Source: Clostridiales bacterium
GTDB lineage: Bacteria; Bacillota; Clostridia; Lachnospirales; Lachnospiraceae
Assembly (NCBI GenBank): GCA_029098165.1
Contig: JAQXNU010000206.1
Span: 1,567 to 65,566 of the forward strand
Direction of reading: 5' to 3'
Length of the DNA stretch: 64,000 nt
Of the stretch, positions 1 to 64,000 are shown in pieces. Numbering within the stretch: the stretch's first letter is position 1; each line of letters opens with the position of its first letter. The notes under the pieces are model-generated. The model was not told the origin of the DNA and searched no databases. It worked only from the letters and a program-made list of their open reading frames with translations. The position numbers were made by a program, and so were the translations under genes.

Positions 1-47
1 AGTTTATATATGGATATTAATAGTAAATGCAAGAGAGGCGTAAACAG

Positions 48-1160
48 ATGAAAACACTGGGAAATAAGCTAGTAAAGGTACTGAAAAGTGTACTTATTGC
101 AATTTGTGCCATAATTGTGTTGGCAGAACTTATATTTTTTATTATGAGAGCGATAAAGTCACAGCAGGCAAAGATAACGACGGAAAATGGAATCGAAAAA
201 ATCGAATATTTAGAATTAGGTGGAATCAAGCAACGGATTATGATTCGAGGAGAGGATCAGAAGAATCCAGTAATTTTATTCTTACATGGTGGCCCTGGAA
301 ATCCAATCCTTTCTTATGCATCTTATATGCAAAAGGGCTTAGAAGATGACTATACTTTTGTTCATTGGGAACAAAGAGGTTGTGGTGATACATATTATAA
401 GAATATCTATGCGGATGTTACGGAAGAACTCCTAATGACTGATCTAGATGAACTGGTGGATATATTAAGAGAAAGATTTCAAAAGAATAAGATCATTATT
501 ATGGGACACTCTTGGGGAACGGTATTAGGAACACAATATTGTAAAGAACATCCCGAGAAAGTACTTGCATACATAGGAACCGGACAGGTTATTGATTTTA
601 CAAAAGGGACCATACTAGCATCCAATCAGGCAATCGATCAGGCGTTACAGGCTGGAAATGATGAGGATGTTAATAAGCTGAAACAGTATCTAGAGGAATA
701 TCAAAATCATAGTGATTACGAAAATATTGATTGGAATAACTTTGATCATCTTAAAGAATTACAATCAAAATACTTATCTTCTCAGAATCGCATGAGTTTT
801 ACAGAGCAGATGTATCTTTTCTTAATGGATAAAGCTACGAATTTTAATGAAGCAAGATGGGCAATCATGAAGCGGGATAAATTTGCAAAAATAGAGAAAA
901 ATCTTGAAAAATACTTATTTAATATTTTTCATGTGGACGAATTAGGATATGAGTATACGGTTCCATTCTACTTAATCGAGGGAGATACGGACTGGGTAAG
1001 CCCTTATCCATTGGTACAGGAATTCTATAAAAAGGTTCAAGCTCCAGAAAAGCAGCTATATATGGTCAAGGATTCTGGTCACTCCTTATTTATGGAACAG
1101 CAGGAGCAGTTTCAAACTGTGATGGAAGAAATCAAGGATAAACTATCAGTAATAGAGTAG
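48..1160 (+). CDS. Alpha/beta hydrolase, proline iminopeptidase (S33)-like, N-terminal membrane anchor
   Basis: HGGPG oxyanion motif, GHSWG nucleophile elbow, C-terminal SGH. ATG at 48 follows GAGAGG (ORF track starts at 27). Confidence 0.8.
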   Translation: MKTLGNKLVKVLKSVLIAICAIIVLAELIFFIMRAIKSQQAKITTENGIEKIEYLELGGIKQRIMIRGEDQKNPVILFLHGGPGNPILSYASYMQKGLEDDYTFVHWEQRGCGDTYYKNIYADVTEELLMTDLDELVDILRERFQKNKIIIMGHSWGTVLGTQYCKEHPEKVLAYIGTGQVIDFTKGTILASNQAIDQALQAGNDEDVNKLKQYLEEYQNHSDYENIDWNNFDHLKELQSKYLSSQNRMSFTEQMYLFLMDKATNFNEARWAIMKRDKFAKIEKNLEKYLFNIFHVDELGYEYTVPFYLIEGDTDWVSPYPLVQEFYKKVQAPEKQLYMVKDSGHSLFMEQQEQFQTVMEEIKDKLSVIE

Positions 1161-1184
1161 GAGCTGAATGTAATATTTTGCTAG

Positions 1185-4259
<3,075 letters not shown>

Positions 4260-4279
4260 AAAGTTAAGTAAAGTTGTAT

Positions 4280-4350
4280 TGTAAAGAAATTTGCTTGACA
4301 TCAACTAATACATCGCATATAATTACCAATGTAAAGAAAATTACTTTACA
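4280..4350. promoter_or_regulatory. Pair of 21-bp palindromic operators, TGTAAAG-N7-CTT(G/T)ACA
   Basis: 4280-4300 TGTAAAGAAATTTGCTTGACA overlaps the -35 box; 4330-4350 TGTAAAGAAAATTACTTTACA lies downstream of the -10 box. Confidence 0.7.
4295..4323 (+). promoter_or_regulatory. Sigma-A promoter of the ylxM-ffh operon
   Basis: Perfect TTGACA (4295-4300), 17-bp spacer, TATAAT (4318-4323). Confidence 0.9.
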
Positions 4351-4362
4351 GGTGGTGAGCTT

Positions 4363-4740
4363 ATGGAAGCAATAGATAGAAAAACAACGGATAAACTACA
4401 GGAAGTCATGGAGTTATCTCGGTTGTATGATTTTTATGGTGAGTTATTAGGAGAGCATAAAAAACAGATTTTTGAAGATTATGTACTAAATGATTTATCA
4501 TTGAGTGAGATTGCAGATGAAACCGGTCTTAGTAGGCAGGGTGTTCATGACATAGTGAAACGTTGCTCCAAGAAGCTTAGAGAGTATGAAGAAAAACTTT
4601 GTTTGGTGAAAAAGTTTGATTTCACAAAGCAGAGAGTGAATCAGATTAAGTCGATTTCAGAAGATATCCGTAGGACAAACGATATCAGCAGAATTCTTGA
4701 ATTGGAACAGTTATCTGAGGATATTCTGAATGAATTATAA
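4363..4740 (+). CDS. ylxM: YlxM/p13 family HTH protein (SRP-associated)
   Basis: LYDFYGELL...DLSLSEIA...SRQGVHDIVKR motif; directly upstream of ffh. Confidence 0.9.
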   Translation: MEAIDRKTTDKLQEVMELSRLYDFYGELLGEHKKQIFEDYVLNDLSLSEIADETGLSRQGVHDIVKRCSKKLREYEEKLCLVKKFDFTKQRVNQIKSISEDIRRTNDISRILELEQLSEDILNEL

Positions 4741-4755
4741 TATTAGGAGGTTCTT

Positions 4756-6111
4756 ATGGCATTTGAAAGCTTATCAGAGAAACTGCAAAATGTATTTAAA
4801 AACCTTCGTGGTAAAGGTAAATTATCCGAAAGTGATGTAAAGTCTGCATTAAAGGAAGTTAAGATGGCATTGTTAGAAGCCGATGTTAACTTTAAAGTCG
4901 TAAAAAACTTTGTTAATACAGTTACAGAAAGAGCCATTGGTCAGGACGTTATGCAAAGTTTAACTCCAGGTCAGATGGTAATTAAAATCGTAAATGAAGA
5001 GCTCGTTCGATTAATGGGGGATGAGACAACTGAGATTACATTTAACCCAGGCGGCGAGATGACAGTTATCATGATGTGTGGTTTGCAGGGGGCTGGTAAA
5101 ACAACAACGATTGCAAAACTTGCAGGTCAGTTTAAATCCAAAGGTAAGCGTCCGTTGCTTGTAGCATGTGATATTTATCGTCCGGCTGCGATTGATCAGT
5201 TACAGATCAACGGTGATAAGCAAGGGGTTCCTGTATTCTCTATGGGAACTAACCACAAGCCAGTAAACATTGCAAAAGCTGCTATGGAGCACGCAGTAAA
5301 GAATAACAACAATGTTGTGATCATCGATACTGCAGGTCGTCTTCATATTGATGAAGCAATGATGGATGAGCTTGTTGAGATTAAAGAGAATATTAAAGTG
5401 GATCATATCATCTTAACCGTAGATGCAATGACTGGTCAGGATGCTGTAAATGTTGCAGAAACATTTAATAATAAGATTGGTATTACTGGTGTTATCTTAA
5501 CTAAATTAGATGGTGATACTCGTGGTGGTGCAGCTTTATCCATCCGTGCGGTTACAGGAAAACCAATCCTATACATTGGTATGGGGGAAAAGTTATCTGA
5601 TTTAGAGCAATTCTATCCAGATCGTATGGCATCTCGAATTCTTGGTATGGGTGATGTTCTTACTTTAATCGATAAGGTTCAGGCTGAAATCGATGAAGAC
5701 AAAGCAAAAGAACTGGAACGTAAGATTAAGAAAGCGGAATTTGACTTCGATGATTATCTTGAGCAGATGCAACAGATGAAAAAAATGGGCGGTATGCAAA
5801 AAATCATGGATATGTTGCCAGGTGGCCTTGGTGGCAAAGCTAACTTAAAAGACGTGGATTGGGCAGAAGGTGAAAAAGCTATCGCTCAGATGGAAGCAAT
5901 CATCCATTCTATGACAAAAGAAGAACGTAGAAATCCAGATATCTTGAGCCCATCTCGAAAGAAACGTATTGCAAATGGTGCTGGTGTTGATATTTCTGAG
6001 GTTAATCGAGTAGTAAAACAGTTTGGTGAATCTCGTAAGATGATGAAGCAGTTCTCTGGTATGATGGGTGGAAAGAGCAAGAGAAGATTTAAGCTTCCAT
6101 TCGGATTATAA
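4756..6111 (+). CDS. ffh: Signal recognition particle protein Ffh
   Basis: GLQGAGKTT, DTAGR, TKLDGD GTPase motifs; Met-rich M domain; SRKKRIA.GAG. Confidence 0.98.
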   Translation: MAFESLSEKLQNVFKNLRGKGKLSESDVKSALKEVKMALLEADVNFKVVKNFVNTVTERAIGQDVMQSLTPGQMVIKIVNEELVRLMGDETTEITFNPGGEMTVIMMCGLQGAGKTTTIAKLAGQFKSKGKRPLLVACDIYRPAAIDQLQINGDKQGVPVFSMGTNHKPVNIAKAAMEHAVKNNNNVVIIDTAGRLHIDEAMMDELVEIKENIKVDHIILTVDAMTGQDAVNVAETFNNKIGITGVILTKLDGDTRGGAALSIRAVTGKPILYIGMGEKLSDLEQFYPDRMASRILGMGDVLTLIDKVQAEIDEDKAKELERKIKKAEFDFDDYLEQMQQMKKMGGMQKIMDMLPGGLGGKANLKDVDWAEGEKAIAQMEAIIHSMTKEERRNPDILSPSRKKRIANGAGVDISEVNRVVKQFGESRKMMKQFSGMMGGKSKRRFKLPFGL

Positions 6112-6217
6112 GAGCAACTATCAACCAGGTTTGTCTTGTTATGCTTTTAGCATGCAATTCAATATATAAAAGTCAAAGAATTATTTGATGGAAAATTTTA
6201 AGGAGGTGAAAGATACA

Positions 6218-6460
6218 ATGGCAGTAAAAATTAGATTAAAGAGAATGGGTCAGAAAAAGGCTCCTTTCTATAGAGTAATTGTTGCTGATGCTAGAGCACC
6301 TAGAGATGGTAGATTCATCGCTGAGATTGGTACTTACGATCCAACTCAGGAGCCAAGTGCTTTCTCCGTAGACGAAGAAGCAGCTAAAAAATGGTTAGCA
6401 AACGGTGCACAGCCTACTGAAACAATCGCTAGATTATTCAAAAAGGCCGGTATCAAATAG
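6218..6460 (+). CDS. rpsP: 30S ribosomal protein S16
   Basis: [24 protein letters not shown]; AGGAGGT RBS before ATG 6218. Confidence 0.98.
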
Positions 6461-6475
6461 TCGGAGGTGAGAGTA

Positions 6476-6706
6476 ATGAAGGAATTAGTTCAAGTAATTG
6501 CTATGTCACTCGTTGATCATCCGGAAGAAGTAGTTGTAACAGAAACTGAAACAGAAAGATCTATCGTTGTTGAACTGAAAGTTGCGCCGGAAGATATGGG
6601 TAAAGTAATTGGCAAGCAGGGTCGTATCGCGAAGTCTATTCGTACCGTAGTGAAAGCTGCCGCAACAAAGGATGACAAGAAAGTTGTAGTAGAGATACTG
6701 CAGTAG
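6476..6706 (+). CDS. khpA: KH-domain RNA-binding protein KhpA (UPF0109)
   Basis: DMGKVIGKQGRIAKSIR KH motif; conserved position after rpsP; GGAGGT RBS. Confidence 0.93.
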   Translation: MKELVQVIAMSLVDHPEEVVVTETETERSIVVELKVAPEDMGKVIGKQGRIAKSIRTVVKAAATKDDKKVVVEILQ

Positions 6707-6832
6707 ATGATAATGTTGTAGCTATTTATGTTACTAACACGGGCGCAGCAAACTATGATGATTTGTGTGAAGAAACTTGTTTTGGTGGTTTCTTCCATTG
6801 ATATAATCGGATGGTTTGTTGTGCTCTTTTTC

Positions 6833-6841
6833 TGTTATAAT
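6833..6841 (+). promoter_or_regulatory. Extended -10 promoter upstream of rimM
   Basis: TGtTATAAT; no good -35 box. Confidence 0.45.
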
Positions 6842-6893
6842 AGAGGTGAAAAGAGATTAATGATTTTAAGGGAAACTATACAGCCATAGAGTG

Positions 6894-7294
6894 TAGGTAA
6901 TTGCGAAGAAATATAAACGTGGTTGGCTAGGTAGAGATACAAATTTCGTAGCTAAAAAATATCTAAATTTGGGCACAGAAGTGGATTTTAAAATGAGCAT
7001 GCCCAAATATAGATGAAACAGGCTTCTTAGAGGCGTGAAATATTGCATTTTGGGTATATTTATTGATAATAAAAGATTGGTGCCCACTCCTTTATGGTAT
7101 TGGTGGGCAAAAGAAGGTGTATGAATGCTATGATGCCCAAAACAACGATGAAAACGGGAATTTGAGTGGCAATTTGGGTATCATGGCGATGTTTTAGTAT
7201 GATTTGCCCTAAGCAAGAAAACAAGATGGTCAAAGCAACATGAAACTGAAGTTTTTCAGTTGCAAAATAATTTGTATTACTTCGCAAATGCCTA
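6894..7294. repeat. About 400-bp element bounded by imperfect 24-bp inverted repeats with internal TGCCCA/TGGG(C/T)A hairpins (MITE-like or structured leader RNA)
   Basis: 6894-6917 vs reverse complement of 7271-7294 match 20/24. Internal inverted repeats at 6962-6975/7000-7013, 7081-7087/7103-7109 and 7130-7141/7173-7184. Confidence 0.6.
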
Positions 7295-7345
7295 AAAGAT
7301 GTCGAATGAGGCATAAATAAAAGAAAACGTGAAAGGTGAATTACA

Positions 7346-7858
7346 ATGGAAGATTTATTAAGAGTAGGCGTTATATCGTCAACACATGGCATCCGTGGAG
7401 AAGTAAAAGTATTTCCGACTACGGATGATGTGAACCGATTCAAAAAGTTAAAGAAAGTTCTATTAGATACTGGAAAAGAAAAGCTTGCATTAGAAGTTGA
7501 GAATGTGAAGTTCTTTAAGCAGTTTGCAATTCTCAAGTTCAAGGGAATTGATAATATAAATGATATTGAAAAGTATAAAGGAAAAGATTTGCTTGTTACT
7601 CGTGATCAGGCAGTTCCATTAGAAAAGGATGAGTTCTTTATCTGTGATTTGATCGATTGTGTAGGTTATACAGAGAATGGAACAGAAGTTGGCAAGTTAA
7701 CAGAAGTAATGCAGACTGGTGCGAACGATGTATTCGTATTCAAGAGAGCAAATGGCAAAGAAGTACTTGTGCCTTATATTGACCAGTGTGTGACAGCAGT
7801 TGATATTGAAAAAAAGAAAATTGAACTTCATTTACTTGATGGAATGATGACTGATTAA
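7346..7858 (+). CDS. rimM: Ribosome maturation factor RimM
   Basis: [39 protein letters not shown] motifs; operon context. Confidence 0.96.
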
Positions 7859-7915
7859 TCAGATTTCGTCAATAACGAGACTGATAAACTTTGATAAAAG
7901 TAGTGGAGGAAAAGA

Positions 7916-8671
7916 ATGAATTTTCATGTAATGACATTGTTTCCTGAGATGATAAATCAGGCAATGAACACGAGTATAATTGGACGTGCAATCGATAAGG
8001 GGCTTTTAACCATTAATGCTGTCGATATTCGTGATTATACGAAAGATAAACATCGTCGCGTTGACGATTATCCATATGGTGGTGGAGCTGGAATGGTCAT
8101 GGCTGCAGAGCCAGTTTACCTGACTCATGAAGCTGTTGTAAATTCCATTAAGGAGCGCACTGGCAATGATCAGATTAAACCTCGTGTTGTCTATTTGACA
8201 CCTCAGGGAAATACCTTTAACCAGACGATGGCTGAAGAATTTGCAAAAGAAGAAGAATTGATCTTCCTTTGCGGTCATTATGAAGGAATCGATGAAAGAG
8301 TACTGGAGACAGTAGTCACAGATTACGTGTCGATAGGTGATTATGTTTTAACTGGTGGTGAATTGCCAGTATGTGTCATGATCGATTGTATCTCAAGATT
8401 GATTCCAGGCGTATTAAATAATGATGTTTCTGCAGAGTTTGAAAGCTTTCAGGATAATCTGTTAGAGTATCCTCAATATACAAGACCAGAGACATTTATG
8501 GATAAAAAAGTACCGGAAGTATTGTTATCCGGTCATCACGCAAATATTGAAAAATGGAGAAGAGAGCAGTCGATTCTTCGTACAGCGAAAACACGTCCAG
8601 ACCTGCTTGCAAAGGCGGAGTTATCAGAAAAAGAAAAACGTTGGTTAAAAGAACAAGAGATATCAAAATAA
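7916..8671 (+). CDS. trmD: tRNA (guanine37-N1)-methyltransferase TrmD
   Basis: [53 protein letters not shown]. Confidence 0.98.
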
Positions 8672-8677
8672 AATGAA

Positions 8678-8708
8678 AATAAGTCAGTTTGCTGACTTAT
8701 TTTTTTTT
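8678..8708 (+). terminator. Intrinsic terminator after trmD
   Basis: AATAAGTCAG-tttg-CTGACTTATT followed by a T tract. Confidence 0.85.
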
Positions 8709-9036
8709 GTCTTGTAAAACAAAAAGAAGAAATAAGGACATTTGACATATGAAAAAAATTGCTGATTTATTAACGGTATGTTACCATTAAGTTAGTTGAA
8801 TTTACATAAAATGGGAGGCAAGTGACTTTGGTTTAGGATTCACAACGACAGATTGATCCGAGAATTAAGTGACAGCAGTGATCTTGAAACGTGATAAAAT
8901 AATGATAAATTACAAGTTATGATACGTTAAGATACTATATCGGTATGGCACTCAATGCTGTGTACTCTACAAAACGTATTGCTTTATGGGAATATTTCTT
9001 ATATTGCAGATTCATTATTTTATTAGGAGGCTTTTT

Positions 9037-10770
9037 ATGGATAAAAAAAGTAAATGCTTCATTGTCTCCTTTCTGATTGTGATCATGCTGGTATCTATAG
9101 TTTCACCGATCAGTGCCCTGGCGAAAACGAAGCTTAGAGTAAATCATGAGAACAGTGTCTACAATTGTAGAACACTAGCTCTAAAACCGGAAATAAGTAA
9201 GAAGACATGTACGATATATAAGAATAAAAAGATAATATTATCCGTTTTAGGTGAACAAGAAAAAATTACTTGGTCAAGTTCAAATACGAAGATTGCGATA
9301 GTATCTAAGACAGGTGTAGTTAAAGGAAAAAGGGCAGGAAAATGCTATATCAAAGCTACAGCAGGCGATCATGTCTATCGATGTAAAGTAACTGTCAAAG
9401 CCCCAAGGATAAATAAAAAGTCGCTTGAAATCGAGGAGAATGAAACTTATAAGTTAAAGTTTCTTGGAGCGACTACAAAAGTTAAATGGAAAAGCTCCAA
9501 CCAGGCGGTAGTGACTGTTTCCAAGTATGGAACTATCACAGCACATAATATAGGAAAAGCTCGAGTAGTAGCGATTATGAATGGTGAGAGGTTTATTTGT
9601 GAGGTTTGTGTAGTGCAAAAAACAGCTTCCGATTCAGTATCGCCAACGCCTATCAAAGAAGCTACATTAACACCAACAGTAACAGAATCACCTGTTATGA
9701 TACCAACGATTGTAATTCCTCCGTCAGGAGATTCCTCAGTAGTGCCGGGACAGGTTACGGAACCAGATCCAGATCCTGTGACTCCAACAATAGAACCAAC
9801 ACCAACAAATGCACCGACAGCAACACCAACAGAAATACCAACAAATGTTCCATTATTCAATAATAGTGCCACCATTCTTTTAAAAGATTCGCTGACAAAA
9901 GAAGAGTATGAGTATCATGGAGATTATTACAATAGTACTTATGTTGAGAGCATAGAGGATTTAAGACCGATTATTAATAAAACAATTGCCTCAAGAAGTA
10001 CTTATAATTTCTGTGCTTTTGTTTATTCTAGACGTGGAACTCTAGATTATTATTCCAATCAACAGGCTGCTTTGACAAAAAATCTACTTCTATGTAACGA
10101 TGAATCAAAGTGGATGGATTGTTATTATGCTCGGGGGTCTTATCTCTTTCGAACGTTAGGATATGATTATCAGGAAATGTGTGGAGCAGGAATTGACATT
10201 ATTGTCTTTGATAAAGAATTTGATGAAGGAGATTATAGTATCTATAGTATTTATGGATATGCAGATACGACAGCAGCGGAATTTACACAAGTGCAAGCGA
10301 AGATTACAGGGATACTGCCAAGTATTAATCATGGAACAACGTATGATAAGGTTAAGAATGCGTTGGATTACCTCTGTGATCATATCAATTATCAAAATGG
10401 TGGCCGTAGGGCACAGTCTGCATATGGAGCACTGATCGACGGTGCTTGTGTCTGTGAAGGGTATGCTTCTGCATATAAACTTTTATTAGATGCGATGGGA
10501 ATTCCATGTGAAATCGTATCTACCAAGTCGCATGCTTGGAATATTGTTCAAGTAGATGGTCAATGGTACCATGTGGATGTAACACACTGTGATCAAAATC
10601 CAAGAGTTTACTACAAGTTTATGATCGGTAGAGATGTTCTCTATTCAAATTCGGATGTTACGTATGATGATGGTTATGTAATGGACTCTTTTACCATTAA
10701 AGACTATGGCTATATTGATGGCTCGAATCAGTGCCAGAGAGAATTGGCAGAGAGTTCTTACCGTCCGTAA
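9037..10770 (+). CDS. Secreted protein: Ig-like (Big_2) repeats, Pro/Thr linker, transglutaminase-like cysteine-protease domain
   Basis: Signal peptide ending SALA; two WxSSN..(I/V)A/VTVSK.G repeats; PT-rich linker; CEGYASAY / HAWNIV / DVT Cys-His-Asp triad. AGGAGG RBS before ATG 9037. Confidence 0.85.
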   Translation: MDKKSKCFIVSFLIVIMLVSIVSPISALAKTKLRVNHENSVYNCRTLALKPEISKKTCTIYKNKKIILSVLGEQEKITWSSSNTKIAIVSKTGVVKGKRAGKCYIKATAGDHVYRCKVTVKAPRINKKSLEIEENETYKLKFLGATTKVKWKSSNQAVVTVSKYGTITAHNIGKARVVAIMNGERFICEVCVVQKTASDSVSPTPIKEATLTPTVTESPVMIPTIVIPPSGDSSVVPGQVTEPDPDPVTPTIEPTPTNAPTATPTEIPTNVPLFNNSATILLKDSLTKEEYEYHGDYYNSTYVESIEDLRPIINKTIASRSTYNFCAFVYSRRGTLDYYSNQQAALTKNLLLCNDESKWMDCYYARGSYLFRTLGYDYQEMCGAGIDIIVFDKEFDEGDYSIYSIYGYADTTAAEFTQVQAKITGILPSINHGTTYDKVKNALDYLCDHINYQNGGRRAQSAYGALIDGACVCEGYASAYKLLLDAMGIPCEIVSTKSHAWNIVQVDGQWYHVDVTHCDQNPRVYYKFMIGRDVLYSNSDVTYDDGYVMDSFTIKDYGYIDGSNQCQRELAESSYRP

Positions 10771-10935
10771 AAAGAATTATGTAGAAGGGGTATGTCGCTT
10801 GTATATGATTGTAGTAAGAATACTGTCCTAATGGAAATTGTGATTTTAGTTTCCATTAGGACAGTTTTATTTTGGTATGAGTTAGAGTATTACACTCTAG
10901 GCGCGAGAAAGCATTCTTACCAATTTCGGGAAGCA

Positions 10936-11123
10936 TTGCGTGTAAAATATAGATATAATAAGATTTACAGGTATTTTGCTTGATTTTATAGCATCATTTA
11001 CGGGTAAATTCAAATAATCTATGGATTTTACAGGTGTCTCCGTTGATATTTGACTGATTTCGACTAGATTTTCAATACGATTTACATGTAAAAAAAATCG
11101 GATTCAAATTTTTACTGTATCGT
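10936..11123. repeat. Intergenic cluster of TTAC-NN-GTAA-like palindromes (locus 1)
   Basis: Copies at 10936 (TTGCGTGTAA), 10965 (TTACAGGTAT), 10998 (TTACGGGTAA), 11027 (TTACAGGTGT), 11082 (TTACATGTAA), 11112 (TTACTGTATC). Confidence 0.65.
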
Positions 11124-11395
11124 CATCTATATTCAGAAAAGTGTGACTATGCATTCATGTCTAAAGCCTGCGAGAAGAAACGAGAATTAACTTTGTTAGT
11201 GATTATTATGAGAATTATTGTGATGTCACTTGCTCTGCTGCATATTATATCTCATTTGAAATAGAATGATATCTATGAAATCAGGTGATACTAAGGAAAG
11301 AATATGCACAAAATTACATGGTAACCGGAATAAGCATGGTGGGATGATTTTCTGATTACATATCGTGACGGTGCAAAATAGTCAGGAGGTACCAT

Positions 11396-12694
11396 ATGAA
11401 TTCGATATGGACAAATACAATATCAAAACCTCATTTTGAAACTTTAAATAAGGATGGGAAAACGGAAGTATTAATTATTGGTGGTGGCATGGCAGGAATG
11501 CTGTGTGCATATCTTTTACATCAGTCAGGAACGCCATATGTGTTAGTAGAAGCTGATTCTATAGGAAGCGGCATAACAAAAAACACAACAGCTAAGATTA
11601 CAGCTCAACATGGTTTGATCTATGATCGATTAATTCGTAGTGTAGGAATTGAAAAGGCAAGAATGTATTTGGATGCAAATTTACATGCGATTGAACAATA
11701 TGAAAAGTTGTGTAAAGAGCTGGAGTGCGATTTTGAAAAGAAGTCTTCTTATGTATACTCCATAAAGGATAAAGACAAAATCGTAAAAGAAATACGGGCT
11801 TTGGATCGAATTAATTATAAAGCGGAATTTCGTACCCAGCTCCCTTTGCCATTCTCATTGGCAGGAGCAGTACAATTTGAGAATCAGGCGCAGTTCCATC
11901 CACTGATGTTTATCGCACAAATTGCAGAAGGACTTAATATTTATGAACATACAATGGTGAAAGAAATCGATGGACATAAGGTAATAACGAATCATGGTAC
12001 AATTACAGCAGATCAGATTATTGTAACGACTCATTTTCCAATATTCAATAAGAGGGGAAGCTACTTTCTTAAGATGTATCAACACCGTTCGTATGTGATT
12101 GCTCTAGAAAATGCTCCAAATGTTGATGGTATGTATGTAGATGAAGCTATGAATGGCATGTCATTTCGAAATTATCAAAATCTGTTATTTATCGGCGGTG
12201 GAGATCATAGAACGGGGAAAGAGGGTGGTAATTATGATGAACTTCGTTGTTTTGCTAAACGATATTATCCGCTTGCAAAAGAGAGATATTTCTGGGCTAC
12301 TCAGGATTGTATGACTCTGGACAGTATTCCTTATATCGGACAGTATTCCAAACATACACCGAATATTTTGGTTGCAACAGGATTTAATAAATGGGGTATG
12401 ACAAACTCTATGGTTTCAGCGATGATTTTAGTTGATATGGTTTTGAATCGGAAGAATGAATATGCTGATGTTTATTCTCCTTCAAGGAGCATGTTAAAGC
12501 CACAACTTTTTATCAATGGTTGGGAATCCATGAGAGGATTAATATCCTTTAAAAAGAGAAGATGTCCTCATCTTGGATGCGCCCTTCACTGGAATCGCGT
12601 CGAGCATACATGGGACTGCTCCTGTCATGGATCGCGTTTCACTAAGCAGGGAGAGCTTATCGACAATCCAGCCAAAAAAAATGCAAAAGTGTAA
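11396..12694 (+). CDS. FAD-dependent oxidoreductase with C-terminal Rieske [2Fe-2S] domain (YhfW/PuuB-like)
   Basis: IIGGGMAG Rossmann motif; ATGFNKWGMT; CPHLGC...CSCHGSRF Rieske motif. Confidence 0.9.
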   Translation: MNSIWTNTISKPHFETLNKDGKTEVLIIGGGMAGMLCAYLLHQSGTPYVLVEADSIGSGITKNTTAKITAQHGLIYDRLIRSVGIEKARMYLDANLHAIEQYEKLCKELECDFEKKSSYVYSIKDKDKIVKEIRALDRINYKAEFRTQLPLPFSLAGAVQFENQAQFHPLMFIAQIAEGLNIYEHTMVKEIDGHKVITNHGTITADQIIVTTHFPIFNKRGSYFLKMYQHRSYVIALENAPNVDGMYVDEAMNGMSFRNYQNLLFIGGGDHRTGKEGGNYDELRCFAKRYYPLAKERYFWATQDCMTLDSIPYIGQYSKHTPNILVATGFNKWGMTNSMVSAMILVDMVLNRKNEYADVYSPSRSMLKPQLFINGWESMRGLISFKKRRCPHLGCALHWNRVEHTWDCSCHGSRFTKQGELIDNPAKKNAKV

Positions 12695-12759
12695 GGATAG
12701 AGACTAATATTATTGGAAAAGGCATAATATCCTTTGCATAGGAAAATGTATTAAGGGGA

Positions 12760-12814
12760 TTGACAGATGACAAAATAGGTGATATACTACCCCTAAAAAG
12801 GTAAGATATTACCT
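12760..12814 (+). promoter_or_regulatory. Sigma-A promoter plus palindromic operator of the MarR operon
   Basis: TTGACA (12760), 17 bp, TG-n-TATACT (12783). Operator AGGTAA-gata-TTACCT at 12799-12814; degenerate copy at 12777-12792 overlaps the -10 box. Confidence 0.75.
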
Positions 12815-12927
12815 AAAAGGATTTTTTACATAATATAAAATATAGCCTGCAAGATAATCAGAATATGATAATGCTTGTATAGCAAAGCATGAGGAGATAC
12901 AAAGACAACGATAGAAGGAGTGAAAGA

Positions 12928-13395
12928 ATGATTGATTTAGAAACAATTGATCCTATGTATATGGTCTTTGGCAATATTTTCACAACGGCGAATCAGTTAC
13001 AGGTGATTTTGGATCAGGAGATGGAGGAGATTACGGCAAAGCAGTTTTATGCACTGATCATGCTGGATATTTTTGAAGATGCACCGACTTTGAAGGAATT
13101 AGCAGAACAGTCTGGTACTTCCCATCAGAATATGAAGCAGATCATATTAAAGCTGCAACATAAGGGATACATAGAGATTCGTCCAGACCGAAAAGATAAA
13201 CGGGCAATGAGAATTTATAAGACAGATCTGACAGAAGAATTGAGCAAAAAGTATGATGCGAATAGTAAAATATTTATGAAAGAGTTGTTCTCTTGCTTGT
13301 CGAAGGATGAAACGGCGAAGTTGAGCGAGTATCTGATTCGAATTAGTCAGCAGATGCGAAAAATGAAGGAGGCTAACAATGGGAAAGAAGATTAG
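12928..13395 (+). CDS. MarR-family transcriptional regulator
   Basis: ITAKQF, PTLKELA, TSHQNMKQIILKLQHKGYI, D+RDKRA winged-helix pattern; AGAAGGAG RBS. Confidence 0.88.
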   Translation: MIDLETIDPMYMVFGNIFTTANQLQVILDQEMEEITAKQFYALIMLDIFEDAPTLKELAEQSGTSHQNMKQIILKLQHKGYIEIRPDRKDKRAMRIYKTDLTEELSKKYDANSKIFMKELFSCLSKDETAKLSEYLIRISQQMRKMKEANNGKED

Positions 13396-13952
13396 TAAGT
13401 GTTTTGGTATTGTATTTGGAGTAACAGTTTTTGGTATCATTTTATCAGATTTTCGTAGGGTTAGGGGATGCCTTGCCAGTTCCATTGTTGATGTTATTAA
13501 TTTATCGATTTTATTTTCATAAGGATGCAGAAAAAGGAAGTACATACATAAAAAAACATTTAAAAAGAACATCAAAAACTCTTTTATCAGTTACCGTGTC
13601 AACTGTCTTTATTATCGAGAGAATCATCTGCTATTCAACTGGAATTACGTTAAGTGCGATGAAGGAGTATCCAGTTCCTTGTATGATATGGACGATAGTC
13701 TTTGGAATTATTCTTGGAATTGTATGTACCATCTTATATCCAATCTATGATTCTATCGGTAACAATAAAAAGCAGAGTGTAATGTTGATGATTTTAACAC
13801 TGGGGCTGAACTGGATTTGGTTTAATAACTTTATCGCAATGCTAGCGAAGGATATGGTTTTACAGATGACAACGAGGAGCTGTATCGATGTAGCAGCTAT
13901 AATTTGCTGTATTATAGCTATGAAAGGAAAAATGCGTTATGAAGAAGTATAA
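13379..13952 (+). pseudogene. Membrane protein with an apparent +1 frameshift in a 5-T run (or a sequence error)
   Basis: RBS GGAGG and ATG 13379 give MGKKISKCFGIVFGVTV. Removing one T from 13428-13432 joins this to the long hydrophobic frame of ORF 13431-13952. Confidence 0.6.
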
Positions 13953-14802
13953 TATAATGTCAATCTGTTGCGCTTTATTATGTATGTTATCGAGCAGCAT
14001 CGGATTGTTTTACAGTTTTGGCGGAAGTAGATATGTGGTTAATAATATTTATGGAGAAGAGATTGAAATTTATGGAGATGGAATCTATGCCAATGACACC
14101 TTATTAAAAGTGGGAGGTACACGAGGTGCGGACCTTACTGTGCTTTTAATCGGGGCTTTATTGGTCGGTTTGGCTCTATGGAAAACTAAAAAGAGAAGCA
14201 TATTTTATATTCAAGCAGGTCTTCTTGTTAGCTTGTTTTACAATACTAGCTGTCTGATTTTAGGTAATACCTTTAACCAGCTGTTTTTGGTATATCTAGT
14301 ACAGTTTAGTCTGCTTTTTTTCACACTTTTCTTTCTTGTAAATGATCTTATGAAGCGAGAGGATCTACAACAGCTTCAAGAACTTAAATCTACTGGGACG
14401 GCAGTATTTCTTATGATTGCTGGATGTTCCGTCTTAATATGGTTAACGATTATCATACCAGCACTGATAAATAAGGTGCCAATCGAGACCATAGACATCT
14501 ATACAACGGAACCAACATTTGTTTTCGATTTAGGACTAATTTTACCGTTTTATTGGATTTGTGGAATTCAGATTCTAAAGAAGAAAGTGAACGGTTATAA
14601 GATGGCAGCGATTTTATTAACATTTTTATGTATAATCGGTATTAGCGTAATCTTTCAAACAATAATTCAAATAGATTTAGGTATTACCATAGAAGCGGGA
14701 CAGTTAGTCGGAATGGTGGCTTCATTCGTCATATTAGCTATTATTTCGGTAGTTCAATTGATCAAGATTATCAAAAAAATGAATCAATGTGATATTAAAT
14801 GA
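13939..14802 (+). CDS. Multi-pass membrane protein of unknown function
   Basis: About 8 hydrophobic segments; translationally coupled within the MarR operon. Confidence 0.8.
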   Translation: MKKYNIMSICCALLCMLSSSIGLFYSFGGSRYVVNNIYGEEIEIYGDGIYANDTLLKVGGTRGADLTVLLIGALLVGLALWKTKKRSIFYIQAGLLVSLFYNTSCLILGNTFNQLFLVYLVQFSLLFFTLFFLVNDLMKREDLQQLQELKSTGTAVFLMIAGCSVLIWLTIIIPALINKVPIETIDIYTTEPTFVFDLGLILPFYWICGIQILKKKVNGYKMAAILLTFLCIIGISVIFQTIIQIDLGITIEAGQLVGMVASFVILAIISVVQLIKIIKKMNQCDIK

Positions 14803-14915
14803 CGAAATGTATTATCTTGCATGGAGAGATTATATCGAAAAAACGTTTGATATCACAAAACTAAAAAAATGATAAATATATAACACATTACTGGGCAAAA
14901 AATTATCAAATTTAA

Positions 14916-14947
14916 GGCTTATGACATCAAATCATAAGCCCTTTTTT
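14916..14947 (+). terminator. Intrinsic terminator
   Basis: GGCTTATGA-catcaaa-TCATAAGCC followed by CTTTTTT. Confidence 0.75.
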
Positions 14948-15314
14948 ATTACTTTAGAGAGAGTAAATACGGTTAATTGTGGAAAAAACATGATAAAAGA
15001 TAATGGCATAATGGAGTTTTGTATTTGTCGACATCATTTCTCGGAATGGATATCAAATCTATGTGATAAATGAGTATTAACATATTCTCGATTTGGATGC
15101 TTAGAACGACTATAAATTTATAACAGAATTTCTATTTTTTTCTGAGGTTGCTTTTCAATAGGAAGAGATGCATTCACAATTCGAGAAAAGCATGGTAATT
15201 GTAGGAATTTGGAGAAAATTGATTGACGGATTCTTAACAATGTGGTAGTTTATTGCTTGCCGACTGGTTAAGAATTTAACATAGTTGATTACGTTATAGG
15301 GTGAGAGGTATTTT

Positions 15315-17066
15315 ATGAGAAAGAAGATTTATGTGTTAGCAATGGCAGTAACTGTTTTAACAGCAGGTTGCTCCAAACAGGGAACAGAGACGACAAAAGA
15401 TGACGTTACAACCAATAATGGTAACGTTGCGACAGAGGAAACTACAAGTGATTCGAATGCTCAGACAGAAGGTATTGGCTATGGTTATGGTGGCGAACTA
15501 AAGGTCAAAGTTACTATGGAAAAAGATAAGATTGTTGATCTTGAGTTAGTCTCTAACAATGAGACAAACGTTGTGATTGATCGTGCTTGGCCAGTAATCA
15601 AGGAAAGGATCATGGAGGCACAGAGTCCAATTGTAGATAGCGTATCTGGTGCAACATTTTCATCTTATGGGGTAAAAACTGCGGTAGCAGAAGTGTTAAG
15701 GGCAAATGGCCAAGACATAGAAGCGATTACATTTACGACACAGGGTCCAGAAACTGAAAAGAAGGAATTAGAAACAGTGGAAACACAGGTCGTAGTTGTA
15801 GGTGGTGGTCCAGCTGGACTTTCTGCAGCGATTGAAGCAAAACAGAATGGTGTGGAAAATGTCATCGTTATTGAGAAGTTAGACATTTTAAGTGGTAACG
15901 GTAAGTTTGACTTAGATTTTGTCGACTTAATCAATTCAAAAGCTCAGAAAGAAAACGGAATCGAAGATACCGTAGAAGATTTTGTTAAGTATTTAAAAGA
16001 AACGAAGAAAGCTTGGGATAGTGATGAGCGTATTTTAGCGCAGGCGGAAGGTTCCTATAAATTAGATGAATGGCTTCGTGAGCAGGGTACAGAATTGAAT
16101 TACAACTTTGATACTAGAAATCATATGTCAGAATGGGATCGCTACGCTGGGGAGCAGATTCAGGAAAACATGGAAAAGAAAGCGAAAGAACTCGGTATCG
16201 ATATTCGTACTGGTACAAAGGGTCTTGATCTTATCATGGAAGATGGAAAAGCAGTTGGTGTAAAAGTTCAGCAGAAGAACAATTTCTATGATATTAAAGC
16301 GGAAGCGGTTATCGTGGCAACTGGTGGTTTTTGTTCCAATAAAGAACTGTTAGCAAAATACGCTCCAGGTACAGAAACGCTTCAGACATCCAATCAGATG
16401 GGTACTACAGGTGACTTTATTCCAGTATTTGAAAAATACAATTTAGCATTAGATCGTATGGATGTTACTCGAATCTTCCCAATCATCAATGTTGCACGTA
16501 GAGACTTAACTGGTGGTGGAGATGGTTATCTCTTTGTAAATAAAGAAGGTAAACGTTTTATCGATGAAACGAAGCGAGAAATGGAATTGGCATCTGCAAT
16601 CCAGTCTCAGACTGACGGAAAGATCTATTACATTTACGATCAGAAATTATATGATAAGACATATCGTTTACAGAAACACAATAAGTTAGGATATCATACT
16701 AAGGGCGAAACGTTAGAAGATTTAGCACAAAAATTAGGTATCGATGCAGAAAACTTAAAAGAGACTGTAAAGACATATAATCAGGCTGTTAAGGGTGAAA
16801 TCCCAGATCCATTCCGTGAAACTCCTTTCACAGAAACATTCAATGAAGAAGGACCATTCTATGGTGTTCAAGTAGAATCTGCTATTCACATGACTCGTGG
16901 TGGTGTCGTAGCAAATGAGAAAGCACAGGTTATGACAAACGATGGAGAGATCGTAGAAGGTTTATTTGCTGCTGGTGAAGTTACAGCAACAAGCCAGGCA
17001 TATAGTGCAGCGGTTATCTTCGGTAGAATCGCTGGAGAAGAGGCTGCTAAGTTAGTCTTAAAGTAG
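15315..17066 (+). CDS. Lipoprotein flavocytochrome-c/fumarate-reductase-family reductase with an N-terminal FMN-binding (flavinylation) domain
   Basis: Lipobox LTAGC; DSVSGATFSS flavinylation motif; VVVGGGPAG; VIVATGGF; HMTRGG; GLFAAGEVT. Confidence 0.88.
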   Translation: MRKKIYVLAMAVTVLTAGCSKQGTETTKDDVTTNNGNVATEETTSDSNAQTEGIGYGYGGELKVKVTMEKDKIVDLELVSNNETNVVIDRAWPVIKERIMEAQSPIVDSVSGATFSSYGVKTAVAEVLRANGQDIEAITFTTQGPETEKKELETVETQVVVVGGGPAGLSAAIEAKQNGVENVIVIEKLDILSGNGKFDLDFVDLINSKAQKENGIEDTVEDFVKYLKETKKAWDSDERILAQAEGSYKLDEWLREQGTELNYNFDTRNHMSEWDRYAGEQIQENMEKKAKELGIDIRTGTKGLDLIMEDGKAVGVKVQQKNNFYDIKAEAVIVATGGFCSNKELLAKYAPGTETLQTSNQMGTTGDFIPVFEKYNLALDRMDVTRIFPIINVARRDLTGGGDGYLFVNKEGKRFIDETKREMELASAIQSQTDGKIYYIYDQKLYDKTYRLQKHNKLGYHTKGETLEDLAQKLGIDAENLKETVKTYNQAVKGEIPDPFRETPFTETFNEEGPFYGVQVESAIHMTRGGVVANEKAQVMTNDGEIVEGLFAAGEVTATSQAYSAAVIFGRIAGEEAAKLVLK

Positions 17067-17148
17067 AATCATACTCTAAGACACGGCAAGATAATTTAAG
17101 AGTATACTGTTAGAAAAAGTAAAAAAGTACAATTAGTAAATAGTGATA

Positions 17149-17196
17149 AAAAGGACTGGTAATTTGCTTTAATAAAAGTGGAGAGCCAGTCCTTTT
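17149..17196. terminator. Likely bidirectional terminator between convergent genes
   Basis: AAAAGGACTGG ... CCAGTCCTTTT inverted repeat. Confidence 0.6.
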
Positions 17197-17252
17197 AGTT
17201 TGCCGTTGAAGAGTCTGTTATAATAAGATATTTTGAATTATCTTAAGAACCT

Positions 17253-18095
17253 CTACGAGTGGCTAGTGTTCATGTTTAGGTTTCTTGTATTTGACATTCC
17301 GAACATCTGGGCAGAATCTAGTGTTTTATAAACTTTGATCGTAGGTGCCAACCAAACTTGTCCAGTCCCACGATAGACATTAACTAAGCCTTCTCCACTG
17401 ACAGCGGAACCGATGAGCGTCTTTGCACTTCGCTCTACTGTAAAGTCTAATGTGCTGCTACGTAGAACAGCAAAGTTACCATCTACTTTTAATACATCAT
17501 TTTGAAGATCAATGATATCGATCTCTTCCATTGGTACAATGGATTCAAGAACGATTAAACCAGGACCAGTCAATTGCTGTTGGAAGATGCCTTCACCACC
17601 GGCGACAGCAGAAGAAAAATTACGTTGGGAGACCGTTTTAACGGTTACACTACCTTGAGCGCAGTAGAACATTCCGTCATCGACGATAATGGATTCCCCA
17701 GGTGCTAATTCCATAACTAAGAAGTGCTTAAAGGATGGTTCTAAGACTAAAAGTCCAGTACCAGTGTATTCAGGTTGTGCCATTTGTTCTCCAGTAACTG
17801 CACCACGGATCATGCGACCTAAAGCATTACCAACTGTAACTCCACTTACCATCTGAATATTTCCTTGAAAATAGCTCATCGCACCTTTTTCAATCGTTAC
17901 TTTTTCATTATTTAGATACAATGCAATCTGACGTACACGAATGTTTTGTTTTTCCATAAAGTAAATCTGTTGTGCCATGGATGAATTGGAAAGACCAAGA
18001 AGTTTGGTATACTCTAAGATTTCAACTTTTAAACCACCACTTGTAAAGTCTTCAAGAACTCGTACATTTTCTCTTGTTCCGGTTGCAGTTTTCAT
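17253..18095 (-). CDS. AIM24 (DUF124/TRAP-like) family protein
   Basis: EKGAMSY, VDDGMFYC, GGEGIFQ, G.GLIVLES, VDGNFAV, SGEGLVNVYRGTGQVWL repeats. Confidence 0.85.
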   Translation of the reverse strand: MKTATGTRENVRVLEDFTSGGLKVEILEYTKLLGLSNSSMAQQIYFMEKQNIRVRQIALYLNNEKVTIEKGAMSYFQGNIQMVSGVTVGNALGRMIRGAVTGEQMAQPEYTGTGLLVLEPSFKHFLVMELAPGESIIVDDGMFYCAQGSVTVKTVSQRNFSSAVAGGEGIFQQQLTGPGLIVLESIVPMEEIDIIDLQNDVLKVDGNFAVLRSSTLDFTVERSAKTLIGSAVSGEGLVNVYRGTGQVWLAPTIKVYKTLDSAQMFGMSNTRNLNMNTSHS

Positions 18096-18134
18096 AATCT
18101 CATCCTCCTAGTTCTTTTTTATTTTTACAAAGCG

Positions 18135-18620
18135 TTATTCGCAATGAATGTTTTTCTGTGCCCATAATTGCAGAGCCTTAGCATTGGTTGAAATTTTATC
18201 GAGGGTATCCAAGATTGTATCAAATTCAACTTTTTCATCTTTGGTAATCACTCCATCCTCGGAAATCTCAATCAGAGAGGAACGGAGTTGATCGATATCT
18301 TTGAGAGAACCTAAGACTTTCAAAGCAAGACGATCGAAATCTTCAATTTCAACTTTCTTAACGCTTGTGGCACCAATTGGACATTCGCATGCACAGTAGG
18401 AGTTACATAATTCCGGACAGTTGTATGCTTTAGCCATGGTGAGCACTTCATCAGGATAAGGTTTGATATTCCCTAACTCAATATTACTTAAGCGTGTACG
18501 TTCAATATGTAGTAGTTCTGAGGCTTTTTCGCGGCTCGAGAAAGAATCATTTGTTTTTGTTGCATCATAACGTGCGATGCAGTAAATGTTATCGGCTGCT
18601 TTTGTTGCTTTTTTACTCAT
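18135..18620 (-). CDS. XRE-type HTH regulator with a phage CII-like C-terminal region
   Basis: SREKASELLHIERTRLSNIELG helix-turn-helix; YC.CECPIG; DGVITKDE..EF C-terminus typical of phage-regulator-like proteins. Confidence 0.65.
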   Translation of the reverse strand: MSKKATKAADNIYCIARYDATKTNDSFSSREKASELLHIERTRLSNIELGNIKPYPDEVLTMAKAYNCPELCNSYCACECPIGATSVKKVEIEDFDRLALKVLGSLKDIDQLRSSLIEISEDGVITKDEKVEFDTILDTLDKISTNAKALQLWAQKNIHCE

Positions 18621-18731
18621 ATATTATTTCTCCTCAATTGTTATAATTCATATAGATGGTATATGATATGTATATTTTATCATAAAACTGCATAAAGAGA
18701 AACAATAAAAATTTTTGGAGGTAAGTAATTG

Positions 18732-19778
18732 ATGAAGGCAAAAGATATTTATTTTAAGACAATGAAGTTTGTATGGATGAAATTAGGATTGGGGGCATTA
18801 ACAATTCTGTTATCTGGTGTTTGGTTCGGAATTCTATTCGGGTTGAATTACCTCTTTAACAACCAAGGATTTTTTTGGATCAGTATTATTTTATGGCTCG
18901 CAGGTACCGGAGCTATCAACAGTTTACTAAATCATTATATAGGATATTTGGTAAAAGCTGGCCATGTTGCAATCATTGCACAGGCAGTTACCACAGGTCA
19001 GATTCCTGATAATCAGTTCCAAGTAGCAAAACAGATGGTAACTTCCAGATTTGCTACAAGTAATGTATACTTTGTCATCGATAAACTTGTAAATGGTGCC
19101 GTTAACCAGTTAAACAGCGTATTACAGAAAGTAGATAATCTATTGGGTAACGTACCTGGCCTTAGTACAATTATTTCTATTTTACAATTATTCATAAAAA
19201 TTGCATTGGGATACGTAGATGAATGCTGTCTTGGATATACCTTTTATAAAACAGAAGATACTGCATATAAGAGTGCAGCAGATGGCGTCATAATCTACTT
19301 CCAAAATTGGAAGACACTTTTAAAGAATGCAGCAAAAACTACAGCTATCGTTATTGTATTTACCTTCTTAGCATGGCTGTTACCATTCATCTTAATCGGT
19401 GCTCTTGCAAATGCATTATCCTTTAGCTTATGGATTGCAGTTATCGCTGCACTGATGATTGCACTTGCAGCAAAGAACGCATTTATTGATAGCTTTATGT
19501 TAGTTGAGATGATGACATCTTACATGAAGGTTGCTCCAAGTACTCAGATTACATATGATCTTTACGGTAAGTTATGTAAGTTATCGAAGAAGTTCAAAGA
19601 TTTATTTGGTAAGGCTCAGGAGGAACAGCCAAACCTTCAAGCATCGATGATGAGTCAGCAGGTTCCAGTTGCAGCTACTATAAATGCTAATCAACAGCAA
19701 AACAATGCTCGCTATTGTATTCATTGTGGTGCATTAGTTCAGGGACAGTTCTGTACACAGTGTGGTAATCGAATTTGA
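18732..19778 (+). CDS. Membrane protein with C-terminal Gln-rich linker and zinc ribbon
   Basis: Four hydrophobic segments; CIHCG...FCTQCG at the C-terminus; GGAGGT RBS. Confidence 0.8.
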   Translation: MKAKDIYFKTMKFVWMKLGLGALTILLSGVWFGILFGLNYLFNNQGFFWISIILWLAGTGAINSLLNHYIGYLVKAGHVAIIAQAVTTGQIPDNQFQVAKQMVTSRFATSNVYFVIDKLVNGAVNQLNSVLQKVDNLLGNVPGLSTIISILQLFIKIALGYVDECCLGYTFYKTEDTAYKSAADGVIIYFQNWKTLLKNAAKTTAIVIVFTFLAWLLPFILIGALANALSFSLWIAVIAALMIALAAKNAFIDSFMLVEMMTSYMKVAPSTQITYDLYGKLCKLSKKFKDLFGKAQEEQPNLQASMMSQQVPVAATINANQQQNNARYCIHCGALVQGQFCTQCGNRI

Positions 19779-19792
19779 TAGTGTTTCAATGA

Positions 19793-19847
19793 AAACTCAA
19801 GCTTTGCACAAACATTAGAATTTATGGTGCAGGGCTTGAGTTTTTTT
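19793..19847 (+). terminator. Intrinsic terminator
   Basis: AAACTCAAGCTTTGCAC ... GTGCAGGGCTTGAGTTT followed by a T tract. Confidence 0.75.
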
Positions 19848-19986
19848 AGTTCAATGATATACAATATTTGTTTAACAAGTAAACAATTGGATTGAATTCA
19901 TGGAATGATTCACTTATAATGAAGATATACATAATATTGTAAAGAATTGAATGGATAAACTATCAAAGAATTGAGGCTTAATAAGT

Positions 19987-21333
19987 ATGCAGGTGTTTGT
20001 ACGTGACAAGGCATTTTATCAGAAAGTAGTTGCGATAGCAGTTCCAGTGTCGTTACAGAGCATGATTACAATCGGCGTTAACATGATGGATAATATCATG
20101 GTCGGCAAGCTGGGAGAGACTGTATTATCAGGAACTGCACTGGCAAATCAATTTATAACTATCTATCAGATCTGCTGTATGGGAATTGGTATGGGAGCCA
20201 GCGTATTAACGGCTCGTTTTTGGGGAATGAAGGATTTAGAATCCTTGAAAAAAGCTGTGACAATCATGTTACGATTATGTGTTGGAATTGCTGCATTATT
20301 TATGATTCCAACCATGATTGCCCCAGATCTTTTGATGAGGATGTATACAAAAGAGGTTGAGGTCATTGAGCAAGGTGTCCTGTATTTCCGCTTTATGGTT
20401 CCGTGTTACATATTACAAGGCTTGGCATTGACTTGCACTATTGTGCTTCGAAGTGTTGGACAGGTTAAGATCCCTTTATTTAGCTCGATCGGAGCATTTT
20501 TTGTTAATATACTGTTTAATTATATGCTGATCTTTGGTAAGTTTGGTGCACCACGAATGGAGATTCAAGGGGCAGCATTAGCGACACTAATTGCGAGAAT
20601 CTTTGAATTTCTTTTTATTTGTGGATTTTTCTTTTTCAAGGATGACAAAATGAAATATCGTTTGCATGATCTGAAGATGAAATGTGGTTCGTTATTAAAG
20701 AACTACGTAACGATCAGCTTGCCTGTGTTTGTATCTGACACACTTCTGGCATTAGGAAATTCAGCAGTAGCAATGGTGATGGGGCATATTGGAAAGACAT
20801 TTGTTTCTGCCAATTCCATTACGATGGTAACACAGCAGCTGAGTACAGTTTTAATTCAAGGAATCTGTCATTCCGGTTGTATCATTACAGGAAATACGCT
20901 TGGTGAAGGAAAGAAAGAGGCGGCTCAGAATCAGGCGGTTACTTTTTGGTTTTTAGGAGCAATCATCGGCGTTGTTGCTGGCGGTATCATTTACTTGATC
21001 GGAACACCGATTATTAACTGTTACAATATTGAAGATAGTACAAAGGTATTAGCAAAGCAATTAATGAATGCGGTTGCATTTATTGTTGTTTTTCAATCAA
21101 TAAATAGCATAATGACAAAAGGTGTTTTGCGTGGCGGCGGGGATACAAAGTTTTTAATGGTAGCTGATATTTTGTTTTTGTGGGTGGTATCGATTCCGTT
21201 TGGTGCACTTGCAGGATTGGTTTGGCATCTTCCTGCTTTCTGGATTTATACGTTGTTAAAAATCGATCAGGTACTTAAGGCCATATGGTGTGTGTTCCGT
21301 TTACGTAGCCGTAAGTGGATAAAGATTATATAA
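19987..21333 (+). CDS. MATE-family efflux transporter
   Basis: IAVPVSLQ..., two 6-TM repeats, LFNYMLIFGKFGAP..EIQGAALAT, GVLRGGGDT. Confidence 0.92.
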   Translation: MQVFVRDKAFYQKVVAIAVPVSLQSMITIGVNMMDNIMVGKLGETVLSGTALANQFITIYQICCMGIGMGASVLTARFWGMKDLESLKKAVTIMLRLCVGIAALFMIPTMIAPDLLMRMYTKEVEVIEQGVLYFRFMVPCYILQGLALTCTIVLRSVGQVKIPLFSSIGAFFVNILFNYMLIFGKFGAPRMEIQGAALATLIARIFEFLFICGFFFFKDDKMKYRLHDLKMKCGSLLKNYVTISLPVFVSDTLLALGNSAVAMVMGHIGKTFVSANSITMVTQQLSTVLIQGICHSGCIITGNTLGEGKKEAAQNQAVTFWFLGAIIGVVAGGIIYLIGTPIINCYNIEDSTKVLAKQLMNAVAFIVVFQSINSIMTKGVLRGGGDTKFLMVADILFLWVVSIPFGALAGLVWHLPAFWIYTLLKIDQVLKAIWCVFRLRSRKWIKII

Positions 21334-21371
21334 AGAATACGATAAATAAGAAAAAAACTGGGGGCAATGAT

Positions 21372-22022
21372 ATGGAGAAACTGGGAGTTATTTTTGATTT
21401 AGATGGGACGTTATGGGATGCCTCCAGAGAGGTAGTACCAGCTTGGAATGTAGTGTTTCAGAGGTATCCTAAGTTGCAGAAGGTGATTACCTTAGAAGAA
21501 ATGAGTGGGTATTTTGGTAAGACAATCGAAGAAATCGCGGCATTAATGTTGCCAATGGAAAGCGAAAGCAGTAGATTGAAAATTGTGAAAGAATGCTGTC
21601 GAGAAGAACAGATTTATTTAAAAGAGCATGGTGGAAGACTCTATCCGGAGTTAGAGAATACCTTGAAAAAACTGAGAGAAAAGTATCATTTATATATTGT
21701 GAGTAACTGTCAGGATGGTTATGTTCAGGCATTTCCTCATTATCATAAATTGGAGAAGTATTTTGATGACATTGAGATGTCGGGCAGAACTGGATTAAAT
21801 AAGGGAAAGAATATTGCATTGATTTTAGAAAGAAATCAGATTGATCAAGCATCCTATGTTGGAGATACGATGGGAGACTGTGAAGGGGCTCGTGTGGCAG
21901 GTATTCCGTATGTATACGCAAGATATGGTTTTGGTAAGGTTAGCGAATTTCAGTATGTCATTGATGAGATTGTCGCATTACCTGAAGTTGCCGAAAGAAT
22001 TTTTTGTAATTTGCAGTTGTAA
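21372..22022 (+). CDS. HAD-superfamily hydrolase (phosphoglycolate-phosphatase-like)
   Basis: FDLDGTLWD motif I; IVSN motif II; YVGDTMGD motif IV. Confidence 0.9.
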   Translation: MEKLGVIFDLDGTLWDASREVVPAWNVVFQRYPKLQKVITLEEMSGYFGKTIEEIAALMLPMESESSRLKIVKECCREEQIYLKEHGGRLYPELENTLKKLREKYHLYIVSNCQDGYVQAFPHYHKLEKYFDDIEMSGRTGLNKGKNIALILERNQIDQASYVGDTMGDCEGARVAGIPYVYARYGFGKVSEFQYVIDEIVALPEVAERIFCNLQL

Positions 22023-22148
22023 ACCTGCATGAATCGAGAAGAACGATACTTGTTTTGGAAGGAACATGGTAGAATAACTAGAATAGTAGGAAGGAGAAGG
22101 TAGCAGAGAGGATGCTAGTTCTATTGAAACTGCTACGTATGAATTGTT

Positions 22149-24524
22149 ATGTTAAATCAAGTATATCAAATGCATCCTATATTTTTTGATCCAATTGGAA
22201 AAGAAGCGAAGTTTGAAAATGAGGATGGTAAATTAAAGATTTCCTATGTGCCAAACCGCCCAGGTGTAGTTGTGTCAGAGAAGGGAGCAGTTACATTCCA
22301 AATCTATGCTCCTGAAGCCAAAAAAGTCGAAGTTTGTGGACTTGGAGGTACGCTTGGAACAAATCGGAGGGTACTTGAAAAAGAAGAGAGCGGATACTTT
22401 TCTAAAACATTTACGGATATTTTGCCAGGATTTCATTACTTTTATTGGTATGTCGATGGTAATCGAATCATAAATCAGCAAAGCGCTATGTGTTATGGGT
22501 GTTTCCAGGCGATGAACTTCTTTGAAGTCCCAGATCCAAAGCTTGATTTCTTTGAGATAAAGGATGTGCCTCATGGAGAAGTTCAGATCCATAAATATAT
22601 TTCTAGTATTAATGGACATATGAAGGAATGTTATGTTTACACACCACCGTTCTATGGACATGACAAGACGAAAAAGTATCCAGTTCTCTATATCCAGCAT
22701 GGAGTTGGAGAAGATGAAACTGGCTGGGTGTGGAATGGTAAATTGAATTTTATTATGGATAATTTACTGGCAGATCATGCCTGTCAAGAGATGATAGTTG
22801 TTATGTGTAGCGGATATGCATTTAAAAAGGGAGAAGATCCGGTCTTTTATCCTGGTGATTTTGACGGTGAGCTAATTCATGACTGCATCCCCTATATTGA
22901 GCAAACGTTTGCTGTCAAAAAGGGACGAAATCATCGTGCAATGGCTGGATTATCCCTTGGTTCGATGCAAGCAACCCTGACGGTTGGAAAACATCAGGAT
23001 TTATTTGCGTATCTTGGCGTCTTTTCTGGAATTGGATATGACAAGTTAGATGATATTTTAAATCAAGAGCAGCAATATCCGACGAAGGTAATTTTCTTGT
23101 CCTGTGGAGAAGAAGAAAAGGAAATGATCCCAGAGCAGAAAAAATACGTTGAAAAGTTTGAACAAGTAAATGTCCCATGTATTCATAAAAGTTATACAGG
23201 TCACCATGAATGGCATGTATGGAGACAAAGTTTAAGGGATTTTGTTCCAATGTTATTCTTAGATGATTATGAGCAAGAAAAGTTAAGTGATTCGGTTTCT
23301 GAGTCGCAAAGCGCATCCGATGAGTTCAACCTGAATAACGAAGAGCCAGAGTTTCCTTATGTTCCTGTTAAGATGACAACCGAACAGGAACAATTGCAGA
23401 CATTTGAAGATAATCTGTTATTTTTCGATCCAGTTTATAAAAAGTTGATCTTAGCAGTAGATGAGAATGGAAGGCCAGCAGGTCGCTATGGGGATATCCC
23501 TAAGGGCATGGAGATTTTGTCGAAGGGCAAAACAAGATTTTGGTTGATTGCGCCGGATGCCAAGGAAGTTACCTTAAATATTTTTGCCAAACATTATTCT
23601 CTTCATAAAGCAGAAGGCAAAGAGAGTGATGATGGTTACTGGACGGTAGACATAGAGAATATCGCGCCTGGCTTTTATTACTACGATTATACTGTCGATG
23701 GAACGGAAACGATAAATCCAATGACCCATGTGGGTTATGGATGTTTTAAAGCGATGAACTATATGGATATGCCAGAAGAAGAGTTTGCAGAGTATTACTT
23801 ACATAACGTTCCCCATGGAACGATTCATCTTAATTATTATAAATCCAGTGTTACAAATCGGACGAAACTGTGTTATGTTTATACACCAGCAAGTTATGAA
23901 ACGAATCAAGAAAAACGTTATCCGGTCATTTATCTGCAACATGGTGGCGGTGAGAATGAGATGGGCTGGTTGTGGCATGGAAAAGTTGCGAATATTGCAG
24001 ATAACCTCATCGCAGCAAAGCAAATGGAAGAGGCGATCATTGTTATGAATACAGGTTATGCGTTTCCAGAGGATATGAACTGTCATCCTGCGATGAGCGC
24101 ATTTATCGATGAACTTCCTAAGGATGGAATTCCATTTATTGATTATCATTATCGTACGATTAGCGACCGCGATCACCGTGCGATGGCTGGACTTTCGATG
24201 GGCGGTATTCAGACACAGCACATCGTGTTCCACTATCCAGAACTATTTGCTTGGGCAGGAATTTTTAGTGGTGGTCTTGTAATTAAGAATGAGGAAGATG
24301 ATTATAGTAATATTTTGTTGTCAAAAGAAGCGTTTGAAAAGCAGTTTAAGATGCTCTATGTCAGCTGTGCAACTGATGAATTTATGTATCAAGAAACGAT
24401 CGAACATGAAAAGGAAATATTACAGTACGATGTTCCGATTGAGACATTTGAGATGCCAGGCGAGCATGTATGGACGGTTTGGAGACATAGCTTAGTAGAG
24501 TTTTTAAAGAAGGTATTTCGTTAA
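22149..24524 (+). CDS. Tandem CE1-type esterase, (CBM48-like + esterase) x2; putative feruloyl/acetyl-xylan esterase
   Basis: Two repeats, each with YTPP/YTPA, YP(V/I)LY.QHG.GE.E, RAMAGLS(L/M)G nucleophile and H.W.VWR. Exact start codon uncertain. Confidence 0.85.
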   Translation: MLNQVYQMHPIFFDPIGKEAKFENEDGKLKISYVPNRPGVVVSEKGAVTFQIYAPEAKKVEVCGLGGTLGTNRRVLEKEESGYFSKTFTDILPGFHYFYWYVDGNRIINQQSAMCYGCFQAMNFFEVPDPKLDFFEIKDVPHGEVQIHKYISSINGHMKECYVYTPPFYGHDKTKKYPVLYIQHGVGEDETGWVWNGKLNFIMDNLLADHACQEMIVVMCSGYAFKKGEDPVFYPGDFDGELIHDCIPYIEQTFAVKKGRNHRAMAGLSLGSMQATLTVGKHQDLFAYLGVFSGIGYDKLDDILNQEQQYPTKVIFLSCGEEEKEMIPEQKKYVEKFEQVNVPCIHKSYTGHHEWHVWRQSLRDFVPMLFLDDYEQEKLSDSVSESQSASDEFNLNNEEPEFPYVPVKMTTEQEQLQTFEDNLLFFDPVYKKLILAVDENGRPAGRYGDIPKGMEILSKGKTRFWLIAPDAKEVTLNIFAKHYSLHKAEGKESDDGYWTVDIENIAPGFYYYDYTVDGTETINPMTHVGYGCFKAMNYMDMPEEEFAEYYLHNVPHGTIHLNYYKSSVTNRTKLCYVYTPASYETNQEKRYPVIYLQHGGGENEMGWLWHGKVANIADNLIAAKQMEEAIIVMNTGYAFPEDMNCHPAMSAFIDELPKDGIPFIDYHYRTISDRDHRAMAGLSMGGIQTQHIVFHYPELFAWAGIFSGGLVIKNEEDDYSNILLSKEAFEKQFKMLYVSCATDEFMYQETIEHEKEILQYDVPIETFEMPGEHVWTVWRHSLVEFLKKVFR

Positions 24525-24553
24525 CAAACAGATAAAAAGTGTGAGGGATTAGG

Positions 24554-24991
24554 ATGAAAGTATCATTCGAAGAGATAACAAAGGAGAAGGAAGAAGAAAT
24601 TATCGTTCGGTGTTATGAAGTAACTCCTGAATTGATTCAGATTGTTGGGCAATTAAAAAAGGGGAATACAAGCCTTATCGGATATGATGGAGAGAATATT
24701 TATCGACTTCGATATCAGGAAGTCTACTATTTTGAGTCCGTCGATAATAAAGTATTCATATACACGAAAAACAAAGTATATGAGTCCAAAATGAAATTAT
24801 ATGAGATTGAAGAAGCTTGTTCGACTAAGAAACTTTTACGTGCATCCAAATCAACCATTATCAATATTACTAAAATTGCTTATATTCGACCAACAATCAG
24901 TGGCCGTTTTGAGGCAATCCTTGATAATGGTGAAACAGTTGTGGTATCCAGACAGTATGTACCAGTATTAAAAGAAAAACTGGGGATCTAG
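24554..24991 (+). CDS. Stand-alone LytTR DNA-binding protein
   Basis: VYYFESVDNKVFIYT, LYEIEE, RASKSTIINI, VSRQYV..LKEKL; no receiver domain. Confidence 0.92.
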   Translation: MKVSFEEITKEKEEEIIVRCYEVTPELIQIVGQLKKGNTSLIGYDGENIYRLRYQEVYYFESVDNKVFIYTKNKVYESKMKLYEIEEACSTKKLLRASKSTIINITKIAYIRPTISGRFEAILDNGETVVVSRQYVPVLKEKLGI

Positions 24992-25004
24992 AAAGGAGCG
25001 GAAG

Positions 25005-25472
25005 ATGTCGAATAAGAATATATTTAAAATGATCGTTCATGATTTTTTTATCATTTTTGCAAGCTGTGTTATGTTCGTTGTTCTGCTTAATCCAGACCAA
25101 CAAATGATCAAAATTCAGGATCTGAGGAATGCTATGTTATGTTCCATTGCTGCTAGTTTACCGACTTTAATCCTATACTATCCACGAGAGTGCCCGCTAT
25201 GGTATGAAAAGTTTCGTATTATTCTTCATTTTATCGTGGTGGAAGTGATTGTTGCTATCTTTTCCGAAGTTTTAAACTGGGTATATACACCTGCTGGCAA
25301 GGTAATCATGGCCATTGAAGTAGCTGTCATTTATGCTATCATTAAAGCATTTTCCTACCGGGGAGATAAAAAAACGGCCGATCAGATCAATGAAAAATTA
25401 AAGCGAATGAAGGAAGAAGAAAAAGAACTCGAGGAAAAAACGGGAAGGAAGAGGATAGGAAAAGAACGTTAG
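25005..25472 (+). CDS. DUF3021-like membrane protein (LytTR regulatory system partner)
   Basis: Four TM helices, RIILHF motif, C-terminal ADQINEKL..; follows the LytTR gene. Confidence 0.75.
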   Translation: MSNKNIFKMIVHDFFIIFASCVMFVVLLNPDQQMIKIQDLRNAMLCSIAASLPTLILYYPRECPLWYEKFRIILHFIVVEVIVAIFSEVLNWVYTPAGKVIMAIEVAVIYAIIKAFSYRGDKKTADQINEKLKRMKEEEKELEEKTGRKRIGKER

Positions 25473-25506
25473 AAAAGTGATATCAAATAGTTCGAAGACG
25501 AATCAA

Positions 25507-25570
25507 GGCGACTAAGTTTTGCAACTTAGTCGTCTTTTTTTACACCTTAGATGAGTCTGAGTGCAACATA
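25507..25570 (+). promoter_or_regulatory. Terminator hairpin overlapping candidate LytTR direct repeats
   Basis: Hairpin GGCGACTAAGT-tttgca-ACTTAGTCGTC plus T tract. CAACTTAG (25522) and CACCTTAG (25543) are 21 bp apart; weaker CAACATAC at 25563. Confidence 0.55.
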
Positions 25571-25654
25571 CATCTTCCCTACTATACAAGGAATTTGGAT
25601 GTGACTATAATGCAAGTATCAAAGAAAAAGAGAGATAGAAAGGATGAAACAAAC

Positions 25655-26569
25655 ATGGAAAAGATCATCGAAGTAAAGAATTTAAGTAAAAGTTATGGTC
25701 AGGTACATGCAGTCAATGATATTGATTTTTATGTTGAAACTGGTAAGTTGTTTGCTTTCTTAGGACCGAATGGAGCAGGAAAATCAACCACAATTGACAT
25801 TTTATGTACATTAAATCAGGCAGATGCTGGAGAGATTACAATTGCTGGATATGATCTGAAAACGGAAGCTGATTTAATTCGACAGAATATAGGAGTTGTA
25901 TTTCAAGACAGCGTCTTGGATCCAATCTTAACGGTAAAGGAAAACTTAGAGATTCGAGCAGCATTCTATTATAAGAATAAAAAAGACATTAAAAGGGCAG
26001 TCAATAAAGCTTTAGCAGCAGTGGATGCACATGAATTTATGAATCGTGCTTATGGAAAGTTATCTGGTGGCCAGCGTAGAAGAGCAGATATTGCAAGAGC
26101 ATTGTTAAATGCTCCAAAGATCTTATTCTTAGATGAACCAACGACAGGATTGGATCCGCAGACAAGAAAGCATGTGTGGGAGACCATTCAGCATTTACAA
26201 AAAGAGAATCAGATGACAGTTTTTTTGACGACACATTATATGGAAGAGGCGGCAGATGCAGATTACATTATCATTATCGATCATGGTGTGATTTCTGCAA
26301 AAGGTACTCCATATGAGTTAAAAGAACAATTCAGTAGCGATTCACTTCGGGTAAAGCCAAAATCGGAACAGGAGCTTGAGCACTATTTAGAAGAAAAGGA
26401 TCTACAATATAGGAAACAAAATGAGGTTTATTGTATTAATGTGGCAACCACATTAGATGCGCTTCCAATCATTGAAGAGTTAAAGAGTAAAATGGAAAGC
26501 TTTGAGGTTGTACATGGAACGATGGACGATGTATTTTTGAGTGTAACTGGAAAGGAGATCAGAGAATGA
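25655..26569 (+). CDS. ABC-2-type transporter ATP-binding protein
   Basis: GPNGAGKST, LSGGQ, LFLDEPTTGLD, TTHY. Confidence 0.95.
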   Translation: MEKIIEVKNLSKSYGQVHAVNDIDFYVETGKLFAFLGPNGAGKSTTIDILCTLNQADAGEITIAGYDLKTEADLIRQNIGVVFQDSVLDPILTVKENLEIRAAFYYKNKKDIKRAVNKALAAVDAHEFMNRAYGKLSGGQRRRADIARALLNAPKILFLDEPTTGLDPQTRKHVWETIQHLQKENQMTVFLTTHYMEEAADADYIIIIDHGVISAKGTPYELKEQFSSDSLRVKPKSEQELEHYLEEKDLQYRKQNEVYCINVATTLDALPIIEELKSKMESFEVVHGTMDDVFLSVTGKEIRE

Positions 26570-27420
26570 TTACGTTAACAAAAAGAAATCTTAAATTATA
26601 TTTTAAAGATAAAGGTGCACTTTTCTTCTCGCTATTAGGTGTTATTGTAATCTTTTGCTTATACATATTCTTTGTTGGGGATTCTCAGGACGGGGATATG
26701 GCAAATGTAGCAAATGCACAGTTTATCATGGATTCCTGGATGATGGCAGGAATGATCGCAGCAGCTACGATGACGACAAGCATGGGAGCTTATAATACTA
26801 TGGTAACTGATAAGTCTCATAAGAATTATAAGGATTTGTATGCGTCTCCATTAAAGCGAAACAGCATTCTTGGTGGTTACTTATTCAGTGGTCTTGCAAT
26901 TTCTATTATCATGAGTTTAGTTACGTTTCTACTAGCTGAGCTTTACATCGTCAATAATGGCGGTGATCTGTTAAATATGGGGACTGCGGTAAAAGTAATC
27001 GGAGTTATTGTACTTACTTCCCTTTCTTCTAGCGCATTGATTTGTTTTATCACAAGCTTAATCAAAACACCCAATGCATTTTCAAATGCAAGCATCGTAA
27101 TAGGTACTTTAATTGGTTTTCTAGTTGGCGCTTATGTACCTTTAGGACATTTGCCAACCGCAGTTCAGGGAGTAATCAAAGCATTTCCTTGTGCACATGG
27201 TGCAGCACTTCTTCGTCAGCTGATGTTAGGAGATGCGATGGAAACAGGTATGCATCTGGATGCAGACAAACTGTCCGATATCAAGAAAGAGTTAGGCATT
27301 CTCTTTCAATATGGTGATTGGACAATGAATATGACCGGTCATCTGATCGTAATCGTAGCAAGTGCAGTTCTGTTTTATGCGCTTGGAGTTATTAGAATTA
27401 ATCGAAAGAAAGTTGCTTAG
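26566..27420 (+). CDS. ABC-2-type transporter permease
   Basis: Six TM segments, ASPLKR motif, GAYVP; ATGA overlap with the ATPase gene. Confidence 0.9.
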   Translation: MITLTKRNLKLYFKDKGALFFSLLGVIVIFCLYIFFVGDSQDGDMANVANAQFIMDSWMMAGMIAAATMTTSMGAYNTMVTDKSHKNYKDLYASPLKRNSILGGYLFSGLAISIIMSLVTFLLAELYIVNNGGDLLNMGTAVKVIGVIVLTSLSSSALICFITSLIKTPNAFSNASIVIGTLIGFLVGAYVPLGHLPTAVQGVIKAFPCAHGAALLRQLMLGDAMETGMHLDADKLSDIKKELGILFQYGDWTMNMTGHLIVIVASAVLFYALGVIRINRKKVA

Positions 27421-27463
27421 TGAGAGTATGAGAAAAAAGTATAGTTAGTAGTATGGTAGAGAG

Positions 27464-27492
27464 ACTGGGGGTGTGAAAAACAAAGCCCCAGT
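27464..27492 (+). terminator. Possible terminator hairpin
   Basis: ACTGGGG ... CCCCAGT followed by TGTTTT. Confidence 0.5.
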
Positions 27493-27530
27493 TGTTTTGC
27501 TACTTGGGGATATTTGGTGTAGTGATGGAT

Positions 27531-27591
27531 TTATATGATTTTGCAGGTGATTACATGTAAATTTCTAAGAAATTAAAATTTTACTGTATCG
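27531..27591. repeat. TTAC-NN-GTAA paired unit (locus 2)
   Basis: TTACATGTAA (27551), 20-nt spacer, TTACTGTATCG (27581); same layout as 11082/11112. Confidence 0.6.
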
Positions 27592-27868
27592 ATGGTTTTG
27601 GAATTATTTGTGAGAGAAGAACTTGAATACAGTAGCAACGTAGAATCAAAGAGAAGCGGGATTAATAAGTGAAGCGTAACTAGGAAGCGATAATTATTAT
27701 TGCTAGGTAGTTAAGAAAGGTGTATGATAAACTTGTGCTCTATAACAAGTAAGAATAATTATTTAGAGCCATATTTATAGACAAGTATTCTTAGTGACAA
27801 GACCCGAAAAGGTAATGAAACATAAAAACAAGAAGATTAAAAAAGACAAGAATATGAAAGGCAATATT

Positions 27869-28246
27869 ATGGAAGAGATGATTACATTATGTGGTGATAA
27901 TTGTTTCGCGTGTCCACGATACCTAGCAAAAAGTGAGGAAGAACTAGAAAAAACTGCCGAGCTATGGCATCGTGTTGGTTGGAGAGATCGAATCGTAAGT
28001 GCTGAAGAAATTCGGTGTACAGGATGTTCATCTCATAAAGCATGTACCTATCATTTGGTGGAGTGCATTAAGAAACATGGAATAACAAAATGCAATCAGT
28101 GTAGTTGTTATCCTTGTGAGAAAATTAATAAGATGCTTGAACGTTCCAAGGAATATCAGAAAGTTTGTAAAGTCAAATGCTCGAAGAAAGAGTATCAGAT
28201 GCTCGAGGAAGCATTTTTTCGTAAGGAGAGCAATCTGGAGAAGTAG
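27869..28246 (+). CDS. DUF3795-like Cys-rich protein
   Basis: CGDNCFAC, CTGC, C.KKHG...C.QC..YPC pattern. Confidence 0.8.
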   Translation: MEEMITLCGDNCFACPRYLAKSEEELEKTAELWHRVGWRDRIVSAEEIRCTGCSSHKACTYHLVECIKKHGITKCNQCSCYPCEKINKMLERSKEYQKVCKVKCSKKEYQMLEEAFFRKESNLEK

Positions 28247-28347
28247 TGTACATAGAAAGAAACATAACGATAGGAATAGCAAAGCTAGATGGATATATTT
28301 ATATAGATAGATTAGACTTAAATACGACAGCGATAGGGGAGTAGACT

Positions 28348-28761
28348 ATGGATTTTCGGATTGTGGATCAGATTGATGAAAAAGATGAAAGGGAGATCTT
28401 TGAAGCGTTAAAAGCATATAATTTGTCATTGATTGAGGATACGAACTTTAAAGATCTTGGAATCTATCTTGAAGATGAGAATGGAAAAAAGATTGCTGGT
28501 ATGATTGCAGAAACTCACGGTAATTGGTTATCTGTTCATTATTTATGGGTAGATGAATCCATGCGAGGAAAAAGAATCGGAGAAAAAATCTTACATATTG
28601 CCGAAGAAGAAGCAAAACGAAGAGGGTGTAAATATGCTTTCTTAGACACGTTTAGTTTTCAGGCACCAGGTTTTTACACAAAGTATGGATATAAGGAAGT
28701 ATTTGTGTTAGAAGAGTATCCGCTCACAGGAAAACGTTATTATTATACAAAAACTCTATAG
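28348..28761 (+). CDS. GNAT acetyltransferase
   Basis: YLWVDESMRGKRIG, LDTFSFQAPGFY.KYGY. Confidence 0.92.
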   Translation: MDFRIVDQIDEKDEREIFEALKAYNLSLIEDTNFKDLGIYLEDENGKKIAGMIAETHGNWLSVHYLWVDESMRGKRIGEKILHIAEEEAKRRGCKYAFLDTFSFQAPGFYTKYGYKEVFVLEEYPLTGKRYYYTKTL

Positions 28762-28910
28762 CTTAAAACAATATCATATTACATTAAGTTTGGTCAAACT
28801 GATTGCAGATGATATCATAAATGAAATTGACAAGTTTTCCACAGAGGAAACCGTAGATTTTTTAAGCAGAGAGTCTTAAACGGAACTCAATAAGATTTGG
28901 AGGGACTGGA

Positions 28911-30810
28911 ATGAAGGAAAAAATAAGTATTACAGGCAATCTGTTCGGGAAGATTAATTTTGCTCTTCAACAAAATTACGTTCCGATTATCAAAAATTTA
29001 ATATTGACCAATATTACGCAAGAAATCATTTAGAACGTAAATCTAAAGATTACATTTGAACCTCCGTTTGCTCATGATTATGAGTATCATATTGTTCAGA
29101 TCAATTCGATGGAGTCTGTAGAGATTACGCAGTAAAGATTGCATTGATTCCGGACTATTTGATTTCATTGACCGAAAAGCTAGTTGGAAATATGCATATG
29201 GTTGTCAAAGTAAATGATGAAACAGTTTGCATCCAAGACGAAGAAATTGAGCTTCTTGCTTACGATCAATGGACAGGGATTTCCATTATGCCGGATATGG
29301 TGAGTGCATTTGTGACATCAAATCATAAGAGAATCTCAGAAGTAATCTCACAGGCGGGGCTATTTTTACAAAAATGGACAGGAAATCCTTCCTTTACGGA
29401 GTATCAGACGCAGAATCCGAACGAAGTAAAAAAACAGATGACAGCTATCTATGCAGCCCTTCAATCGCAAAATATTGCTTATTTATCAGTACCAGCGAGT
29501 TTTGAAAACGTAGGTCAGAGAATTCGGTTGCCTTATGCGGTTTTAGAACAAAAAGGTGGAACCTGCCTAGATTTGTCGTTATTGTACTTAAGCTGTCTTG
29601 AGGCGATTGGACTTCATGGAATCTTAATCTTTATCAAGAGTCATGCCTTTGTTGGCTGTTGGTTGGAAGATCAGACTTTTATGGACTGTGTTCAAGATGA
29701 TCCGGCGGCAATCGCAAAACGGTTTGCCGCTGGAATCCATAAGTTAGCCGTATTAGAATGTACAGATTTTGTTGCTGGTAAGACAATCGAGTTCGATCTA
29801 GTAGAAAAGCATGCAAAAGACTACTTTATAAAACCGGAAAACTTCTTATTATCCGTGGATATCAAACGTTGCAGGATCGGCGGTATTCGTCCGTTGCCAC
29901 AGCGAATCGTTGTCGATGGCCAATATCAGATTGTTGACTATGGAAAAAGAGAGGATTCTTTGGTTTCGTGTCAATAAATCTGCAGTGCAGTTTATGGTAT
30001 CGGATATTGGAAGCCTAGAGGATGAACTGGCTCAAGGTACGGATCTATCTATAGTGTGTTCTCCGATGGAATGGGATCATACGTTGCGAGATACGAAAAT
30101 TTACGAGGCTGAAAATCAACAGGTGCTTGTCGCGAAAATTGCAGAAGAATTACATAATAAAAGAATTCGAACCTATCTGAAAGATAATGAATTGCAAGCT
30201 AATTAAAAAAATCTTCAGAGAATGTCAAAGGTTAGTATCGAAGAAAATGGAGCGAATAACCTTTACATTGCCCTTGGCTTTTTAAAGTGGTTTGAGACCG
30301 ATAAAAGTGAAAAAGCTCGTTATGCACCTCTCATTTTAATTCCTGTGGAACTGGTCCGCAAAGTCCGAGACCATTCTTATGTAGTGCATACTCGAGAGGA
30401 AGAATCACAAATTAATATAACCTTATTGGAATTGTTGCGTCAGGACTATGGGATTGAAGTTGGAGGATTAGATCCAATACCGATGGATGATCATGGAGTG
30501 GATGTCTCTTTGATCTTTGCAACAATACGACAAGCAATTATGTCAAAGCGAAGCTGGGATATCGAAAACTTTAGAAATTGGACAGTTTAAATCTCCTGAA
30601 AGTTATGAAGCAACAGCAGAAAAGTTATTTCAATTGCGGACAGAACTCAATGAGGTCATGATTGAACTCCATAAACAAAGAACGTTTGGATTCTCGTTAT
30701 ATGAAGCAATTTGTCGATATGAAACGTTTAAAGAATACGAAGAACATTTACGCCTGAGACACTGGAACAGGTCACAGGATCGGTTTATGACAGCTGGAAA
30801 GATATTTTAA
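28911..30810 (+). pseudogene. Remnant of a large DUF4011/SF1-helicase (Hhe-like) gene
   Basis: FALQQN N-terminus; GQRIRLP...GTCLDL...SCLE; EENGANNLYIALGFLKW..YAPLILIPVEL (DUF4011). Stops at 29031, 29133 and 30204, several frameshifts, helicase P-loop absent. Confidence 0.8.
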
Positions 30811-30979
30811 ACAGGTTGGTAGTAACAGCGAGAGAGTGTCAATTCGGGAATAGATTAGTGATAGAATTAGCTGTGATGTGGAATTTGGGTGTAAACAAAG
30901 GTTTTCTATGGAAATTACCCAATAAGAGACACATTTTTTTTAATATTACTTTTGATTTGGGCGTGAATAGGATTCATAG

Positions 30980-31031
30980 GCTCAACATACCCACGGATTG
31001 GTTAAATTCGTGGGTATGTTGAGCTATTTTT
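30980..31031 (+). terminator. Strong terminator, 16-bp perfect stem
   Basis: GCTCAACATACCCACG (30980-30995) / CGTGGGTATGTTGAGC (31009-31024) followed by TATTTTT. Confidence 0.85.
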
Positions 31032-31255
31032 TATGATTAGTGCCTAAAAGGAATGAAAAATACATATTATGTAAACTAAATTGGGCATGGGAGATAGAAA
31101 TGATCAAAATATAATCCAAAGTGTTTGATAGGTAGAGCAATTTAAGATTTGAAGCTAAGATTGGAAGAATAAATCAAAAAGAAAAAATGAAGACAAATGA
31201 TAATGAAAAAAGCAAAAAGAAATCAAAAAGACTACGTGAGGAGTGATTAGGCAAC

Positions 31256-31284
31256 TTGCATTTATCTCCATAAGAACTTATAAT
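31256..31284 (+). promoter_or_regulatory. Sigma-A promoter
   Basis: TTGCAT, 17 bp, TATAAT. Confidence 0.65.
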
Positions 31285-31434
31285 ATGACTAAATAAAAGC
31301 AAAGATACATTATTGTTCGATTTTAAAAACATTATATTAAATGTTTCAGTGCAATCTTGTATTCGTATATTCGTTTAATTATGTGGCAAAATCATAGACA
31401 GACTGGTCTATTTCTTATAAGGAGATTACAAATC

Positions 31435-32604
31435 ATGAATCAGACAAAAAAACTATATGATAACGATAGCTATGCAGTTGAGTTTGATGCTGTAGTTGTC
31501 GCATGTGAGGAAAAAACGGGAAAGGATACAACGGTATATGAAGTGATCTTAGATCAGACGTTATTTTTCCCAGAAGAAGGTGGACAGTCGCCGGATCAGG
31601 GTGTCATTCACGGAAAAGAAGTGCTCGATGTACAAATCAAAAAGGGAATCATCCTGCATACTATGAAGGAGCCTTTAACCGTTGGAGCACCTGTTCATGG
31701 CAAGATTGACTGGAAGCATCGCTTTAACAATATGCAACAGCATTCGGGAGAACATATCTTCTCAGGACTGGTACACCAAACATATGGATATGATAATGTT
31801 GGTTTTCATCTAAGTAATCAAACTGTTACGATGGATTTTAGTGGGGTGTTGACCATAGCTCAGATTGAGGAAATTGAGCGTAGAGTAAATGAAGTGATCC
31901 AGAGCAATGTGCCTGTGATTGTTACGTATCCAACCAAGGAAGAATTAAGTACGATGAATTATCGTAGCAAGATAGAAATCGAAGGACAGGTTCGTATCGT
32001 TACGATTCCTGGCGCGGATGTCTGTGCATGCTGTGCACCTCATGTGAAGAGTACCGGTGAGATTGGAATGTTAAAAGTGATGTCCGTTCAGAACTGGAAA
32101 GGAGGAGTTCGATTAAGTATCTTATGTGGATTCCGTGCGTTAGAGGAATTCCGAAAGAGAAATGCATTATTATCTGAGCTTACGAATCTGCTCTCCACAA
32201 ATCATGAAGCGTTGCCAGAAACTATTCAAAAGCTGAAAACAGCGAACCAGAATCTCAAATATGAGCTAACTGAAGTGAAGAAACGTCATTTACAGGAAAC
32301 GATTTCTACTATTCCAGAAACTCAGGAGGATGTGATTTTGTTTGAAGACGGAATTGATGCCAACGTGATGAGAAGTGCAGTTAATGAATTAACAAAGAAG
32401 CATGCGGGAATCTGTGCTGTTTTTACAGGAAATGATCATAATGGCTATCAATTTATTCTTGGAAGCGCAAGTATGGATGTAAAACCAGCGATGGAACTAA
32501 TGAAAAGCAGCTTAGCCGCCCGAGGGGGTGGAAGTTCTGCTATGGTTCAAGGTTCTTTACAGGCAAAAAAGGAGACAATCTTAAGTTTATTGTTGCAAAA
32601 TTAA
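31435..32604 (+). CDS. AlaX-like tRNA-editing protein with DHHA1 (C-Ala-like) domain
   Basis: LDQTLFFPEEGGQ, MQQHSGEH and CCAPHV Zn ligands, ARGGGS C-terminus; AAGGAG RBS. Confidence 0.9.
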   Translation: MNQTKKLYDNDSYAVEFDAVVVACEEKTGKDTTVYEVILDQTLFFPEEGGQSPDQGVIHGKEVLDVQIKKGIILHTMKEPLTVGAPVHGKIDWKHRFNNMQQHSGEHIFSGLVHQTYGYDNVGFHLSNQTVTMDFSGVLTIAQIEEIERRVNEVIQSNVPVIVTYPTKEELSTMNYRSKIEIEGQVRIVTIPGADVCACCAPHVKSTGEIGMLKVMSVQNWKGGVRLSILCGFRALEEFRKRNALLSELTNLLSTNHEALPETIQKLKTANQNLKYELTEVKKRHLQETISTIPETQEDVILFEDGIDANVMRSAVNELTKKHAGICAVFTGNDHNGYQFILGSASMDVKPAMELMKSSLAARGGGSSAMVQGSLQAKKETILSLLLQN

Positions 32605-33512
32605 AGGAAAACAGATGAATTTGAGGAACAGGCAAGGATTAATCTTTTAAGAAAATGAAGATGATCAAAGGGTATTTCATGATGTCAAAAAACATGGAAT
32701 GCTCTCTTTTTATACATTATCCAACAAAAAAAGCTTGATATTTCAATAACAATTATTTATTTATCGAGAATGGTTATAAAAAAACTCACAAATAGATAAA
32801 AGAAAAATTAATTATAGTAAGTCAAAATTTAAACTTTAATAAATGAAAAATCCACTTGATTGATTTTGCAATTTGTGATATTGTATAGATGCACTAATAA
32901 ATTCCATATTTTATTAGGCCAAATTAATTCAATTAATAAACTAATTTTAAAATACATAGTTCTTAATCGATGAGATCTTATTTTTAATCATACTCCAATT
33001 TATTTTCATATATTCTAGTTAACGACTAATCTAATTTCATGTTTTTACGTATTTTAATTCAGAACAAGGAAACATTTTTGAGAGTTTTCTTGTATATTGA
33101 GCTTACTGTTTTGAAGAGGGATATAAATCAGATACAAACTTAGAGGAAAGTATTAACATTCCTCAATCTTGTATAGACACATCACCCCAAGAGATTAAGT
33201 AATAGTACGGATCAACAAAAGCTTTCTATCAACCTACGATTTAAATTAAGAAAGTCGAGGTTCTAGTTCACTTGAAAATACCCACAGATTTTATAACCTG
33301 TTATTTATGTAGCATGCAGCAACCTTTCTATGTTTTCGTCATTCACGGTGACACTATGGAACATAAGGAAGTGATGTATGCAGCAAAAGCATGTCAGAGT
33401 CATTTTACAACCATACATTCAATGTGATTATGGTGTAAATGACCTGATCATGGTAACTATGGTGCTAAATAAATTTAGCATAAAAAGGGTAGCAAAAAAG
33501 GAGGTAAAACGA

Positions 33513-36500
33513 ATGAAGCGTAAACTAAGGCTGTGGTTAGCTATACTGATGAGTATAGTAACCGTTAGTGTTATGCCTGGCACTACAGCACTGGCCGCGC
33601 AAACGATTTACGACAATGACACGGGAACGCATGGAGGTTACAACTATGAGCTCTGGAAAGATTATGGAACTACGAGTATGACCTTGAATGATGGCGGTAC
33701 CTTTAGTTGTCAGTGGAGTAATATCGGCAATGCACTTTTCCGAAAAGGAAAGAAGTACAATTCAGACAAGACGTATCAGCAGTTAGGTGGTATATCCTGC
33801 GAATACTCTTGTAATTACAATCCATCTGGTAATTCCTATCTGTGTATTTACGGATGGACAAGAGAGCCACTTGTTGAGTATTACATCGTGGAAAGCTGGG
33901 GCAGCTGGCGTCCACCGGGATCGAATTCCAAAGGAACAATCACAGTAGATGGCGCTACTTATGATATCTATGAAACAACACGTGTTAACCAGCCATCCAT
34001 CGATGGTAACACAACATTCCAGCAGTACTGGAGTGTACGTCAAAACAAGAGAACCAGCGGTACGATCAACGTTAGCGAACACTTTAAACAGTGGGAAGCT
34101 AGAGGCATGCGTATGGGTAAGATGTACGAAGTCGCTCTTACCGTGGAAGGTTATCAGAGCAGTGGTAGTGCCAATGTAACAAAGAATAACATTTATGTTG
34201 GTACTAGTCCAAATCCAACTTCTAACCCAAATCCAGCACCTGACACCAGAAGTGCATTTACTACGATTGAAGCTGAAGAATATAACAGTGCAAATTCTTC
34301 AACAATCGAGGAAATCGGAACTTCAGGCAGTGGTAAGGGTATTGGTTACATAGAGAATGGTAACACCACTACTTACAAACAGATCGATTTTGGTAATGGG
34401 GCAAACAAATTTACTGCAACGGTAGCAACCGAGCAGGATACTACAATTCAGATTCGTTCTGGCAGTGCAACGGGAACATTGCTTGGAACGTTATCAGTTG
34501 GATCTACAGGCAGCTGGGATTCTTATAAAGAAATGTCAACAACAATCAGTAACATTTCAGGCAAAAAAGACATCGTTTTAGTATTCTCTGGTCCTGTGAA
34601 TGTTGACAATTTCGTTTTTAGTGGCAATGGTCAAGTTCAGCCTACTACTGGTCCAGAACCTACTTCTACGCCTAGTGGCGATCGAAGCGCATATTCAACG
34701 ATTCAGGCAGAAGATTATGATAGTAGCAATGCTACGAATATTCAGACGTTCAATTTAAGCCAGGGCGGAAGCGCTATTGGTTATATTGAGAATGGTAATG
34801 CAATCACATTTAAGAATGTTGATTTTAGCAATGGGGCAGCTTCTGTAACAGCAAAAGTTGCATCTCAGATGAGTAATACAACAATTCAAGTAAGAGCAGG
34901 CGGACAATATGGTACTTTACTTGGTACAATCTCCGTTCCTAATACGAACAGCTGGGATTCCTACCAGAACGTAACACAAAGTATCAGTAATGTTACAGGT
35001 GTAACGGATATCACTCTTGTATTCTCAGGTCCAGTTAACGTGGATTCCTTCGTATTTAAAGGTTCCAGTGTTGCTCCAACGGCAACACCAGTTCCAACAA
35101 CTGGTCCAAACCCAACGGCAACACCTACTCCACGTCCAACCGCAACACCAGTTCCTAATACACAGGATGCATACTCTAACATTCAGGCTGAAAATTATGA
35201 CAGCAAGAGTGGTTCCAATATGGAAACATTCAATTTAAGCAATGGTGGAAGTGCAATCGGTTACATCGAGAATGGTTACTCAACAACTTATAAGAATGTA
35301 AACTTTGGTGATACTGGTGCATTATCGATTACTGCAACAGTAGCAACTGAGCAGGATACTTCCATCCAGGTACGCGCAGGCGGATCGAATGGTACTTTAC
35401 TTGGAACAATCAATGTAGGTTCTACAGGTAGCTGGGATACGTATTCCAACGTTTCAGCTAGTATCTCTAAGACAACAGGTGTAAAAGATATTACTCTTGT
35501 TTTCTCGGGAGCTGTTAATGTAGATTCCTTTAAATTCAGTACAAAGAAAGCTTCGGGTGGTGGAAGTGGCAACACTCAGAATGCAACCTTGTTAAATACT
35601 TATGGTAGTTTATTAGGTAATATGGGTACCTGTATCAATTATAACGAGTTACAGGATTCCAACAGATTAAATGCATTAAAACAGCAGTACAACAGCATCA
35701 CTCTAGAAAATGAGATGAAACCAGATGCTATCTTAGGATCAAATCCAAGCTTAATTTCCGTTCAGGAAGCAAGAAACCTTGGTTACTATATCCCAAGCAA
35801 CTGGCAGGATTCTATGGTTCCAAGATTGAACTTTAGTACGGTTGATAATGTTATGAGAATCTGCTCTCAGAATGGTCTTAAGATGAGAGCTCATACTTTG
35901 GTATGGCATAGCCAGACACCAGGTTGGTTCTTTAGAAGTAATTTTAATGGCAGCTATGGCTTCGTAAGTACACAGGTTATGGATGCTCGTGAGGAATTCT
36001 ATGTTAAGTCCATGATCAATCATGTATATAACAATCAGTATGGTGATTGTGTTTATGCATGGGATGTTGTAAATGAGCATCTTCACGCTCAAAACTCTGG
36101 CTGGGCTGGTGTTTATGGCAATGCTAAGAATGCATCTTTCGTTAAGAATGCATTCCAGTATGCATCCGACGCTTTAAAAGCTCTTGGCAAGAGAAATAGC
36201 GTTAAGCTTTTCTACAACGATTACAATACTTATGAAGTAACGAACGATATCGTTAACTTAGTAAAATACATCAATCAGAATGGCAAGAATTGTGATGGTG
36301 TTGGTATGCAGGCACATTTGGATACAAGTTTCCCAAGTGCAGCAAGCTTTAAGTCAACAATTCAGACCTTCTTAAATAATGGATTTGAAGTTCAGATCAC
36401 AGAATTTGATGCTACAAACAACAATGAATCCACACAGGCAAGCTATTGCTATGATATCTTTAAAGGTATCTTAGATTGTGTAAAAGCGGGTGGCAACATC

Positions 36501-37745
36501 ACTGGTATCACTGTTTGGGGTATGTATGACAGCATCTCTTGGAGAGCAAGTCAGAATCCATTGTTATTTAGCGGTTTGAACCAGCCAAAACAGTCCTATA
36601 ATTCTGTATTAAAAGCTTATACTGATTCTGGTTTCTCAGTTGGCGAGGTCGGTACGAATGATCCAGATCCTGATGATGATCCAACTCCAACACCAACTGG
36701 TATACCATCCGGTAATATCAGTGCGACTGATAAGATTCAGGCAGAAGATTATGACAGCAACAATGCATCCAATATCGAAACATTTAATTTAAGTGAGGGT
36801 GGAAGCGCTATCGGTTACATTGAAAATGGTAATGCAATCACATTTAAGAATGTTGACTTTGGAGATGGCGTAGCATCCTTTAAAGCAAGAGTTGCAACAG
36901 AAAATTCTACAAGTATAGAAATTCATGCAAACAGTGTAAATGGCACATTATTAGGTACGTTATCCGTTGGTTCCACAGGAAGCTGGGATACTTATAGAGA
37001 GATGTCTACAAATGTTAGCAATATCACTGGAGTAAAAGATTTAGTTCTTGTATTCTCAGGTGCAGTTAATGTTGATTGGTTTACTTTCTCAAAATCTGGT
37101 TCTGCTCAAACAGATACCCCTGACTATACAGGCAAGAAGTTAGTTGCTATCACATTTGATGATGGCCCTAATACACAGACGACCCCTCAGATTCTTGATA
37201 TCTTAGAGCGTGAAGGCGTTGTTGCTTCCTTCTTCTTGATTGGTCAGAACATCAACGATAGCGTTAAATCTGTAATGCAACGTCAGTTGGCTTTAGGCTG
37301 TGAGCTTAACAATCATTCTTGGAGCCATAGTGATATGGGTAACATGAATTATCAGCAGTGTCAGCAGGAAATTCAAAATACAAGCAATAAGATTTATCAG
37401 ATGGTTGGAGTATATCCAAAGTTCTTCCGTCCACCTTATATTTCTACAAGCAATACAATGTATCAGGCAATCGATCTTCCATTTATCTGTGGAATGACTT
37501 GTAATGACTGGGAGAATTCAACTTCCGCATGGCAAAGATCACAGACCGTTTTAAACAACGTAAAAGATGGAGATATCATTTTGTTACATGACTTTGCAGG
37601 TAATAATCAGACAGTAGAAGCATTAAGTACGATTATTCAGGGATTAAAAGACCGTGGTTATGCATTTGTAACTGTTAGTCAGTTATTTGAACTTAAGGGC
37701 ATTAATCCTAAGCAAGAGTATAAGATGTGGAACGGAGCAAACTAA
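33513..37745 (+). CDS. Secreted multimodular xylanase/deacetylase: GH11-CBM6-CBM6-CBM6-GH10-CBM6-CE4
   Basis: Signal peptide. GH11 [10 protein letters not shown] and VEGYQSSG. Four (I/Q)xAE.Y..IGYIENG..GSW CBM6 repeats. GH10 ENEMKPD, WDVVNE, ITEFD. CE4 TFDDGP, HSWSH, FRPPY, LLHD. AGGAGGT RBS. Confidence 0.93.
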
Positions 37746-37756
37746 ATAGGTAATTT

Positions 37757-37789
37757 AAAAGGACTGTTGCAATTGGCAACAGCCCTTTT
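37757..37789 (+). terminator. Intrinsic terminator
   Basis: AAAAGGACTGTTGC-aattg-GCAACAGCCCTTTT. Confidence 0.8.
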
Positions 37790-37829
37790 GTATCTCATTC
37801 ATATACTCCTATAAGATGTAGATCAATTT

Positions 37830-37858
37830 TTGACAACAAGTTTTACATGTACTAAAAT
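37830..37858 (+). promoter_or_regulatory. Sigma-A promoter
   Basis: TTGACA, 17 bp, TAAAAT. Confidence 0.8.
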
Positions 37859-37945
37859 AGTATTGGAACGTTTTATAGATTAATATTGTATGTGATCGTA
37901 CATACGAATTGGCTATATAGAAATCTTAATGGTAGGAGTATAAAT

Positions 37946-40018
37946 ATGAGTGCATTACATTTAATTCATGAGGTAGAACAAGGAAATCTTAGTGTCTTAA
38001 AGTCAGAACCTTGGCTGAAGTTTTTATTTTTAAATGATTCAACCGAAAACTTAAATATGGATAACTTTGATCGTGTGGGAGCGAGAACGAAAAATGCAGT
38101 TTTCGATTATGTAAAGAAGACGTTGCAGGTTTTAGAGAAAATCAAGATCACACTGACTCCAAGAGAATACAAGATTGTGGAACAAGTCTTAAGCTGGTCG
38201 GAAGTGGCGAAGTGTGGAAACCGAGCAACGCGATCTCAGTGGAGAAAAAAGGGATACAATCTAAGAATACATAACCTCGGTTCGGCACAGATTTACAAAG
38301 AATATGCAAATGGTAACAAGGAAGAGTTGATCTGCACGTTAATTCGTACCCATGGCTATCTTGGACAGATTATTCGTGGAGAATCTAAGATGCATGAGAA
38401 TGTCACTATTTATGAGTATGTTAAGAAGCATAATATTGATTTTAATATGAAACATGTATTACAAGCCTTAAATCAGTGCATCATTGAGGCAATATCAGAA
38501 ACGCTATATCAGAGGATTCAACCTAAGCTTGAGGAGAAAATCGAGTTGATCCTTCAGGGAAAATTCAAGGAGATGGAGCCAGAAGTTCGATTGAAGGGGC
38601 TTCGTTCAAAAGCAATTGCTAATGGAGAAGATTTCACAAAGGAATGGAATCAGTTAACCAAAGCCCATCCAGAGTTAAAGGCTAAGATGATTGCTATCCT
38701 TGACCAAAATAATCTATGGTATGTGGAAGCAGCCACCAGCTCCTATCGTTTAGAACATCTTCTAAAACTGTTAATTATCGCAGATATTCAGGAAAATTCC
38801 AAGGTGAAGGACATTTCATTTATTGATGTTATGAATACGATTTATTATGATTATCAAGGGAAAAAGAGAGTTAACGTCTATAAAGCTAGAATTATAGAGC
38901 ATTTACTTGACTCGATTCCGATGGAACAGTTACTGAAAAAGAATCATGAGAACAATCTGCAACTTTCCAATGAGCATCTGGAGATTAAAGTTGTAATTGA
39001 AGATGATATTGCAAGAATTTGCTTCGTATTTTCAAAAATGGCAGAAGCTTTGATTGAATTTTGTATGGCATCTGAAGGACAAGGGTCGATTTACGATAAG
39101 GCCATCATTATGTTATATGATTTATTTGGGTTACGTAGAGATGCGTATGACCGATTTAATAATGAAGACCATTATCTCGAACAGATGAATCAGTCCATTG
39201 GCTTTAAGGAAATCCTGTTAAATTATGTGGCAGGAGAGCGAATTGTGGATATCGGTCCTGGTGGTGGTGCTTTAATGGATCGTTTAGAAGAGAGATATCC
39301 AGACAAACAGATTCTAGGAATCGATATTTCAGAAAATGTAATCGAAGAATTGACGCATAAGAAGAACCGAGAACATAAGAAATGGGAAGTATATCAGGGA
39401 AATGCGTTAAATCTTAAGGAACTATTCGGAAAAGATCCAGTCGATACGATCATTCTGTCTTCAATTGTTCATGAATTATTCAGCTATATCGAATTTGATG
39501 GGAAGAGATACAATTATGAAACATTAAAGACTGCATTTCGAAGTATGTTTGAAGTCTTAAATGTTGGTGGAAGAATCTGTATCCGAGATGGCGTAATGAC
39601 CGAACCGAAGGATATGGTTCGTCAGATTCGTTTTAAGAATGTTGAGGATCGTCAAATCTTAGATGATTACTGCCACGATTTTAAGGGAAGAGAAGTACGT
39701 TATACGGAGCTTGCGAAAGATCTAGTAAGTATGAAGGTAAACGATGCAATGGAATTTCTATATACGTATACTTGGGGAAAAGATAGCTATTCTCATGAAA
39801 TCGAAGAGCAGTTTGGCTACTATACACCGACAGAATACGTTGAATTATTCAAGGAGCTCTTTGGTGAGAAAATCCGTATTGTAGAAATAAAACACTATTT
39901 ACAGGAAGGGTATGCAGAAAATCTATTACCAAAGGTTGATTTTATGGATGAAGAAGGCAAAAATGTACAACTTCCAGACAGTACGCTGATTCTGGTGATT
40001 GAAAAGGTTGCAGAGTAG
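37946..40018 (+). CDS. Large protein: uncharacterised (possibly degenerate HD-fold) N-terminus plus class I SAM methyltransferase
   Basis: IVDIGPGGG, LGIDIS, GNAL, IILSSIVHE, GGRICIRD in the C-terminal third; GTAGGAG RBS. Confidence 0.8.
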   Translation: MSALHLIHEVEQGNLSVLKSEPWLKFLFLNDSTENLNMDNFDRVGARTKNAVFDYVKKTLQVLEKIKITLTPREYKIVEQVLSWSEVAKCGNRATRSQWRKKGYNLRIHNLGSAQIYKEYANGNKEELICTLIRTHGYLGQIIRGESKMHENVTIYEYVKKHNIDFNMKHVLQALNQCIIEAISETLYQRIQPKLEEKIELILQGKFKEMEPEVRLKGLRSKAIANGEDFTKEWNQLTKAHPELKAKMIAILDQNNLWYVEAATSSYRLEHLLKLLIIADIQENSKVKDISFIDVMNTIYYDYQGKKRVNVYKARIIEHLLDSIPMEQLLKKNHENNLQLSNEHLEIKVVIEDDIARICFVFSKMAEALIEFCMASEGQGSIYDKAIIMLYDLFGLRRDAYDRFNNEDHYLEQMNQSIGFKEILLNYVAGERIVDIGPGGGALMDRLEERYPDKQILGIDISENVIEELTHKKNREHKKWEVYQGNALNLKELFGKDPVDTIILSSIVHELFSYIEFDGKRYNYETLKTAFRSMFEVLNVGGRICIRDGVMTEPKDMVRQIRFKNVEDRQILDDYCHDFKGREVRYTELAKDLVSMKVNDAMEFLYTYTWGKDSYSHEIEEQFGYYTPTEYVELFKELFGEKIRIVEIKHYLQEGYAENLLPKVDFMDEEGKNVQLPDSTLILVIEKVAE

Positions 40019-40239
40019 GAATCTGACTTCACAAAAATAAAATTTAATAATTTGGATAACATGTCTTGTGTATAGTAATGCCATTTAATGAGATTTTACG
40101 TTATATAATGTTGTAAATTTTCCTACAAAAGACTCAAAAATAGGCGAATCAGTGGGCTTTATTTGCTTTTTAGATGGATAATCGAGATATATGATTCTTC
40201 ATGCTTAACAAATATTTTGCTGAAATTGACAAATATACC

Positions 40240-40269
40240 TTGACAATTATAAACATAATGATTTATAAT
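40240..40269 (+). promoter_or_regulatory. Sigma-A promoter of the riboswitch leader
   Basis: TTGACA (40240), 18 bp, TATAAT (40264). Confidence 0.7.
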
Positions 40270-40284
40270 ATTACATATCGTGAA

Positions 40285-40402
40285 TAGGTTGAGCAAACTT
40301 ACAGAAATGTGAGGACGCAAAGCTCGAAGTCTAACAAAACAGAAATATCTGTTTTTATGATCGTTCAGCTGCAAAGTGTTTTATAACTTTGTAGCTTTTT
40401 TT
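40285..40402 (+). ncRNA. c-di-GMP-I (GEMM) riboswitch 1 with intrinsic terminator
   Basis: GCAAAC-TTACA-GAAA-TGTGAG-GACGCAAAGC...GTCTAA...ATGAT...GCTGC; terminator GCTGCAAAGT/ACTTTGTAGC plus T7. Confidence 0.9.
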
Positions 40403-40511
40403 ACGTTTATAAGAGAATACAAAGCTACGTACATAGGTGAAACAGTACAAAACGAGAAAATTGATGGATTCTGCGGGGATGAAATTAATAGAAGAAACTG
40501 TTGAAACTGAA

Positions 40512-40632
40512 TAGAAAGTGGGCAAACTTACAGAAATGTAAGGACGCAAAGCTTGAAGTCTAAGAAAACATAAGATTATATGTTTTTATGACCGTTCGGC
40601 TGCAAAGTTTAATTTACTTTGCAGTTTTTTTT
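40512..40632 (+). ncRNA. c-di-GMP-I (GEMM) riboswitch 2 with intrinsic terminator
   Basis: GGCAAAC-TTACA-GAAA-TGTAAG-GACGCAAAGC...GTCTAA...ATGAC...GGCTGC; terminator CTGCAAAGT/ACTTTGCAG plus T8. Confidence 0.92.
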
Positions 40633-40721
40633 ATTCAGTAATGTTGCTTTTTATCGAATAAGTGTAGTTATTGTGTTTCTTGTAGGCTATATCATTGATC
40701 AGTCAGGAAAGGATGAAAGGT

Positions 40722-41570
40722 ATGAAGGGGATATTATCATTTGTAAAAACTAATTTGGCTAAGGTACCATCCATGAAGTTAAATGGAATTCGAGAATCTC
40801 AGAATCACTATGACGAGGATACTTCTACAAGCTTTAAAGGAAACTTAGAGATTTCGGATGGAGTCATTGCGTTGGTAGCTCCAATGGGAAGAGATAATTT
40901 GATGGAGAGTGCTCAAGAGATTACGATGGAGGTAGCAGGAAATCGCAAAGAAGCCAAAGAAAATGTACAAGATGCTTTCTTGGATTTAGAACCAGTTGTA
41001 GAACCAGGTACTTTTCAAGTTAGCATCAATAAAAAGAATAATAATGATATTTCTGTTAATGGTGCTTTTTATGATACCCTTGTAAATACTTCCTACGATG
41101 TAATGGCTAAGATTGATAGTATCAAAGGGCAATTAGGACTAAATAATCCGGCAACAGAATTAGTGCTTGGAATGGAAAATGAGATTAGTTCTGTTAAGAC
41201 ATATCTATATAAACAGTATTATAAAAATATCGAAGTCCTTGGTTATACGGTAAAAGCGTCGATGGATTATAATGCAAATGAGTTAGGTATTGAATCTTGT
41301 TTAATCCAAAGTGAGGCACTTGTAAAGAATATTGAAACAATTGTTCCGAAGTTATCGGAAAAGGAGACAAGTGAATGGATTCGTACTCTGTATCCAGAAG
41401 CTACAAAGATTATATCTTCTTTGATCATTTATCCAGATAAATATGGTAAGAGTTTGAAATTAGCTTATCTGTCTTATCTTTATAATCAAAATGATCGTAG
41501 TAGAAGACAGCAGATTATTACGGATGCCAATACTGGAGAAATAATTTACGAAGATGATATGTGTTTTTAG
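40722..41570 (+). CDS. Stand-alone FTP/PepSY-like (M4/M36 protease propeptide-like) protein
   Basis: TYLYKQYYKNIEVLGYTV resembles the FTP motif; LIIYP..LAY...ITDANTGEII resembles PepSY. No HExxH. Confidence 0.6.
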   Translation: MKGILSFVKTNLAKVPSMKLNGIRESQNHYDEDTSTSFKGNLEISDGVIALVAPMGRDNLMESAQEITMEVAGNRKEAKENVQDAFLDLEPVVEPGTFQVSINKKNNNDISVNGAFYDTLVNTSYDVMAKIDSIKGQLGLNNPATELVLGMENEISSVKTYLYKQYYKNIEVLGYTVKASMDYNANELGIESCLIQSEALVKNIETIVPKLSEKETSEWIRTLYPEATKIISSLIIYPDKYGKSLKLAYLSYLYNQNDRSRRQQIITDANTGEIIYEDDMCF

Positions 41571-41644
41571 TCGGATGGAACTAGATGGTATCATATGCAT
41601 GGATTGATACGATGCGAGCCTTAATTTAATATATGGTTGCTACT

Positions 41645-41690
41645 ACAAGAAGATGGAGTCTAATTGCAAGGTTAGACTCCATCTTCTTGT
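41645..41690. terminator. Perfect 19-bp hairpin
   Basis: ACAAGAAGATGGAGTCTAA-ttgcaagg-TTAGACTCCATCTTCTTGT. Confidence 0.75.
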
Positions 41691-41907
41691 TTCATGGGAT
41701 GTTTCTATGTGGAGAAAAATTAATTCGAGATACTTCTACTTACGTCGTTGAATCTGATACATTTAATGGAGTAGAAACTTGTCAAATCAAACCCAAATAT
41801 GGCAAAATAAATAGAATTGATGCAAGTTGGCTTCAATAATTTGTTGAATAAATATAAAAATGCCATAAAAACTGTGAAAATTTTATAAAAATTAGTGAAT
41901 TTTTACA

Positions 41908-41984
41908 TTGTATTTTTGGGTCGATAAGCATATGATATGTTCAAATAGAGAATAACTTTTGTGTTCCATAATAATTCTCTATTG
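41908..41984 (+). promoter_or_regulatory. Promoter and 5' leader hairpin of the V-ATPase operon
   Basis: TTGTAT, 17 bp, TATGAT (41931); AATAGAGAAT/ATTCTCTATT inverted repeat at 41944-41984. Confidence 0.55.
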
Positions 41985-42017
41985 ACCACCCAGAATTTCT
42001 AGGAAAGAAGGGATTCA

Positions 42018-42329
42018 ATGAAAAACATTTTAGGTCTAGTTGCCGAGGTGGAGGATAAGGCTGTCGCAATACTAGATTCTGCGAAGGCACAAAAACAAAG
42101 GTTAAAGGAGGAAGAAAGCAAAAAGAGAGAAGACCTCGAAGCAAGAAAAAGAGAGGAATATCAGAAGCAGGTTTCCATGTATCAAAGTGAATTAGACAAG
42201 AAAACCGAAATAGAGATCCAAACATTAGAAGAACAGGTCAAGCACAACAAAGAAGCCTTGAATTCTTACTATGAGAATAACAAGAACCTGTTAGTGAGTC
42301 AGTTGACGAAACAAGTGATTGGAGAGTGA
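42018..42329 (+). CDS. V/A-type ATPase peripheral-stalk subunit G/H-like
   Basis: 103-aa charged coiled coil (EVEDKA..IL..AK); first gene of the operon. Confidence 0.75.
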   Translation: MKNILGLVAEVEDKAVAILDSAKAQKQRLKEEESKKREDLEARKREEYQKQVSMYQSELDKKTEIEIQTLEEQVKHNKEALNSYYENNKNLLVSQLTKQVIGE

Positions 42330-42333
42330 GGAT

Positions 42334-43371
42334 ATGTCAGGAAGCTTAAGAAAATATAGCGGAATCACTACCAAATCCAAGGCAAAGCAGGGAAAGCTTT
42401 TTAAAGAAGAAGATTACGAGGAACTTATGTCGCTTGGGAGTGTCAGAGAGTACGTGTTGTATCTGAAGAATACGGATGCTTACCGTTCTTACTTTGAATC
42501 ATTTAATGAGAATATTGTACATAGAGGTCAGATTGAAAAGACCTTAAAAGCAACTTTATATGAGAGCTATGAGTCGCTGTATCGTTTTGCAGATAGGAAA
42601 CAAAGAAAACAGTTGGCACTTGTTTATCTTCATTATGAGATCAGCATGCTTAGCGAATGCTTAGAACGATTATATAGTAAGACGATTGACATCGATTATA
42701 AGGCTTATGCCAGAGTTTTAAATGACCATATAGCCATACCGATGGAAAAATTAGTCGAAGCGAAGACGATTGACGAATTTATCGCGGATTTAAAGGGAAC
42801 ACCTTACGAAAATGTATTACAGCCAATCGTAAATAGTAAAAACTATACATTATTTGACCTATTGATGCATTTGAACTGTTATTATTATAAGACAGTTTGG
42901 AAACTCAAAGACAAGGTGTTGGATAAGTCTCAAGATAAATCATTTACAAAGTGCATTGGTACGAAAATTGACATTATGAACATTATGATGATCTATCGAT
43001 GCAAGAAGTATTATCAGGTTGATCGTACTAAGATGATCGCTATTTTAATACCAGTTAATTATAAATTAAAGAAAGAACAGTTAAAAGAGCTTATGGCAGC
43101 CGAAACTGTATCTGATTTTATAGCAAAGTTACAGGAGACCGAGTATAAGGTTCCTGGTGAACACATCACGCAAGAGGATATGGAACGTGCATACTATAAG
43201 AAAACCGTGAAGATGTATACCGATAGCAAGGCTCAGGATCCACTGAGCATGGCACCGATCTTCTGCTATCTATTTCAAAAAGAAAGAGAATTGGACAATT
43301 TGACGACCATACTCGAGGGAATTCGCTACGGTATGGATCGAGCAAAGATTCGAGAGTATTTGATCTTATAG
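42334..43371 (+). CDS. ntpC: V/A-type ATPase subunit C (d)
   Basis: Helical 345-aa protein ending YLFQKERELDNLTTILEGIRY; operon position. Confidence 0.88.
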   Translation: MSGSLRKYSGITTKSKAKQGKLFKEEDYEELMSLGSVREYVLYLKNTDAYRSYFESFNENIVHRGQIEKTLKATLYESYESLYRFADRKQRKQLALVYLHYEISMLSECLERLYSKTIDIDYKAYARVLNDHIAIPMEKLVEAKTIDEFIADLKGTPYENVLQPIVNSKNYTLFDLLMHLNCYYYKTVWKLKDKVLDKSQDKSFTKCIGTKIDIMNIMMIYRCKKYYQVDRTKMIAILIPVNYKLKKEQLKELMAAETVSDFIAKLQETEYKVPGEHITQEDMERAYYKKTVKMYTDSKAQDPLSMAPIFCYLFQKERELDNLTTILEGIRYGMDRAKIREYLIL

Positions 43372-43470
43372 GAGAAATTCATTTATAAGATTATGAAAGA
43401 GCACAGATATCGTGCGCAGCGTATAGTTTCTTACACTTTTGTTGAAATATGACATAGGAGGTAATTCACC

Positions 43471-45387
43471 GTGATAGAGAAGATGAAGTTTCTTAAAATT
43501 ACGGGTCCGAAAGAGGACATAGACCGTGTCATTAAAGAGTATCTCAAGACCTATGAGGTTCATATTGAAAACGCCATGACGGAGCTTAGCGACGTAAATG
43601 ATATCGTTCCTTATGTGGATACTTATAATGTTCGTGAAACCCTGCAGAAGTCGCAGGAGACGATCGAGCAGTTAAAACAGTTAGATGACATAAATAACGA
43701 AGTCAAGGCGATGAGTGTCGAAGACAAGAAGATGTCGATATCAGAATCCATCGATTATCTTGCAAAGATGCACATGCTGTTAGAAGACTTGGATACACAA
43801 AAGAAGGAACGCTTAGAAAAGATGGAAGCTATGAAGGAAAAGAAGAAAGCTTTGCTTCCTTTTAAAGATATTGATGTTTCCCTTTCTAAGTTAAAAGAAA
43901 ACAAATTTGTATTATGTCAGTTTGGCCGTATTGCCATCGATTATTACGAGAAAATGATGAAATATGTCTATGATGATATGAGCGTTTTGTTTATGGAGTG
44001 TGCAAACATCAAAGGGTATGTGTATGGTGTTTATTTTGCTCCAAGTACATATTTTATGAAGGCGGATGCGATTTTCTCTACTTTACACTTTGAAGATATC
44101 AAGATTCCAGAAGAATATACCGATTGCCCAGCAAAGATCCTTGATGACATGGATCAACAGATAACGACTTGGGAAAATGAGATTTTAAACTATGAAGAGC
44201 AAATGGTTGATGTACTTCGAAAACATGCGGCAGGATTTATCGTTGCATATGATATCTTAAAAGAATACAACGATAATGCAAGTATTCGTAAATTAGCTGC
44301 TTGTACGAAAGAAGAACATGAAGTTTACTACATTCTCTGTGGCTGGATGACGAAAAAGGACACCGAGGCCTTCCAGAAAGTAATCAAAGAAGATTCTTTG
44401 GTTAGCTGTTTTGTCGAAGATACGACAAAGAACTCAAAGTTAGTTCCACCTACTAAATTAAAGAATCCAAAGATCTTTAAGCCATTTGAGATGTTCATCA
44501 GAATGTATGGACTGCCATCGTATGGCGAATTTGATCCGACGATCTTCGTTGCGTTAACGTATTCCTTCTTATTCGGCATGATGTACGGCGATGTCGGTCA
44601 GGGATTGTGTTTAGTTGTTGGCGGATTCTTGTTGTATAAGTTAAAGAAACAGAATTTATGTGCAATCATGTCGTTAGCTGGTATCAGTTCCACTATCTTT
44701 GGTTTTATGTATGGTTCGATCTTCGGATTTGAAGATATAATAGAACCAATCTGGACGAACCCGATGAAAGATACATTGACCGTATTGATCACTGCCATTG
44801 CTTTTGGTATCGCACTAATCGTAATCGCGATGATCATTAACATCATCAATGGTATTCGTCAAAAGGATGTGAAAAAAATCTTCTTTGAGACCAATGGTGT
44901 TGCGGGTCTAGTATTTTACGGTACAGTGGTCGGGACAGCAGTCTTATTGGCAACTGGTCATACAATCAAAGCAATGGCACTTGTCATCATTATGATCGTT
45001 ATTCCATTGCTCCTTATCTTCTTTAAAGAGCCTTTAGCAAACCTCATTGAGAAGAAGAAACAGATCATTCCTGGAAGCAAAGGAATGTTCATTGTAGAAA
45101 ACGCATTCCAGTTAGTTGAAGTGCTACTTAGTTATATGACCAATACCATTTCGTTCGTCCGTGTTGGTGCGTTTGCATTAAGCCATGCAGGTATGATGTC
45201 CGTTGTATTGTTGTTGGCAGGTGCAAACAGTGGTCATCCAAATATGATCGTAATCATACTAGGAAACTTATTTGTAGCAGGTTTGGAAGGCTTGATCGTA
45301 GGTATTCAAGTATTACGTCTGGAGTATTATGAGATGTTCTCAAGATTCTATTCTGGAGCTGGACGAGAATTTAAAGCGAAGAATTAA
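43471..45387 (+). CDS. ntpI: V/A-type ATPase subunit I (a)
   Basis: PT.LKN..FE.F..MYG.P.YGEFDPT, FGMMYGDVGQG, SFVRVGAFALSH, LRLEYYEMFSRFY. Confidence 0.95.
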   Translation: MIEKMKFLKITGPKEDIDRVIKEYLKTYEVHIENAMTELSDVNDIVPYVDTYNVRETLQKSQETIEQLKQLDDINNEVKAMSVEDKKMSISESIDYLAKMHMLLEDLDTQKKERLEKMEAMKEKKKALLPFKDIDVSLSKLKENKFVLCQFGRIAIDYYEKMMKYVYDDMSVLFMECANIKGYVYGVYFAPSTYFMKADAIFSTLHFEDIKIPEEYTDCPAKILDDMDQQITTWENEILNYEEQMVDVLRKHAAGFIVAYDILKEYNDNASIRKLAACTKEEHEVYYILCGWMTKKDTEAFQKVIKEDSLVSCFVEDTTKNSKLVPPTKLKNPKIFKPFEMFIRMYGLPSYGEFDPTIFVALTYSFLFGMMYGDVGQGLCLVVGGFLLYKLKKQNLCAIMSLAGISSTIFGFMYGSIFGFEDIIEPIWTNPMKDTLTVLITAIAFGIALIVIAMIINIINGIRQKDVKKIFFETNGVAGLVFYGTVVGTAVLLATGHTIKAMALVIIMIVIPLLLIFFKEPLANLIEKKKQIIPGSKGMFIVENAFQLVEVLLSYMTNTISFVRVGAFALSHAGMMSVVLLLAGANSGHPNMIVIILGNLFVAGLEGLIVGIQVLRLEYYEMFSRFYSGAGREFKAKN

Positions 45388-45402
45388 TTTATTTAGGAGG
45401 AA

Positions 45403-45852
45403 ATGATTATGTTAATTAGTATAACAATTATCGCAGCCTTATTATTAAATTTCATCTTACCATTTGGTTATTTATTAAAGACAAAAGCAAAGAACAAAAC
45501 GAATGCAAAAGCAGTGTTAGGATTACAGATCTTTGTGTTCTTTAGTATCGTTGTGACAGCATCTATCTTTATCTTTGGTGCAACACCAAGCACAACCGCA
45601 TTAGCAGAAGGAACAGCAGAAGCAGCGAGTGCAGCAAGTTCTACCGATGGTTGGAAGTACTTAGCAGCTGCATTATCGACAGGTATTGGTTCCATCGGTG
45701 CTGGTCTTGCAGTTGCAAGTGCTGCTTCCGCTGCTTTGGGTGCCTTAAGTGAAGATTCATCTATCATGGGTAAAGCATTGATCTTCGTTGCTTTAGCAGA
45801 AGGTGTTGCTATCTATGGTCTGTTAATCTCCTTATTGATCTTATTCGCATAA
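45403..45852 (+). CDS. ntpK: V/A-type ATPase proteolipid subunit K (c), single hairpin with N-terminal extension
   Basis: AAALSTGIGSIGAGLAV...ALAEGVAIYGL with one conserved Glu. Confidence 0.92.
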   Translation: MIMLISITIIAALLLNFILPFGYLLKTKAKNKTNAKAVLGLQIFVFFSIVVTASIFIFGATPSTTALAEGTAEAASAASSTDGWKYLAAALSTGIGSIGAGLAVASAASAALGALSEDSSIMGKALIFVALAEGVAIYGLLISLLILFA

Positions 45853-45867
45853 ATTGGAGGGGATACA

Positions 45868-46176
45868 ATGAAAATGTATCTAATTAGTGATAACATTGAT
45901 ACGCTGACCGGCATGAGACTGGCCGGAGTCGATGGTGTTGTCATTCATTCCATGAAGCATCTGAAAGAGCAATTGGATTATGCATTTTCGGACCCTGAGA
46001 TCGGAATCATCCTGATCACAGAAAAACTTGGAAAACAGTTTCCTGATATGATAAAAGAAGTCAAGCTGCACCGAAGATTTCCATTGATCTGTGAGATTCC
46101 AGATCGTCATGGTACAGGAAGAAGTAAGGAATTCGTGTCGGACTATGTTAGTCAGGCAATCGGATTAAAATTATAG
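45868..46176 (+). CDS. V/A-type ATPase subunit F
   Basis: ISDNIDTLTGMRLAGV, IGIILITE, PLICEIP. Confidence 0.92.
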   Translation: MKMYLISDNIDTLTGMRLAGVDGVVIHSMKHLKEQLDYAFSDPEIGIILITEKLGKQFPDMIKEVKLHRRFPLICEIPDRHGTGRSKEFVSDYVSQAIGLKL

Positions 46177-46231
46177 AAGGAAATAGATATCATAGACAGT
46201 TATTGTTGTCTATTGTAGAAAGGACGCCATT

Positions 46232-46828
46232 ATGACAGTAAAAGAAAAACAAGAGTATTTTTATCAGATGGCAATCGAATCGGCAACTGCACAAAATGTC
46301 TCCATGGTAAAAGAGTATGAAGAGCAGCTTGCGAAAGAAAGCAAGGAACTAGAAGAACAGTTAAATGAATCTTATACCCGCAAGCTAAAGGCGACCAAAG
46401 AGAATCTGTTACGTGAGAACAATTCGAAGGTTTCCTTTAAGACGTTGGAGTTACGTCATGAGTATAACGAACAAAATGATCAACTGAAAGATGATTTATT
46501 TGAGCAGGTCAAAGCACAGGTGAAAGCGTTTTGTAAGACGGATACTTATCAGCAGAAGCTTTTAAATCAAATTAAAGCAATAGTTGATGATGCAAAAGGT
46601 CTTAAATGTAATGTGAAAGTAATGCCTCAGGACTATGAATTTGTCATGGCACAAAACTTACCAGTCAATATCAACGTGATTAAGAGTGACAAGGATTTTT
46701 GGGGTGGCTGCAAAGCATTTTTCGAGGAAAAGAAGATGGTGATCGACCATACCTTTGAGTATGAGTTTGAAGAGTGCAAGCAGAACTTCCAGTTTCATTT
46801 AACAAAAGAGACGGAGGTGAGAGCATGA
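46232..46828 (+). CDS. ntpE: V/A-type ATPase subunit E
   Basis: N-terminal coiled coil; WGGCK...IDHTF C-terminal motif; operon position. Confidence 0.85.
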   Translation: MTVKEKQEYFYQMAIESATAQNVSMVKEYEEQLAKESKELEEQLNESYTRKLKATKENLLRENNSKVSFKTLELRHEYNEQNDQLKDDLFEQVKAQVKAFCKTDTYQQKLLNQIKAIVDDAKGLKCNVKVMPQDYEFVMAQNLPVNINVIKSDKDFWGGCKAFFEEKKMVIDHTFEYEFEECKQNFQFHLTKETEVRA

Positions 46829-48588
46829 TTCAAGGTAAGATATCCGGCGTAAATGGTCCTGTAATCTACGTTAAAGACCAGATGGACTTTATGGTTGGTG
46901 AGATGGTTTATGTCGGAAATGAAAAATTAGTCGGCGAAGTAATCTCAGTTACGACTGAGTTCACAACGGTTGAAGTTTACGAGGATACGACTGGTTTGAA
47001 GGCTGGCGATATCGTCTATGGTACGGGCAGTGCGATGGCAGTTACGCTCGGACCGGGCATTATCAGTAATATTTTTGATGGAATCGAGCGTCCACTTGGT
47101 GAAATCGGCAAGAAGACAGGAAAATACATTGGCCGTGGTGTTTCAGTTACGTCTCTTGACGAAGAAAAATTATGGGATACCACGATGATGATCTCTGTAA
47201 ATGATGTCGTAAAAGCAGGACAGATCATCGCTACAGTCCCAGAAGGTCGAGCTGTCGTACATAAAGTTATGATTCCACCAGACATCTCAGGAAAAGTCGT
47301 AAGCGTTGTCGAAAATGGACAGTATAAAATTTGGGATACGCTTGCAGTTGTCGAAGACAGGCATGGAGAGAAACATAAGATTACAATGGCTCAAAAATGG
47401 CCGATTCGTGTTCCAAGACCATATGCAAGTCGTAGTTATGCAAATCGTCCACTCATCACGGGACAGCGTATCATTGATTCCCTATTTCCATTAGCAAAGG
47501 GTGGTACTGCAGCAATACCAGGTGGATTTGGTACTGGCAAGACAATGACGCAACATCAGCTTGCAAAATGGTCCGATGCGGATATTGTCATTTATATCGG
47601 ATGCGGAGAACGTGGAAATGAAATGACAGAAGTTTTGGAGGACTTTAAGAAATTAGTCGATCCAAGAACGCAGAACCCTTTACTGGATCGTACAGTGTTG
47701 ATCGCCAATACTTCCAATATGCCAGTAGCTGCTCGTGAAGCAAGTATTTATACGGGAGTTACACTGGCAGAATATTATCGAGATATGGGTTATCATGTAG
47801 CAATCATGGCTGACTCTACATCTAGATGGGCAGAAGCACTTCGAGAGTTATCCGGACGTTTGGAGGAGATGCCTGCCGAGGAGGGATTCCCTGCTTATTT
47901 GGCTAGTAAATTATCCTCGTTCTATGAACGAGCAGGTCATGTCAACACTTTGAGCCAGAAGGAAGGCAGCATCACAATCATCGGTGCAGTTTCTCCTCAG
48001 GGTGGTGATTTCTCCGAGCCAGTAACTCAGAATACAAAGCGTTTCATCCGTTGTTTCTATGCGTTGGATAAATCGCTTGCATATGCCAGACATTTCCCAG
48101 CCATTCAGTGGCTGACTAGTTACAGCGAGTACGTGGATGATTTGGCTACCTGGTACAACAAAAATGTGGATGAAAATTTTATGAATGATCGTAATGAAAT
48201 TCTTCGAATCTTGACGGAAGAAAGCAAATTAAACGAAATTGTAAAATTAATTGGTAGTGATGTATTGCCAGATGACCAGAAGCTGACCTTAGAGATCGCT
48301 CGCGTCATCCGTCTTGGATTCATTCAGCAGAATGCGTTCCACAAGGTGGATACGTATGTTCCACTTCGAAAGCAGTTCTTGATGATGGAGACAATTTTGT
48401 ATTTATATAAGAAGGCAGCAGCATTGGTTAAGATGAACATGCCAATGTCTTATATCCGTGAACATTCCATCTTTGATCATATCATTGCCATGAAGTACGA
48501 CACTCCAAATGATGATGATCAGCCATTTGAAACTTATCGCAAAGAAATCGATGCATTTTATGATCATTTTATCGAGACGAATGCATAG
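46825..48588 (+). CDS. ntpA: V/A-type ATPase catalytic subunit A
   Basis: GGFGTGKT P-loop, [34 protein letters not shown]. Confidence 0.98.
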
Positions 48589-48606
48589 GAAGAAAGGAAT
48601 TAAGCT

Positions 48607-49974
48607 ATGGCAATAGAATATAGAGGAATAGCGAAAGTCAGCGGTCCATTTATTGTTGTGGAGGGTGTTTCTGATGCTTCCTTTGATGAAATCGTTGACA
48701 TTCGCTATCAAAATGGAAAACGTAAATTAGGTCGAGTCGTCGAATGTTATGAAAATCGTGCGGTTGTTCAGGTGTTTGAAGGAACGAACGATTTGTCTCT
48801 TTCCAATACATCCGTTCGTTTTACCGGACATCCAATGGAAATTGCCTTATCCAAAGATATGTTAGGTCGTGAATTTAACGGGGTTGGAGAACCAATCGAT
48901 GGACTTGGGGATATTGTTTCTGATATTAAGCGTAATGTAAATGGGGAGCCTTTAAATCCATGTGAGCGTGAGTACCCACGTAACTACATCCAAACGGGCA
49001 TTTCTGCCATCGATGGTCTGATGACATTGATCCGTGGACAGAAGCTTCCAATCTTCTCGGGCAATGGTTTACCACATGATGAACTCGCCGCTCAGATTGT
49101 TACTCAGTCCTCCCTTGGAGCTGACAACGATGAGAATTTCGTCGTCGTTTTTGCTGCAATGGGTGTAAAGTATGATGTTGCGGAATTCTTCCGTCGTAAG
49201 TTCCGTGAGACTGGAGCAATGTCTCACGTTGTTATGTTCTTGAATTTAGCAAATGATCCAGTTATTGAGCGTATCATTACTCCTAAGGTTGCGTTAACAG
49301 CCGCGGAGTATTTGGCATTTGAAGAGAACATGCATGTTCTTGTTATCTTAACAGATATGACTTCTTATGCAGAAGCACTTCGTGAAGTTTCTTCTGCAAA
49401 AGGTGAGATTCCATCCAGAAAAGGTTACCCGGGTTATTTATACAGTGAATTTGCTACGATTTATGAACGTGCTGGTATCGTTAAGGGTAGCAAAGGTTCC
49501 GTAACTCAGGTACCAATCTTAACGATGCCAAACGATGATATTACTCATCCAATCCCTGACTTAACCGGTTATATCACCGAAGGTCAGATTGTTCTGGATC
49601 GTGAGTTACATCAAAAGAACATCTATCCGCCAATCAATGTGTTGCCATCTCTTAGCCGTCTGATGAAGGATGGTATTGGCGAAGGTTATACAAGAAAAGA
49701 TCACAAAGACGTTGCTAACCAGGTATTTAGTTGTTATGCCCATGTTGGTGAGGCACGAAGCTTAGCAAGTGTTATCGGAGAAGAAGAGTTATCTCAAATG
49801 GACCAGAAGTATTTGAAGTTTGGGAAAGCATTTGAACAAGAATTCTTGTGCCAGTCGAAGGAAGAGAATCGTTCGATGGATGAGACATTGGCGTTGTGTT
49901 GGAAGCTGCTTCGAATGCTGCCGAAGGAAGAATTGGATCGTATCGATACGAAGTTGCTGGAGGAATATTATTAG
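48607..49974 (+). CDS. ntpB: V/A-type ATPase subunit B
   Basis: [44 protein letters not shown]. Confidence 0.98.
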
Positions 49975-50040
49975 GGATAGAAGGGTATAGCAAGTAAGAG
50001 ATGTACCCATAGACCTTTACTTAAAAAGGAGGTCGAGATT

Positions 50041-50661
50041 ATGAATCAAAATACCTTTCCTACGAAAGGAAATTATATATTAGCAAAGAATGCTCTTGCA
50101 TTAGCTCAGCAGGGCTATGAACTGATGGATAAGAAGAGAAATATCTTAATTCATGAGCTGCTTGATTTGATCAATTCTTCAAAAAATATTCAGGAAGAGC
50201 TAAATTCGACATTTAATGAAGCTTATCAGGCATTGGAGAAAGCAAATGTTGAAATGGGAATTCAGCATGTCGAAGAGTTTGCTCAAGCAGTGCCTTTGGA
50301 AAAATCGGTCCACATTAAGATGAGAAGTATTATGGGCACGGAGATACCTTTGGTTACCTATGATGCAAATCAGCAGAATGTACCTTCTTACGCATTTTAT
50401 GATACTCGTGTATCGTTAGATGAAGCTTGCAATAAGTTCAACAAAGTGAAGGCTTTGACGATGCAACTTGCAACAATTGATAACTCGGCATATCATCTGG
50501 CAATCAACATCAAGAAAACTCAGATGAGAGCGAATGCGCTAAAGAACATTACGATTCCGAATTATCTGAAGTTGACCAAGAGCATAGCAGAGAGTCTTGA
50601 ACAGAAGGACTTGGAAGAATTCACAAGGTTAAAGGTAATTAAGAAAAGAACAGAGAGATAA
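50041..50661 (+). CDS. ntpD: V/A-type ATPase subunit D
   Basis: PTKG, GYELMDKKR..L, KKTQ.RANAL..I.IP, EEF.RLK. Confidence 0.95.
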   Translation: MNQNTFPTKGNYILAKNALALAQQGYELMDKKRNILIHELLDLINSSKNIQEELNSTFNEAYQALEKANVEMGIQHVEEFAQAVPLEKSVHIKMRSIMGTEIPLVTYDANQQNVPSYAFYDTRVSLDEACNKFNKVKALTMQLATIDNSAYHLAINIKKTQMRANALKNITIPNYLKLTKSIAESLEQKDLEEFTRLKVIKKRTER

Positions 50662-50671
50662 GGGAAAATGG

Positions 50672-50821
50672 GGGCTGTGAAAAAACAGGACGAGAGATGA
50701 GGAGAGAGGAGTAGAAACACATTAAAATTTGGCTGCCTTTCCCTTGCAGCCGGTCTTAGCCAAATTTTTAATGTGTTTCTACTCCTCTCATGAACATTTT
50801 TTTCCTGTTTTTTCACAGCCC
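50672..50821. repeat. 150-nt long imperfect hairpin after the ATPase operon
   Basis: Perfect 19-bp outer arms (50672-50690/50803-50821) and 31/32-nt inner arms with one bulge (50704-50734/50758-50789). Confidence 0.85.
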
Positions 50822-50950
50822 TTTATTGTTCACAATAAGATGAATCACGTTATAGATTGACAAATGATAGAATAAGTGGAAATTTATACCGCAGTAGTAA
50901 AAACATAAGAAACAAACTTATATATTATTTAAAGGAAAGGAGAACGCAGC

Positions 50951-51043
50951 ATGAACGGATTAGGATATATACCATATCATAGCAGTGCATTAGTAAAAAC
51001 AGCACTAAAATTTTTTTTACGGGATTACTGCGCTCTTTTTTGA
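50951..51043 (+). CDS. Putative 30-aa attenuator leader peptide MNGLGYIPYHSSALVKTALKFFLRDYCALF
   Basis: Strong RBS GGAAAGGAG 8 nt before the ATG; lies upstream of a terminator and an MFS gene. Too short for the ORF track. Confidence 0.65.
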   Translation: MNGLGYIPYHSSALVKTALKFFLRDYCALF

Positions 51044-51074
51044 TAGAATTGTAGCACATAAGCAGTGATCTCGG

Positions 51075-51116
51075 AAACAGTTTAGTTGCCTTAAAGGTAA
51101 TTAGGCTGTTTTTTTT
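51075..51116 (+). terminator. Leader (attenuator) terminator before the MFS gene
   Basis: AAACAGTTTAGTTGCC-ttaaa-GGTAATTAGGCTGTTT, fully pairable with G-U, followed by a T tract. Confidence 0.8.
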
Positions 51117-51168
51117 CATGTCGATTTTAATAAAGATAACACATAAGAATGAAAAGGAGTCATTGACG

Positions 51169-52374
51169 ATGAACCATAGACGATTAGAACGAAATATAAG
51201 ACTAGATTATATTAATACTTTTATTACAAATTTAAATATGCAAAGTTCTATCTGGGTGTTATATCTTGCGTATTGTGGATTAAATCTGATGCAAATTGGG
51301 TTGCTAGAGGGACTTTATCATGCAACAAGTATTATTTGTGAAATTCCATCAGGGGCGGTTGCTGACCTAATCGGTCGAAAGAAAAGTATGGTACTGAGCA
51401 GAATATGTATTGCTATCTCATGCATCATTATGCTGCTTTCAAAGAGCTTTTGGCTTTTTGGGTTGAGTTTTATCATTCAGGCGTTGGGCAACAATTTCAA
51501 TTCAGGTTCTGAGGAAGCGTTAGTTTACGACAGTATGAAATGTCTCAACAAAGAGGAAGAGTATATGCGTGTCTATGGAAGATTGAATGTTATTGTTGAA
51601 GTGTCTCAGGCAATGGCAACTTTAATTGGTGGTATCCTTGCGGAAAAGTCATATATCTGGTGTTATGTTACCTGTGTTGTGATTGCTATGCTTGCCTTAG
51701 TACCAGTTGTTCTCATGGCGGAACCACTAATGGCTGATGGAGTAAATCAGAAAATGACCGACCAAGCATCTGACAAAGTCAACCTATCCCCGACACAAGT
51801 TATTGCGAAACACCTTAGAACAAGTTTTCAGATTTTGACAGGAGATAAACGGATTCTACGAATTATTACATATTATGCGGTTGTATTTGCGTCATATACT
51901 TTAATGTTCTTTTATAGTCAGCAGTACTATTCAGAGTTTGGATTAAATAAAATAGAAATCAGTATCATACAGTTATTTATTGGTGGCATTTCTTGTCTTG
52001 GAGCGATACTAAGTGAGAAGATCTTCAAGCAATTTGGAAACAAAATAGCCGACGTTGGTGCGTTAATGATTGCAGTAGCTTATATCTGTTATGGATGGAA
52101 TAATCTGGCGGTTTCAATTGCTGTATTTATGGCAGCTAGTTTTGCTAACTCTGTACTTTATCCTGTTCAGTCTGATGCCTTAAATAAACTGATTCCATCG
52201 GAGCAAAGAGCAACGCTGATTTCAGTGAACAGTATGTTCTTTTCGATAGCCATGATCATAAGTTTCCCAGCCGCAGGGGTTATGGCAGACCAGTTCGGAC
52301 TCAGTCGAGTATTTACTGTTATGGGGGGATTATTAGTATTATTTATTGGATTCTGGAAGTTTAGAAGAAAGTAG
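51169..52374 (+). CDS. MFS transporter
   Basis: CEIPSGAVADLIGRKKS motif A; SGSEEALVYD; P.EQRATLIS; about 12 TM. Confidence 0.92.
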   Translation: MNHRRLERNIRLDYINTFITNLNMQSSIWVLYLAYCGLNLMQIGLLEGLYHATSIICEIPSGAVADLIGRKKSMVLSRICIAISCIIMLLSKSFWLFGLSFIIQALGNNFNSGSEEALVYDSMKCLNKEEEYMRVYGRLNVIVEVSQAMATLIGGILAEKSYIWCYVTCVVIAMLALVPVVLMAEPLMADGVNQKMTDQASDKVNLSPTQVIAKHLRTSFQILTGDKRILRIITYYAVVFASYTLMFFYSQQYYSEFGLNKIEISIIQLFIGGISCLGAILSEKIFKQFGNKIADVGALMIAVAYICYGWNNLAVSIAVFMAASFANSVLYPVQSDALNKLIPSEQRATLISVNSMFFSIAMIISFPAAGVMADQFGLSRVFTVMGGLLVLFIGFWKFRRK

Positions 52375-52618
52375 ACAAGTGAGAAAGAAGGTATTTATGC
52401 AGAGAGCGTGGTTTAATTCATTGAAAGAAGAAAGATAGAAGTTCTAAAGCAAGTAACGTTCTGAGATGGAGTAGTAACATTGTATGGTATTCTGTGGAAC
52501 AATATGGTAAAATAACTAGAAACTATGATAGTAAGGTGAAAATGGATAACAAGAAGAAGTTGTTCATATATGCGAAGACTTACGGTTTCGAATAGTGATG
52601 TAAAGGGGGCGCTTTGCG

Positions 52619-53944
52619 ATGGTACATAAGCGGAAAGTATGGATGATGTGGATTGTGCTGGTCATGGTAAGCATGGCTTTGGCTTGCTGTAAGCATAAAA
52701 CAAAACAGGTGGATGAAAAAGTAGTGACACCTACTGTGTTGGCAATGCCAACGATAACAGAAGCCCCAAGCACGACTCCAACGTTTGCTCCAACGACAAC
52801 ACCTGTGCCAACACCGACCGAAGCAGCACCATGGCTTGGTTCACAAATCGATTCAATCATCCAGTTGCATCCAATTTATTCAAAATATCGAGTTGATCAG
52901 TTTGAATTTGGAGATATGTTCGTTTTGATCTTTCAACCACCAGAATCCAAGAGAGAGTTCTGTGAATTTTACTGTGATATCTGGGTAGTCGGAGAGCATT
53001 TTCAATCGCAGATAGTGACAAATTCCTATGTCGATTATGGAATGTTGAAAACTGGCGAGATCGAAGGAAAGACATATTTTCGATATGATCTTAGCTATCC
53101 ATCGGAGTCACTTTCCTATTTGTTAATGATGGACGAGAATCAGCAACTTCATCAAATCGGTTTAGGCGGCGAATTAATCTCTATCAACGGGAATAATCTG
53201 ACGGTTACCCATTCGACATACGATATGTGTTACATGAAAGCAGATGGCTATGCTTGTGGACATACTTGGAAACCGTACTATTACTATCTGGATGGATATG
53301 AACTGAAGGAGTATAGTAGCCATGAAATCAGAGAGCAGAATTTTAAGATTTATACGGGTTCCTTGGATGTAATTCAACATATTGTCGATGATTACAGTGA
53401 AGATAATGCAAAGTTGATCTTAAAATACATGGGGTGGGAGAATAAGCTTGTAACTGTGTCGATCGGTGTAGAAACCTTAAATGATATCAGCTACTATTAT
53501 GAGACTTATCAGATCAATGACGATCAGACGCTTACAAAGTTTGATTCGGGATATGGTACGTATGTTGGATTGATGTTAAATGAAAATCCTTATGTTCGAA
53601 TTTTAAATTATTCAAAGGAAGACAATACGATCGAGGTACAGATCGTGGAAGGGTTATATCCTTGGGAAGATAGAGACAAAAGAAGGCTTCAGGAAATGAT
53701 CGAAGAAGGACTCATTGTGGGTTCATCCGAGCTATGGACGTCGAAATTCTATCTTTATGAGGAACCAGAAAATGTGCTAACCTATCAGCTTTCCGAGGAA
53801 GTTTCAATTGTACTCCGTGACGAGGATACTTTTCAAAAAGAAGTAGGGAAAGAAGTCTTAGAAGAGGATTTGACACAGCATATTATGATGTTAACTTTGG
53901 TAGACAATGCGGTAACCATGATCAATGAGCCATATTTACCTTAA
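52619..53944 (+). CDS. Putative lipoprotein with a Pro/Thr linker and an unknown domain
   Basis: Basic N-terminus, hydrophobic stretch, ALAC lipobox-like site, TPT/APT linker. Confidence 0.7.
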   Translation: MVHKRKVWMMWIVLVMVSMALACCKHKTKQVDEKVVTPTVLAMPTITEAPSTTPTFAPTTTPVPTPTEAAPWLGSQIDSIIQLHPIYSKYRVDQFEFGDMFVLIFQPPESKREFCEFYCDIWVVGEHFQSQIVTNSYVDYGMLKTGEIEGKTYFRYDLSYPSESLSYLLMMDENQQLHQIGLGGELISINGNNLTVTHSTYDMCYMKADGYACGHTWKPYYYYLDGYELKEYSSHEIREQNFKIYTGSLDVIQHIVDDYSEDNAKLILKYMGWENKLVTVSIGVETLNDISYYYETYQINDDQTLTKFDSGYGTYVGLMLNENPYVRILNYSKEDNTIEVQIVEGLYPWEDRDKRRLQEMIEEGLIVGSSELWTSKFYLYEEPENVLTYQLSEEVSIVLRDEDTFQKEVGKEVLEEDLTQHIMMLTLVDNAVTMINEPYLP

Positions 53945-54056
53945 ATGATATCATTGGCAGTGTAGGATAGTAGAAAGGGATGATTCAGATTACAAGGGTT
54001 CGATTTAAAATTGTGTAAGAACTTTGTTTGAGAATCCGTTAAGAATAGGAGTAACT

Positions 54057-54575
54057 ATGAAGTATTTAAAGAAGAATTTTATTGGAATCGTATTATTCGT
54101 TGCGATCGATCAATTGATTAAGTTCATGATTTTGCAAAACTGTATGGAAGCAAACGTTCCATTGATATCAGATTTAATTGCGTTTCATCCGATTCGCAAT
54201 ACGAAATTATCTTGGGCAGGAAACTTTTTTAGCTTATCTCGCAATCCCATTTTTCTCTATACCTTAAATATATCTGCATTCGTACTTGTACCGTTGCTAT
54301 ATAATTATTATTGGAATACTAGTGTTCGCGAGACTAAGGTCGGAAGAATCTTTTTCTCAATGATCCTGGCAGGGATGATATGTAGTTTTGTCGATAAATT
54401 AGGCGGTGGAAGCATTGATTATATCCAAATAAAGAATTTATTTACGTTTGATCTCAAAGACTGTTATCTAAGCATATGGGAAGCGTCGATTTTTATCTAT
54501 TTTGTGACCCATTGGAGGACGATGAAGAATTTTAATATAAGAGATATTGCACAATATTATCGAAAGAAACAGTAA
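54057..54575 (+). CDS. Signal peptidase II (LspA)-like paralogue
   Basis: IDQLIK, RN, DK.GGGSIDYI..FTFDLKDCY with both candidate catalytic Asp; four TM. Confidence 0.75.
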   Translation: MKYLKKNFIGIVLFVAIDQLIKFMILQNCMEANVPLISDLIAFHPIRNTKLSWAGNFFSLSRNPIFLYTLNISAFVLVPLLYNYYWNTSVRETKVGRIFFSMILAGMICSFVDKLGGGSIDYIQIKNLFTFDLKDCYLSIWEASIFIYFVTHWRTMKNFNIRDIAQYYRKKQ

Positions 54576-54585
54576 GGAGTATGTT

Positions 54586-55575
54586 ATGAAGAAAAAGACA
54601 TTAAGGACAATGACGACGCTGATGAGTACTGTAGTTATTGGAAGTTCTTTATTTGCTGGGTGTAGCAGTAAGAATGAAAGTACTTCTACAAGTGTAGAGG
54701 ACAATAGTATTGCGGTTTCTCCAACCAAAGAAGCAACGACTGTACCAGTGAAAGAAGCAACGACTGTACCAGTGAAAGAAGTAACGACTGTTCCAACCGA
54801 AGAAGCAACAATTACGCCATCAAAAGAGGCTACGCAAGAACCAACGAAGAATGCAAATGGGATGCAGGAAACAAGTGATTCTACAAACTCCGATGTTTCC
54901 GTTACTTTTGAATCGATCGATGAAATAATCAAGGATGAAGAAAACTCTGATGTTGTCTTAATTGAGCTGTCTTATAATCGTCCAGTGATTACGATAGCAA
55001 ACAATGAGGCAGCAAGTAAGAAGATTAATGACTACTTTGCAAAACTATATGAAGAAAATCAAGCAACAATGGAGGAGTATAAGGCAGATGCCAAGGAGTT
55101 ATATAAGGAGCGGGAAATTAGGAGCGAATGGAGAGGATACGAAATCGGTATGAATTACTCTCTTGAGCGTGCCGATGAAAATTGTATTAGTTTTGAATGC
55201 AGTTTTTATTGTGATTACACATATCTACATCCAACTTACTGGGAATGTGGCTATACATTTAACACAAGCACTGGCGAATTATTGACGTTGGAAGATATCT
55301 CGAGCGACCTTGATACTTTTTAATCAAAAGTTAATGATCGAGTGGTAGAATACTGTAAGCAGAGGGAAAAAGAATATGGCACACGGATTTTTTATGAAGG
55401 CTATGAAGATGATATTCCTAATATTTTGCAGGATAATACCTGGTTCTTTGATGAGAAAGGATTTGAGTTAATTGTCAATGAATACACAATCGCACCACAT
55501 GTCCTTGGAAGTTTTTATGTTCTAATTCCGTATCAAGAACTGGTGGGAGTGAAAGAGGAGTTTATTAAGAAGTAA
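54586..55575 (+). pseudogene. DUF4163/DUF3298 (PdaC/RsiV-like) lipoprotein split by one in-frame stop
   Basis: Lipobox LFAGC; GYTFNTSTGELLTLEDI; TAA at 55321-55323, then the same frame continues SKVNDRVVEY...WFFDEKGFELIVNEYTIAPH..G. Confidence 0.75.
54727..54843 (+). repeat. 24-bp coding tandem repeat (KEATTVPV), two exact and three degenerate units
   Basis: AAAGAAGCAACGACTGTACCAGTG at 54727 and 54751; variants at 54775, 54799 and 54823. Confidence 0.85.
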
Positions 55576-55640
55576 GTTACGTGAATTAGTGCAATCTGTA
55601 TCAGACTTATGTGATGGGCTTAAACTAGGAGGATTGATTC

Positions 55641-56702
55641 ATGAGAAAATATTATATTGATAATTTAAGGATTCTATGCATTTTCTTGCTGTTTCCTTTC
55701 CATACAACAATGGTATTTAACTCGTTTGGCGAGATTTTTTATGTAAATGGAACTCCAAACGATTATTTGACTTTTGTGAACATTGCATCTTATTCTTGGT
55801 GGATGACGGGGCTATTTGTCCTTGCTGGTATGTCTACAAAGTACGCATTATCGAATCGAACTGCAAATCAGTATCTAGCGGAACGAGAGCATAAACTATT
55901 GATACCAGCCGTTAGCAGTCTCATATTTATCGTACCACTGCAGACTTACATAGCCGATTGCTTTCATAATGGTTATACCGGAAGTTATCTAAAACACTTG
56001 AAAGTATTCCTTACAATTACTGACTTTCAGGGATGTGATGGACACTTTAGTCCAGGTCATATCTGGTTCTTATTCTATCTGTTTCTGATCTCGATAGTTA
56101 CATTGCCTCTGATTTTACGGACGAGAAAGAAGAATTTCAAAATGAATTCAAAATTATGCAGTATTCCTTTTCTATTACTGATTGGAATTGTAGTAGAAAT
56201 GTCGGAAAAGGTATTGGTCGTAGGTAATAAAAGCTTTGCTCAGTTTGGGCTTTGCTTTTTGATCGGTTACTTTATCATGAGCGAGGAATCGGTAACCGAC
56301 CGTTTGAAAAAGTACAGTATACCATTTGGAATTCTGTGGGCATTGTTGATTATTTCTCGCTGTGTCTATTTTCTTTATGGAGAATGGGATTCCATATGGA
56401 ATGCAGTCCTATATTACATTCAAGGCTGGATTGGAGTTTTAGCCATGATTGGGCTTGGCAAACGTTTTCTTGATCATAACTGGAAGTTTACAAAGCTTTT
56501 CGTTAAAGCAGAGTTTCCAATGTATCTGTTTCACCAGACGGTCATTGTGGTACTGGCATACTGGGTAGTTTCTGATTGGAAAGTTTCGGTTTATGCGCAG
56601 TACTTTGTGATTATGGTCGCATCATTTGTGATATCTTATGGGTTATATCTGGTGACTAGGAAGTTTAGGGTGTGCAGATGGTTGTTTGGAATAAAAGGTT
56701 AG
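55641..56702 (+). CDS. Acyltransferase-3 family (OpgC/MdoC-like) membrane acyltransferase
   Basis: RKYYIDNLR, M.GLFVLAG, GHIWFLFYLF, FPMYLFHQ. Confidence 0.88.
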   Translation: MRKYYIDNLRILCIFLLFPFHTTMVFNSFGEIFYVNGTPNDYLTFVNIASYSWWMTGLFVLAGMSTKYALSNRTANQYLAEREHKLLIPAVSSLIFIVPLQTYIADCFHNGYTGSYLKHLKVFLTITDFQGCDGHFSPGHIWFLFYLFLISIVTLPLILRTRKKNFKMNSKLCSIPFLLLIGIVVEMSEKVLVVGNKSFAQFGLCFLIGYFIMSEESVTDRLKKYSIPFGILWALLIISRCVYFLYGEWDSIWNAVLYYIQGWIGVLAMIGLGKRFLDHNWKFTKLFVKAEFPMYLFHQTVIVVLAYWVVSDWKVSVYAQYFVIMVASFVISYGLYLVTRKFRVCRWLFGIKG

Positions 56703-56722
56703 TGTAGAGATGGGGGAAACGC

Positions 56723-57220
56723 ATGGCAAATATCATTACCAGTATCAGAATCGTATGTAGTATCGTATTGCTGTTTTGTCCGACATTTTCTGTGTGGTTT
56801 TATTCCTTCTACATAACTGCTGGATTTACGGATATGATTGATGGAACGGTTGCGAGAAAAACAAATACGGTCAGTGAGTTTGGTTCTAAGCTGGATACCA
56901 TTGCAGATTTTGTTTTTGTTGTCGCATGTTTGATCAAATTGGTTCCAAAGCTATCTTTTCCCATGTGGGCGTATCTATGGACAGTTTGTATTGTAGTAAT
57001 CAAAGTCGTCAATATCATTTCTGGCTTTGCAGTAAAGAAGACGTTGGTGGCAGTTCATTCTACCATGAATAAAGTTACTGGGGGATTGTTGTTTCTGTTA
57101 CCATTGACGATTTCTGTGATTCAATTGAAATTCAGTATATTCGTTATTTGCGTCGTTGCAACATTTGCGGCGCTTCAGGAGGGGTATAGGATCAGAGTTG
57201 GAAATTCAATAGGGGAGTGA
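56723..57220 (+). CDS. CDP-alcohol phosphatidyltransferase family protein
   Basis: ANIITSIR; DMIDGTVAR..N..SEFGSKLDTIAD motif. Confidence 0.9.
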   Translation: MANIITSIRIVCSIVLLFCPTFSVWFYSFYITAGFTDMIDGTVARKTNTVSEFGSKLDTIADFVFVVACLIKLVPKLSFPMWAYLWTVCIVVIKVVNIISGFAVKKTLVAVHSTMNKVTGGLLFLLPLTISVIQLKFSIFVICVVATFAALQEGYRIRVGNSIGE

Positions 57221-57224
57221 GTTT

Positions 57225-57871
57225 ATGGAAGGAAGAGAAACTTTTTATTCCGGGACATGCTTATGCAGATATGCAACGATATCGGATGTGAGATGGCAAC
57301 TATTATAAGATTATGTATGAAGATCGGATGGCAGAAATTATTCGAGTAGATATATCTGGACGAGAGCATGGACGGTTGGATTTGTTGTATTTGTTTCAGG
57401 AATTCCAAGGGAAAGGAATCGGTAGTGTGGCACTTGTGCAAATTGAGAGTATGTACCCGGATGTTTTGCTATGCCAGTAACTTATGTCAGAGCAGATTTG
57501 AGAATATGAATATGTCGAATACGGTATTTGCGAATGTTTGCTTACAGGGAGCTCGTTTTACAAATACAAACTTGTGTAATCTTATCATCGGAGATAGCCG
57601 AATCAATGATGCAGAGTTAAGAGATTGCAACGTTTCCAATGTATATGTGCATGATTTAAATATAGACGATAATCATGAAACGAGCGTGCATTTTGAACGG
57701 TGCGTGATGGAAGAGAGTACGATGAAAGACTGTGATTTTAAGGGGTTACAGATACAACACTGTAATCTAAAAGGGATGAAAATCGATCAGTGCGAGTTAG
57801 AAGACGTTACGATTGATGGAATTTCGCTGGAAGATCTACTAACATGTTATAGGAAATGGAAACAAAACTAA
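57225..57871 (+). pseudogene. Degraded GNAT fragment joined out of frame to a pentapeptide-repeat domain
   Basis: Frame 57313-57480 reads LYLFQEFQGKGIGS (GNAT acetyl-CoA loop). Frame ending 57871 reads NMSNTVFANVCLQGARFTNTNL..CNLKGMKID..IDGISLEDLL. Confidence 0.55.
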
Positions 57872-57913
57872 GGAAAACAATCTTTAAGATGGTTGTACGT
57901 AAAGGAGAAAATT

Positions 57914-58651
57914 ATGATCGCTTATTTAACAAGTAGCCCAGGAGGGATTATAATAAGAGGAGAAAACAAATATCCAACGTGTTTGGATCCATCAAATAAT
58001 TTTGCTTGTAGTCTACAAAGACATTGGAAATCCGATTCAAAGGTATTATTTATCTGTTCGGATCCGGATAAAGCAAAGATTACGGATAGTTATATGAATG
58101 TATTTCTGGATTCTTTGCCAATGAGTGGGCTATCGATTCAGGGTATCGATGTCTGCGATCATCGTGATACGAAGGTAGTTCAGAGAATTAAGGATTATGA
58201 TGTCGTGATTCTTGCTGGCGGACATGTACCAACGCAGAATGCATTTTTTCAGGAGATTGACTTAAAAAAATATATCCAGACGTTTGATGGTATCTTAATC
58301 GGTATTAGTGCTGGATCGATGAATTGTGCGGAAATCGTTTATTCACACCCAGAGTTGGATGGAGAAAGCGAAGATTTGGAATATCAGAGATTTATCGATG
58401 GTCTTGGCATTACAAACTATATGATATTACCACATTATCAGTATATGAAGGATGAGATATTAGATGGAAAACGTGTGATTGAAGATATTACGTTTCCGGA
58501 TAGTATGGGCAAAAGATTCTATGCCCTTGTAGATGGCAGCTACCTATTAATTGAAAATGGTATAACTAAGCTATGTGGAGAAGGATATTTAATTACGGAT
58601 GGTAAAATTGCGAAAATCTGCGATGAAGGAAGCAGTATAGTGCTTGATTAA
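57914..58651 (+). CDS. Peptidase S51 (dipeptidase E)/type-1 glutamine amidotransferase-like protein
   Basis: DVVILAGG, IGISAGSM nucleophile, ILPHY. Confidence 0.88.
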   Translation: MIAYLTSSPGGIIIRGENKYPTCLDPSNNFACSLQRHWKSDSKVLFICSDPDKAKITDSYMNVFLDSLPMSGLSIQGIDVCDHRDTKVVQRIKDYDVVILAGGHVPTQNAFFQEIDLKKYIQTFDGILIGISAGSMNCAEIVYSHPELDGESEDLEYQRFIDGLGITNYMILPHYQYMKDEILDGKRVIEDITFPDSMGKRFYALVDGSYLLIENGITKLCGEGYLITDGKIAKICDEGSSIVLD

Positions 58652-58798
58652 AATCATAACATACGAAGTAGCATAATTTTATCGTTCTAGGCTTTTAATG
58701 TTGAAAATTGTCAATCAATTTTACATCGTATCGAATCTAGTCGGTAATAAATGTGTATGAACATGGAAGATATTGCTGTGAATTATATGGAGGTAAAT

Positions 58799-59827
58799 AT
58801 GGACATTGTGATTCGGAAAATGGAACCCCAAGAAGCTAAAGCTGTCTACAATCTTGGACTTAAAACCTTTCATAGCATGGAAGGAATCTTTATGGGAAAG
58901 CCTAAACAAGCGATAGTAGCTGTTAGTGGAGAGGAGATTGTCGGAGGCATTACTTATTCGACTCATAAATACAAAGATGGAGTACTTGGATATGTCGATT
59001 ATGCATTTGTGAATGATAAATATCATGGTCGAGGTATTGGATCAAAACTTTATACTGCAGCTGTGAGGGAATTAAATGGTTTTGGTTGTACGCAAGTCAT
59101 TAGCTTAGTTCGTGGTGATAATCCAGGATCATTTATGCTTTTTGAACGTCAGAATATGCAAAGATGTTCCATGGGGGAAGCAAAACGTTTACTTGGAACA
59201 TCCGGATGGTTGTATCTGCTATTTCGCTCGGTTCTAAGTTGGGGACCTGCGATGGACTGTTACCTTAGCAATGCGAAAAAGAAGTGTGACGGGATTTCTC
59301 AATTTTTTCTATATCTCCTAGTCAATTTAGCATTTCTTTTGCTTGGAATCATGGTATATAAAGAACAAATGCCACTAGCATTGGCTGGAGCAGGAACTGT
59401 GATGATCGTTGGCTCAATCTTAGGAGCAAGTATATGTCTTTCGGAAAAAGGACAATACCATTTTCGGTTATCTACAGGCGGTGGTTATGTGACTGCGATT
59501 GTCTCTGCACTTGGTGGTTTTTTCCCGATGTTTGGTAAATGGTATCCTCAGAAGTTTGATGGATCTGAGAAACAGAAAGCGGAATTAGGCGTTTCAGCAA
59601 TTATTGAGTGGGTTGGAATCCTGTTGTTGTATGTTGCGATGAAGGAAGGATTCTCTGGAAATGCCTATGCAGAAAGTGTGGCATATTATTCTTCTGTTAT
59701 GACGGTATTTCGTATGATACCGACGTTTCCGTTTAATGAATATGGGGCACGGCGTGTGTATTCTTATAATAAAGGTCAGTATGCTGTCTTGTGGATCCTT
59801 AGTGGATTGGTACTGTATTTTGTATAA
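58799..59827 (+). CDS. GNAT domain fused to a multi-pass membrane domain
   Basis: FVNDKYHGRGIGSKL and S...FE GNAT motifs, then about 6 TM with PTFPFNEYG; GGAGGT RBS. Confidence 0.8.
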   Translation: MDIVIRKMEPQEAKAVYNLGLKTFHSMEGIFMGKPKQAIVAVSGEEIVGGITYSTHKYKDGVLGYVDYAFVNDKYHGRGIGSKLYTAAVRELNGFGCTQVISLVRGDNPGSFMLFERQNMQRCSMGEAKRLLGTSGWLYLLFRSVLSWGPAMDCYLSNAKKKCDGISQFFLYLLVNLAFLLLGIMVYKEQMPLALAGAGTVMIVGSILGASICLSEKGQYHFRLSTGGGYVTAIVSALGGFFPMFGKWYPQKFDGSEKQKAELGVSAIIEWVGILLLYVAMKEGFSGNAYAESVAYYSSVMTVFRMIPTFPFNEYGARRVYSYNKGQYAVLWILSGLVLYFV

Positions 59828-60003
59828 TGAGGAAAATGGGGGAGGTTGAAGTTATCTGTATCTATTGTATGCCTTGCCGATATTACATGCCGGACAGAAG
59901 ATTCCAAAAAGTACGATTTCATACCAGAGAGTACGGATATGATGAGAACAGGACTAAATGGATGGGTGCTAGAGTGCGGGGAAAATTGAAAACTGGGTGA
60001 CAT

Positions 60004-60288
60004 TTACGGGTAATAAATTAGCAAGTACATATTATAAAATTAGTGATTACGTGTAATAAATAAGATTATGGTAAAATTACAGGTAAAAAAGTTGATATAG
60101 GCCCAGTGGAAAGAGCAAGATTACGTGTAAAAACAGAGAATATTCAAAAATTATACGTAATCCTGTATCCAATATCAATTGAAATCTATCTAAACCTTTA
60201 TAATAATAGGGTAAAATCTATGAATTTAAAATTTTTACATGTAATCATAGTCAGATATGTCTAGTTTCATAATGATTTTTACGTGTAG
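60004..60288. repeat. Array of TTAC-NN-GTAA palindromes with alternating about 44/30-bp spacing (locus 3)
   Basis: Exact copies at 60004, 60047, 60077, 60121 and 60235; one-mismatch copies at 60151 and 60279. Confidence 0.8.
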
Positions 60289-60385
60289 AATTCCTATACT
60301 TATATTTTTTACACTATCACAATCAAAAAAGCCAAAGAATCAATGAACATTCACGGTACTCCTAAGAAAATGTCGAAACTGGACA

Positions 60386-60645
60386 TTGAACTAACTGACA
60401 TATCGTGATATGATATGTTCCAGAATATGAGAACGGAAGGAATAAGTTATGTATCGTCCAATTTAGAATTACGTAAATAGTATACAAGATAAGTTATCGA
60501 GTTGCCTCTTAAGGTTAAAGTTAGGATAACTCGAATTACTTATCAAGATATATATCAGAAGATAGGCGTTTGTCTGATTAGATCAAAGCTCTAAGGGGCA
60601 TGTGGCCTTTCAAATTTGTATGCATTAAGTTGCATACTTGAAAGG
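60386..60645 (+). promoter_or_regulatory. Promoter and structured leader with uORFs and an RBS-sequestering hairpin
   Basis: TTGAAC, 17 bp, TG-n-TATGAT (60409). uORFs at 60427-60480 and 60449-60466. Hairpin CCTTTCAA..GTATGCA/TGCATAC-TTGAAAGG at 60606-60645 covers the RBS. Confidence 0.55.
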
Positions 60646-60655
60646 ACGGGACATA

Positions 60656-61700
60656 ATGAAATCGAATAGTAATATAAAGATAATGTATGCCATTTCTCTG
60701 TTGGAGGGAATGGTTTTTTATGGTGCAATTGCGACTTTGTATCTACAGGCAATTGGTATAAGTGTATTTCAGATTACAATCATCGAAAGTATTTCCATGG
60801 TGCTTGCGATTGCATTAGAACTGCTATGGGGAGTCCTTGCAGAAAAAATCGGATATAAGAATGCTATGATTTTCTGCAGTATCATATATGTTATCTCGAA
60901 AATCATCTTTTGGAAGGCGGATGGATTTGGAATGCTTTTATTCGAGCGAATTCTATTATCTATTGTAATTCCGGTTATTCTGGAGTTGGTGAGAGTATAC
61001 TGTATCTGTCTTGTGAGAAAAAGGATGCACATAAAGTGTTTAGTATCTATGATGGTCTTGGCACCGATGGTTTGATCATAGCTTCAGCCATCTATAATGT
61101 ATTTATGCATGGTGATTTTCGAATAGCAGGATTTGCTACAGTTATTACATATGGAATTGCTATGTTACTTACATTTTTCCTAAAAGAAGTGAGACCTGCG
61201 GAAAAGAAGGATGAACATCCATTTAGAGAATTCATTGTGATTTTTAAGCAGATTTTAAAAAGGAAGGAGTTATTCCTATTTTTAATTGCAATAGCACTCT
61301 TCCGAGAGTGCAATCAGACGATTACAGTCTTTTTGAATCAATTATAGTACGTTCGTGCTGGTATGAGTGATGCTATGATTGGCTGGGCATATGTTGTAAT
61401 GACACTCATTGTTCTGTTTGGTATGAGATCGATTTCATTTGTGAGACGATTTGGAAAAAGGAATGCTGGAATTCTGTTGTTTGGTATGGCTGGGATTTCA
61501 TGTAGCATCTTAGCTATAACGACAAATTCCATTATATCGGTACTCTCCATTCTTTGCATACGAATCGCATTTACTATGATAACACCATTGTCTCAAACCA
61601 TTCAACATAATTTAGTCAGCCATAAAAATCGTGCAACAGCGATAAGTGTAAATGCGGTCATCATGGATGGGGTAGCAGTTGCCACGGTAAATCTGGTATG
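60656..61700 (+). pseudogene. MFS transporter pseudogene
   Basis: LELLWGVLAEKIGYKN motif A; frameshift near 60970; in-frame TAG at 61345-61347; sequence loses MFS character after NRATAIS..MDGVAVA. Confidence 0.8.
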
Positions 61701-62057
61701 TAAAGTACAGGTTACAATAAGTAATATTTCTGTGAACAAGGACACGATTCCTCTAAATTCGCTCAGATTCATGTTCTTATAATTACTAAGATGGAAGATA
61801 AATAGTAGGATGATCGCATAACCAGTTATGATTTTGCCTTTATGGAAAGGATTCTCCGAATCAGCTTCATGTCCTTTTATATTCCAGATAATGCTGATTG
61901 CGAAATGAAAACCTATTGCTACAGCAAGAAAGATCCCTGTTGTTTTATAATTCGAATTATAAGGGATTCTTCCGTATAAAACAAGTGACATTAGGACTCC
62001 GTGCAATAAAAATAATAGAAACGTGATCGTACCTAAGATAGAGTGTTGTTTTCTTAT
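61690..62057 (-). pseudogene. Small membrane-protein gene with start codon apparently mutated to ATA and 3' end truncated
   Basis: Minus-strand GGAGG RBS, 5 nt, ATA at 62057 in frame with ORF 61602-62006 (RKQHSILGTITFLLFLLHG...GFHFAISI). The 3' part runs into the antisense of the MFS remnant. Confidence 0.5.
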
Positions 62058-62313
62058 GTGTTCCTCCCTAAAAGCTTTAGATGTAATTTATAGACTGACA
62101 AAAATGTCAATCAATAATATATCATCATCGAAACCGGATTGTAATACCTGATTTACAAAAATATTCCATAGTAACTTGTTTGTCTATAGTATTTTAACTG
62201 AATAAGTACTATAATTAAGAAAAGAAGTAAGAAGCTCAAAGGAAAAGAAAGAACGGATAGGAGGACGTATAATAACATAGAATGAGATAGAGTCTTTTTT
62301 GGGGGTTAAGTAT

Positions 62314-62838
62314 ATGAAAAAAATATTAGTCATGGATCGGAAGAATTACGATCCGAGTCTTAAAGTATTACAAAGAGTTGCGGTTCGTGGAATCATCTTT
62401 ATTGATGGTAAACTTCTTCTAGTAGAGACTGAATTTGGAGAGCTAAAATTACCAGGTGGAGGTAAGGAAATCGGAGAAAGTGACATTACAACACTGATAC
62501 GGGAAGTGAAGGAAGAAACGGGATATCAGGTAATTGAAAGCTCGATTCGAGAGTTTGGGGAAATCGAAGAGAAAAGGCTTTCCACCCACGAATCCATGAT
62601 CTGGAACCAATTTAGTCGATTATATTTTTGTGATGTTTCCTTGAATCCGTCCGAGTGTGAGTATACTGAAAACGAAAAGACATATGGATTTCATCAGGTG
62701 TTATATTCCCTAGATGATGCGATTGCAAAAAATCAGGCTCTCATAGACAAGGAAGGTGAACATGGATGGAATCAGAGAGAGTATAATACGTTACGATTGA
62801 TCAAACAGTACTTTTTTGGTGGAGTGTTGGAAGAATAA
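62314..62838 (+). CDS. NUDIX hydrolase
   Basis: LPGGGKEIGESDITTLIREVKEETG Nudix box. Confidence 0.93.
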   Translation: MKKILVMDRKNYDPSLKVLQRVAVRGIIFIDGKLLLVETEFGELKLPGGGKEIGESDITTLIREVKEETGYQVIESSIREFGEIEEKRLSTHESMIWNQFSRLYFCDVSLNPSECEYTENEKTYGFHQVLYSLDDAIAKNQALIDKEGEHGWNQREYNTLRLIKQYFFGGVLEE

Positions 62839-62875
62839 GAGAGCAAGCATTTGCGTTTTGTCATAGGAGGGGGAA

Positions 62876-63664
62876 ATGAAAAGACGAATTTTACTACTTT
62901 TGTTCTTGGCTTTATTCTGTACTAGCTGTGAATCACAATCGATTAGTACCAATCAGGCGAATCATAATCCAGTAAGACAAGAGAAAAATGAAATACCACA
63001 GAGTATTGAGACATGGCAGGATTTTAAGGTACAGCATGGAACAGAAACCGGCACGAATTCAGAACTAACTTCAGAATCCATGGGTAATGACAAATACGAA
63101 CCAAAATCAGAGGAAAGCACTGAAATGAATAAGGTGCAAATTACGGATTATTTCACAGGCACATGGATTAATGAGTTAGGTTTTGTTTGTGAATATGGGG
63201 AAGAAAATTTCATCGATCAGTTCGGAAATACATATGAGGACTGTGAAATCACGAATTATGAGAATACGGACTTTTATATTTTACAATGTAATGATGATGT
63301 AGATTCGCAGATCCATAAATTTGTTATTCAAGTCATAGATGAGGATACGATTGAATTGAATACGGTTACTGCTTATCGTTGCAGTTGCGAGAAGGGACTA
63401 AAATATAGTGTGGCCTTAAAACAGAAGATCATTGGTTCATGGCTATATCATGGAGAGGAAGACGAGCAGTTATTAGAATTTACGAAAGATGAACTAATCA
63501 CAGTAGATGGGGAGTATGAGGAGAGAACTCCTTATGAAATATGCGATGGCAAACTTTACGTTCACCTTGGAGATGAAGATATTATGACGATATACATACA
63601 GCTTTATAATAATGAACTGACATTAAAAGAAGGAGGCGAAAGCCTTCTAACCTATCGACATTAA
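62876..63664 (+). CDS. Putative lipoprotein of unknown function
   Basis: MKRR, hydrophobic stretch, CTSC lipobox-like site; two similar GxW...F beta-rich repeats; AGGAGG RBS. Confidence 0.72.
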   Translation: MKRRILLLLFLALFCTSCESQSISTNQANHNPVRQEKNEIPQSIETWQDFKVQHGTETGTNSELTSESMGNDKYEPKSEESTEMNKVQITDYFTGTWINELGFVCEYGEENFIDQFGNTYEDCEITNYENTDFYILQCNDDVDSQIHKFVIQVIDEDTIELNTVTAYRCSCEKGLKYSVALKQKIIGSWLYHGEEDEQLLEFTKDELITVDGEYEERTPYEICDGKLYVHLGDEDIMTIYIQLYNNELTLKEGGESLLTYRH

Positions 63665-63694
63665 GCAAAATTCAAAGTATGAGGTAGAAAAGTA

Positions 63695-63922
63695 ATGAGA
63701 CGGTTAGTTATTATATTAGCAGTAGTACCAATGTTATAGTCAGGGCTTACACATACCGTGCAAGCATCTGCGAAGGAAGAACTGAATTATCAAGCACCTT
63801 ATATTACAGTATGCCAAGAGCAACAGTTACAAGAAATTACAGGTTGTGATACTTCAGTCAATACCATGAAAGCTGAGCCAAGGAAATCATTGATCCAAGT
63901 TGTCTTGGAGCTCTTTATCTGA
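63695..63922 (+). pseudogene. Possible remnant of a secreted protein gene
   Basis: RBS GAGGT; MRRLVIILAVVPML, then TAG at 63737, then the same frame continues SGLTHTVQASA (signal-peptide-like). Confidence 0.35.
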
Positions 63923-64000
63923 TGGTGGATGATAACTTTAAAAAAGGTACACTAACCATAAAATATGATGAAAAGCAACTAGGGAAAACAAAGGAAAGCA

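Follow-up and report, generated by a model that had tools for sequence, protein, structure and literature searches.

Tandem c-di-GMP-I riboswitches, probably two complete switches in series, precede a gene for a free-standing M4 propeptide-like protein in a Lachnospiraceae-type Clostridia genome

The leader of about 450 nt upstream of a gene for a 282-residue, M4 propeptide-like protein very probably consists of two independent, complete c-di-GMP-I riboswitches arranged in series behind one sigma-A promoter. This two-switch reading is based on the membership of both units in one RNA family, the covariation of their structure, the mutually exclusive pairing of aptamer and terminator, and the conservation of the module as a whole. 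From homology and structural logic we infer the identity of the ligand, the ON polarity, the shape of the dose response and the role of the protein.

When the window, that is, the whole 64-kb stretch of DNA analysed, was scanned against Rfam with cmscan, exactly two matches exceeded the gathering score, both to RF01051 (cut-off 35 bits) and both on the + strand, and the same two were obtained with permissive filters. The first-pass annotation had called two complete tandem c-di-GMP-I riboswitches, each with its own terminator, and had named Infernal with RF01051 as the check; both aptamers indeed match the model over its full length, at 60.4 and 68.9 bits, and each is joined to an 11-bp terminator. 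Two terminator-like hairpins were seen against 0.4 expected from shuffles. The spacing of about 230 nt between the aptamers was likewise accurate (229 nt from start to start), and the single sigma-A promoter that had been placed upstream matches the consensus perfectly, with no other in the spacer. On the + strand from this promoter to the ribosome-binding region of the gene, no second promoter-like site was found, the next one being at 40713, and the promoter is thus the sole promoter-like site predicted to feed the leader. From the position of the promoter, transcription is expected to start a few bases 5' of aptamer 1. Two aptamers of one class and two terminators therefore stand behind one promoter with no promoter-like site between them. 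The spacer itself is not conserved in the relatives, whose spacers are longer.

Table 1. Features of the leader, the regulated gene and its downstream hairpin (positions in the window)
Feature	Position	Strand	Details
Sigma-A/sigma-70-type promoter	40240..40269	+	TTGACA-18 nt-TATAAT, 12/12 consensus match
c-di-GMP-I aptamer 1	40282..40376	+	RF01051, 60.4 bits, E 2.4e-09, model 1-87/87
Intrinsic terminator 1	40367..40402	+	11-bp stem 40367-40396, dG -14.8 kcal/mol, T6 40397-40402
Spacer between units	40403..40510	+	no promoter-like site, no RNA family match
c-di-GMP-I aptamer 2	40511..40607	+	RF01051, 68.9 bits, E 2.1e-11, model 1-87/87
Intrinsic terminator 2	40598..40632	+	11-pair stem 40598-40626, dG -13.4 kcal/mol, T6 40627-40632
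Purine-rich RBS	40705..40713	+	AGGAAAGGA, 8 nt 5' of ATG at 40722
Regulated gene, free-standing M4 propeptide-like protein	40722..41570	+	282 aa, profile and fold evidence
Perfect 21-bp hairpin, then UUUC	41645..41693	+	-32.6 kcal/mol, z -8.75

All aptamer pairs (25/25) are canonical in both units. Aptamer 2 carries the three ligand contacts in canonical form (G20 at 40521, A47, and C92 at 40603). In aptamer 1 the consensus helices are all intact and the GAAA tetraloop, A47 and C92 are kept, with A (40292) at model position 11, the equivalent of G20 of Vc2. We aligned ten units of the subfamily, each comprising aptamer and terminator. The aptamer structure is 95.9% paired over these units, seven pairs have changed on both sides, and none of 500 shuffles reached its covariation score. 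Covariation thus supports a fold of two helices in which a GAAA tetraloop docks into a CUAAG/UAUG receptor; GAAA is invariant, and the receptor strand of aptamer 1 reads CUAAC, not CUAAG. This subfamily has at most a very weak P1 helix, so ligand-dependent stabilisation would rest mainly on P2 and C92.

The two terminators also consist entirely of canonical pairs (11/11 in both). It had been claimed that the 5' arm of each terminator, GCTGCAAAGT, overlaps the 3' strand of the aptamer, and the arm does hold the 3' strand of P2 and the C92 equivalent. Its first base, in (A/G)GCTGCAAAGT, is model position 78 of the aptamer. The arm (A/G)GCUGCAAAGU thus includes the four 3'-strand nucleotides of the P2 base (AGCU or GGCU), which are partners of AGCU at model positions 40-43, together with G82 and the C that pairs Watson-Crick with one ligand guanine (C92 in Vc2 numbering; 40372 and 40603). 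In unit 1 the arm reads AGCUGCAAAGU and carries the P2 3' strand, G82 and C92 of aptamer 1; in unit 2 it reads GGCUGCAAAGU and shares the corresponding P2 strand and C92 with aptamer 2. When AGCUGC is held by the aptamer, the leftover AAAGU/ACUUU hairpin is worth only -2.3 kcal/mol in unit 1 and -1.2 kcal/mol in unit 2. The ligand-free minimum free energy (MFE) fold is the terminator state in both (-37.3 and -35.9 kcal/mol, respectively), about 7 kcal/mol below an aptamer-like fold computed with the P2 base enforced and with positions 20, 82 and 92 kept free. Across the ten aligned units the terminator is 93.6% paired and shows one-sided (G-C/G-U) substitutions only, with no compensatory pairs, as expected for a helix whose 5' arm is constrained by the aptamer. 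In the MFE folds the 5' flank also pairs with the 5' strand of P2, as a possible apo-state helix; its register differs between the units and we do not claim it.

Since the bound aptamer and the terminator are mutually exclusive and termination is the default, each unit is predicted to be a transcriptional ON switch. By analogy, both units should behave like pilM, in which the terminator sequesters the C92 equivalent and which is an ON switch by experiment (PMC9262584), and like Bc3-5. The anatomy and its conservation thus back the earlier call of two ON switches, and the corresponding claim that the gene is expressed only at high c-di-GMP appears well founded. It is extremely unlikely that one or both units are OFF switches, or that they act on translation instead of transcription. 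Many clostridial c-di-GMP-I riboswitches are indeed OFF switches, for example Cd1 of C. difficile (PMC9262584), but in Cd1 the terminator and the bound aptamer coexist, whereas here the terminator itself uses the P2 3' strand and C92 and cannot form together with the bound aptamer; moreover, the RBS lies about 75 nt beyond terminator 2, outside both folds. In the ON-switch mechanism that we propose, a nascent aptamer that captures c-di-GMP would lock the P2 3' strand (A/GGCU) and C92 in the aptamer. If no ligand is captured, the downstream strand ACUUUG(C/U)AG(C/U)U would take A/GGCU and C92 to form the 11-bp terminator, followed by the U tract. RNA polymerase would have to pass both terminators, so the output would be the product of two read-through probabilities, and the two units in series would be expected to keep basal expression very low, to shift the response to c-di-GMP to the right and to make it somewhat sharper.

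Homologues of the protein were found in 2 of 13 congeneric genomes, the MAGs 'Bacillota bacterium OH_HBrB_158' and 'OH_CBB_19'. In both (loci L007 and L008) the same series of elements recurs: TTGACA-17/18-TATAAT, an aptamer with its terminator, a spacer, a second aptamer with its terminator, a GGAGG RBS and the orthologous gene. The leader is shared despite an identity of only 39% between the orthologous proteins. At alignment column 34 every first aptamer has G and every second one A, and columns 104 and 132 show a similar pattern. These copy-specific signature columns indicate that the duplication predates the three species and that the tandem has been inherited and maintained. A further homologue, in a Herbinix sp. 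MAG (L038), is located at a contig end, with its leader outside the contig. Among the genome contigs, the 3' motif TATGAYCGTTCRGCTGCAAAG was confined to the two congeneric MAGs, bar one Hyphomicrobiales match that we regard as chance, as it lies inside a coding region and has no Rfam match. A search of metagenome contigs with two patterns of the subtype gave no matches. In the congeners (L007 683-760 and 1049-1125; L008 2690-2600 on the - strand), a conserved hairpin (ATAGGAAAGTTC..GAACTTCCCTAT-like) and a GCGTCCAAAGGGAAGTACGCAATGATG box come after each terminator; this element has been duplicated with the unit in the genome G004 and is absent from the leader in the window.

A detail absent from the first-pass annotation is the A at the G20 ligand contact of aptamer 1, by which the two sensors are not equivalent. 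The nucleotide at this position reads the ligand at its variable base and serves as a marker of cGAMP-responsive variants (PMC9481103, PMC6140456). As A20, found here in aptamer 1 only, is the hallmark of GEMM-Ib cGAMP riboswitches, a two-ligand reading had to be tested, namely an AND gate that requires two signals, 3',3'-cGAMP (or a different dinucleotide containing A) read by aptamer 1 and c-di-GMP read by aptamer 2 (G20). Besides the A20/G20 pair itself, it is favoured by a tandem in another genus of the family (L047, 152-237 and 319-401; G151:C10:55501-55750), whose Rfam alignments give the same order, A20 first and G20 second. We consider the AND gate highly improbable, however. No cGAMP synthase, whether a Hypr GGDEF or a DncV/CD-NTase enzyme, was found in the genome (99.4% complete): the SMODS/CD-NTase search gave no match, and among the 18 GGDEF matches, which speak for c-di-GMP signalling in this genome, all domains whose GHxxGD motif can be read carry the canonical Asp where Hypr cGAMP-making enzymes have Ser/Thr. 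The four orthologous aptamers of the two congeners are all G20, so A20 is unique to aptamer 1 among the six. Position 20 also varies in another, unrelated riboswitch of the genus, being A in two species and G in a third, and this variation looks like drift or tuning, not like a switch to another ligand. In addition, Cbe 1-2 of Clostridium beijerinckii, a natural A20 aptamer, prefers c-di-GMP (30 nM) over cGAMP (463 nM), and the G20A mutant of Vc2 binds c-di-GMP at 53 nM and cGAMP at 120 nM, compared with picomolar binding by the wild type; A20 alone thus leads to bispecificity, not to cGAMP selectivity (PMC6140456).

By these analogies, it is most likely that both units read c-di-GMP, perhaps at different thresholds. 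Aptamer 1, with A at the Hoogsteen contact, would still bind c-di-GMP, as Vc2 G20A and Cbe 1-2 do, but less tightly, and would probably set the higher threshold. We also considered that the leader might effectively be a single switch, unit 1 being a decaying duplicate that persists as an unresponsive, constitutive partial terminator (attenuator) and unit 2 alone being regulatory. Aptamer 1 has the lowest score among the six tandem aptamers and carries four private substitutions where the alignment is otherwise invariant, A20 and the final base of CUAAG among them. Its score is still 25 bits above the cut-off, however, and unit 1 keeps every canonical pair of both aptamer and terminator as well as A47 and C92. 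A constitutive 11-bp terminator would also leave the gene mostly silent and should itself decay, and A20 aptamers bind c-di-GMP at tens of nM (PMC6140456), all of which makes the loss of unit 1 as a sensor very unlikely. As a point against the reading of two working c-di-GMP sensors, A20 and the three other private substitutions could reflect relaxed constraint rather than tuning. It seems unlikely that the A20-then-G20 order is a designed heterotypic tandem instead of drift, one that gates a diffusible protease-propeptide inhibitor through staggered thresholds or two signals; unit 1 would then be a low-affinity or bispecific sensor of high c-di-GMP, or of an adenine-containing dinucleotide from another source, and unit 2 a high-affinity sensor of c-di-GMP. 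If so, the same order in L047 would reflect convergent selection. RF01051 was present in 93 of 251 sampled genomes of the family, with tandems in at least three other genera; one of these tandems, L050, is A20 in both units. The L047 tandem lies upstream of a signal-peptide protein, and its unit 1 has a small terminator-like hairpin and its unit 2 may act on translation.

To describe the dose response, we modelled two independent ON units with an output equal to the product of their read-through fractions. With equal T50 values, EC90/EC10 fell from 81 to 40, corresponding to an apparent Hill coefficient of 1.19. The ratio was 55 when the T50 values were 10-fold apart and 75, essentially that of a single switch, when they were 100-fold apart. 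The steep threshold proposed in the first-pass annotation is thus retained in part: the model does sharpen the response, but modestly, and the gain is lost if the two T50 values differ by about 100-fold, so that the steepness would be moderate at best. The basal leak is squared in the model (10% per terminator becomes 1% overall), and this is probably a larger and more robust effect than the sharpening. If c-di-GMP-I riboswitches act under kinetic control, as is generally held, the loss of affinity associated with A20 may shift T50 only partly.

The regulated gene encodes a protein identical to database protein P0001. Its C-terminal ~180 residues probably correspond to FTP and PepSY domains, and its N-terminal ~100 residues are predicted at low confidence. 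At default thresholds it has no match in Pfam or NCBIfam (FTP, PF07504, reaches 13.5 bits against a threshold of 21), and a word-indexed protein search found only the protein itself. A paralogue in locus L009 passes for FTP (28.7 bits) and reaches 18.4 bits for PepSY (PF03413; threshold 24). A profile built from five homologues matched 1925 proteins; the best matches are mostly 800-1500 aa long, and the matched stretch lies immediately N-terminal of Peptidase_M4. Against the PDB, the same profile matched residues 76-218 of the thermolysin precursor (E 9e-8) and the propeptide chain of vibriolysin MCP-02 (E 3e-6). AlphaFold models residues ~102-282 with confidence but residues 1-101 without, and the predicted fold matches the MCP-02 propeptide (TM 0.60-0.63, rmsd 3.8-3.9 A), the PepSY domains of YpeB and the fungalysin propeptide. 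The protein thus resembles the MCP-02 (PDB 3NQY/3NQZ chain A) and thermolysin (5A3Y) propeptides in both profile and fold. In contrast to them, it is encoded alone and under riboswitch control: it contains no peptidase domain, the gene stopping at 41570, and is a free-standing homologue rather than an N-terminal stretch cleaved from an M4 catalytic domain.

The only M4 protease of the genome is encoded on another contig (G000:C174, L046), as a 1513-aa ORF without a riboswitch. It has two CBM2-like modules, an FTP/PepSY propeptide of its own, an HEFTH site and CarboxypepD_reg-like repeats. The orphan propeptide is 26% identical to the propeptide of this protease, which is the obvious candidate partner. 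It is plausible that the product inhibits or chaperones a thermolysin-type protease when c-di-GMP is high, although no signal peptide is evident in it, a caveat that sits awkwardly with inhibition of a secreted protease. This role suggests that protease activity is restrained post-translationally once the cell commits to the c-di-GMP-high, attached state. In C. difficile, the protease ZmpI and its adhesin substrates are regulated oppositely, and the arrangement in the window would echo that.

An N-terminal hydrophobic segment is absent from the protein in the window (40722-40800) and from the G005 orthologue. The G004 orthologue (L007 1168-1260), in contrast, begins with a membrane-anchor or signal-like stretch, MEIVFIVFIVVVAVLGFA, and localisation may therefore differ between orthologues. 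The G004 genome also contains two adjacent stand-alone FTP/PepSY genes (L009 317-2322, G004:C3) of 279 and 361 aa, with no riboswitch, the 361-aa protein having an aBig_2 domain; with these additional genes, orphan propeptide genes appear to be a small family in the genus. Downstream of the gene in the window, the perfect 21-bp hairpin probably ends a monocistronic transcript ahead of a V-ATPase operon, its weak U tail being the reason why a strict terminator scan missed it. It overlaps a probably spurious 68-aa ORF (41633-41839).

[quoted passage not shown] The triple tandem Bc3-5 of Bacillus thuringiensis CT-43 has been tested and responds 'more stringently and digitally' (Zhou et al. 2016, PMC4759541). 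Like the leader in the window, Bc3-5 and the catalogued doublets and triplets have complete c-di-GMP-I units in series within one 5' UTR, each with its own terminator overlapping the ligand-binding C, P1 and the 3' strand of the adjoining stem, and they are predicted or shown to be ON switches with a more stringent output. The leader in the window differs from Bc3-5 in having two units instead of three, in belonging to a Lachnospiraceae-type Clostridia MAG lineage, in the A20 of its first unit and in controlling an orphan M4 propeptide rather than cspABCDE. The pilM GEMM-Ib riboswitch of Geobacter metallireducens (PMC9262584) shares with it the exclusive pairing of aptamer and terminator and the sequestered ligand-pairing C, and shares A at position 20 with aptamer 1; unlike that leader, pilM is a single unit selective for cGAMP, and its genome encodes Hypr GGDEF synthases, none of which was found here. 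Vc2 G20A and Cbe 1-2 likewise keep a canonical GEMM-I fold apart from A at the G20 contact; they are bispecific by measurement (PMC6140456), whereas ligand binding by aptamer 1 is a prediction. The tandem TPP riboswitches of Bacillus anthracis (Welz and Breaker 2007), as they are cited in PMC4759541 and PMC9481103, also comprise two complete, independent units of the same class, with a 'pseudo-cooperative', more digital response; in those accounts they are metabolite-sensing OFF switches, whereas the units in the window are predicted ON switches for a second messenger.

The leader in the window is thus another example of a known arrangement, and the riboswitch finding by itself adds little. 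It does provide a clean, conserved natural case of ON riboswitches wired in series in an uncultured, plant-fibre-degrading Clostridia lineage, and it ties c-di-GMP to a free-standing thermolysin-propeptide gene. The A20/G20 pair is also a simple natural test of how a single ligand-contact substitution shifts the threshold of one element in a tandem.

The first-pass annotation had further linked the switch to a biofilm or sessile lifestyle. The genome's remaining c-di-GMP-I elements precede genes for a CBM2/TSP3 surface protein, a secreted protein and a large polytopic membrane protein; such targets would fit a surface or attachment regulon, in agreement with that link. The riboswitch preceding the large polytopic membrane protein (L005, G000:C279:2370-2460, - strand) matches c-di-GMP-I at 43.4 bits, has A for C at the C92 position (GCUGAAAAG) and lacks a clean terminator (6/11 pairs); this weaker match could be a degenerate aptamer or one of variant specificity. 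Upstream of the secreted protein lies a short-P3 riboswitch (L002, G000:C73:17854-17929), with counterparts in the other two species (L031 in G004, L029 in G005). It scores best as c-di-GMP-I-GGC (RF03167, 63.1 bits) despite having A, not G, at the diagnostic middle position, and its position 20 is A in two of the species and G in the third.

Follow-up and report, generated by a model that had tools for sequence, protein, structure and literature searches.

INTRODUCTION

Proteases of the thermolysin family (M4) are major secreted enzymes and virulence factors. To our knowledge, M4 propeptides are known as inhibitors only as part of the zymogen.

Free-standing PepSY proteins, prodomain inhibitors of subtilases, tandem c-di-GMP riboswitches, and control of proteases and adhesins by c-di-GMP have all been published. 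Stand-alone propeptide-like inhibitors are established for the subtilases (PMC6993865). Approximately 17,000 PepSY-only proteins have been catalogued (PMC12714742); as cited in that study, Yeats et al. proposed in 2004 that such proteins are peptidase regulators. The partner of one of them, DbfQ, is a sensor kinase (PMC12714742), and that of another, YpeB, is SleB (PMC13556211). In C. difficile, c-di-GMP represses the metalloprotease ZmpI and induces adhesins that ZmpI cleaves (PMC6200980). The tandem c-di-GMP riboswitch Bc3-5 turns transcription on, and the tandem response is more stringent and more digital than that of a single unit (PMC4759541).

Here, we describe a gene that brings several of these elements together. 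It lies in a 64,000-nucleotide stretch of DNA, referred to below as the window, from a Clostridiales bacterium (GenBank assembly GCA_029098165.1), the host being described as a fiber-degrading, gut-type member of the Bacillota. A preliminary description of the window had proposed that the gene encodes an orphan thermolysin-type propeptide that inhibits or chaperones a metalloprotease in trans. From the sequence, we consider such a role plausible, and we weigh it below against three other readings.

RESULTS

The orphan gene follows two complete c-di-GMP-I riboswitches

The transcription unit is on the + strand between a methyltransferase-domain gene (37886 to 40018) and a V-type ATPase operon that begins at 42018. 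It starts with a sigma-70-type promoter, TTGACA-18 nt-TATAAT, at 40240 to 40269 (+), which matches the consensus at 12 of 12 positions. The leader contains two c-di-GMP-I aptamers (RF01051), at 40282 to 40376 (+; 60.4 bits) and 40511 to 40607 (+; 68.9 bits). Each spans the full length of the model (positions 1 to 87), and both score above the Rfam gathering score of 35. A terminator consisting of an 11-bp stem and a T-run accompanies each aptamer, the first at 40367 to 40403 (+; stem to 40396) and the second at 40598 to 40634 (+; stem to 40626). The 5' arm of terminator 1 reuses the last nucleotides of aptamer 1, and terminator 2 overlaps the GGCU that closes the second helix of aptamer 2; in each unit, the 5' arm begins with the last four nucleotides of the second helix of the aptamer. 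Both expression platforms are thus coupled to their aptamers through nucleotides shared with the aptamer 3' strand, and the leader as a whole has the arrangement of tandem complete riboswitches of the Bc3-5 type, with two aptamer-plus-terminator units in one leader behind one promoter.

We folded each unit with and without constraints. Unconstrained, each formed the full 11-bp terminator, and the base of the second aptamer helix was opened. When the Rfam aptamer pairs were enforced, at a cost of 5.7 kcal/mol in unit 1 and 3.8 kcal/mol in unit 2, the terminator was reduced to 7 bp and the four nucleotides beside the U-run were unpaired. Because each terminator shares nucleotides with its own aptamer, and by likeness to Bc3-5, we infer that both units are of an ON design. 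Both would have to be occupied by ligand for read-through, and expression would therefore be expected only at high c-di-GMP.

The ORF at 40722 to 41570 (+) encodes a protein of 282 aa. A Shine-Dalgarno-like sequence, GGAAAGGA, can be read at 40707 to 40714 (+), 7 nt before the ATG at 40722, and this start codon is backed both by that sequence and by alignment of the N terminus with the start of an orthologous protein, MKVLNVFKKFAF. The coordinates given in the preliminary description, and its account of a single gene behind a tandem riboswitch, were thus correct. So was its mention of a strong hairpin after the gene: a perfect 21-bp hairpin with a weak U-tail (GUUUCAUGG) occupies 41645 to 41690 (+). 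The hairpin segment alone has a folding energy of -34.1 kcal/mol, and the 161-nt region in which it lies gives a z-score of -5.2 relative to shuffled sequences. This hairpin is likely the end of a monocistronic unit. A 68-aa ORF at 41633 to 41839 in the window has no similarity to an 80-aa ORF found in one of the related genomes described below (G005).

The encoded protein is a homolog of M4 propeptides and lacks a catalytic domain

Family models barely recognized the protein as a single sequence. Pfam returned FTP with an E value of 0.064 (13.5 bits; cut-off, 21) at residues 161 to 181, the segment TYLYKQYYKNIEVLGYTV; PepSY gave no Pfam match on the single sequence, and the NCBIfam search gave nothing useful. 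A word-indexed protein search found almost nothing, whether the query was the protein alone or an alignment of 13 sequences, and an exhaustive search of representatives was used instead. With phmmer, 33 matches were found among 1.84 billion cluster representatives, aligned to residues ~94 to 282. Pfam domains among these homologs included FTP in 25, Peptidase_M4 in 16, and Peptidase_M4_C in 15. All of the positions that are near-invariant across the 33 (G114, G139, Q165, Y167, V172, and A269) are kept in the window protein.

Comparisons with known structures gave the same assignment. A profile built from the short relatives matched the propeptide of vibriolysin MCP-02 across both domains (3nqy_A; E = 4.5e-9), as well as pro-thermolysin (5a3y; E = 1.3e-7) and the pro-elastase propeptide. 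BLASTP aligned residues 112 to 282, including the C terminus, with the propeptide of the M4 protease encoded in the same genome (26% identity; E = 1e-6). AlphaFold2 run on a 7-sequence alignment modeled residues 94 to 280 with a pLDDT of 75 to 95 and left residues 1 to 93 disordered; residues 213 to 281 formed the helix and four-stranded sheet of a PepSY fold (pLDDT, 75 to 93). From the single sequence, the mean pLDDT was 40.6 and only a weak PepSY-like C terminus was discernible. The top Foldseek matches in the PDB were the MCP-02 propeptide chains (E = 4e-8; target TM score, 0.63 to 0.64), and further matches included the PepSY domains of YpeB, the fungalysin (M36) propeptide 4k90_B, and YycI.

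These results show that residues 94 to 282 (41001 to 41570, +), which end in YEDDMCF-stop and have homology to M4/M36 propeptides, are a true homolog of the M4 (thermolysin) propeptide, comprising FTP and PepSY. The FTP-like segment and PepSY-like end named in the preliminary description therefore reflect a real fold, as judged by the family profile, AlphaFold, and Foldseek. The 282-aa protein contains no HExxH, again as described, and because the catalytic domain that defines a zymogen is absent, it is a propeptide homolog and not a protease zymogen. The N-terminal 93 residues (40722 to 41000, +) are poorly conserved, with a pLDDT below 40; their only feature in common with the orthologs is the short motif (F/L)xx(F/V)xxxxxKVP. 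Neither a signal peptide nor a hydrophobic N-terminal segment was found in the window protein by hydropathy (maximum 15-residue Kyte-Doolittle mean, 1.35), in line with the earlier remark that no clear signal peptide is present.

Leader and gene are conserved together in three species

Two other species of the genus, represented by MAGs G004 and G005, encode orthologs of 311 and 289 aa, respectively. The two orthologs share 64% identity. Compared with the window protein, their identity is 33% over the full length (~39% in the locally aligned FTP-PepSY part), and they share with it the C-terminal ending IIYED(S/D)xxF-stop. Their leaders repeat the order promoter, aptamer, terminator, spacer, aptamer, terminator, RBS, and contain four more c-di-GMP-I aptamers above threshold, so that the tandem arrangement is present in all three species. 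The preliminary description had suggested looking for such GEMM leaders in homologs, and both sister orthologs have them. In G004 and G005, the gene is flanked by an ABC exporter and NIF3; in the window, its neighbors are the methyltransferase and V-ATPase genes. Because the leader is conserved while the flanking genes differ, leader and gene travel as one module.

The module is thinly distributed. The orphan gene is missing from 10 of the 13 genomes that make up the rest of the genus. When genome contigs were searched for related loci with an alignment of five sequences, the two sister MAGs were the only matches; the JGI metagenomes gave none. A phylogeny of the propeptide region groups the three proteins that have riboswitch leaders in one clade (support, 0.95), which is nested within a clade made up of short proteins (support, 0.98). 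Outside the short clade, the nearest relatives are M4 proteases, and other short proteins are scattered among protease-attached propeptides; because of this scatter, stand-alone FTP-PepSY genes probably arose several times. G004 encodes a further pair of stand-alone FTP-PepSY paralogs (279 and 361 aa), each of which has a signal or anchor sequence. No c-di-GMP riboswitch was found before this pair or before another FTP-PepSY gene (P0029).

The protein ends at a conserved domain boundary

The motif TGEIIY occurs at residues 271 to 276 of the orphan protein, which ends at 282, and at residues 679 to 684 of the M4 protease encoded in the same genome. The end of the orphan is equivalent to residue 690 of the protease, and the Pfam domain Peptidase_M4 starts at 697, 7 residues further; the preliminary description had placed the stop where a catalytic domain would begin, and this is indeed where it falls. 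In the profile alignment, the C terminus and the end of the crystallized MCP-02 propeptide chain are also no more than about 3 residues apart.

A protein that ends at a domain boundary could be the remnant of a decaying M4 protease gene that has lost its catalytic part and has no function of its own. The patchy occurrence in the genus (3 of 14 genomes, including that of the window) and the scatter of short FTP-PepSY proteins among protease-attached propeptides, which suggests repeated truncations, would fit such an origin. We nevertheless consider a dead remnant very improbable. The same stop and the same tandem leader recur in three species, although the sister copies are only 33% identical to the window copy. 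At least eight representatives of 50%-identity clusters, namely the two sister-species orthologs and at least six others, end within 0 to 2 residues of the same point. The orthologs are under purifying selection: between those of G004 and G005, dN/dS is 0.28 overall and 0.22 in the FTP-PepSY part, and the conserved core residues are intact. No M4 catalytic remnant was found in any frame of 41571 to 42017, and a strong promoter and RBS are present. The preliminary description had named a truncated pseudogene as the outcome that would overturn it; since the orthologs do not continue into a catalytic domain, that reading is rejected.

A single M4 protease is the obvious candidate partner

We searched the six-frame ORFs of the 3.76-Mb genome with the family HMM and obtained two frames only, the orphan and the propeptide of an M4 protease (E = 5e-23). 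The protease is encoded by a 1513-codon frame on a different contig (C174) and is the sole Peptidase_M4_C match in the genome. The preliminary description had proposed a search for M4 or M36 proteases, and exactly one M4 protease is present. Its 1508 aa comprise a classical signal peptide, two CBM2 domains, aBig_2, its own FTP-PepSY propeptide, intact Peptidase_M4 and M4_C domains with HEFTH at residue 851, and C-terminal domains of the CarboxypepD_reg type. G004, too, encodes the orphan together with an M4 protease of similar architecture. The C174 protease is therefore the obvious candidate partner of the orphan.

The two genes show no visible coregulation. The protease has an ordinary promoter, and nhmmer found no c-di-GMP aptamer on its contig; Rfam likewise found none in the locus L004, which comprises only an internal part of the protease gene. 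Elsewhere in the genome, nhmmer located c-di-GMP-I leaders before a surface protein longer than 1300 aa whose parts resemble CBM2, TSP3, and vWA, before a secreted surface protein, before a 692-aa polytopic membrane protein, and before a chemoreceptor. These genes constitute a typical attachment regulon.

We tentatively favor a model in which the orphan binds the catalytic domain of the single M4 protease as a propeptide does in cis, holding it latent or aiding its folding. A more specific version, in which the free propeptide acts as a latency factor gated by the second messenger, capping the cellulose-binding M4 protease in trans and thereby sparing the adhesins induced by c-di-GMP, seems somewhat unlikely. 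Several observations weigh against an M4 partner. The protease already carries its own propeptide, with which the orphan shares just 26% identity; the genes of the orphan and the protease are not linked; and in the rest of the genus, 10 of 13 genomes do without the orphan.

The opposite outcome can also be envisaged, with the orphan serving as an intermolecular foldase or activator. High c-di-GMP would then increase the amount of active M4 protease, or of a relative without a propeptide. The prosequences of thermolysin and elastase, like M4 propeptides in general, are intramolecular chaperones and can act in trans, and the orphan shares the fold of the MCP-02 propeptide. We regard this activity as improbable, however, since the sole M4 protease encoded here comes with a complete propeptide, and no M4 or M36 catalytic domain lacking a propeptide was detected in the genome. 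A foldase would moreover face the same localization problem as an inhibitor, which we consider next.

The absence of an export signal allows for other partners

The protease is Sec-exported, whereas the window protein and the G005 ortholog (maximum 15-residue hydropathy, 0.4) have no signal peptide or transmembrane helix. The trans-inhibitor reading is weakened by the lack of a signal peptide in these two copies. The G004 ortholog does have an N-terminal hydrophobic helix, with a hydropathy maximum in the 3.0 to 3.5 range shared with the signal peptide of the protease. This helix looks like a recent insertion built of short repeats, and its flanking charges give no clear outside orientation. 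Because two of the three copies have no export signal, the orphan might act on the zymogen before or during export.

We also considered whether a hidden N-terminal transmembrane segment is encoded upstream, in the frame at 40619 to 40753 (containing ISVVIVFLVGYII). This candidate was rejected; it lacks both a usable start codon and an RBS, and it sits in the terminator T-run. The frame resembles the helix of the G004 ortholog, and the G005 ortholog, which has a strong RBS, is also without the helix. We treat the frame as chance or a relic.

Proteins without an export signal could have altogether different partners. The FTP-PepSY module may have been reused as a binding or regulatory domain for a non-M4 partner, such as a cytoplasmic or membrane signaling protein or another hydrolase, making the orphan an output factor of c-di-GMP. 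PepSY-type modules do act on nonprotease partners: among PepSY-only proteins, DbfQ regulates a histidine kinase (PMC12714742) and YpeB a cortex lytic enzyme (PMC13556211), and both YpeB and YycI were among the Foldseek matches. The long disordered head with its small conserved motif could be a separate interaction element. The missing export signals of the window and G005 proteins, the presence of a propeptide in the protease itself, the unlinked genes, the patchy distribution, and the known partners of PepSY proteins together make this a serious rival. We still judge it somewhat unlikely. The whole two-domain propeptide unit has been kept, unlike in generic PepSY proteins, the closest relatives beyond the short clade are M4 proteases, and in none of the three species does a two-component system or another obvious partner lie next to the gene.

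DISCUSSION

The system that we propose is small, comprising one leader, one 282-aa protein, and one protease. In the model favored here, that of an M4 partner, we infer that the switches work as ON devices, that the M4 protease is bound and inhibited, and the purpose that this serves in the cell. Transcription from the single strong promoter would proceed through two complete c-di-GMP-I riboswitches in series, and binding of c-di-GMP would block the terminator in each unit. When c-di-GMP is high, in sessile or attached cells, both terminators would be bypassed and the free copy of the propeptide would be made. This copy may bind the M4 catalytic domain as the protease's own propeptide does, keeping the protease latent or assisting its folding. 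If the protease were held latent, the surface proteins induced simultaneously by c-di-GMP would escape degradation.

If this model is correct, the orphan would provide the first example of a propeptide-type protein that inhibits a thermolysin-family protease, and it would also be the first known case of a protease inhibitor controlled by a riboswitch. Bacteria could then shut off a stable extracellular protease after its synthesis, at a time set by c-di-GMP, and action on the zymogen before or during its export would be a new point of control. The statement in the preliminary description that no equivalent has been described was overstated, in that PepSY-only proteins, subtilase inhibitors, and c-di-GMP control of proteases and adhesins are known. 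It holds for the exact combination, which was not found in the literature searched. We found there no full FTP-PepSY unit in its own gene treated as a regulator, no candidate protease inhibitor behind a riboswitch, and no pairing of PepSY with a c-di-GMP riboswitch.

Among described systems, the M4 propeptides (PF07504 plus PF03413) are the closest in structure. Those of MCP-02 (3NQY/3NQZ chain A), pro-thermolysin (5A3Y), and pro-elastase LasB (8CR3) have the same two-domain fold and detectable homology. The orphan differs from them in being a separate gene without a catalytic domain, under second-messenger control, and in having a 93-residue disordered head in place of a signal peptide.

Inhibitors of M4 proteases that are intracellular do exist. 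Emfourin (M4in) is a small bacterial protein without a signal peptide that inhibits protealysin-like M4 proteases. It differs from the orphan in that its fold is unrelated, it is cotranscribed with the protease, and its target protease is itself without a signal peptide.

The subtilisin I9-type prodomain protein SUB1-ProM of Plasmodium (PMC6993865) resembles the orphan in that a prodomain is encoded by its own gene while the protease keeps a prodomain of its own. The fold in that case is I9 instead of FTP-PepSY, the protease belongs to another clan, and the organism is a eukaryote with no riboswitch involved; inhibition has been shown for SUB1-ProM and is proposed for the orphan.

DbfQ of V. 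cholerae, which acts in the biofilm life cycle (PMC12714742), and YpeB of B. subtilis (PMC13556211) are likewise free-standing proteins of the PepSY fold that restrain a partner. They are without FTP, are exported or membrane anchored, adjoin the gene of their partner, and act on a kinase or a lytic transglycosylase. The window protein has no signal peptide, and the neighbors of the orphan gene are methyltransferase and V-ATPase genes or an ABC exporter and NIF3, which sets it apart from regulators of the DbfQ type.

In its leader, the locus is most like Bc3-5 of Bacillus thuringiensis (PMC4759541), with aptamer-plus-terminator units in series, a terminator that overlaps P1/P3, and an ON logic that is predicted here. 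Bc3-5 has three units, compared with two in the window, and its downstream gene is the cspABCDE operon.

In its proposed purpose, the system would most resemble the C. difficile circuit, in which Cdi-1-12 is an OFF switch on zmpI/PPEP-1 and class II riboswitches are ON switches on CD2831 and CD3246 (PMC6200980). In both cases, c-di-GMP riboswitches would balance a secreted zinc metalloprotease against surface proteins. In C. difficile, the protease gene itself is switched off, the protease is of family M34, and the aptamers are single; here, the protease is of family M4 and has no aptamer on its contig, the aptamers of the orphan are in tandem, and a putative inhibitor would be switched on. 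If the model is correct, the "protease versus adhesin" logic of C. difficile would be extended to a system in which an inhibitor is induced instead of a protease being repressed.

The window's own genome holds a single M4 protease gene, at positions 1150 to 5688 of contig C174 (loci L002/L004), and two CBM2 domains open the N terminus of its product. The CBM2 sequence resembles the N-terminal modules of a giant surface protein of more than 1,300 amino acids (SSWPGAFNTQLTITNTSDNVIDNWAISFHMPYEITDLWNG versus SQWDTAFNADVFIKNIGNSDIDNWSVEFELPYEITNIWNG), encoded on contig C173 from about position 19230 behind another c-di-GMP-I riboswitch. The M4 protease and the adhesin-like C173 protein may bind a common substrate surface. 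Within the window, a multidomain xylanase of 1,455 amino acids (33378-37745), comprising GH11, GH10, four CBM6 domains, and a CE4 deacetylase, indicates a plant-fiber-degrading lifestyle.

Searches with nhmmer located single c-di-GMP-I aptamers upstream of genes for a methyl-accepting chemotaxis protein (C81:39789-39869, minus strand), a 692-amino-acid polytopic membrane protein (C279:2370-2463, minus strand), and a secreted surface protein (C73:17854-17963, plus strand), all on other contigs of this genome. The design found at the leader of the orphan FTP-PepSY gene, in which the terminator overlaps the aptamer, recurs in the C81 and C173 riboswitch units. Downstream of the orphan gene lies a perfect 21-bp hairpin with a weak U-tail (41645-41690); blastn found no second copy in the genome, the sole match being the hairpin's own inverted arm.

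Immediately upstream of the orphan start, and overlapping it, a different plus-strand reading frame (40619-40753) reads ...FYRISVVIVFLVGYIIDQSGKDERYEG..., which is similar to the N-terminal transmembrane helix and linker of the orthologue in G004, a sister-species genome (MEIVFIVFIVVVAVLGFAIKQNAFGKF). Loss of one G from a GGGG run at about 40727-40730 would join this frame to the orphan gene. Because the frame has neither a usable start codon nor a ribosome-binding site, it either arose by chance where the sequence is rich in T or is what remains of a membrane anchor that has since been lost.

In G004, a gene for a 502-amino-acid secreted protein with no Pfam match begins 166 nt after the orphan orthologue (L010 4761-6269) and may be cotranscribed with it; the gene is missing at the equivalent position in the window and in G005, the second sister-species genome. 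Elsewhere in G004, two adjoining stand-alone FTP-PepSY paralogues of 279 and 361 amino acids (L012 3680-5685) both carry an N-terminal signal or anchor sequence, the second contains an aBig_2-like part, and neither has a riboswitch. Several FTP-PepSY proteins and M4 proteases among the cluster representatives (P0010, P0011, P0014, P0017, and P0032) begin with a cytoplasmic zinc ribbon followed by a transmembrane helix. This N-terminal arrangement suggests membrane-anchored forms with a metal-binding head inside the cell.

Follow-up and report, generated by a model that had tools for sequence, protein, structure and literature searches.

A phased array of TTAC-NN-GTAA palindromes and a dispersed intergenic repeat family in a Clostridiales genome

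A regularly spaced array of short palindromic boxes was analysed in a 64,000-nt stretch of the genome of a Clostridiales bacterium (C206:1567-65566; the whole stretch is hereafter called the window). The array is real and statistically overwhelming, and it is almost certainly a member of a dispersed repeat family. The array is best explained as a copy, long resident at its locus and by now strongly diverged, of an interspersed intergenic repeat that is confined to a narrow lineage. A literature search found no description of TTACNNGTAA, of a relevant 74-bp repeat, or of palindromic intergenic repeats of Lachnospiraceae, and the family is apparently undescribed.

Layout of the array in the window

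The array consists of nine boxes or half-boxes at 60004-60318 and reaches past position 60288, where an earlier note made from the sequence alone had placed its end. The box starts are 43, 30, 44, 30, 54, 30, 44, and 30 bp apart, and the order of the boxes, B0-A1-B1-A2-B2-A3-B3-A4-B4*, corresponds one-to-one to the plan of the canonical element described below. The pattern scan and the sequence itself bore out every exact, near, and half-site position claimed in the note. Exact TTACNNGTAA (TTAC-NN-GTAA) boxes start at 60004, 60047, 60077, 60121, and 60235, boxes with one mismatch start at 60151 (TTATACGTAA) and 60279 (TTACGTGTAG), and the right (inner) half of a box is located at 60205-60214 (AATAGGGTAA). 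A terminal half-box containing the left half-site only was added here at 60309-60318 (TTACACTATC), 30 bp past the box at 60279. The same type of end is also present in the canonical copies, at 11082-11121 and 27551-27590 in the window, and in the array of contig C70. The components of the array are as follows:

60004-60318, plus strand: whole diverged copy of the TTAC-box element, recognised by box positions and by a plan that matches the canonical element
60004-60013, no strand: box B0, TTACGGGTAA, exact match
60047-60086, plus strand: unit 1, box A1 (TTACGTGTAA), a 20-bp AT-rich loop, and box B1 (TTACAGGTAA)
60121-60160, plus strand: unit 2, box A2 (TTACGTGTAA), the loop aaacagagaatattcaaaaa, and box B2 (TTATACGTAA)
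60161-60204, no strand: spacer of 44 bp in place of 34 bp, longer by approximately one helical turn
60205-60244, plus strand: unit 3, the inner half-site of A3 only (AATAGGGTAA), a loop, and box B3 (TTACATGTAA)
60279-60318, plus strand: terminal unit, box A4 (TTACGTGTAG), a T-rich loop, and the left half-site B4* (TTACACTATC)

The 64-kb window contains nine exact boxes; dinucleotide-preserving shuffles predict 1.06, and a count of nine was reached in none of 100 such shuffles. The initial estimate of approximately 0.01 exact boxes expected by chance is close to the value obtained from the genome rate, approximately 0.013 in 285 bp. The array was not detected as a 74-bp repeat by the Tandem Repeats Finder program, which indicates that its spacers are unique, in line with the earlier claim. 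Two other loci that the note had pointed out in the window, at 10.9-11.1 kb and at 27.55 kb, also proved to be real (10936-11121, with six boxes, and a pair at 27551/27581).

The repeat family in the source genome and its relatives

The search was extended to the assembly that contains the window (3.755 Mb, 289 contigs, 36.5% GC). Single boxes are not notably enriched genome-wide (175 exact boxes, with approximately 128 expected); 63 of the 175 fall into 17 clusters, most of which show the 30/43-44/74 spacing. According to a census with an nhmmer profile, the genome contains approximately 20 loci. Eleven to thirteen of these belong to a single dispersed element of 350-460 bp; the copies are 80-90% identical, including the spacers, and have unique flanks. 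The loci are distributed as follows:

Canonical copies: contigs C14, C27, C49, C81, C84, C104, C175, C187, C190, C214, and C279
Partial canonical copies: contigs C135 (a deletion derivative) and C224
Diverged arrays: 10936-11121, 27551-27590, and 60004-60318 in the window; C206:66998-67184, just past the window end; contigs C70, C4, and C140
10936-11121, plus strand: second diverged array of the window, with boxes at 10936, 10965, 10998, 11030, 11082, and 11112 (spacing of 29, 33, 32, 52, and 30 bp)
27551-27590, plus strand: solitary unit of the terminal type, composed of TTACATGTAA, 20 bp, and TTACTGTATC

The canonical element is composed of approximately 4.5 tandem 74-bp units (period range 73-75). 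Each unit includes box A, a 20-bp loop, the inverted box B, and a spacer of approximately 34 bp, and the A-loop-B part is a 40-bp interrupted palindrome. The loop is AT-rich and purine-skewed and often contains AAGAAA(A)TCAAG. The canonical plan, B0-A1-B1-A2-B2-A3-B3-A4-B4*, has box starts 44, 30, 44, 30, 43, 30, 44, and 30 bp apart; its first module is a decayed unit, and its last box has the left half only.

As for orientation, copies are found in either direction with respect to the neighbouring genes, four of them lying between convergent genes and none between divergent genes. With respect to replication, 14 arrays are co-oriented and four or five are opposed, while the canonical copies alone (nine versus four) show no significant bias. 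Four of the approximately seven diverged arrays are located on a single 67-kb contig, C206, which makes up 1.8% of the genome, and all are co-oriented with genes. A promoter of its own was not found in the canonical consensus. According to ORF listing and BLAST, the only neighbour families common to the copies are generic ABC, histidine-kinase, and MATE paralogues.

In addition, a second dispersed module is located immediately to the left of many canonical copies (C190:12729-12830, C279, C187, C49, and C224). It contains GGGCTGTCGYACTAAGTTACAGATGGTTCCTTAAA followed by a strong hairpin (aacacgggttcacttag...ctaagtgaacccgtgtt), and further shared hairpin modules (gccgtttagcgat...atcgctaaagcgac) are present to the right of canonical copies. 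In this genome, several repeat families combine into mosaics between genes.

Relatives were searched for with a four-box pattern in one genome per prokaryote species and in metagenome and viral collections. Among the prokaryote species, the pattern was found only in Lachnospiraceae bacterium UBA1066, at four loci, and in the metagenome collection it was found in seven contigs; the viral collection contained none, and the arrays are absent from plasmid and phage collections. The arrays of the relatives keep the 30/44 alternation exactly and contain up to 11.4 tandem units. The hosts of these arrays have a GC content of 42-55%. The spacers are GC-rich and show no relation either between arrays or to the spacers of the window genome, while the spacers inside one array are variants of each other. 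In the GC-richer hosts, the loop is 70% AT, whereas the spacer is 40% AT, and spacer length is 34 ± 1 bp across arrays with unrelated spacer sequences. Contigs L003 and L006 represent the same locus (gatC, UBA1066-like organisms) from two samples and contain four and three units, respectively; therefore, unit number varies between strains. Within the searches made, and apart from the source organism, the family was found only in one species of Lachnospiraceae and in a small number of metagenome contigs. The undescribed repeat family, which had been one of the two main readings offered in the note, is the one established by these data: it comprises approximately 20 loci, one dispersed 350-460-bp element among them, and relatives elsewhere.

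One contig of the relatives, L005, contains a 340-aa ORF (549-1571, minus strand) between two 74-bp arrays of the same orientation, with 6 and 11 units. By eye, the product resembles clostridial transposase-like proteins of the PD-(D/E)XK type; no match was found in Pfam or NCBIfam and no homologue in the source genome. Since it belongs to no family and has no such homologue, this protein was set aside as the cognate protein of the arrays, and it is more probable that the ORF was inserted into a single array.

The 40 + 34 bp geometry of repeat and spacer in the relatives would trigger CRISPR finders, and short peptide motifs can be read from the boxes, but a degenerate or orphan CRISPR, or a decayed coding region of a repeat protein, can hardly be what the array represents. 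The CRISPR interpretation was rejected because the dispersed copies, 80-90% identical, comprise entire arrays together with their "spacers", and because spacers within an array of the relatives are variants of one another. The spacers have no match in phage or plasmid records. No cas genes are present among the Pfam-scanned ORFs beside the window array, and ORF listing and BLAST, the only analyses of the flanks of other copies, revealed neither a shared neighbour family nor cas. The decayed repeat-protein frame, which the note had named as an alternative to its own reading, did not hold, since the period of 74 bp is not divisible by three and no open frame runs across the array; the only frame that overlaps it, a 52-aa GTG frame, is due to chance. 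The window array and six related loci gave no match to the 4227 Rfam covariance models at gathering and E-value thresholds, and no tRNA-like units were found by ARAGORN.

The window array itself is intergenic and lies in a 640-bp gap upstream of a gene of the MFS family. Its neighbours, all outside the element, are as follows:

58751-59827, plus strand: GNAT acetyltransferase gene, upstream neighbour
60386-60414, plus strand: promoter-like site, TTGAAC, 17 bp, and TATGAT with TG (consensus match only)
60638-61782, plus strand: MFS transporter gene in three frames, downstream neighbour

The three MFS frames (60638-61075, 60910-61347, and 61363-61782) match successive parts of the MFS_1 profile, and the same three-way split was called in an independent Logan contig, L012; the gene is probably a pseudogene. 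The promoter-like site begins approximately 70 bp beyond the array and, judged by its match to the consensus, probably serves the MFS gene; a promoter scan of the window gave scores no better than those of shuffles. The exact GNAT gene was otherwise found on one contig only, which represents the same strain.

The position upstream of the MFS gene and the palindromic boxes, which are typical of operators, could point to a local operator array that controls this gene or the GNAT operon. This possibility is very remote. The same element occupies approximately 20 unrelated loci, four of which lie between convergent genes with no promoter to control, and the neighbours share no gene family beyond the generic paralogues. 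The MFS gene is broken, the best promoter-like site is outside the array, and GNAT homologues in other taxa (54-56% identical) have no array downstream. The genome-wide distribution already largely refutes local control.

Two further features of the window deserve mention. A Cys-rich frame of 57 codons (MRKMGEVEVICIYCMPCRYYMPDRRF...) at 59827-60000 starts at the GNAT stop codon and closes 4 bp short of box B0; it lacks a Pfam match and was called as a gene in L012 as well. A tandem pair of complete c-di-GMP-I riboswitch aptamers (40282-40376 and 40511-40607; 68.9 and 60.4 bits) lies upstream of the ORF 40695-41570.

Probable constraint on the boxes and candidate functional forms

Comparison of the window copy with the canonical consensus showed that 62 of 72 half-site positions match TTAC/GTAA, whereas the similarity of its eight loops and spacers to the canonical ones, assessed segment by segment, is that of shuffles (z from -0.4 to 1.8). 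Similarly, in 10 aligned canonical copies the half-sites are conserved at 93.9% and the non-box columns at 86.0% (permutation p ~1e-4). According to sensitive BLAST, identity to the canonical copies is approximately 61% for the window array, 64% for the C70 and 11-kb arrays, and 67% for C206:66998, and every diverged array is a singleton without a close paralogue. Such graded divergence of singletons fits long residence in place rather than the recent spread of a subfamily.

The distances between adjacent boxes (164 in total) are 30 bp (79 cases), 28-29 bp (5), 43-45 bp (74), 33 bp (2), and 54 bp (2), and two gaps of "84" bp conceal a step of 54 and one of approximately 52-54 bp. None of the 164 distances was recorded at 35-42 or 46-53 bp. 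The rare variants of 33, 52, and 54 bp occur in the window array, in C104, in C4, and in the 11-kb array; the clustering of the distances, with these gaps between clusters, indicates that the variants, only about seven in number, depart from 44 bp by approximately one helical turn. In old copies, as in hosts whose GC contents lie approximately 14 percentage points apart, nothing but the palindrome, the AT-rich 20-bp loop, and the spacing persists. Enrichment and conservation of spacing, on which the note had made its reading depend, are thus seen both genome-wide and across species. From these sequence comparisons we infer, with good support, that selection acts on the boxes and on the distances between them. 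A part of the fixed spacing could result from descent plus tandem duplication, not from constraint.

The form in which the boxes would act is a separate question. The favoured reading, to which we give an even chance, is that of a double-stranded DNA platform carrying many sites for one palindrome-binding protein. Each 10-bp palindrome would be a putative site for a dimer of a single sequence-specific protein that binds double-stranded DNA, and the two boxes of a unit, 30 bp apart, would flank a bendable AT-rich segment. Distances of 30, 44, and 74 bp correspond to approximately 2.9, 4.2, and 7.0 helical turns, which would bring the boxes close to one face of the helix. With units repeated every 74 bp, i.e., approximately seven turns, the sites would face roughly one side, and the bound dimers may act cooperatively, so that the DNA is bridged or wrapped and a nucleoprotein array of defined form results.

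This elaborates the suggestion of the note that the boxes are landing pads for a DNA-binding protein. Indirectly in its favour, boxes and spacing survive where the intervals between them have been randomised, half-sites of the young copies are better conserved than their surroundings, and the spacing variants differ by steps of approximately 10 bp. No binder was identified, and among the ORFs in the flanks of the arrays, both in the genome and at related loci, no candidate gene travels with the arrays. The more specific roles that had been proposed, a silencer of accessory DNA or an accessory site of a recombinase, are without support.

Two types of candidate binder were considered and set aside. 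The genome encodes one Spo0J, and the sole near-canonical parS detected lies within the Spo0J gene itself; there is also one ParB-like gene, apparently on a mobile element. Nothing connects either of them to the arrays, and a ParB/Noc-type binder was not retained. The other candidate came from two unrelated viral contigs, where the same 10-bp palindrome is repeated in 8-10 copies with a 15-bp period (L015:2018-2168 and L016:4231-4345), as TTACCCGTAA/TTACCGGTAA in L015 and as TTACACGTAA in L016. In L015, the array falls within an HTH_36-like gene, in its 3' part, and reads there as VT(R/G)NE repeats, an arrangement that resembles the origin inside the O gene of phage lambda. The architecture of these 15-bp-period arrays is unrelated to that of the 74-bp family. 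By analogy with such iteron-like arrays, the TTAC-NN-GTAA palindrome is a plausible protein site. The HTH_36-like phage protein was dismissed as the binder since it has no homologue in the source genome.

A second reading likens the arrays to REP/BIME elements and assumes that they act as single-stranded DNA or as RNA, through the 40-nt hairpin formed by A, the loop, and B. Such hairpins could be spread by an HUH enzyme (RAYT/IS200-type) or another structure-specific enzyme, or they could serve in RNA as a 3'-end stabiliser or a terminator-like structure. We consider this, in all its variants, a tentative possibility. In the arrays of UBA1066 and the metagenomes, all 10 bp of A are complementary to B, the centres compensating each other (CC/GG and CT/AG), and the centre positions covary (A+4 and B+5 are paired in 90% of units, with 47% expected). 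The L005 array folds very stably (z = -8.8), and L003 and L006 differ by one unit at the same locus. Tandem intergenic mosaics with a variable number of units, often 3' of genes, resemble BIMEs (PMC3333891, PMC2817692). The perfect inverted boxes and stable folds of the relatives fit a single-strand hairpin at least as well.

The source genome is less consistent with hairpins. The centre is mismatched there, with a conserved G.A in 9 of 20 representative units, and the fold of the window array barely exceeds those of shuffles (z = -2.4 and -1.5); unit 2 is the sole unit of this array with an A-B hairpin in the predicted minimum-energy RNA fold. Base-pair covariation extends no stem past the 10-bp boxes. 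The loop is fixed at 20 nt although its sequence varies, and the spacing between hairpins changes by steps of approximately 10 bp, neither of which is expected for hairpins of RNA or single-stranded DNA. The orientation of the arrays relative to neighbouring transcription is mixed, and a conserved tetranucleotide tag of the GTAG/CGTC type is absent. A tblastn search with an approximate IS200 TnpA query revealed no intact Y1/IS200-type transposase in the assembly, which has 289 contigs and may be incomplete; the search gave an IS200-type remnant at C162:15066-15149, with 33 codons (MDMNSLVHTTRECKYHLVFAPKYRRQIIYWTT) followed by a stop. Covariation of the centres would also arise from an asymmetric 10-mer, present in inverted orientation, that is recognised by a protein. 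Since it is not specific to hairpins, the double-stranded DNA platform is favoured, followed by the hairpin and then by a selfish element.

The last of these readings takes the family to be a non-autonomous mobile element (MITE or satellite), purely selfish and of no use to the host, whose boxes are transposase sites and whose box conservation reflects old transposition-competent subfamilies rather than selection at each locus. The 11-13 young copies, with unique flanks, both orientations, and modular ends, agree with this assumption, as do the C135 deletion derivative and the location of the elements within repeat-rich mosaic intergenic regions; transposon ends with multiple sites are known in Tn7 and Mu. 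We nevertheless judge it improbable. The diverged arrays (60 kb, 11 kb, C206:66998, C70, C4, and C140) are singletons, and each would have to be a one-copy subfamily of its own. In a comparison of eleven copies with one another, no clear terminal inverted repeat or target-site duplication is visible, their ends being fuzzy and mosaic. No transposase gene is located beside the arrays in the source genome or at the related loci, and the absence of the arrays from plasmid and phage collections also speaks against selfish spread.

Comparison with known systems and significance

The closest described analogue of the TTAC-box family is the STAR elements (Cramton et al. 2000). In Staphylococcus aureus, STAR consists of a 14-bp motif and a 40-44-bp spacer and occupies a dozen or more intergenic loci per genome; its spacers differ between loci, the number of units varies, and "start" and "anchor" ends are distinguished (PMC3532100). 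Conservation of STAR suggests a function, and neither a function nor a binder is known (PMC3532100). These elements have been classed among "false CRISPRs" (PMC5294841). Like STAR, the TTAC-box family belongs to Firmicutes and combines a short motif, a fixed period, many intergenic loci, locus-specific spacers, a variable number of units, and end modules; a motif of fixed period at intergenic loci, with locus-specific spacers and variable units, places it in a STAR-like class. Unlike the GC-rich direct repeats of STAR (TNTGTTGNGGCCCN; T(G/A/T)TGTTG(G/T)GGCCC(C/A)), the TTAC-box is an AT-rich 10-bp palindrome arranged in inverted pairs with 30/44 spacing. The two have no sequence similarity, and the TTAC-box family is known only from a narrow Lachnospiraceae-related lineage.

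REP elements are GC-rich hairpins of 20-40 bp with a GTAG/CGTC tag and alternating orientation, present in hundreds of copies mostly in Proteobacteria, and BIMEs bind IHF, gyrase, and Pol I (PMC3333891, PMC2817692). The TTAC-box family shares with them palindromic units, regular tandem mosaics of variable number, linkers of fixed length, intergenic position, often after gene ends, and, on the favoured reading, the character of a protein-binding platform. It differs in its direct units, a 10-bp AT-rich stem, a 20-nt loop, the lack of a tag, and only approximately 20 loci; a RAYT gene was not found with the approximate IS200 TnpA query in the 289-contig assembly.

Modular composition is also characteristic of the BOX elements of Streptococcus pneumoniae (A-B(n)-C, with a variable number of internal units) and of the NIME/dRS3 repeats of Neisseria, in which short palindromic boxes with a variable centre are interleaved with longer repeat segments. 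To our knowledge, neither is related in sequence to the TTAC-box family or has a strict phasing of two boxes by helical turns. Among tandem centromere and iteron arrays, the sopC site of the F plasmid contains 12 units of 43 bp, in each of which SopB binds a 16-bp palindrome. By analogy, the tandem units of the present family, with a short palindrome per dimer, may have a spacing that permits a higher-order nucleoprotein complex. Sites of the sopC type are single loci beside partition or replication genes on plasmids and phages, whereas the TTAC-box arrays occupy approximately 20 chromosomal loci without a partner gene and are flanked by chromosomal housekeeping or transporter genes. The family is not related in sequence to any of these systems and differs from all of them in the paired inverted AT-rich palindrome of each unit together with strict helical-turn phasing.

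Interspersed repeats of the STAR, BOX, and BIME types are common, and most have no known function or binder. Against this background, the TTAC-box family provides an unusually clean signal of constraint and leads to a testable hypothesis, in which a single dimeric protein has two sites in every 74 bp and all of these sites share a helical face. The family also offers a defined bait for finding a novel protein, of the nucleoid or of a mobile element, in the Lachnospiraceae, which are a major clade of the gut. Since the arrays of the relatives, with a 40-bp repeat and a 34-bp spacer, are prone to be miscalled as orphan CRISPRs, a description of the family improves annotation.

A bolder and rather doubtful version of the platform reading is that the arrays are landing pads maintained by the host on its chromosome, on which a palindrome-binding protein would assemble into a positioned wrapping or bridging particle, specific to a Lachnospiraceae lineage, at approximately 20 intergenic sites. 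If so, the in-phase boxes, two per 74 bp, would correspond to approximately one superhelical turn, and each array may act as a domain boundary, an insulator, or a centromere-like site. Spacer length rather than spacer sequence would then be the selected property, and the family would serve as a natural ruler for the geometry of the complex.
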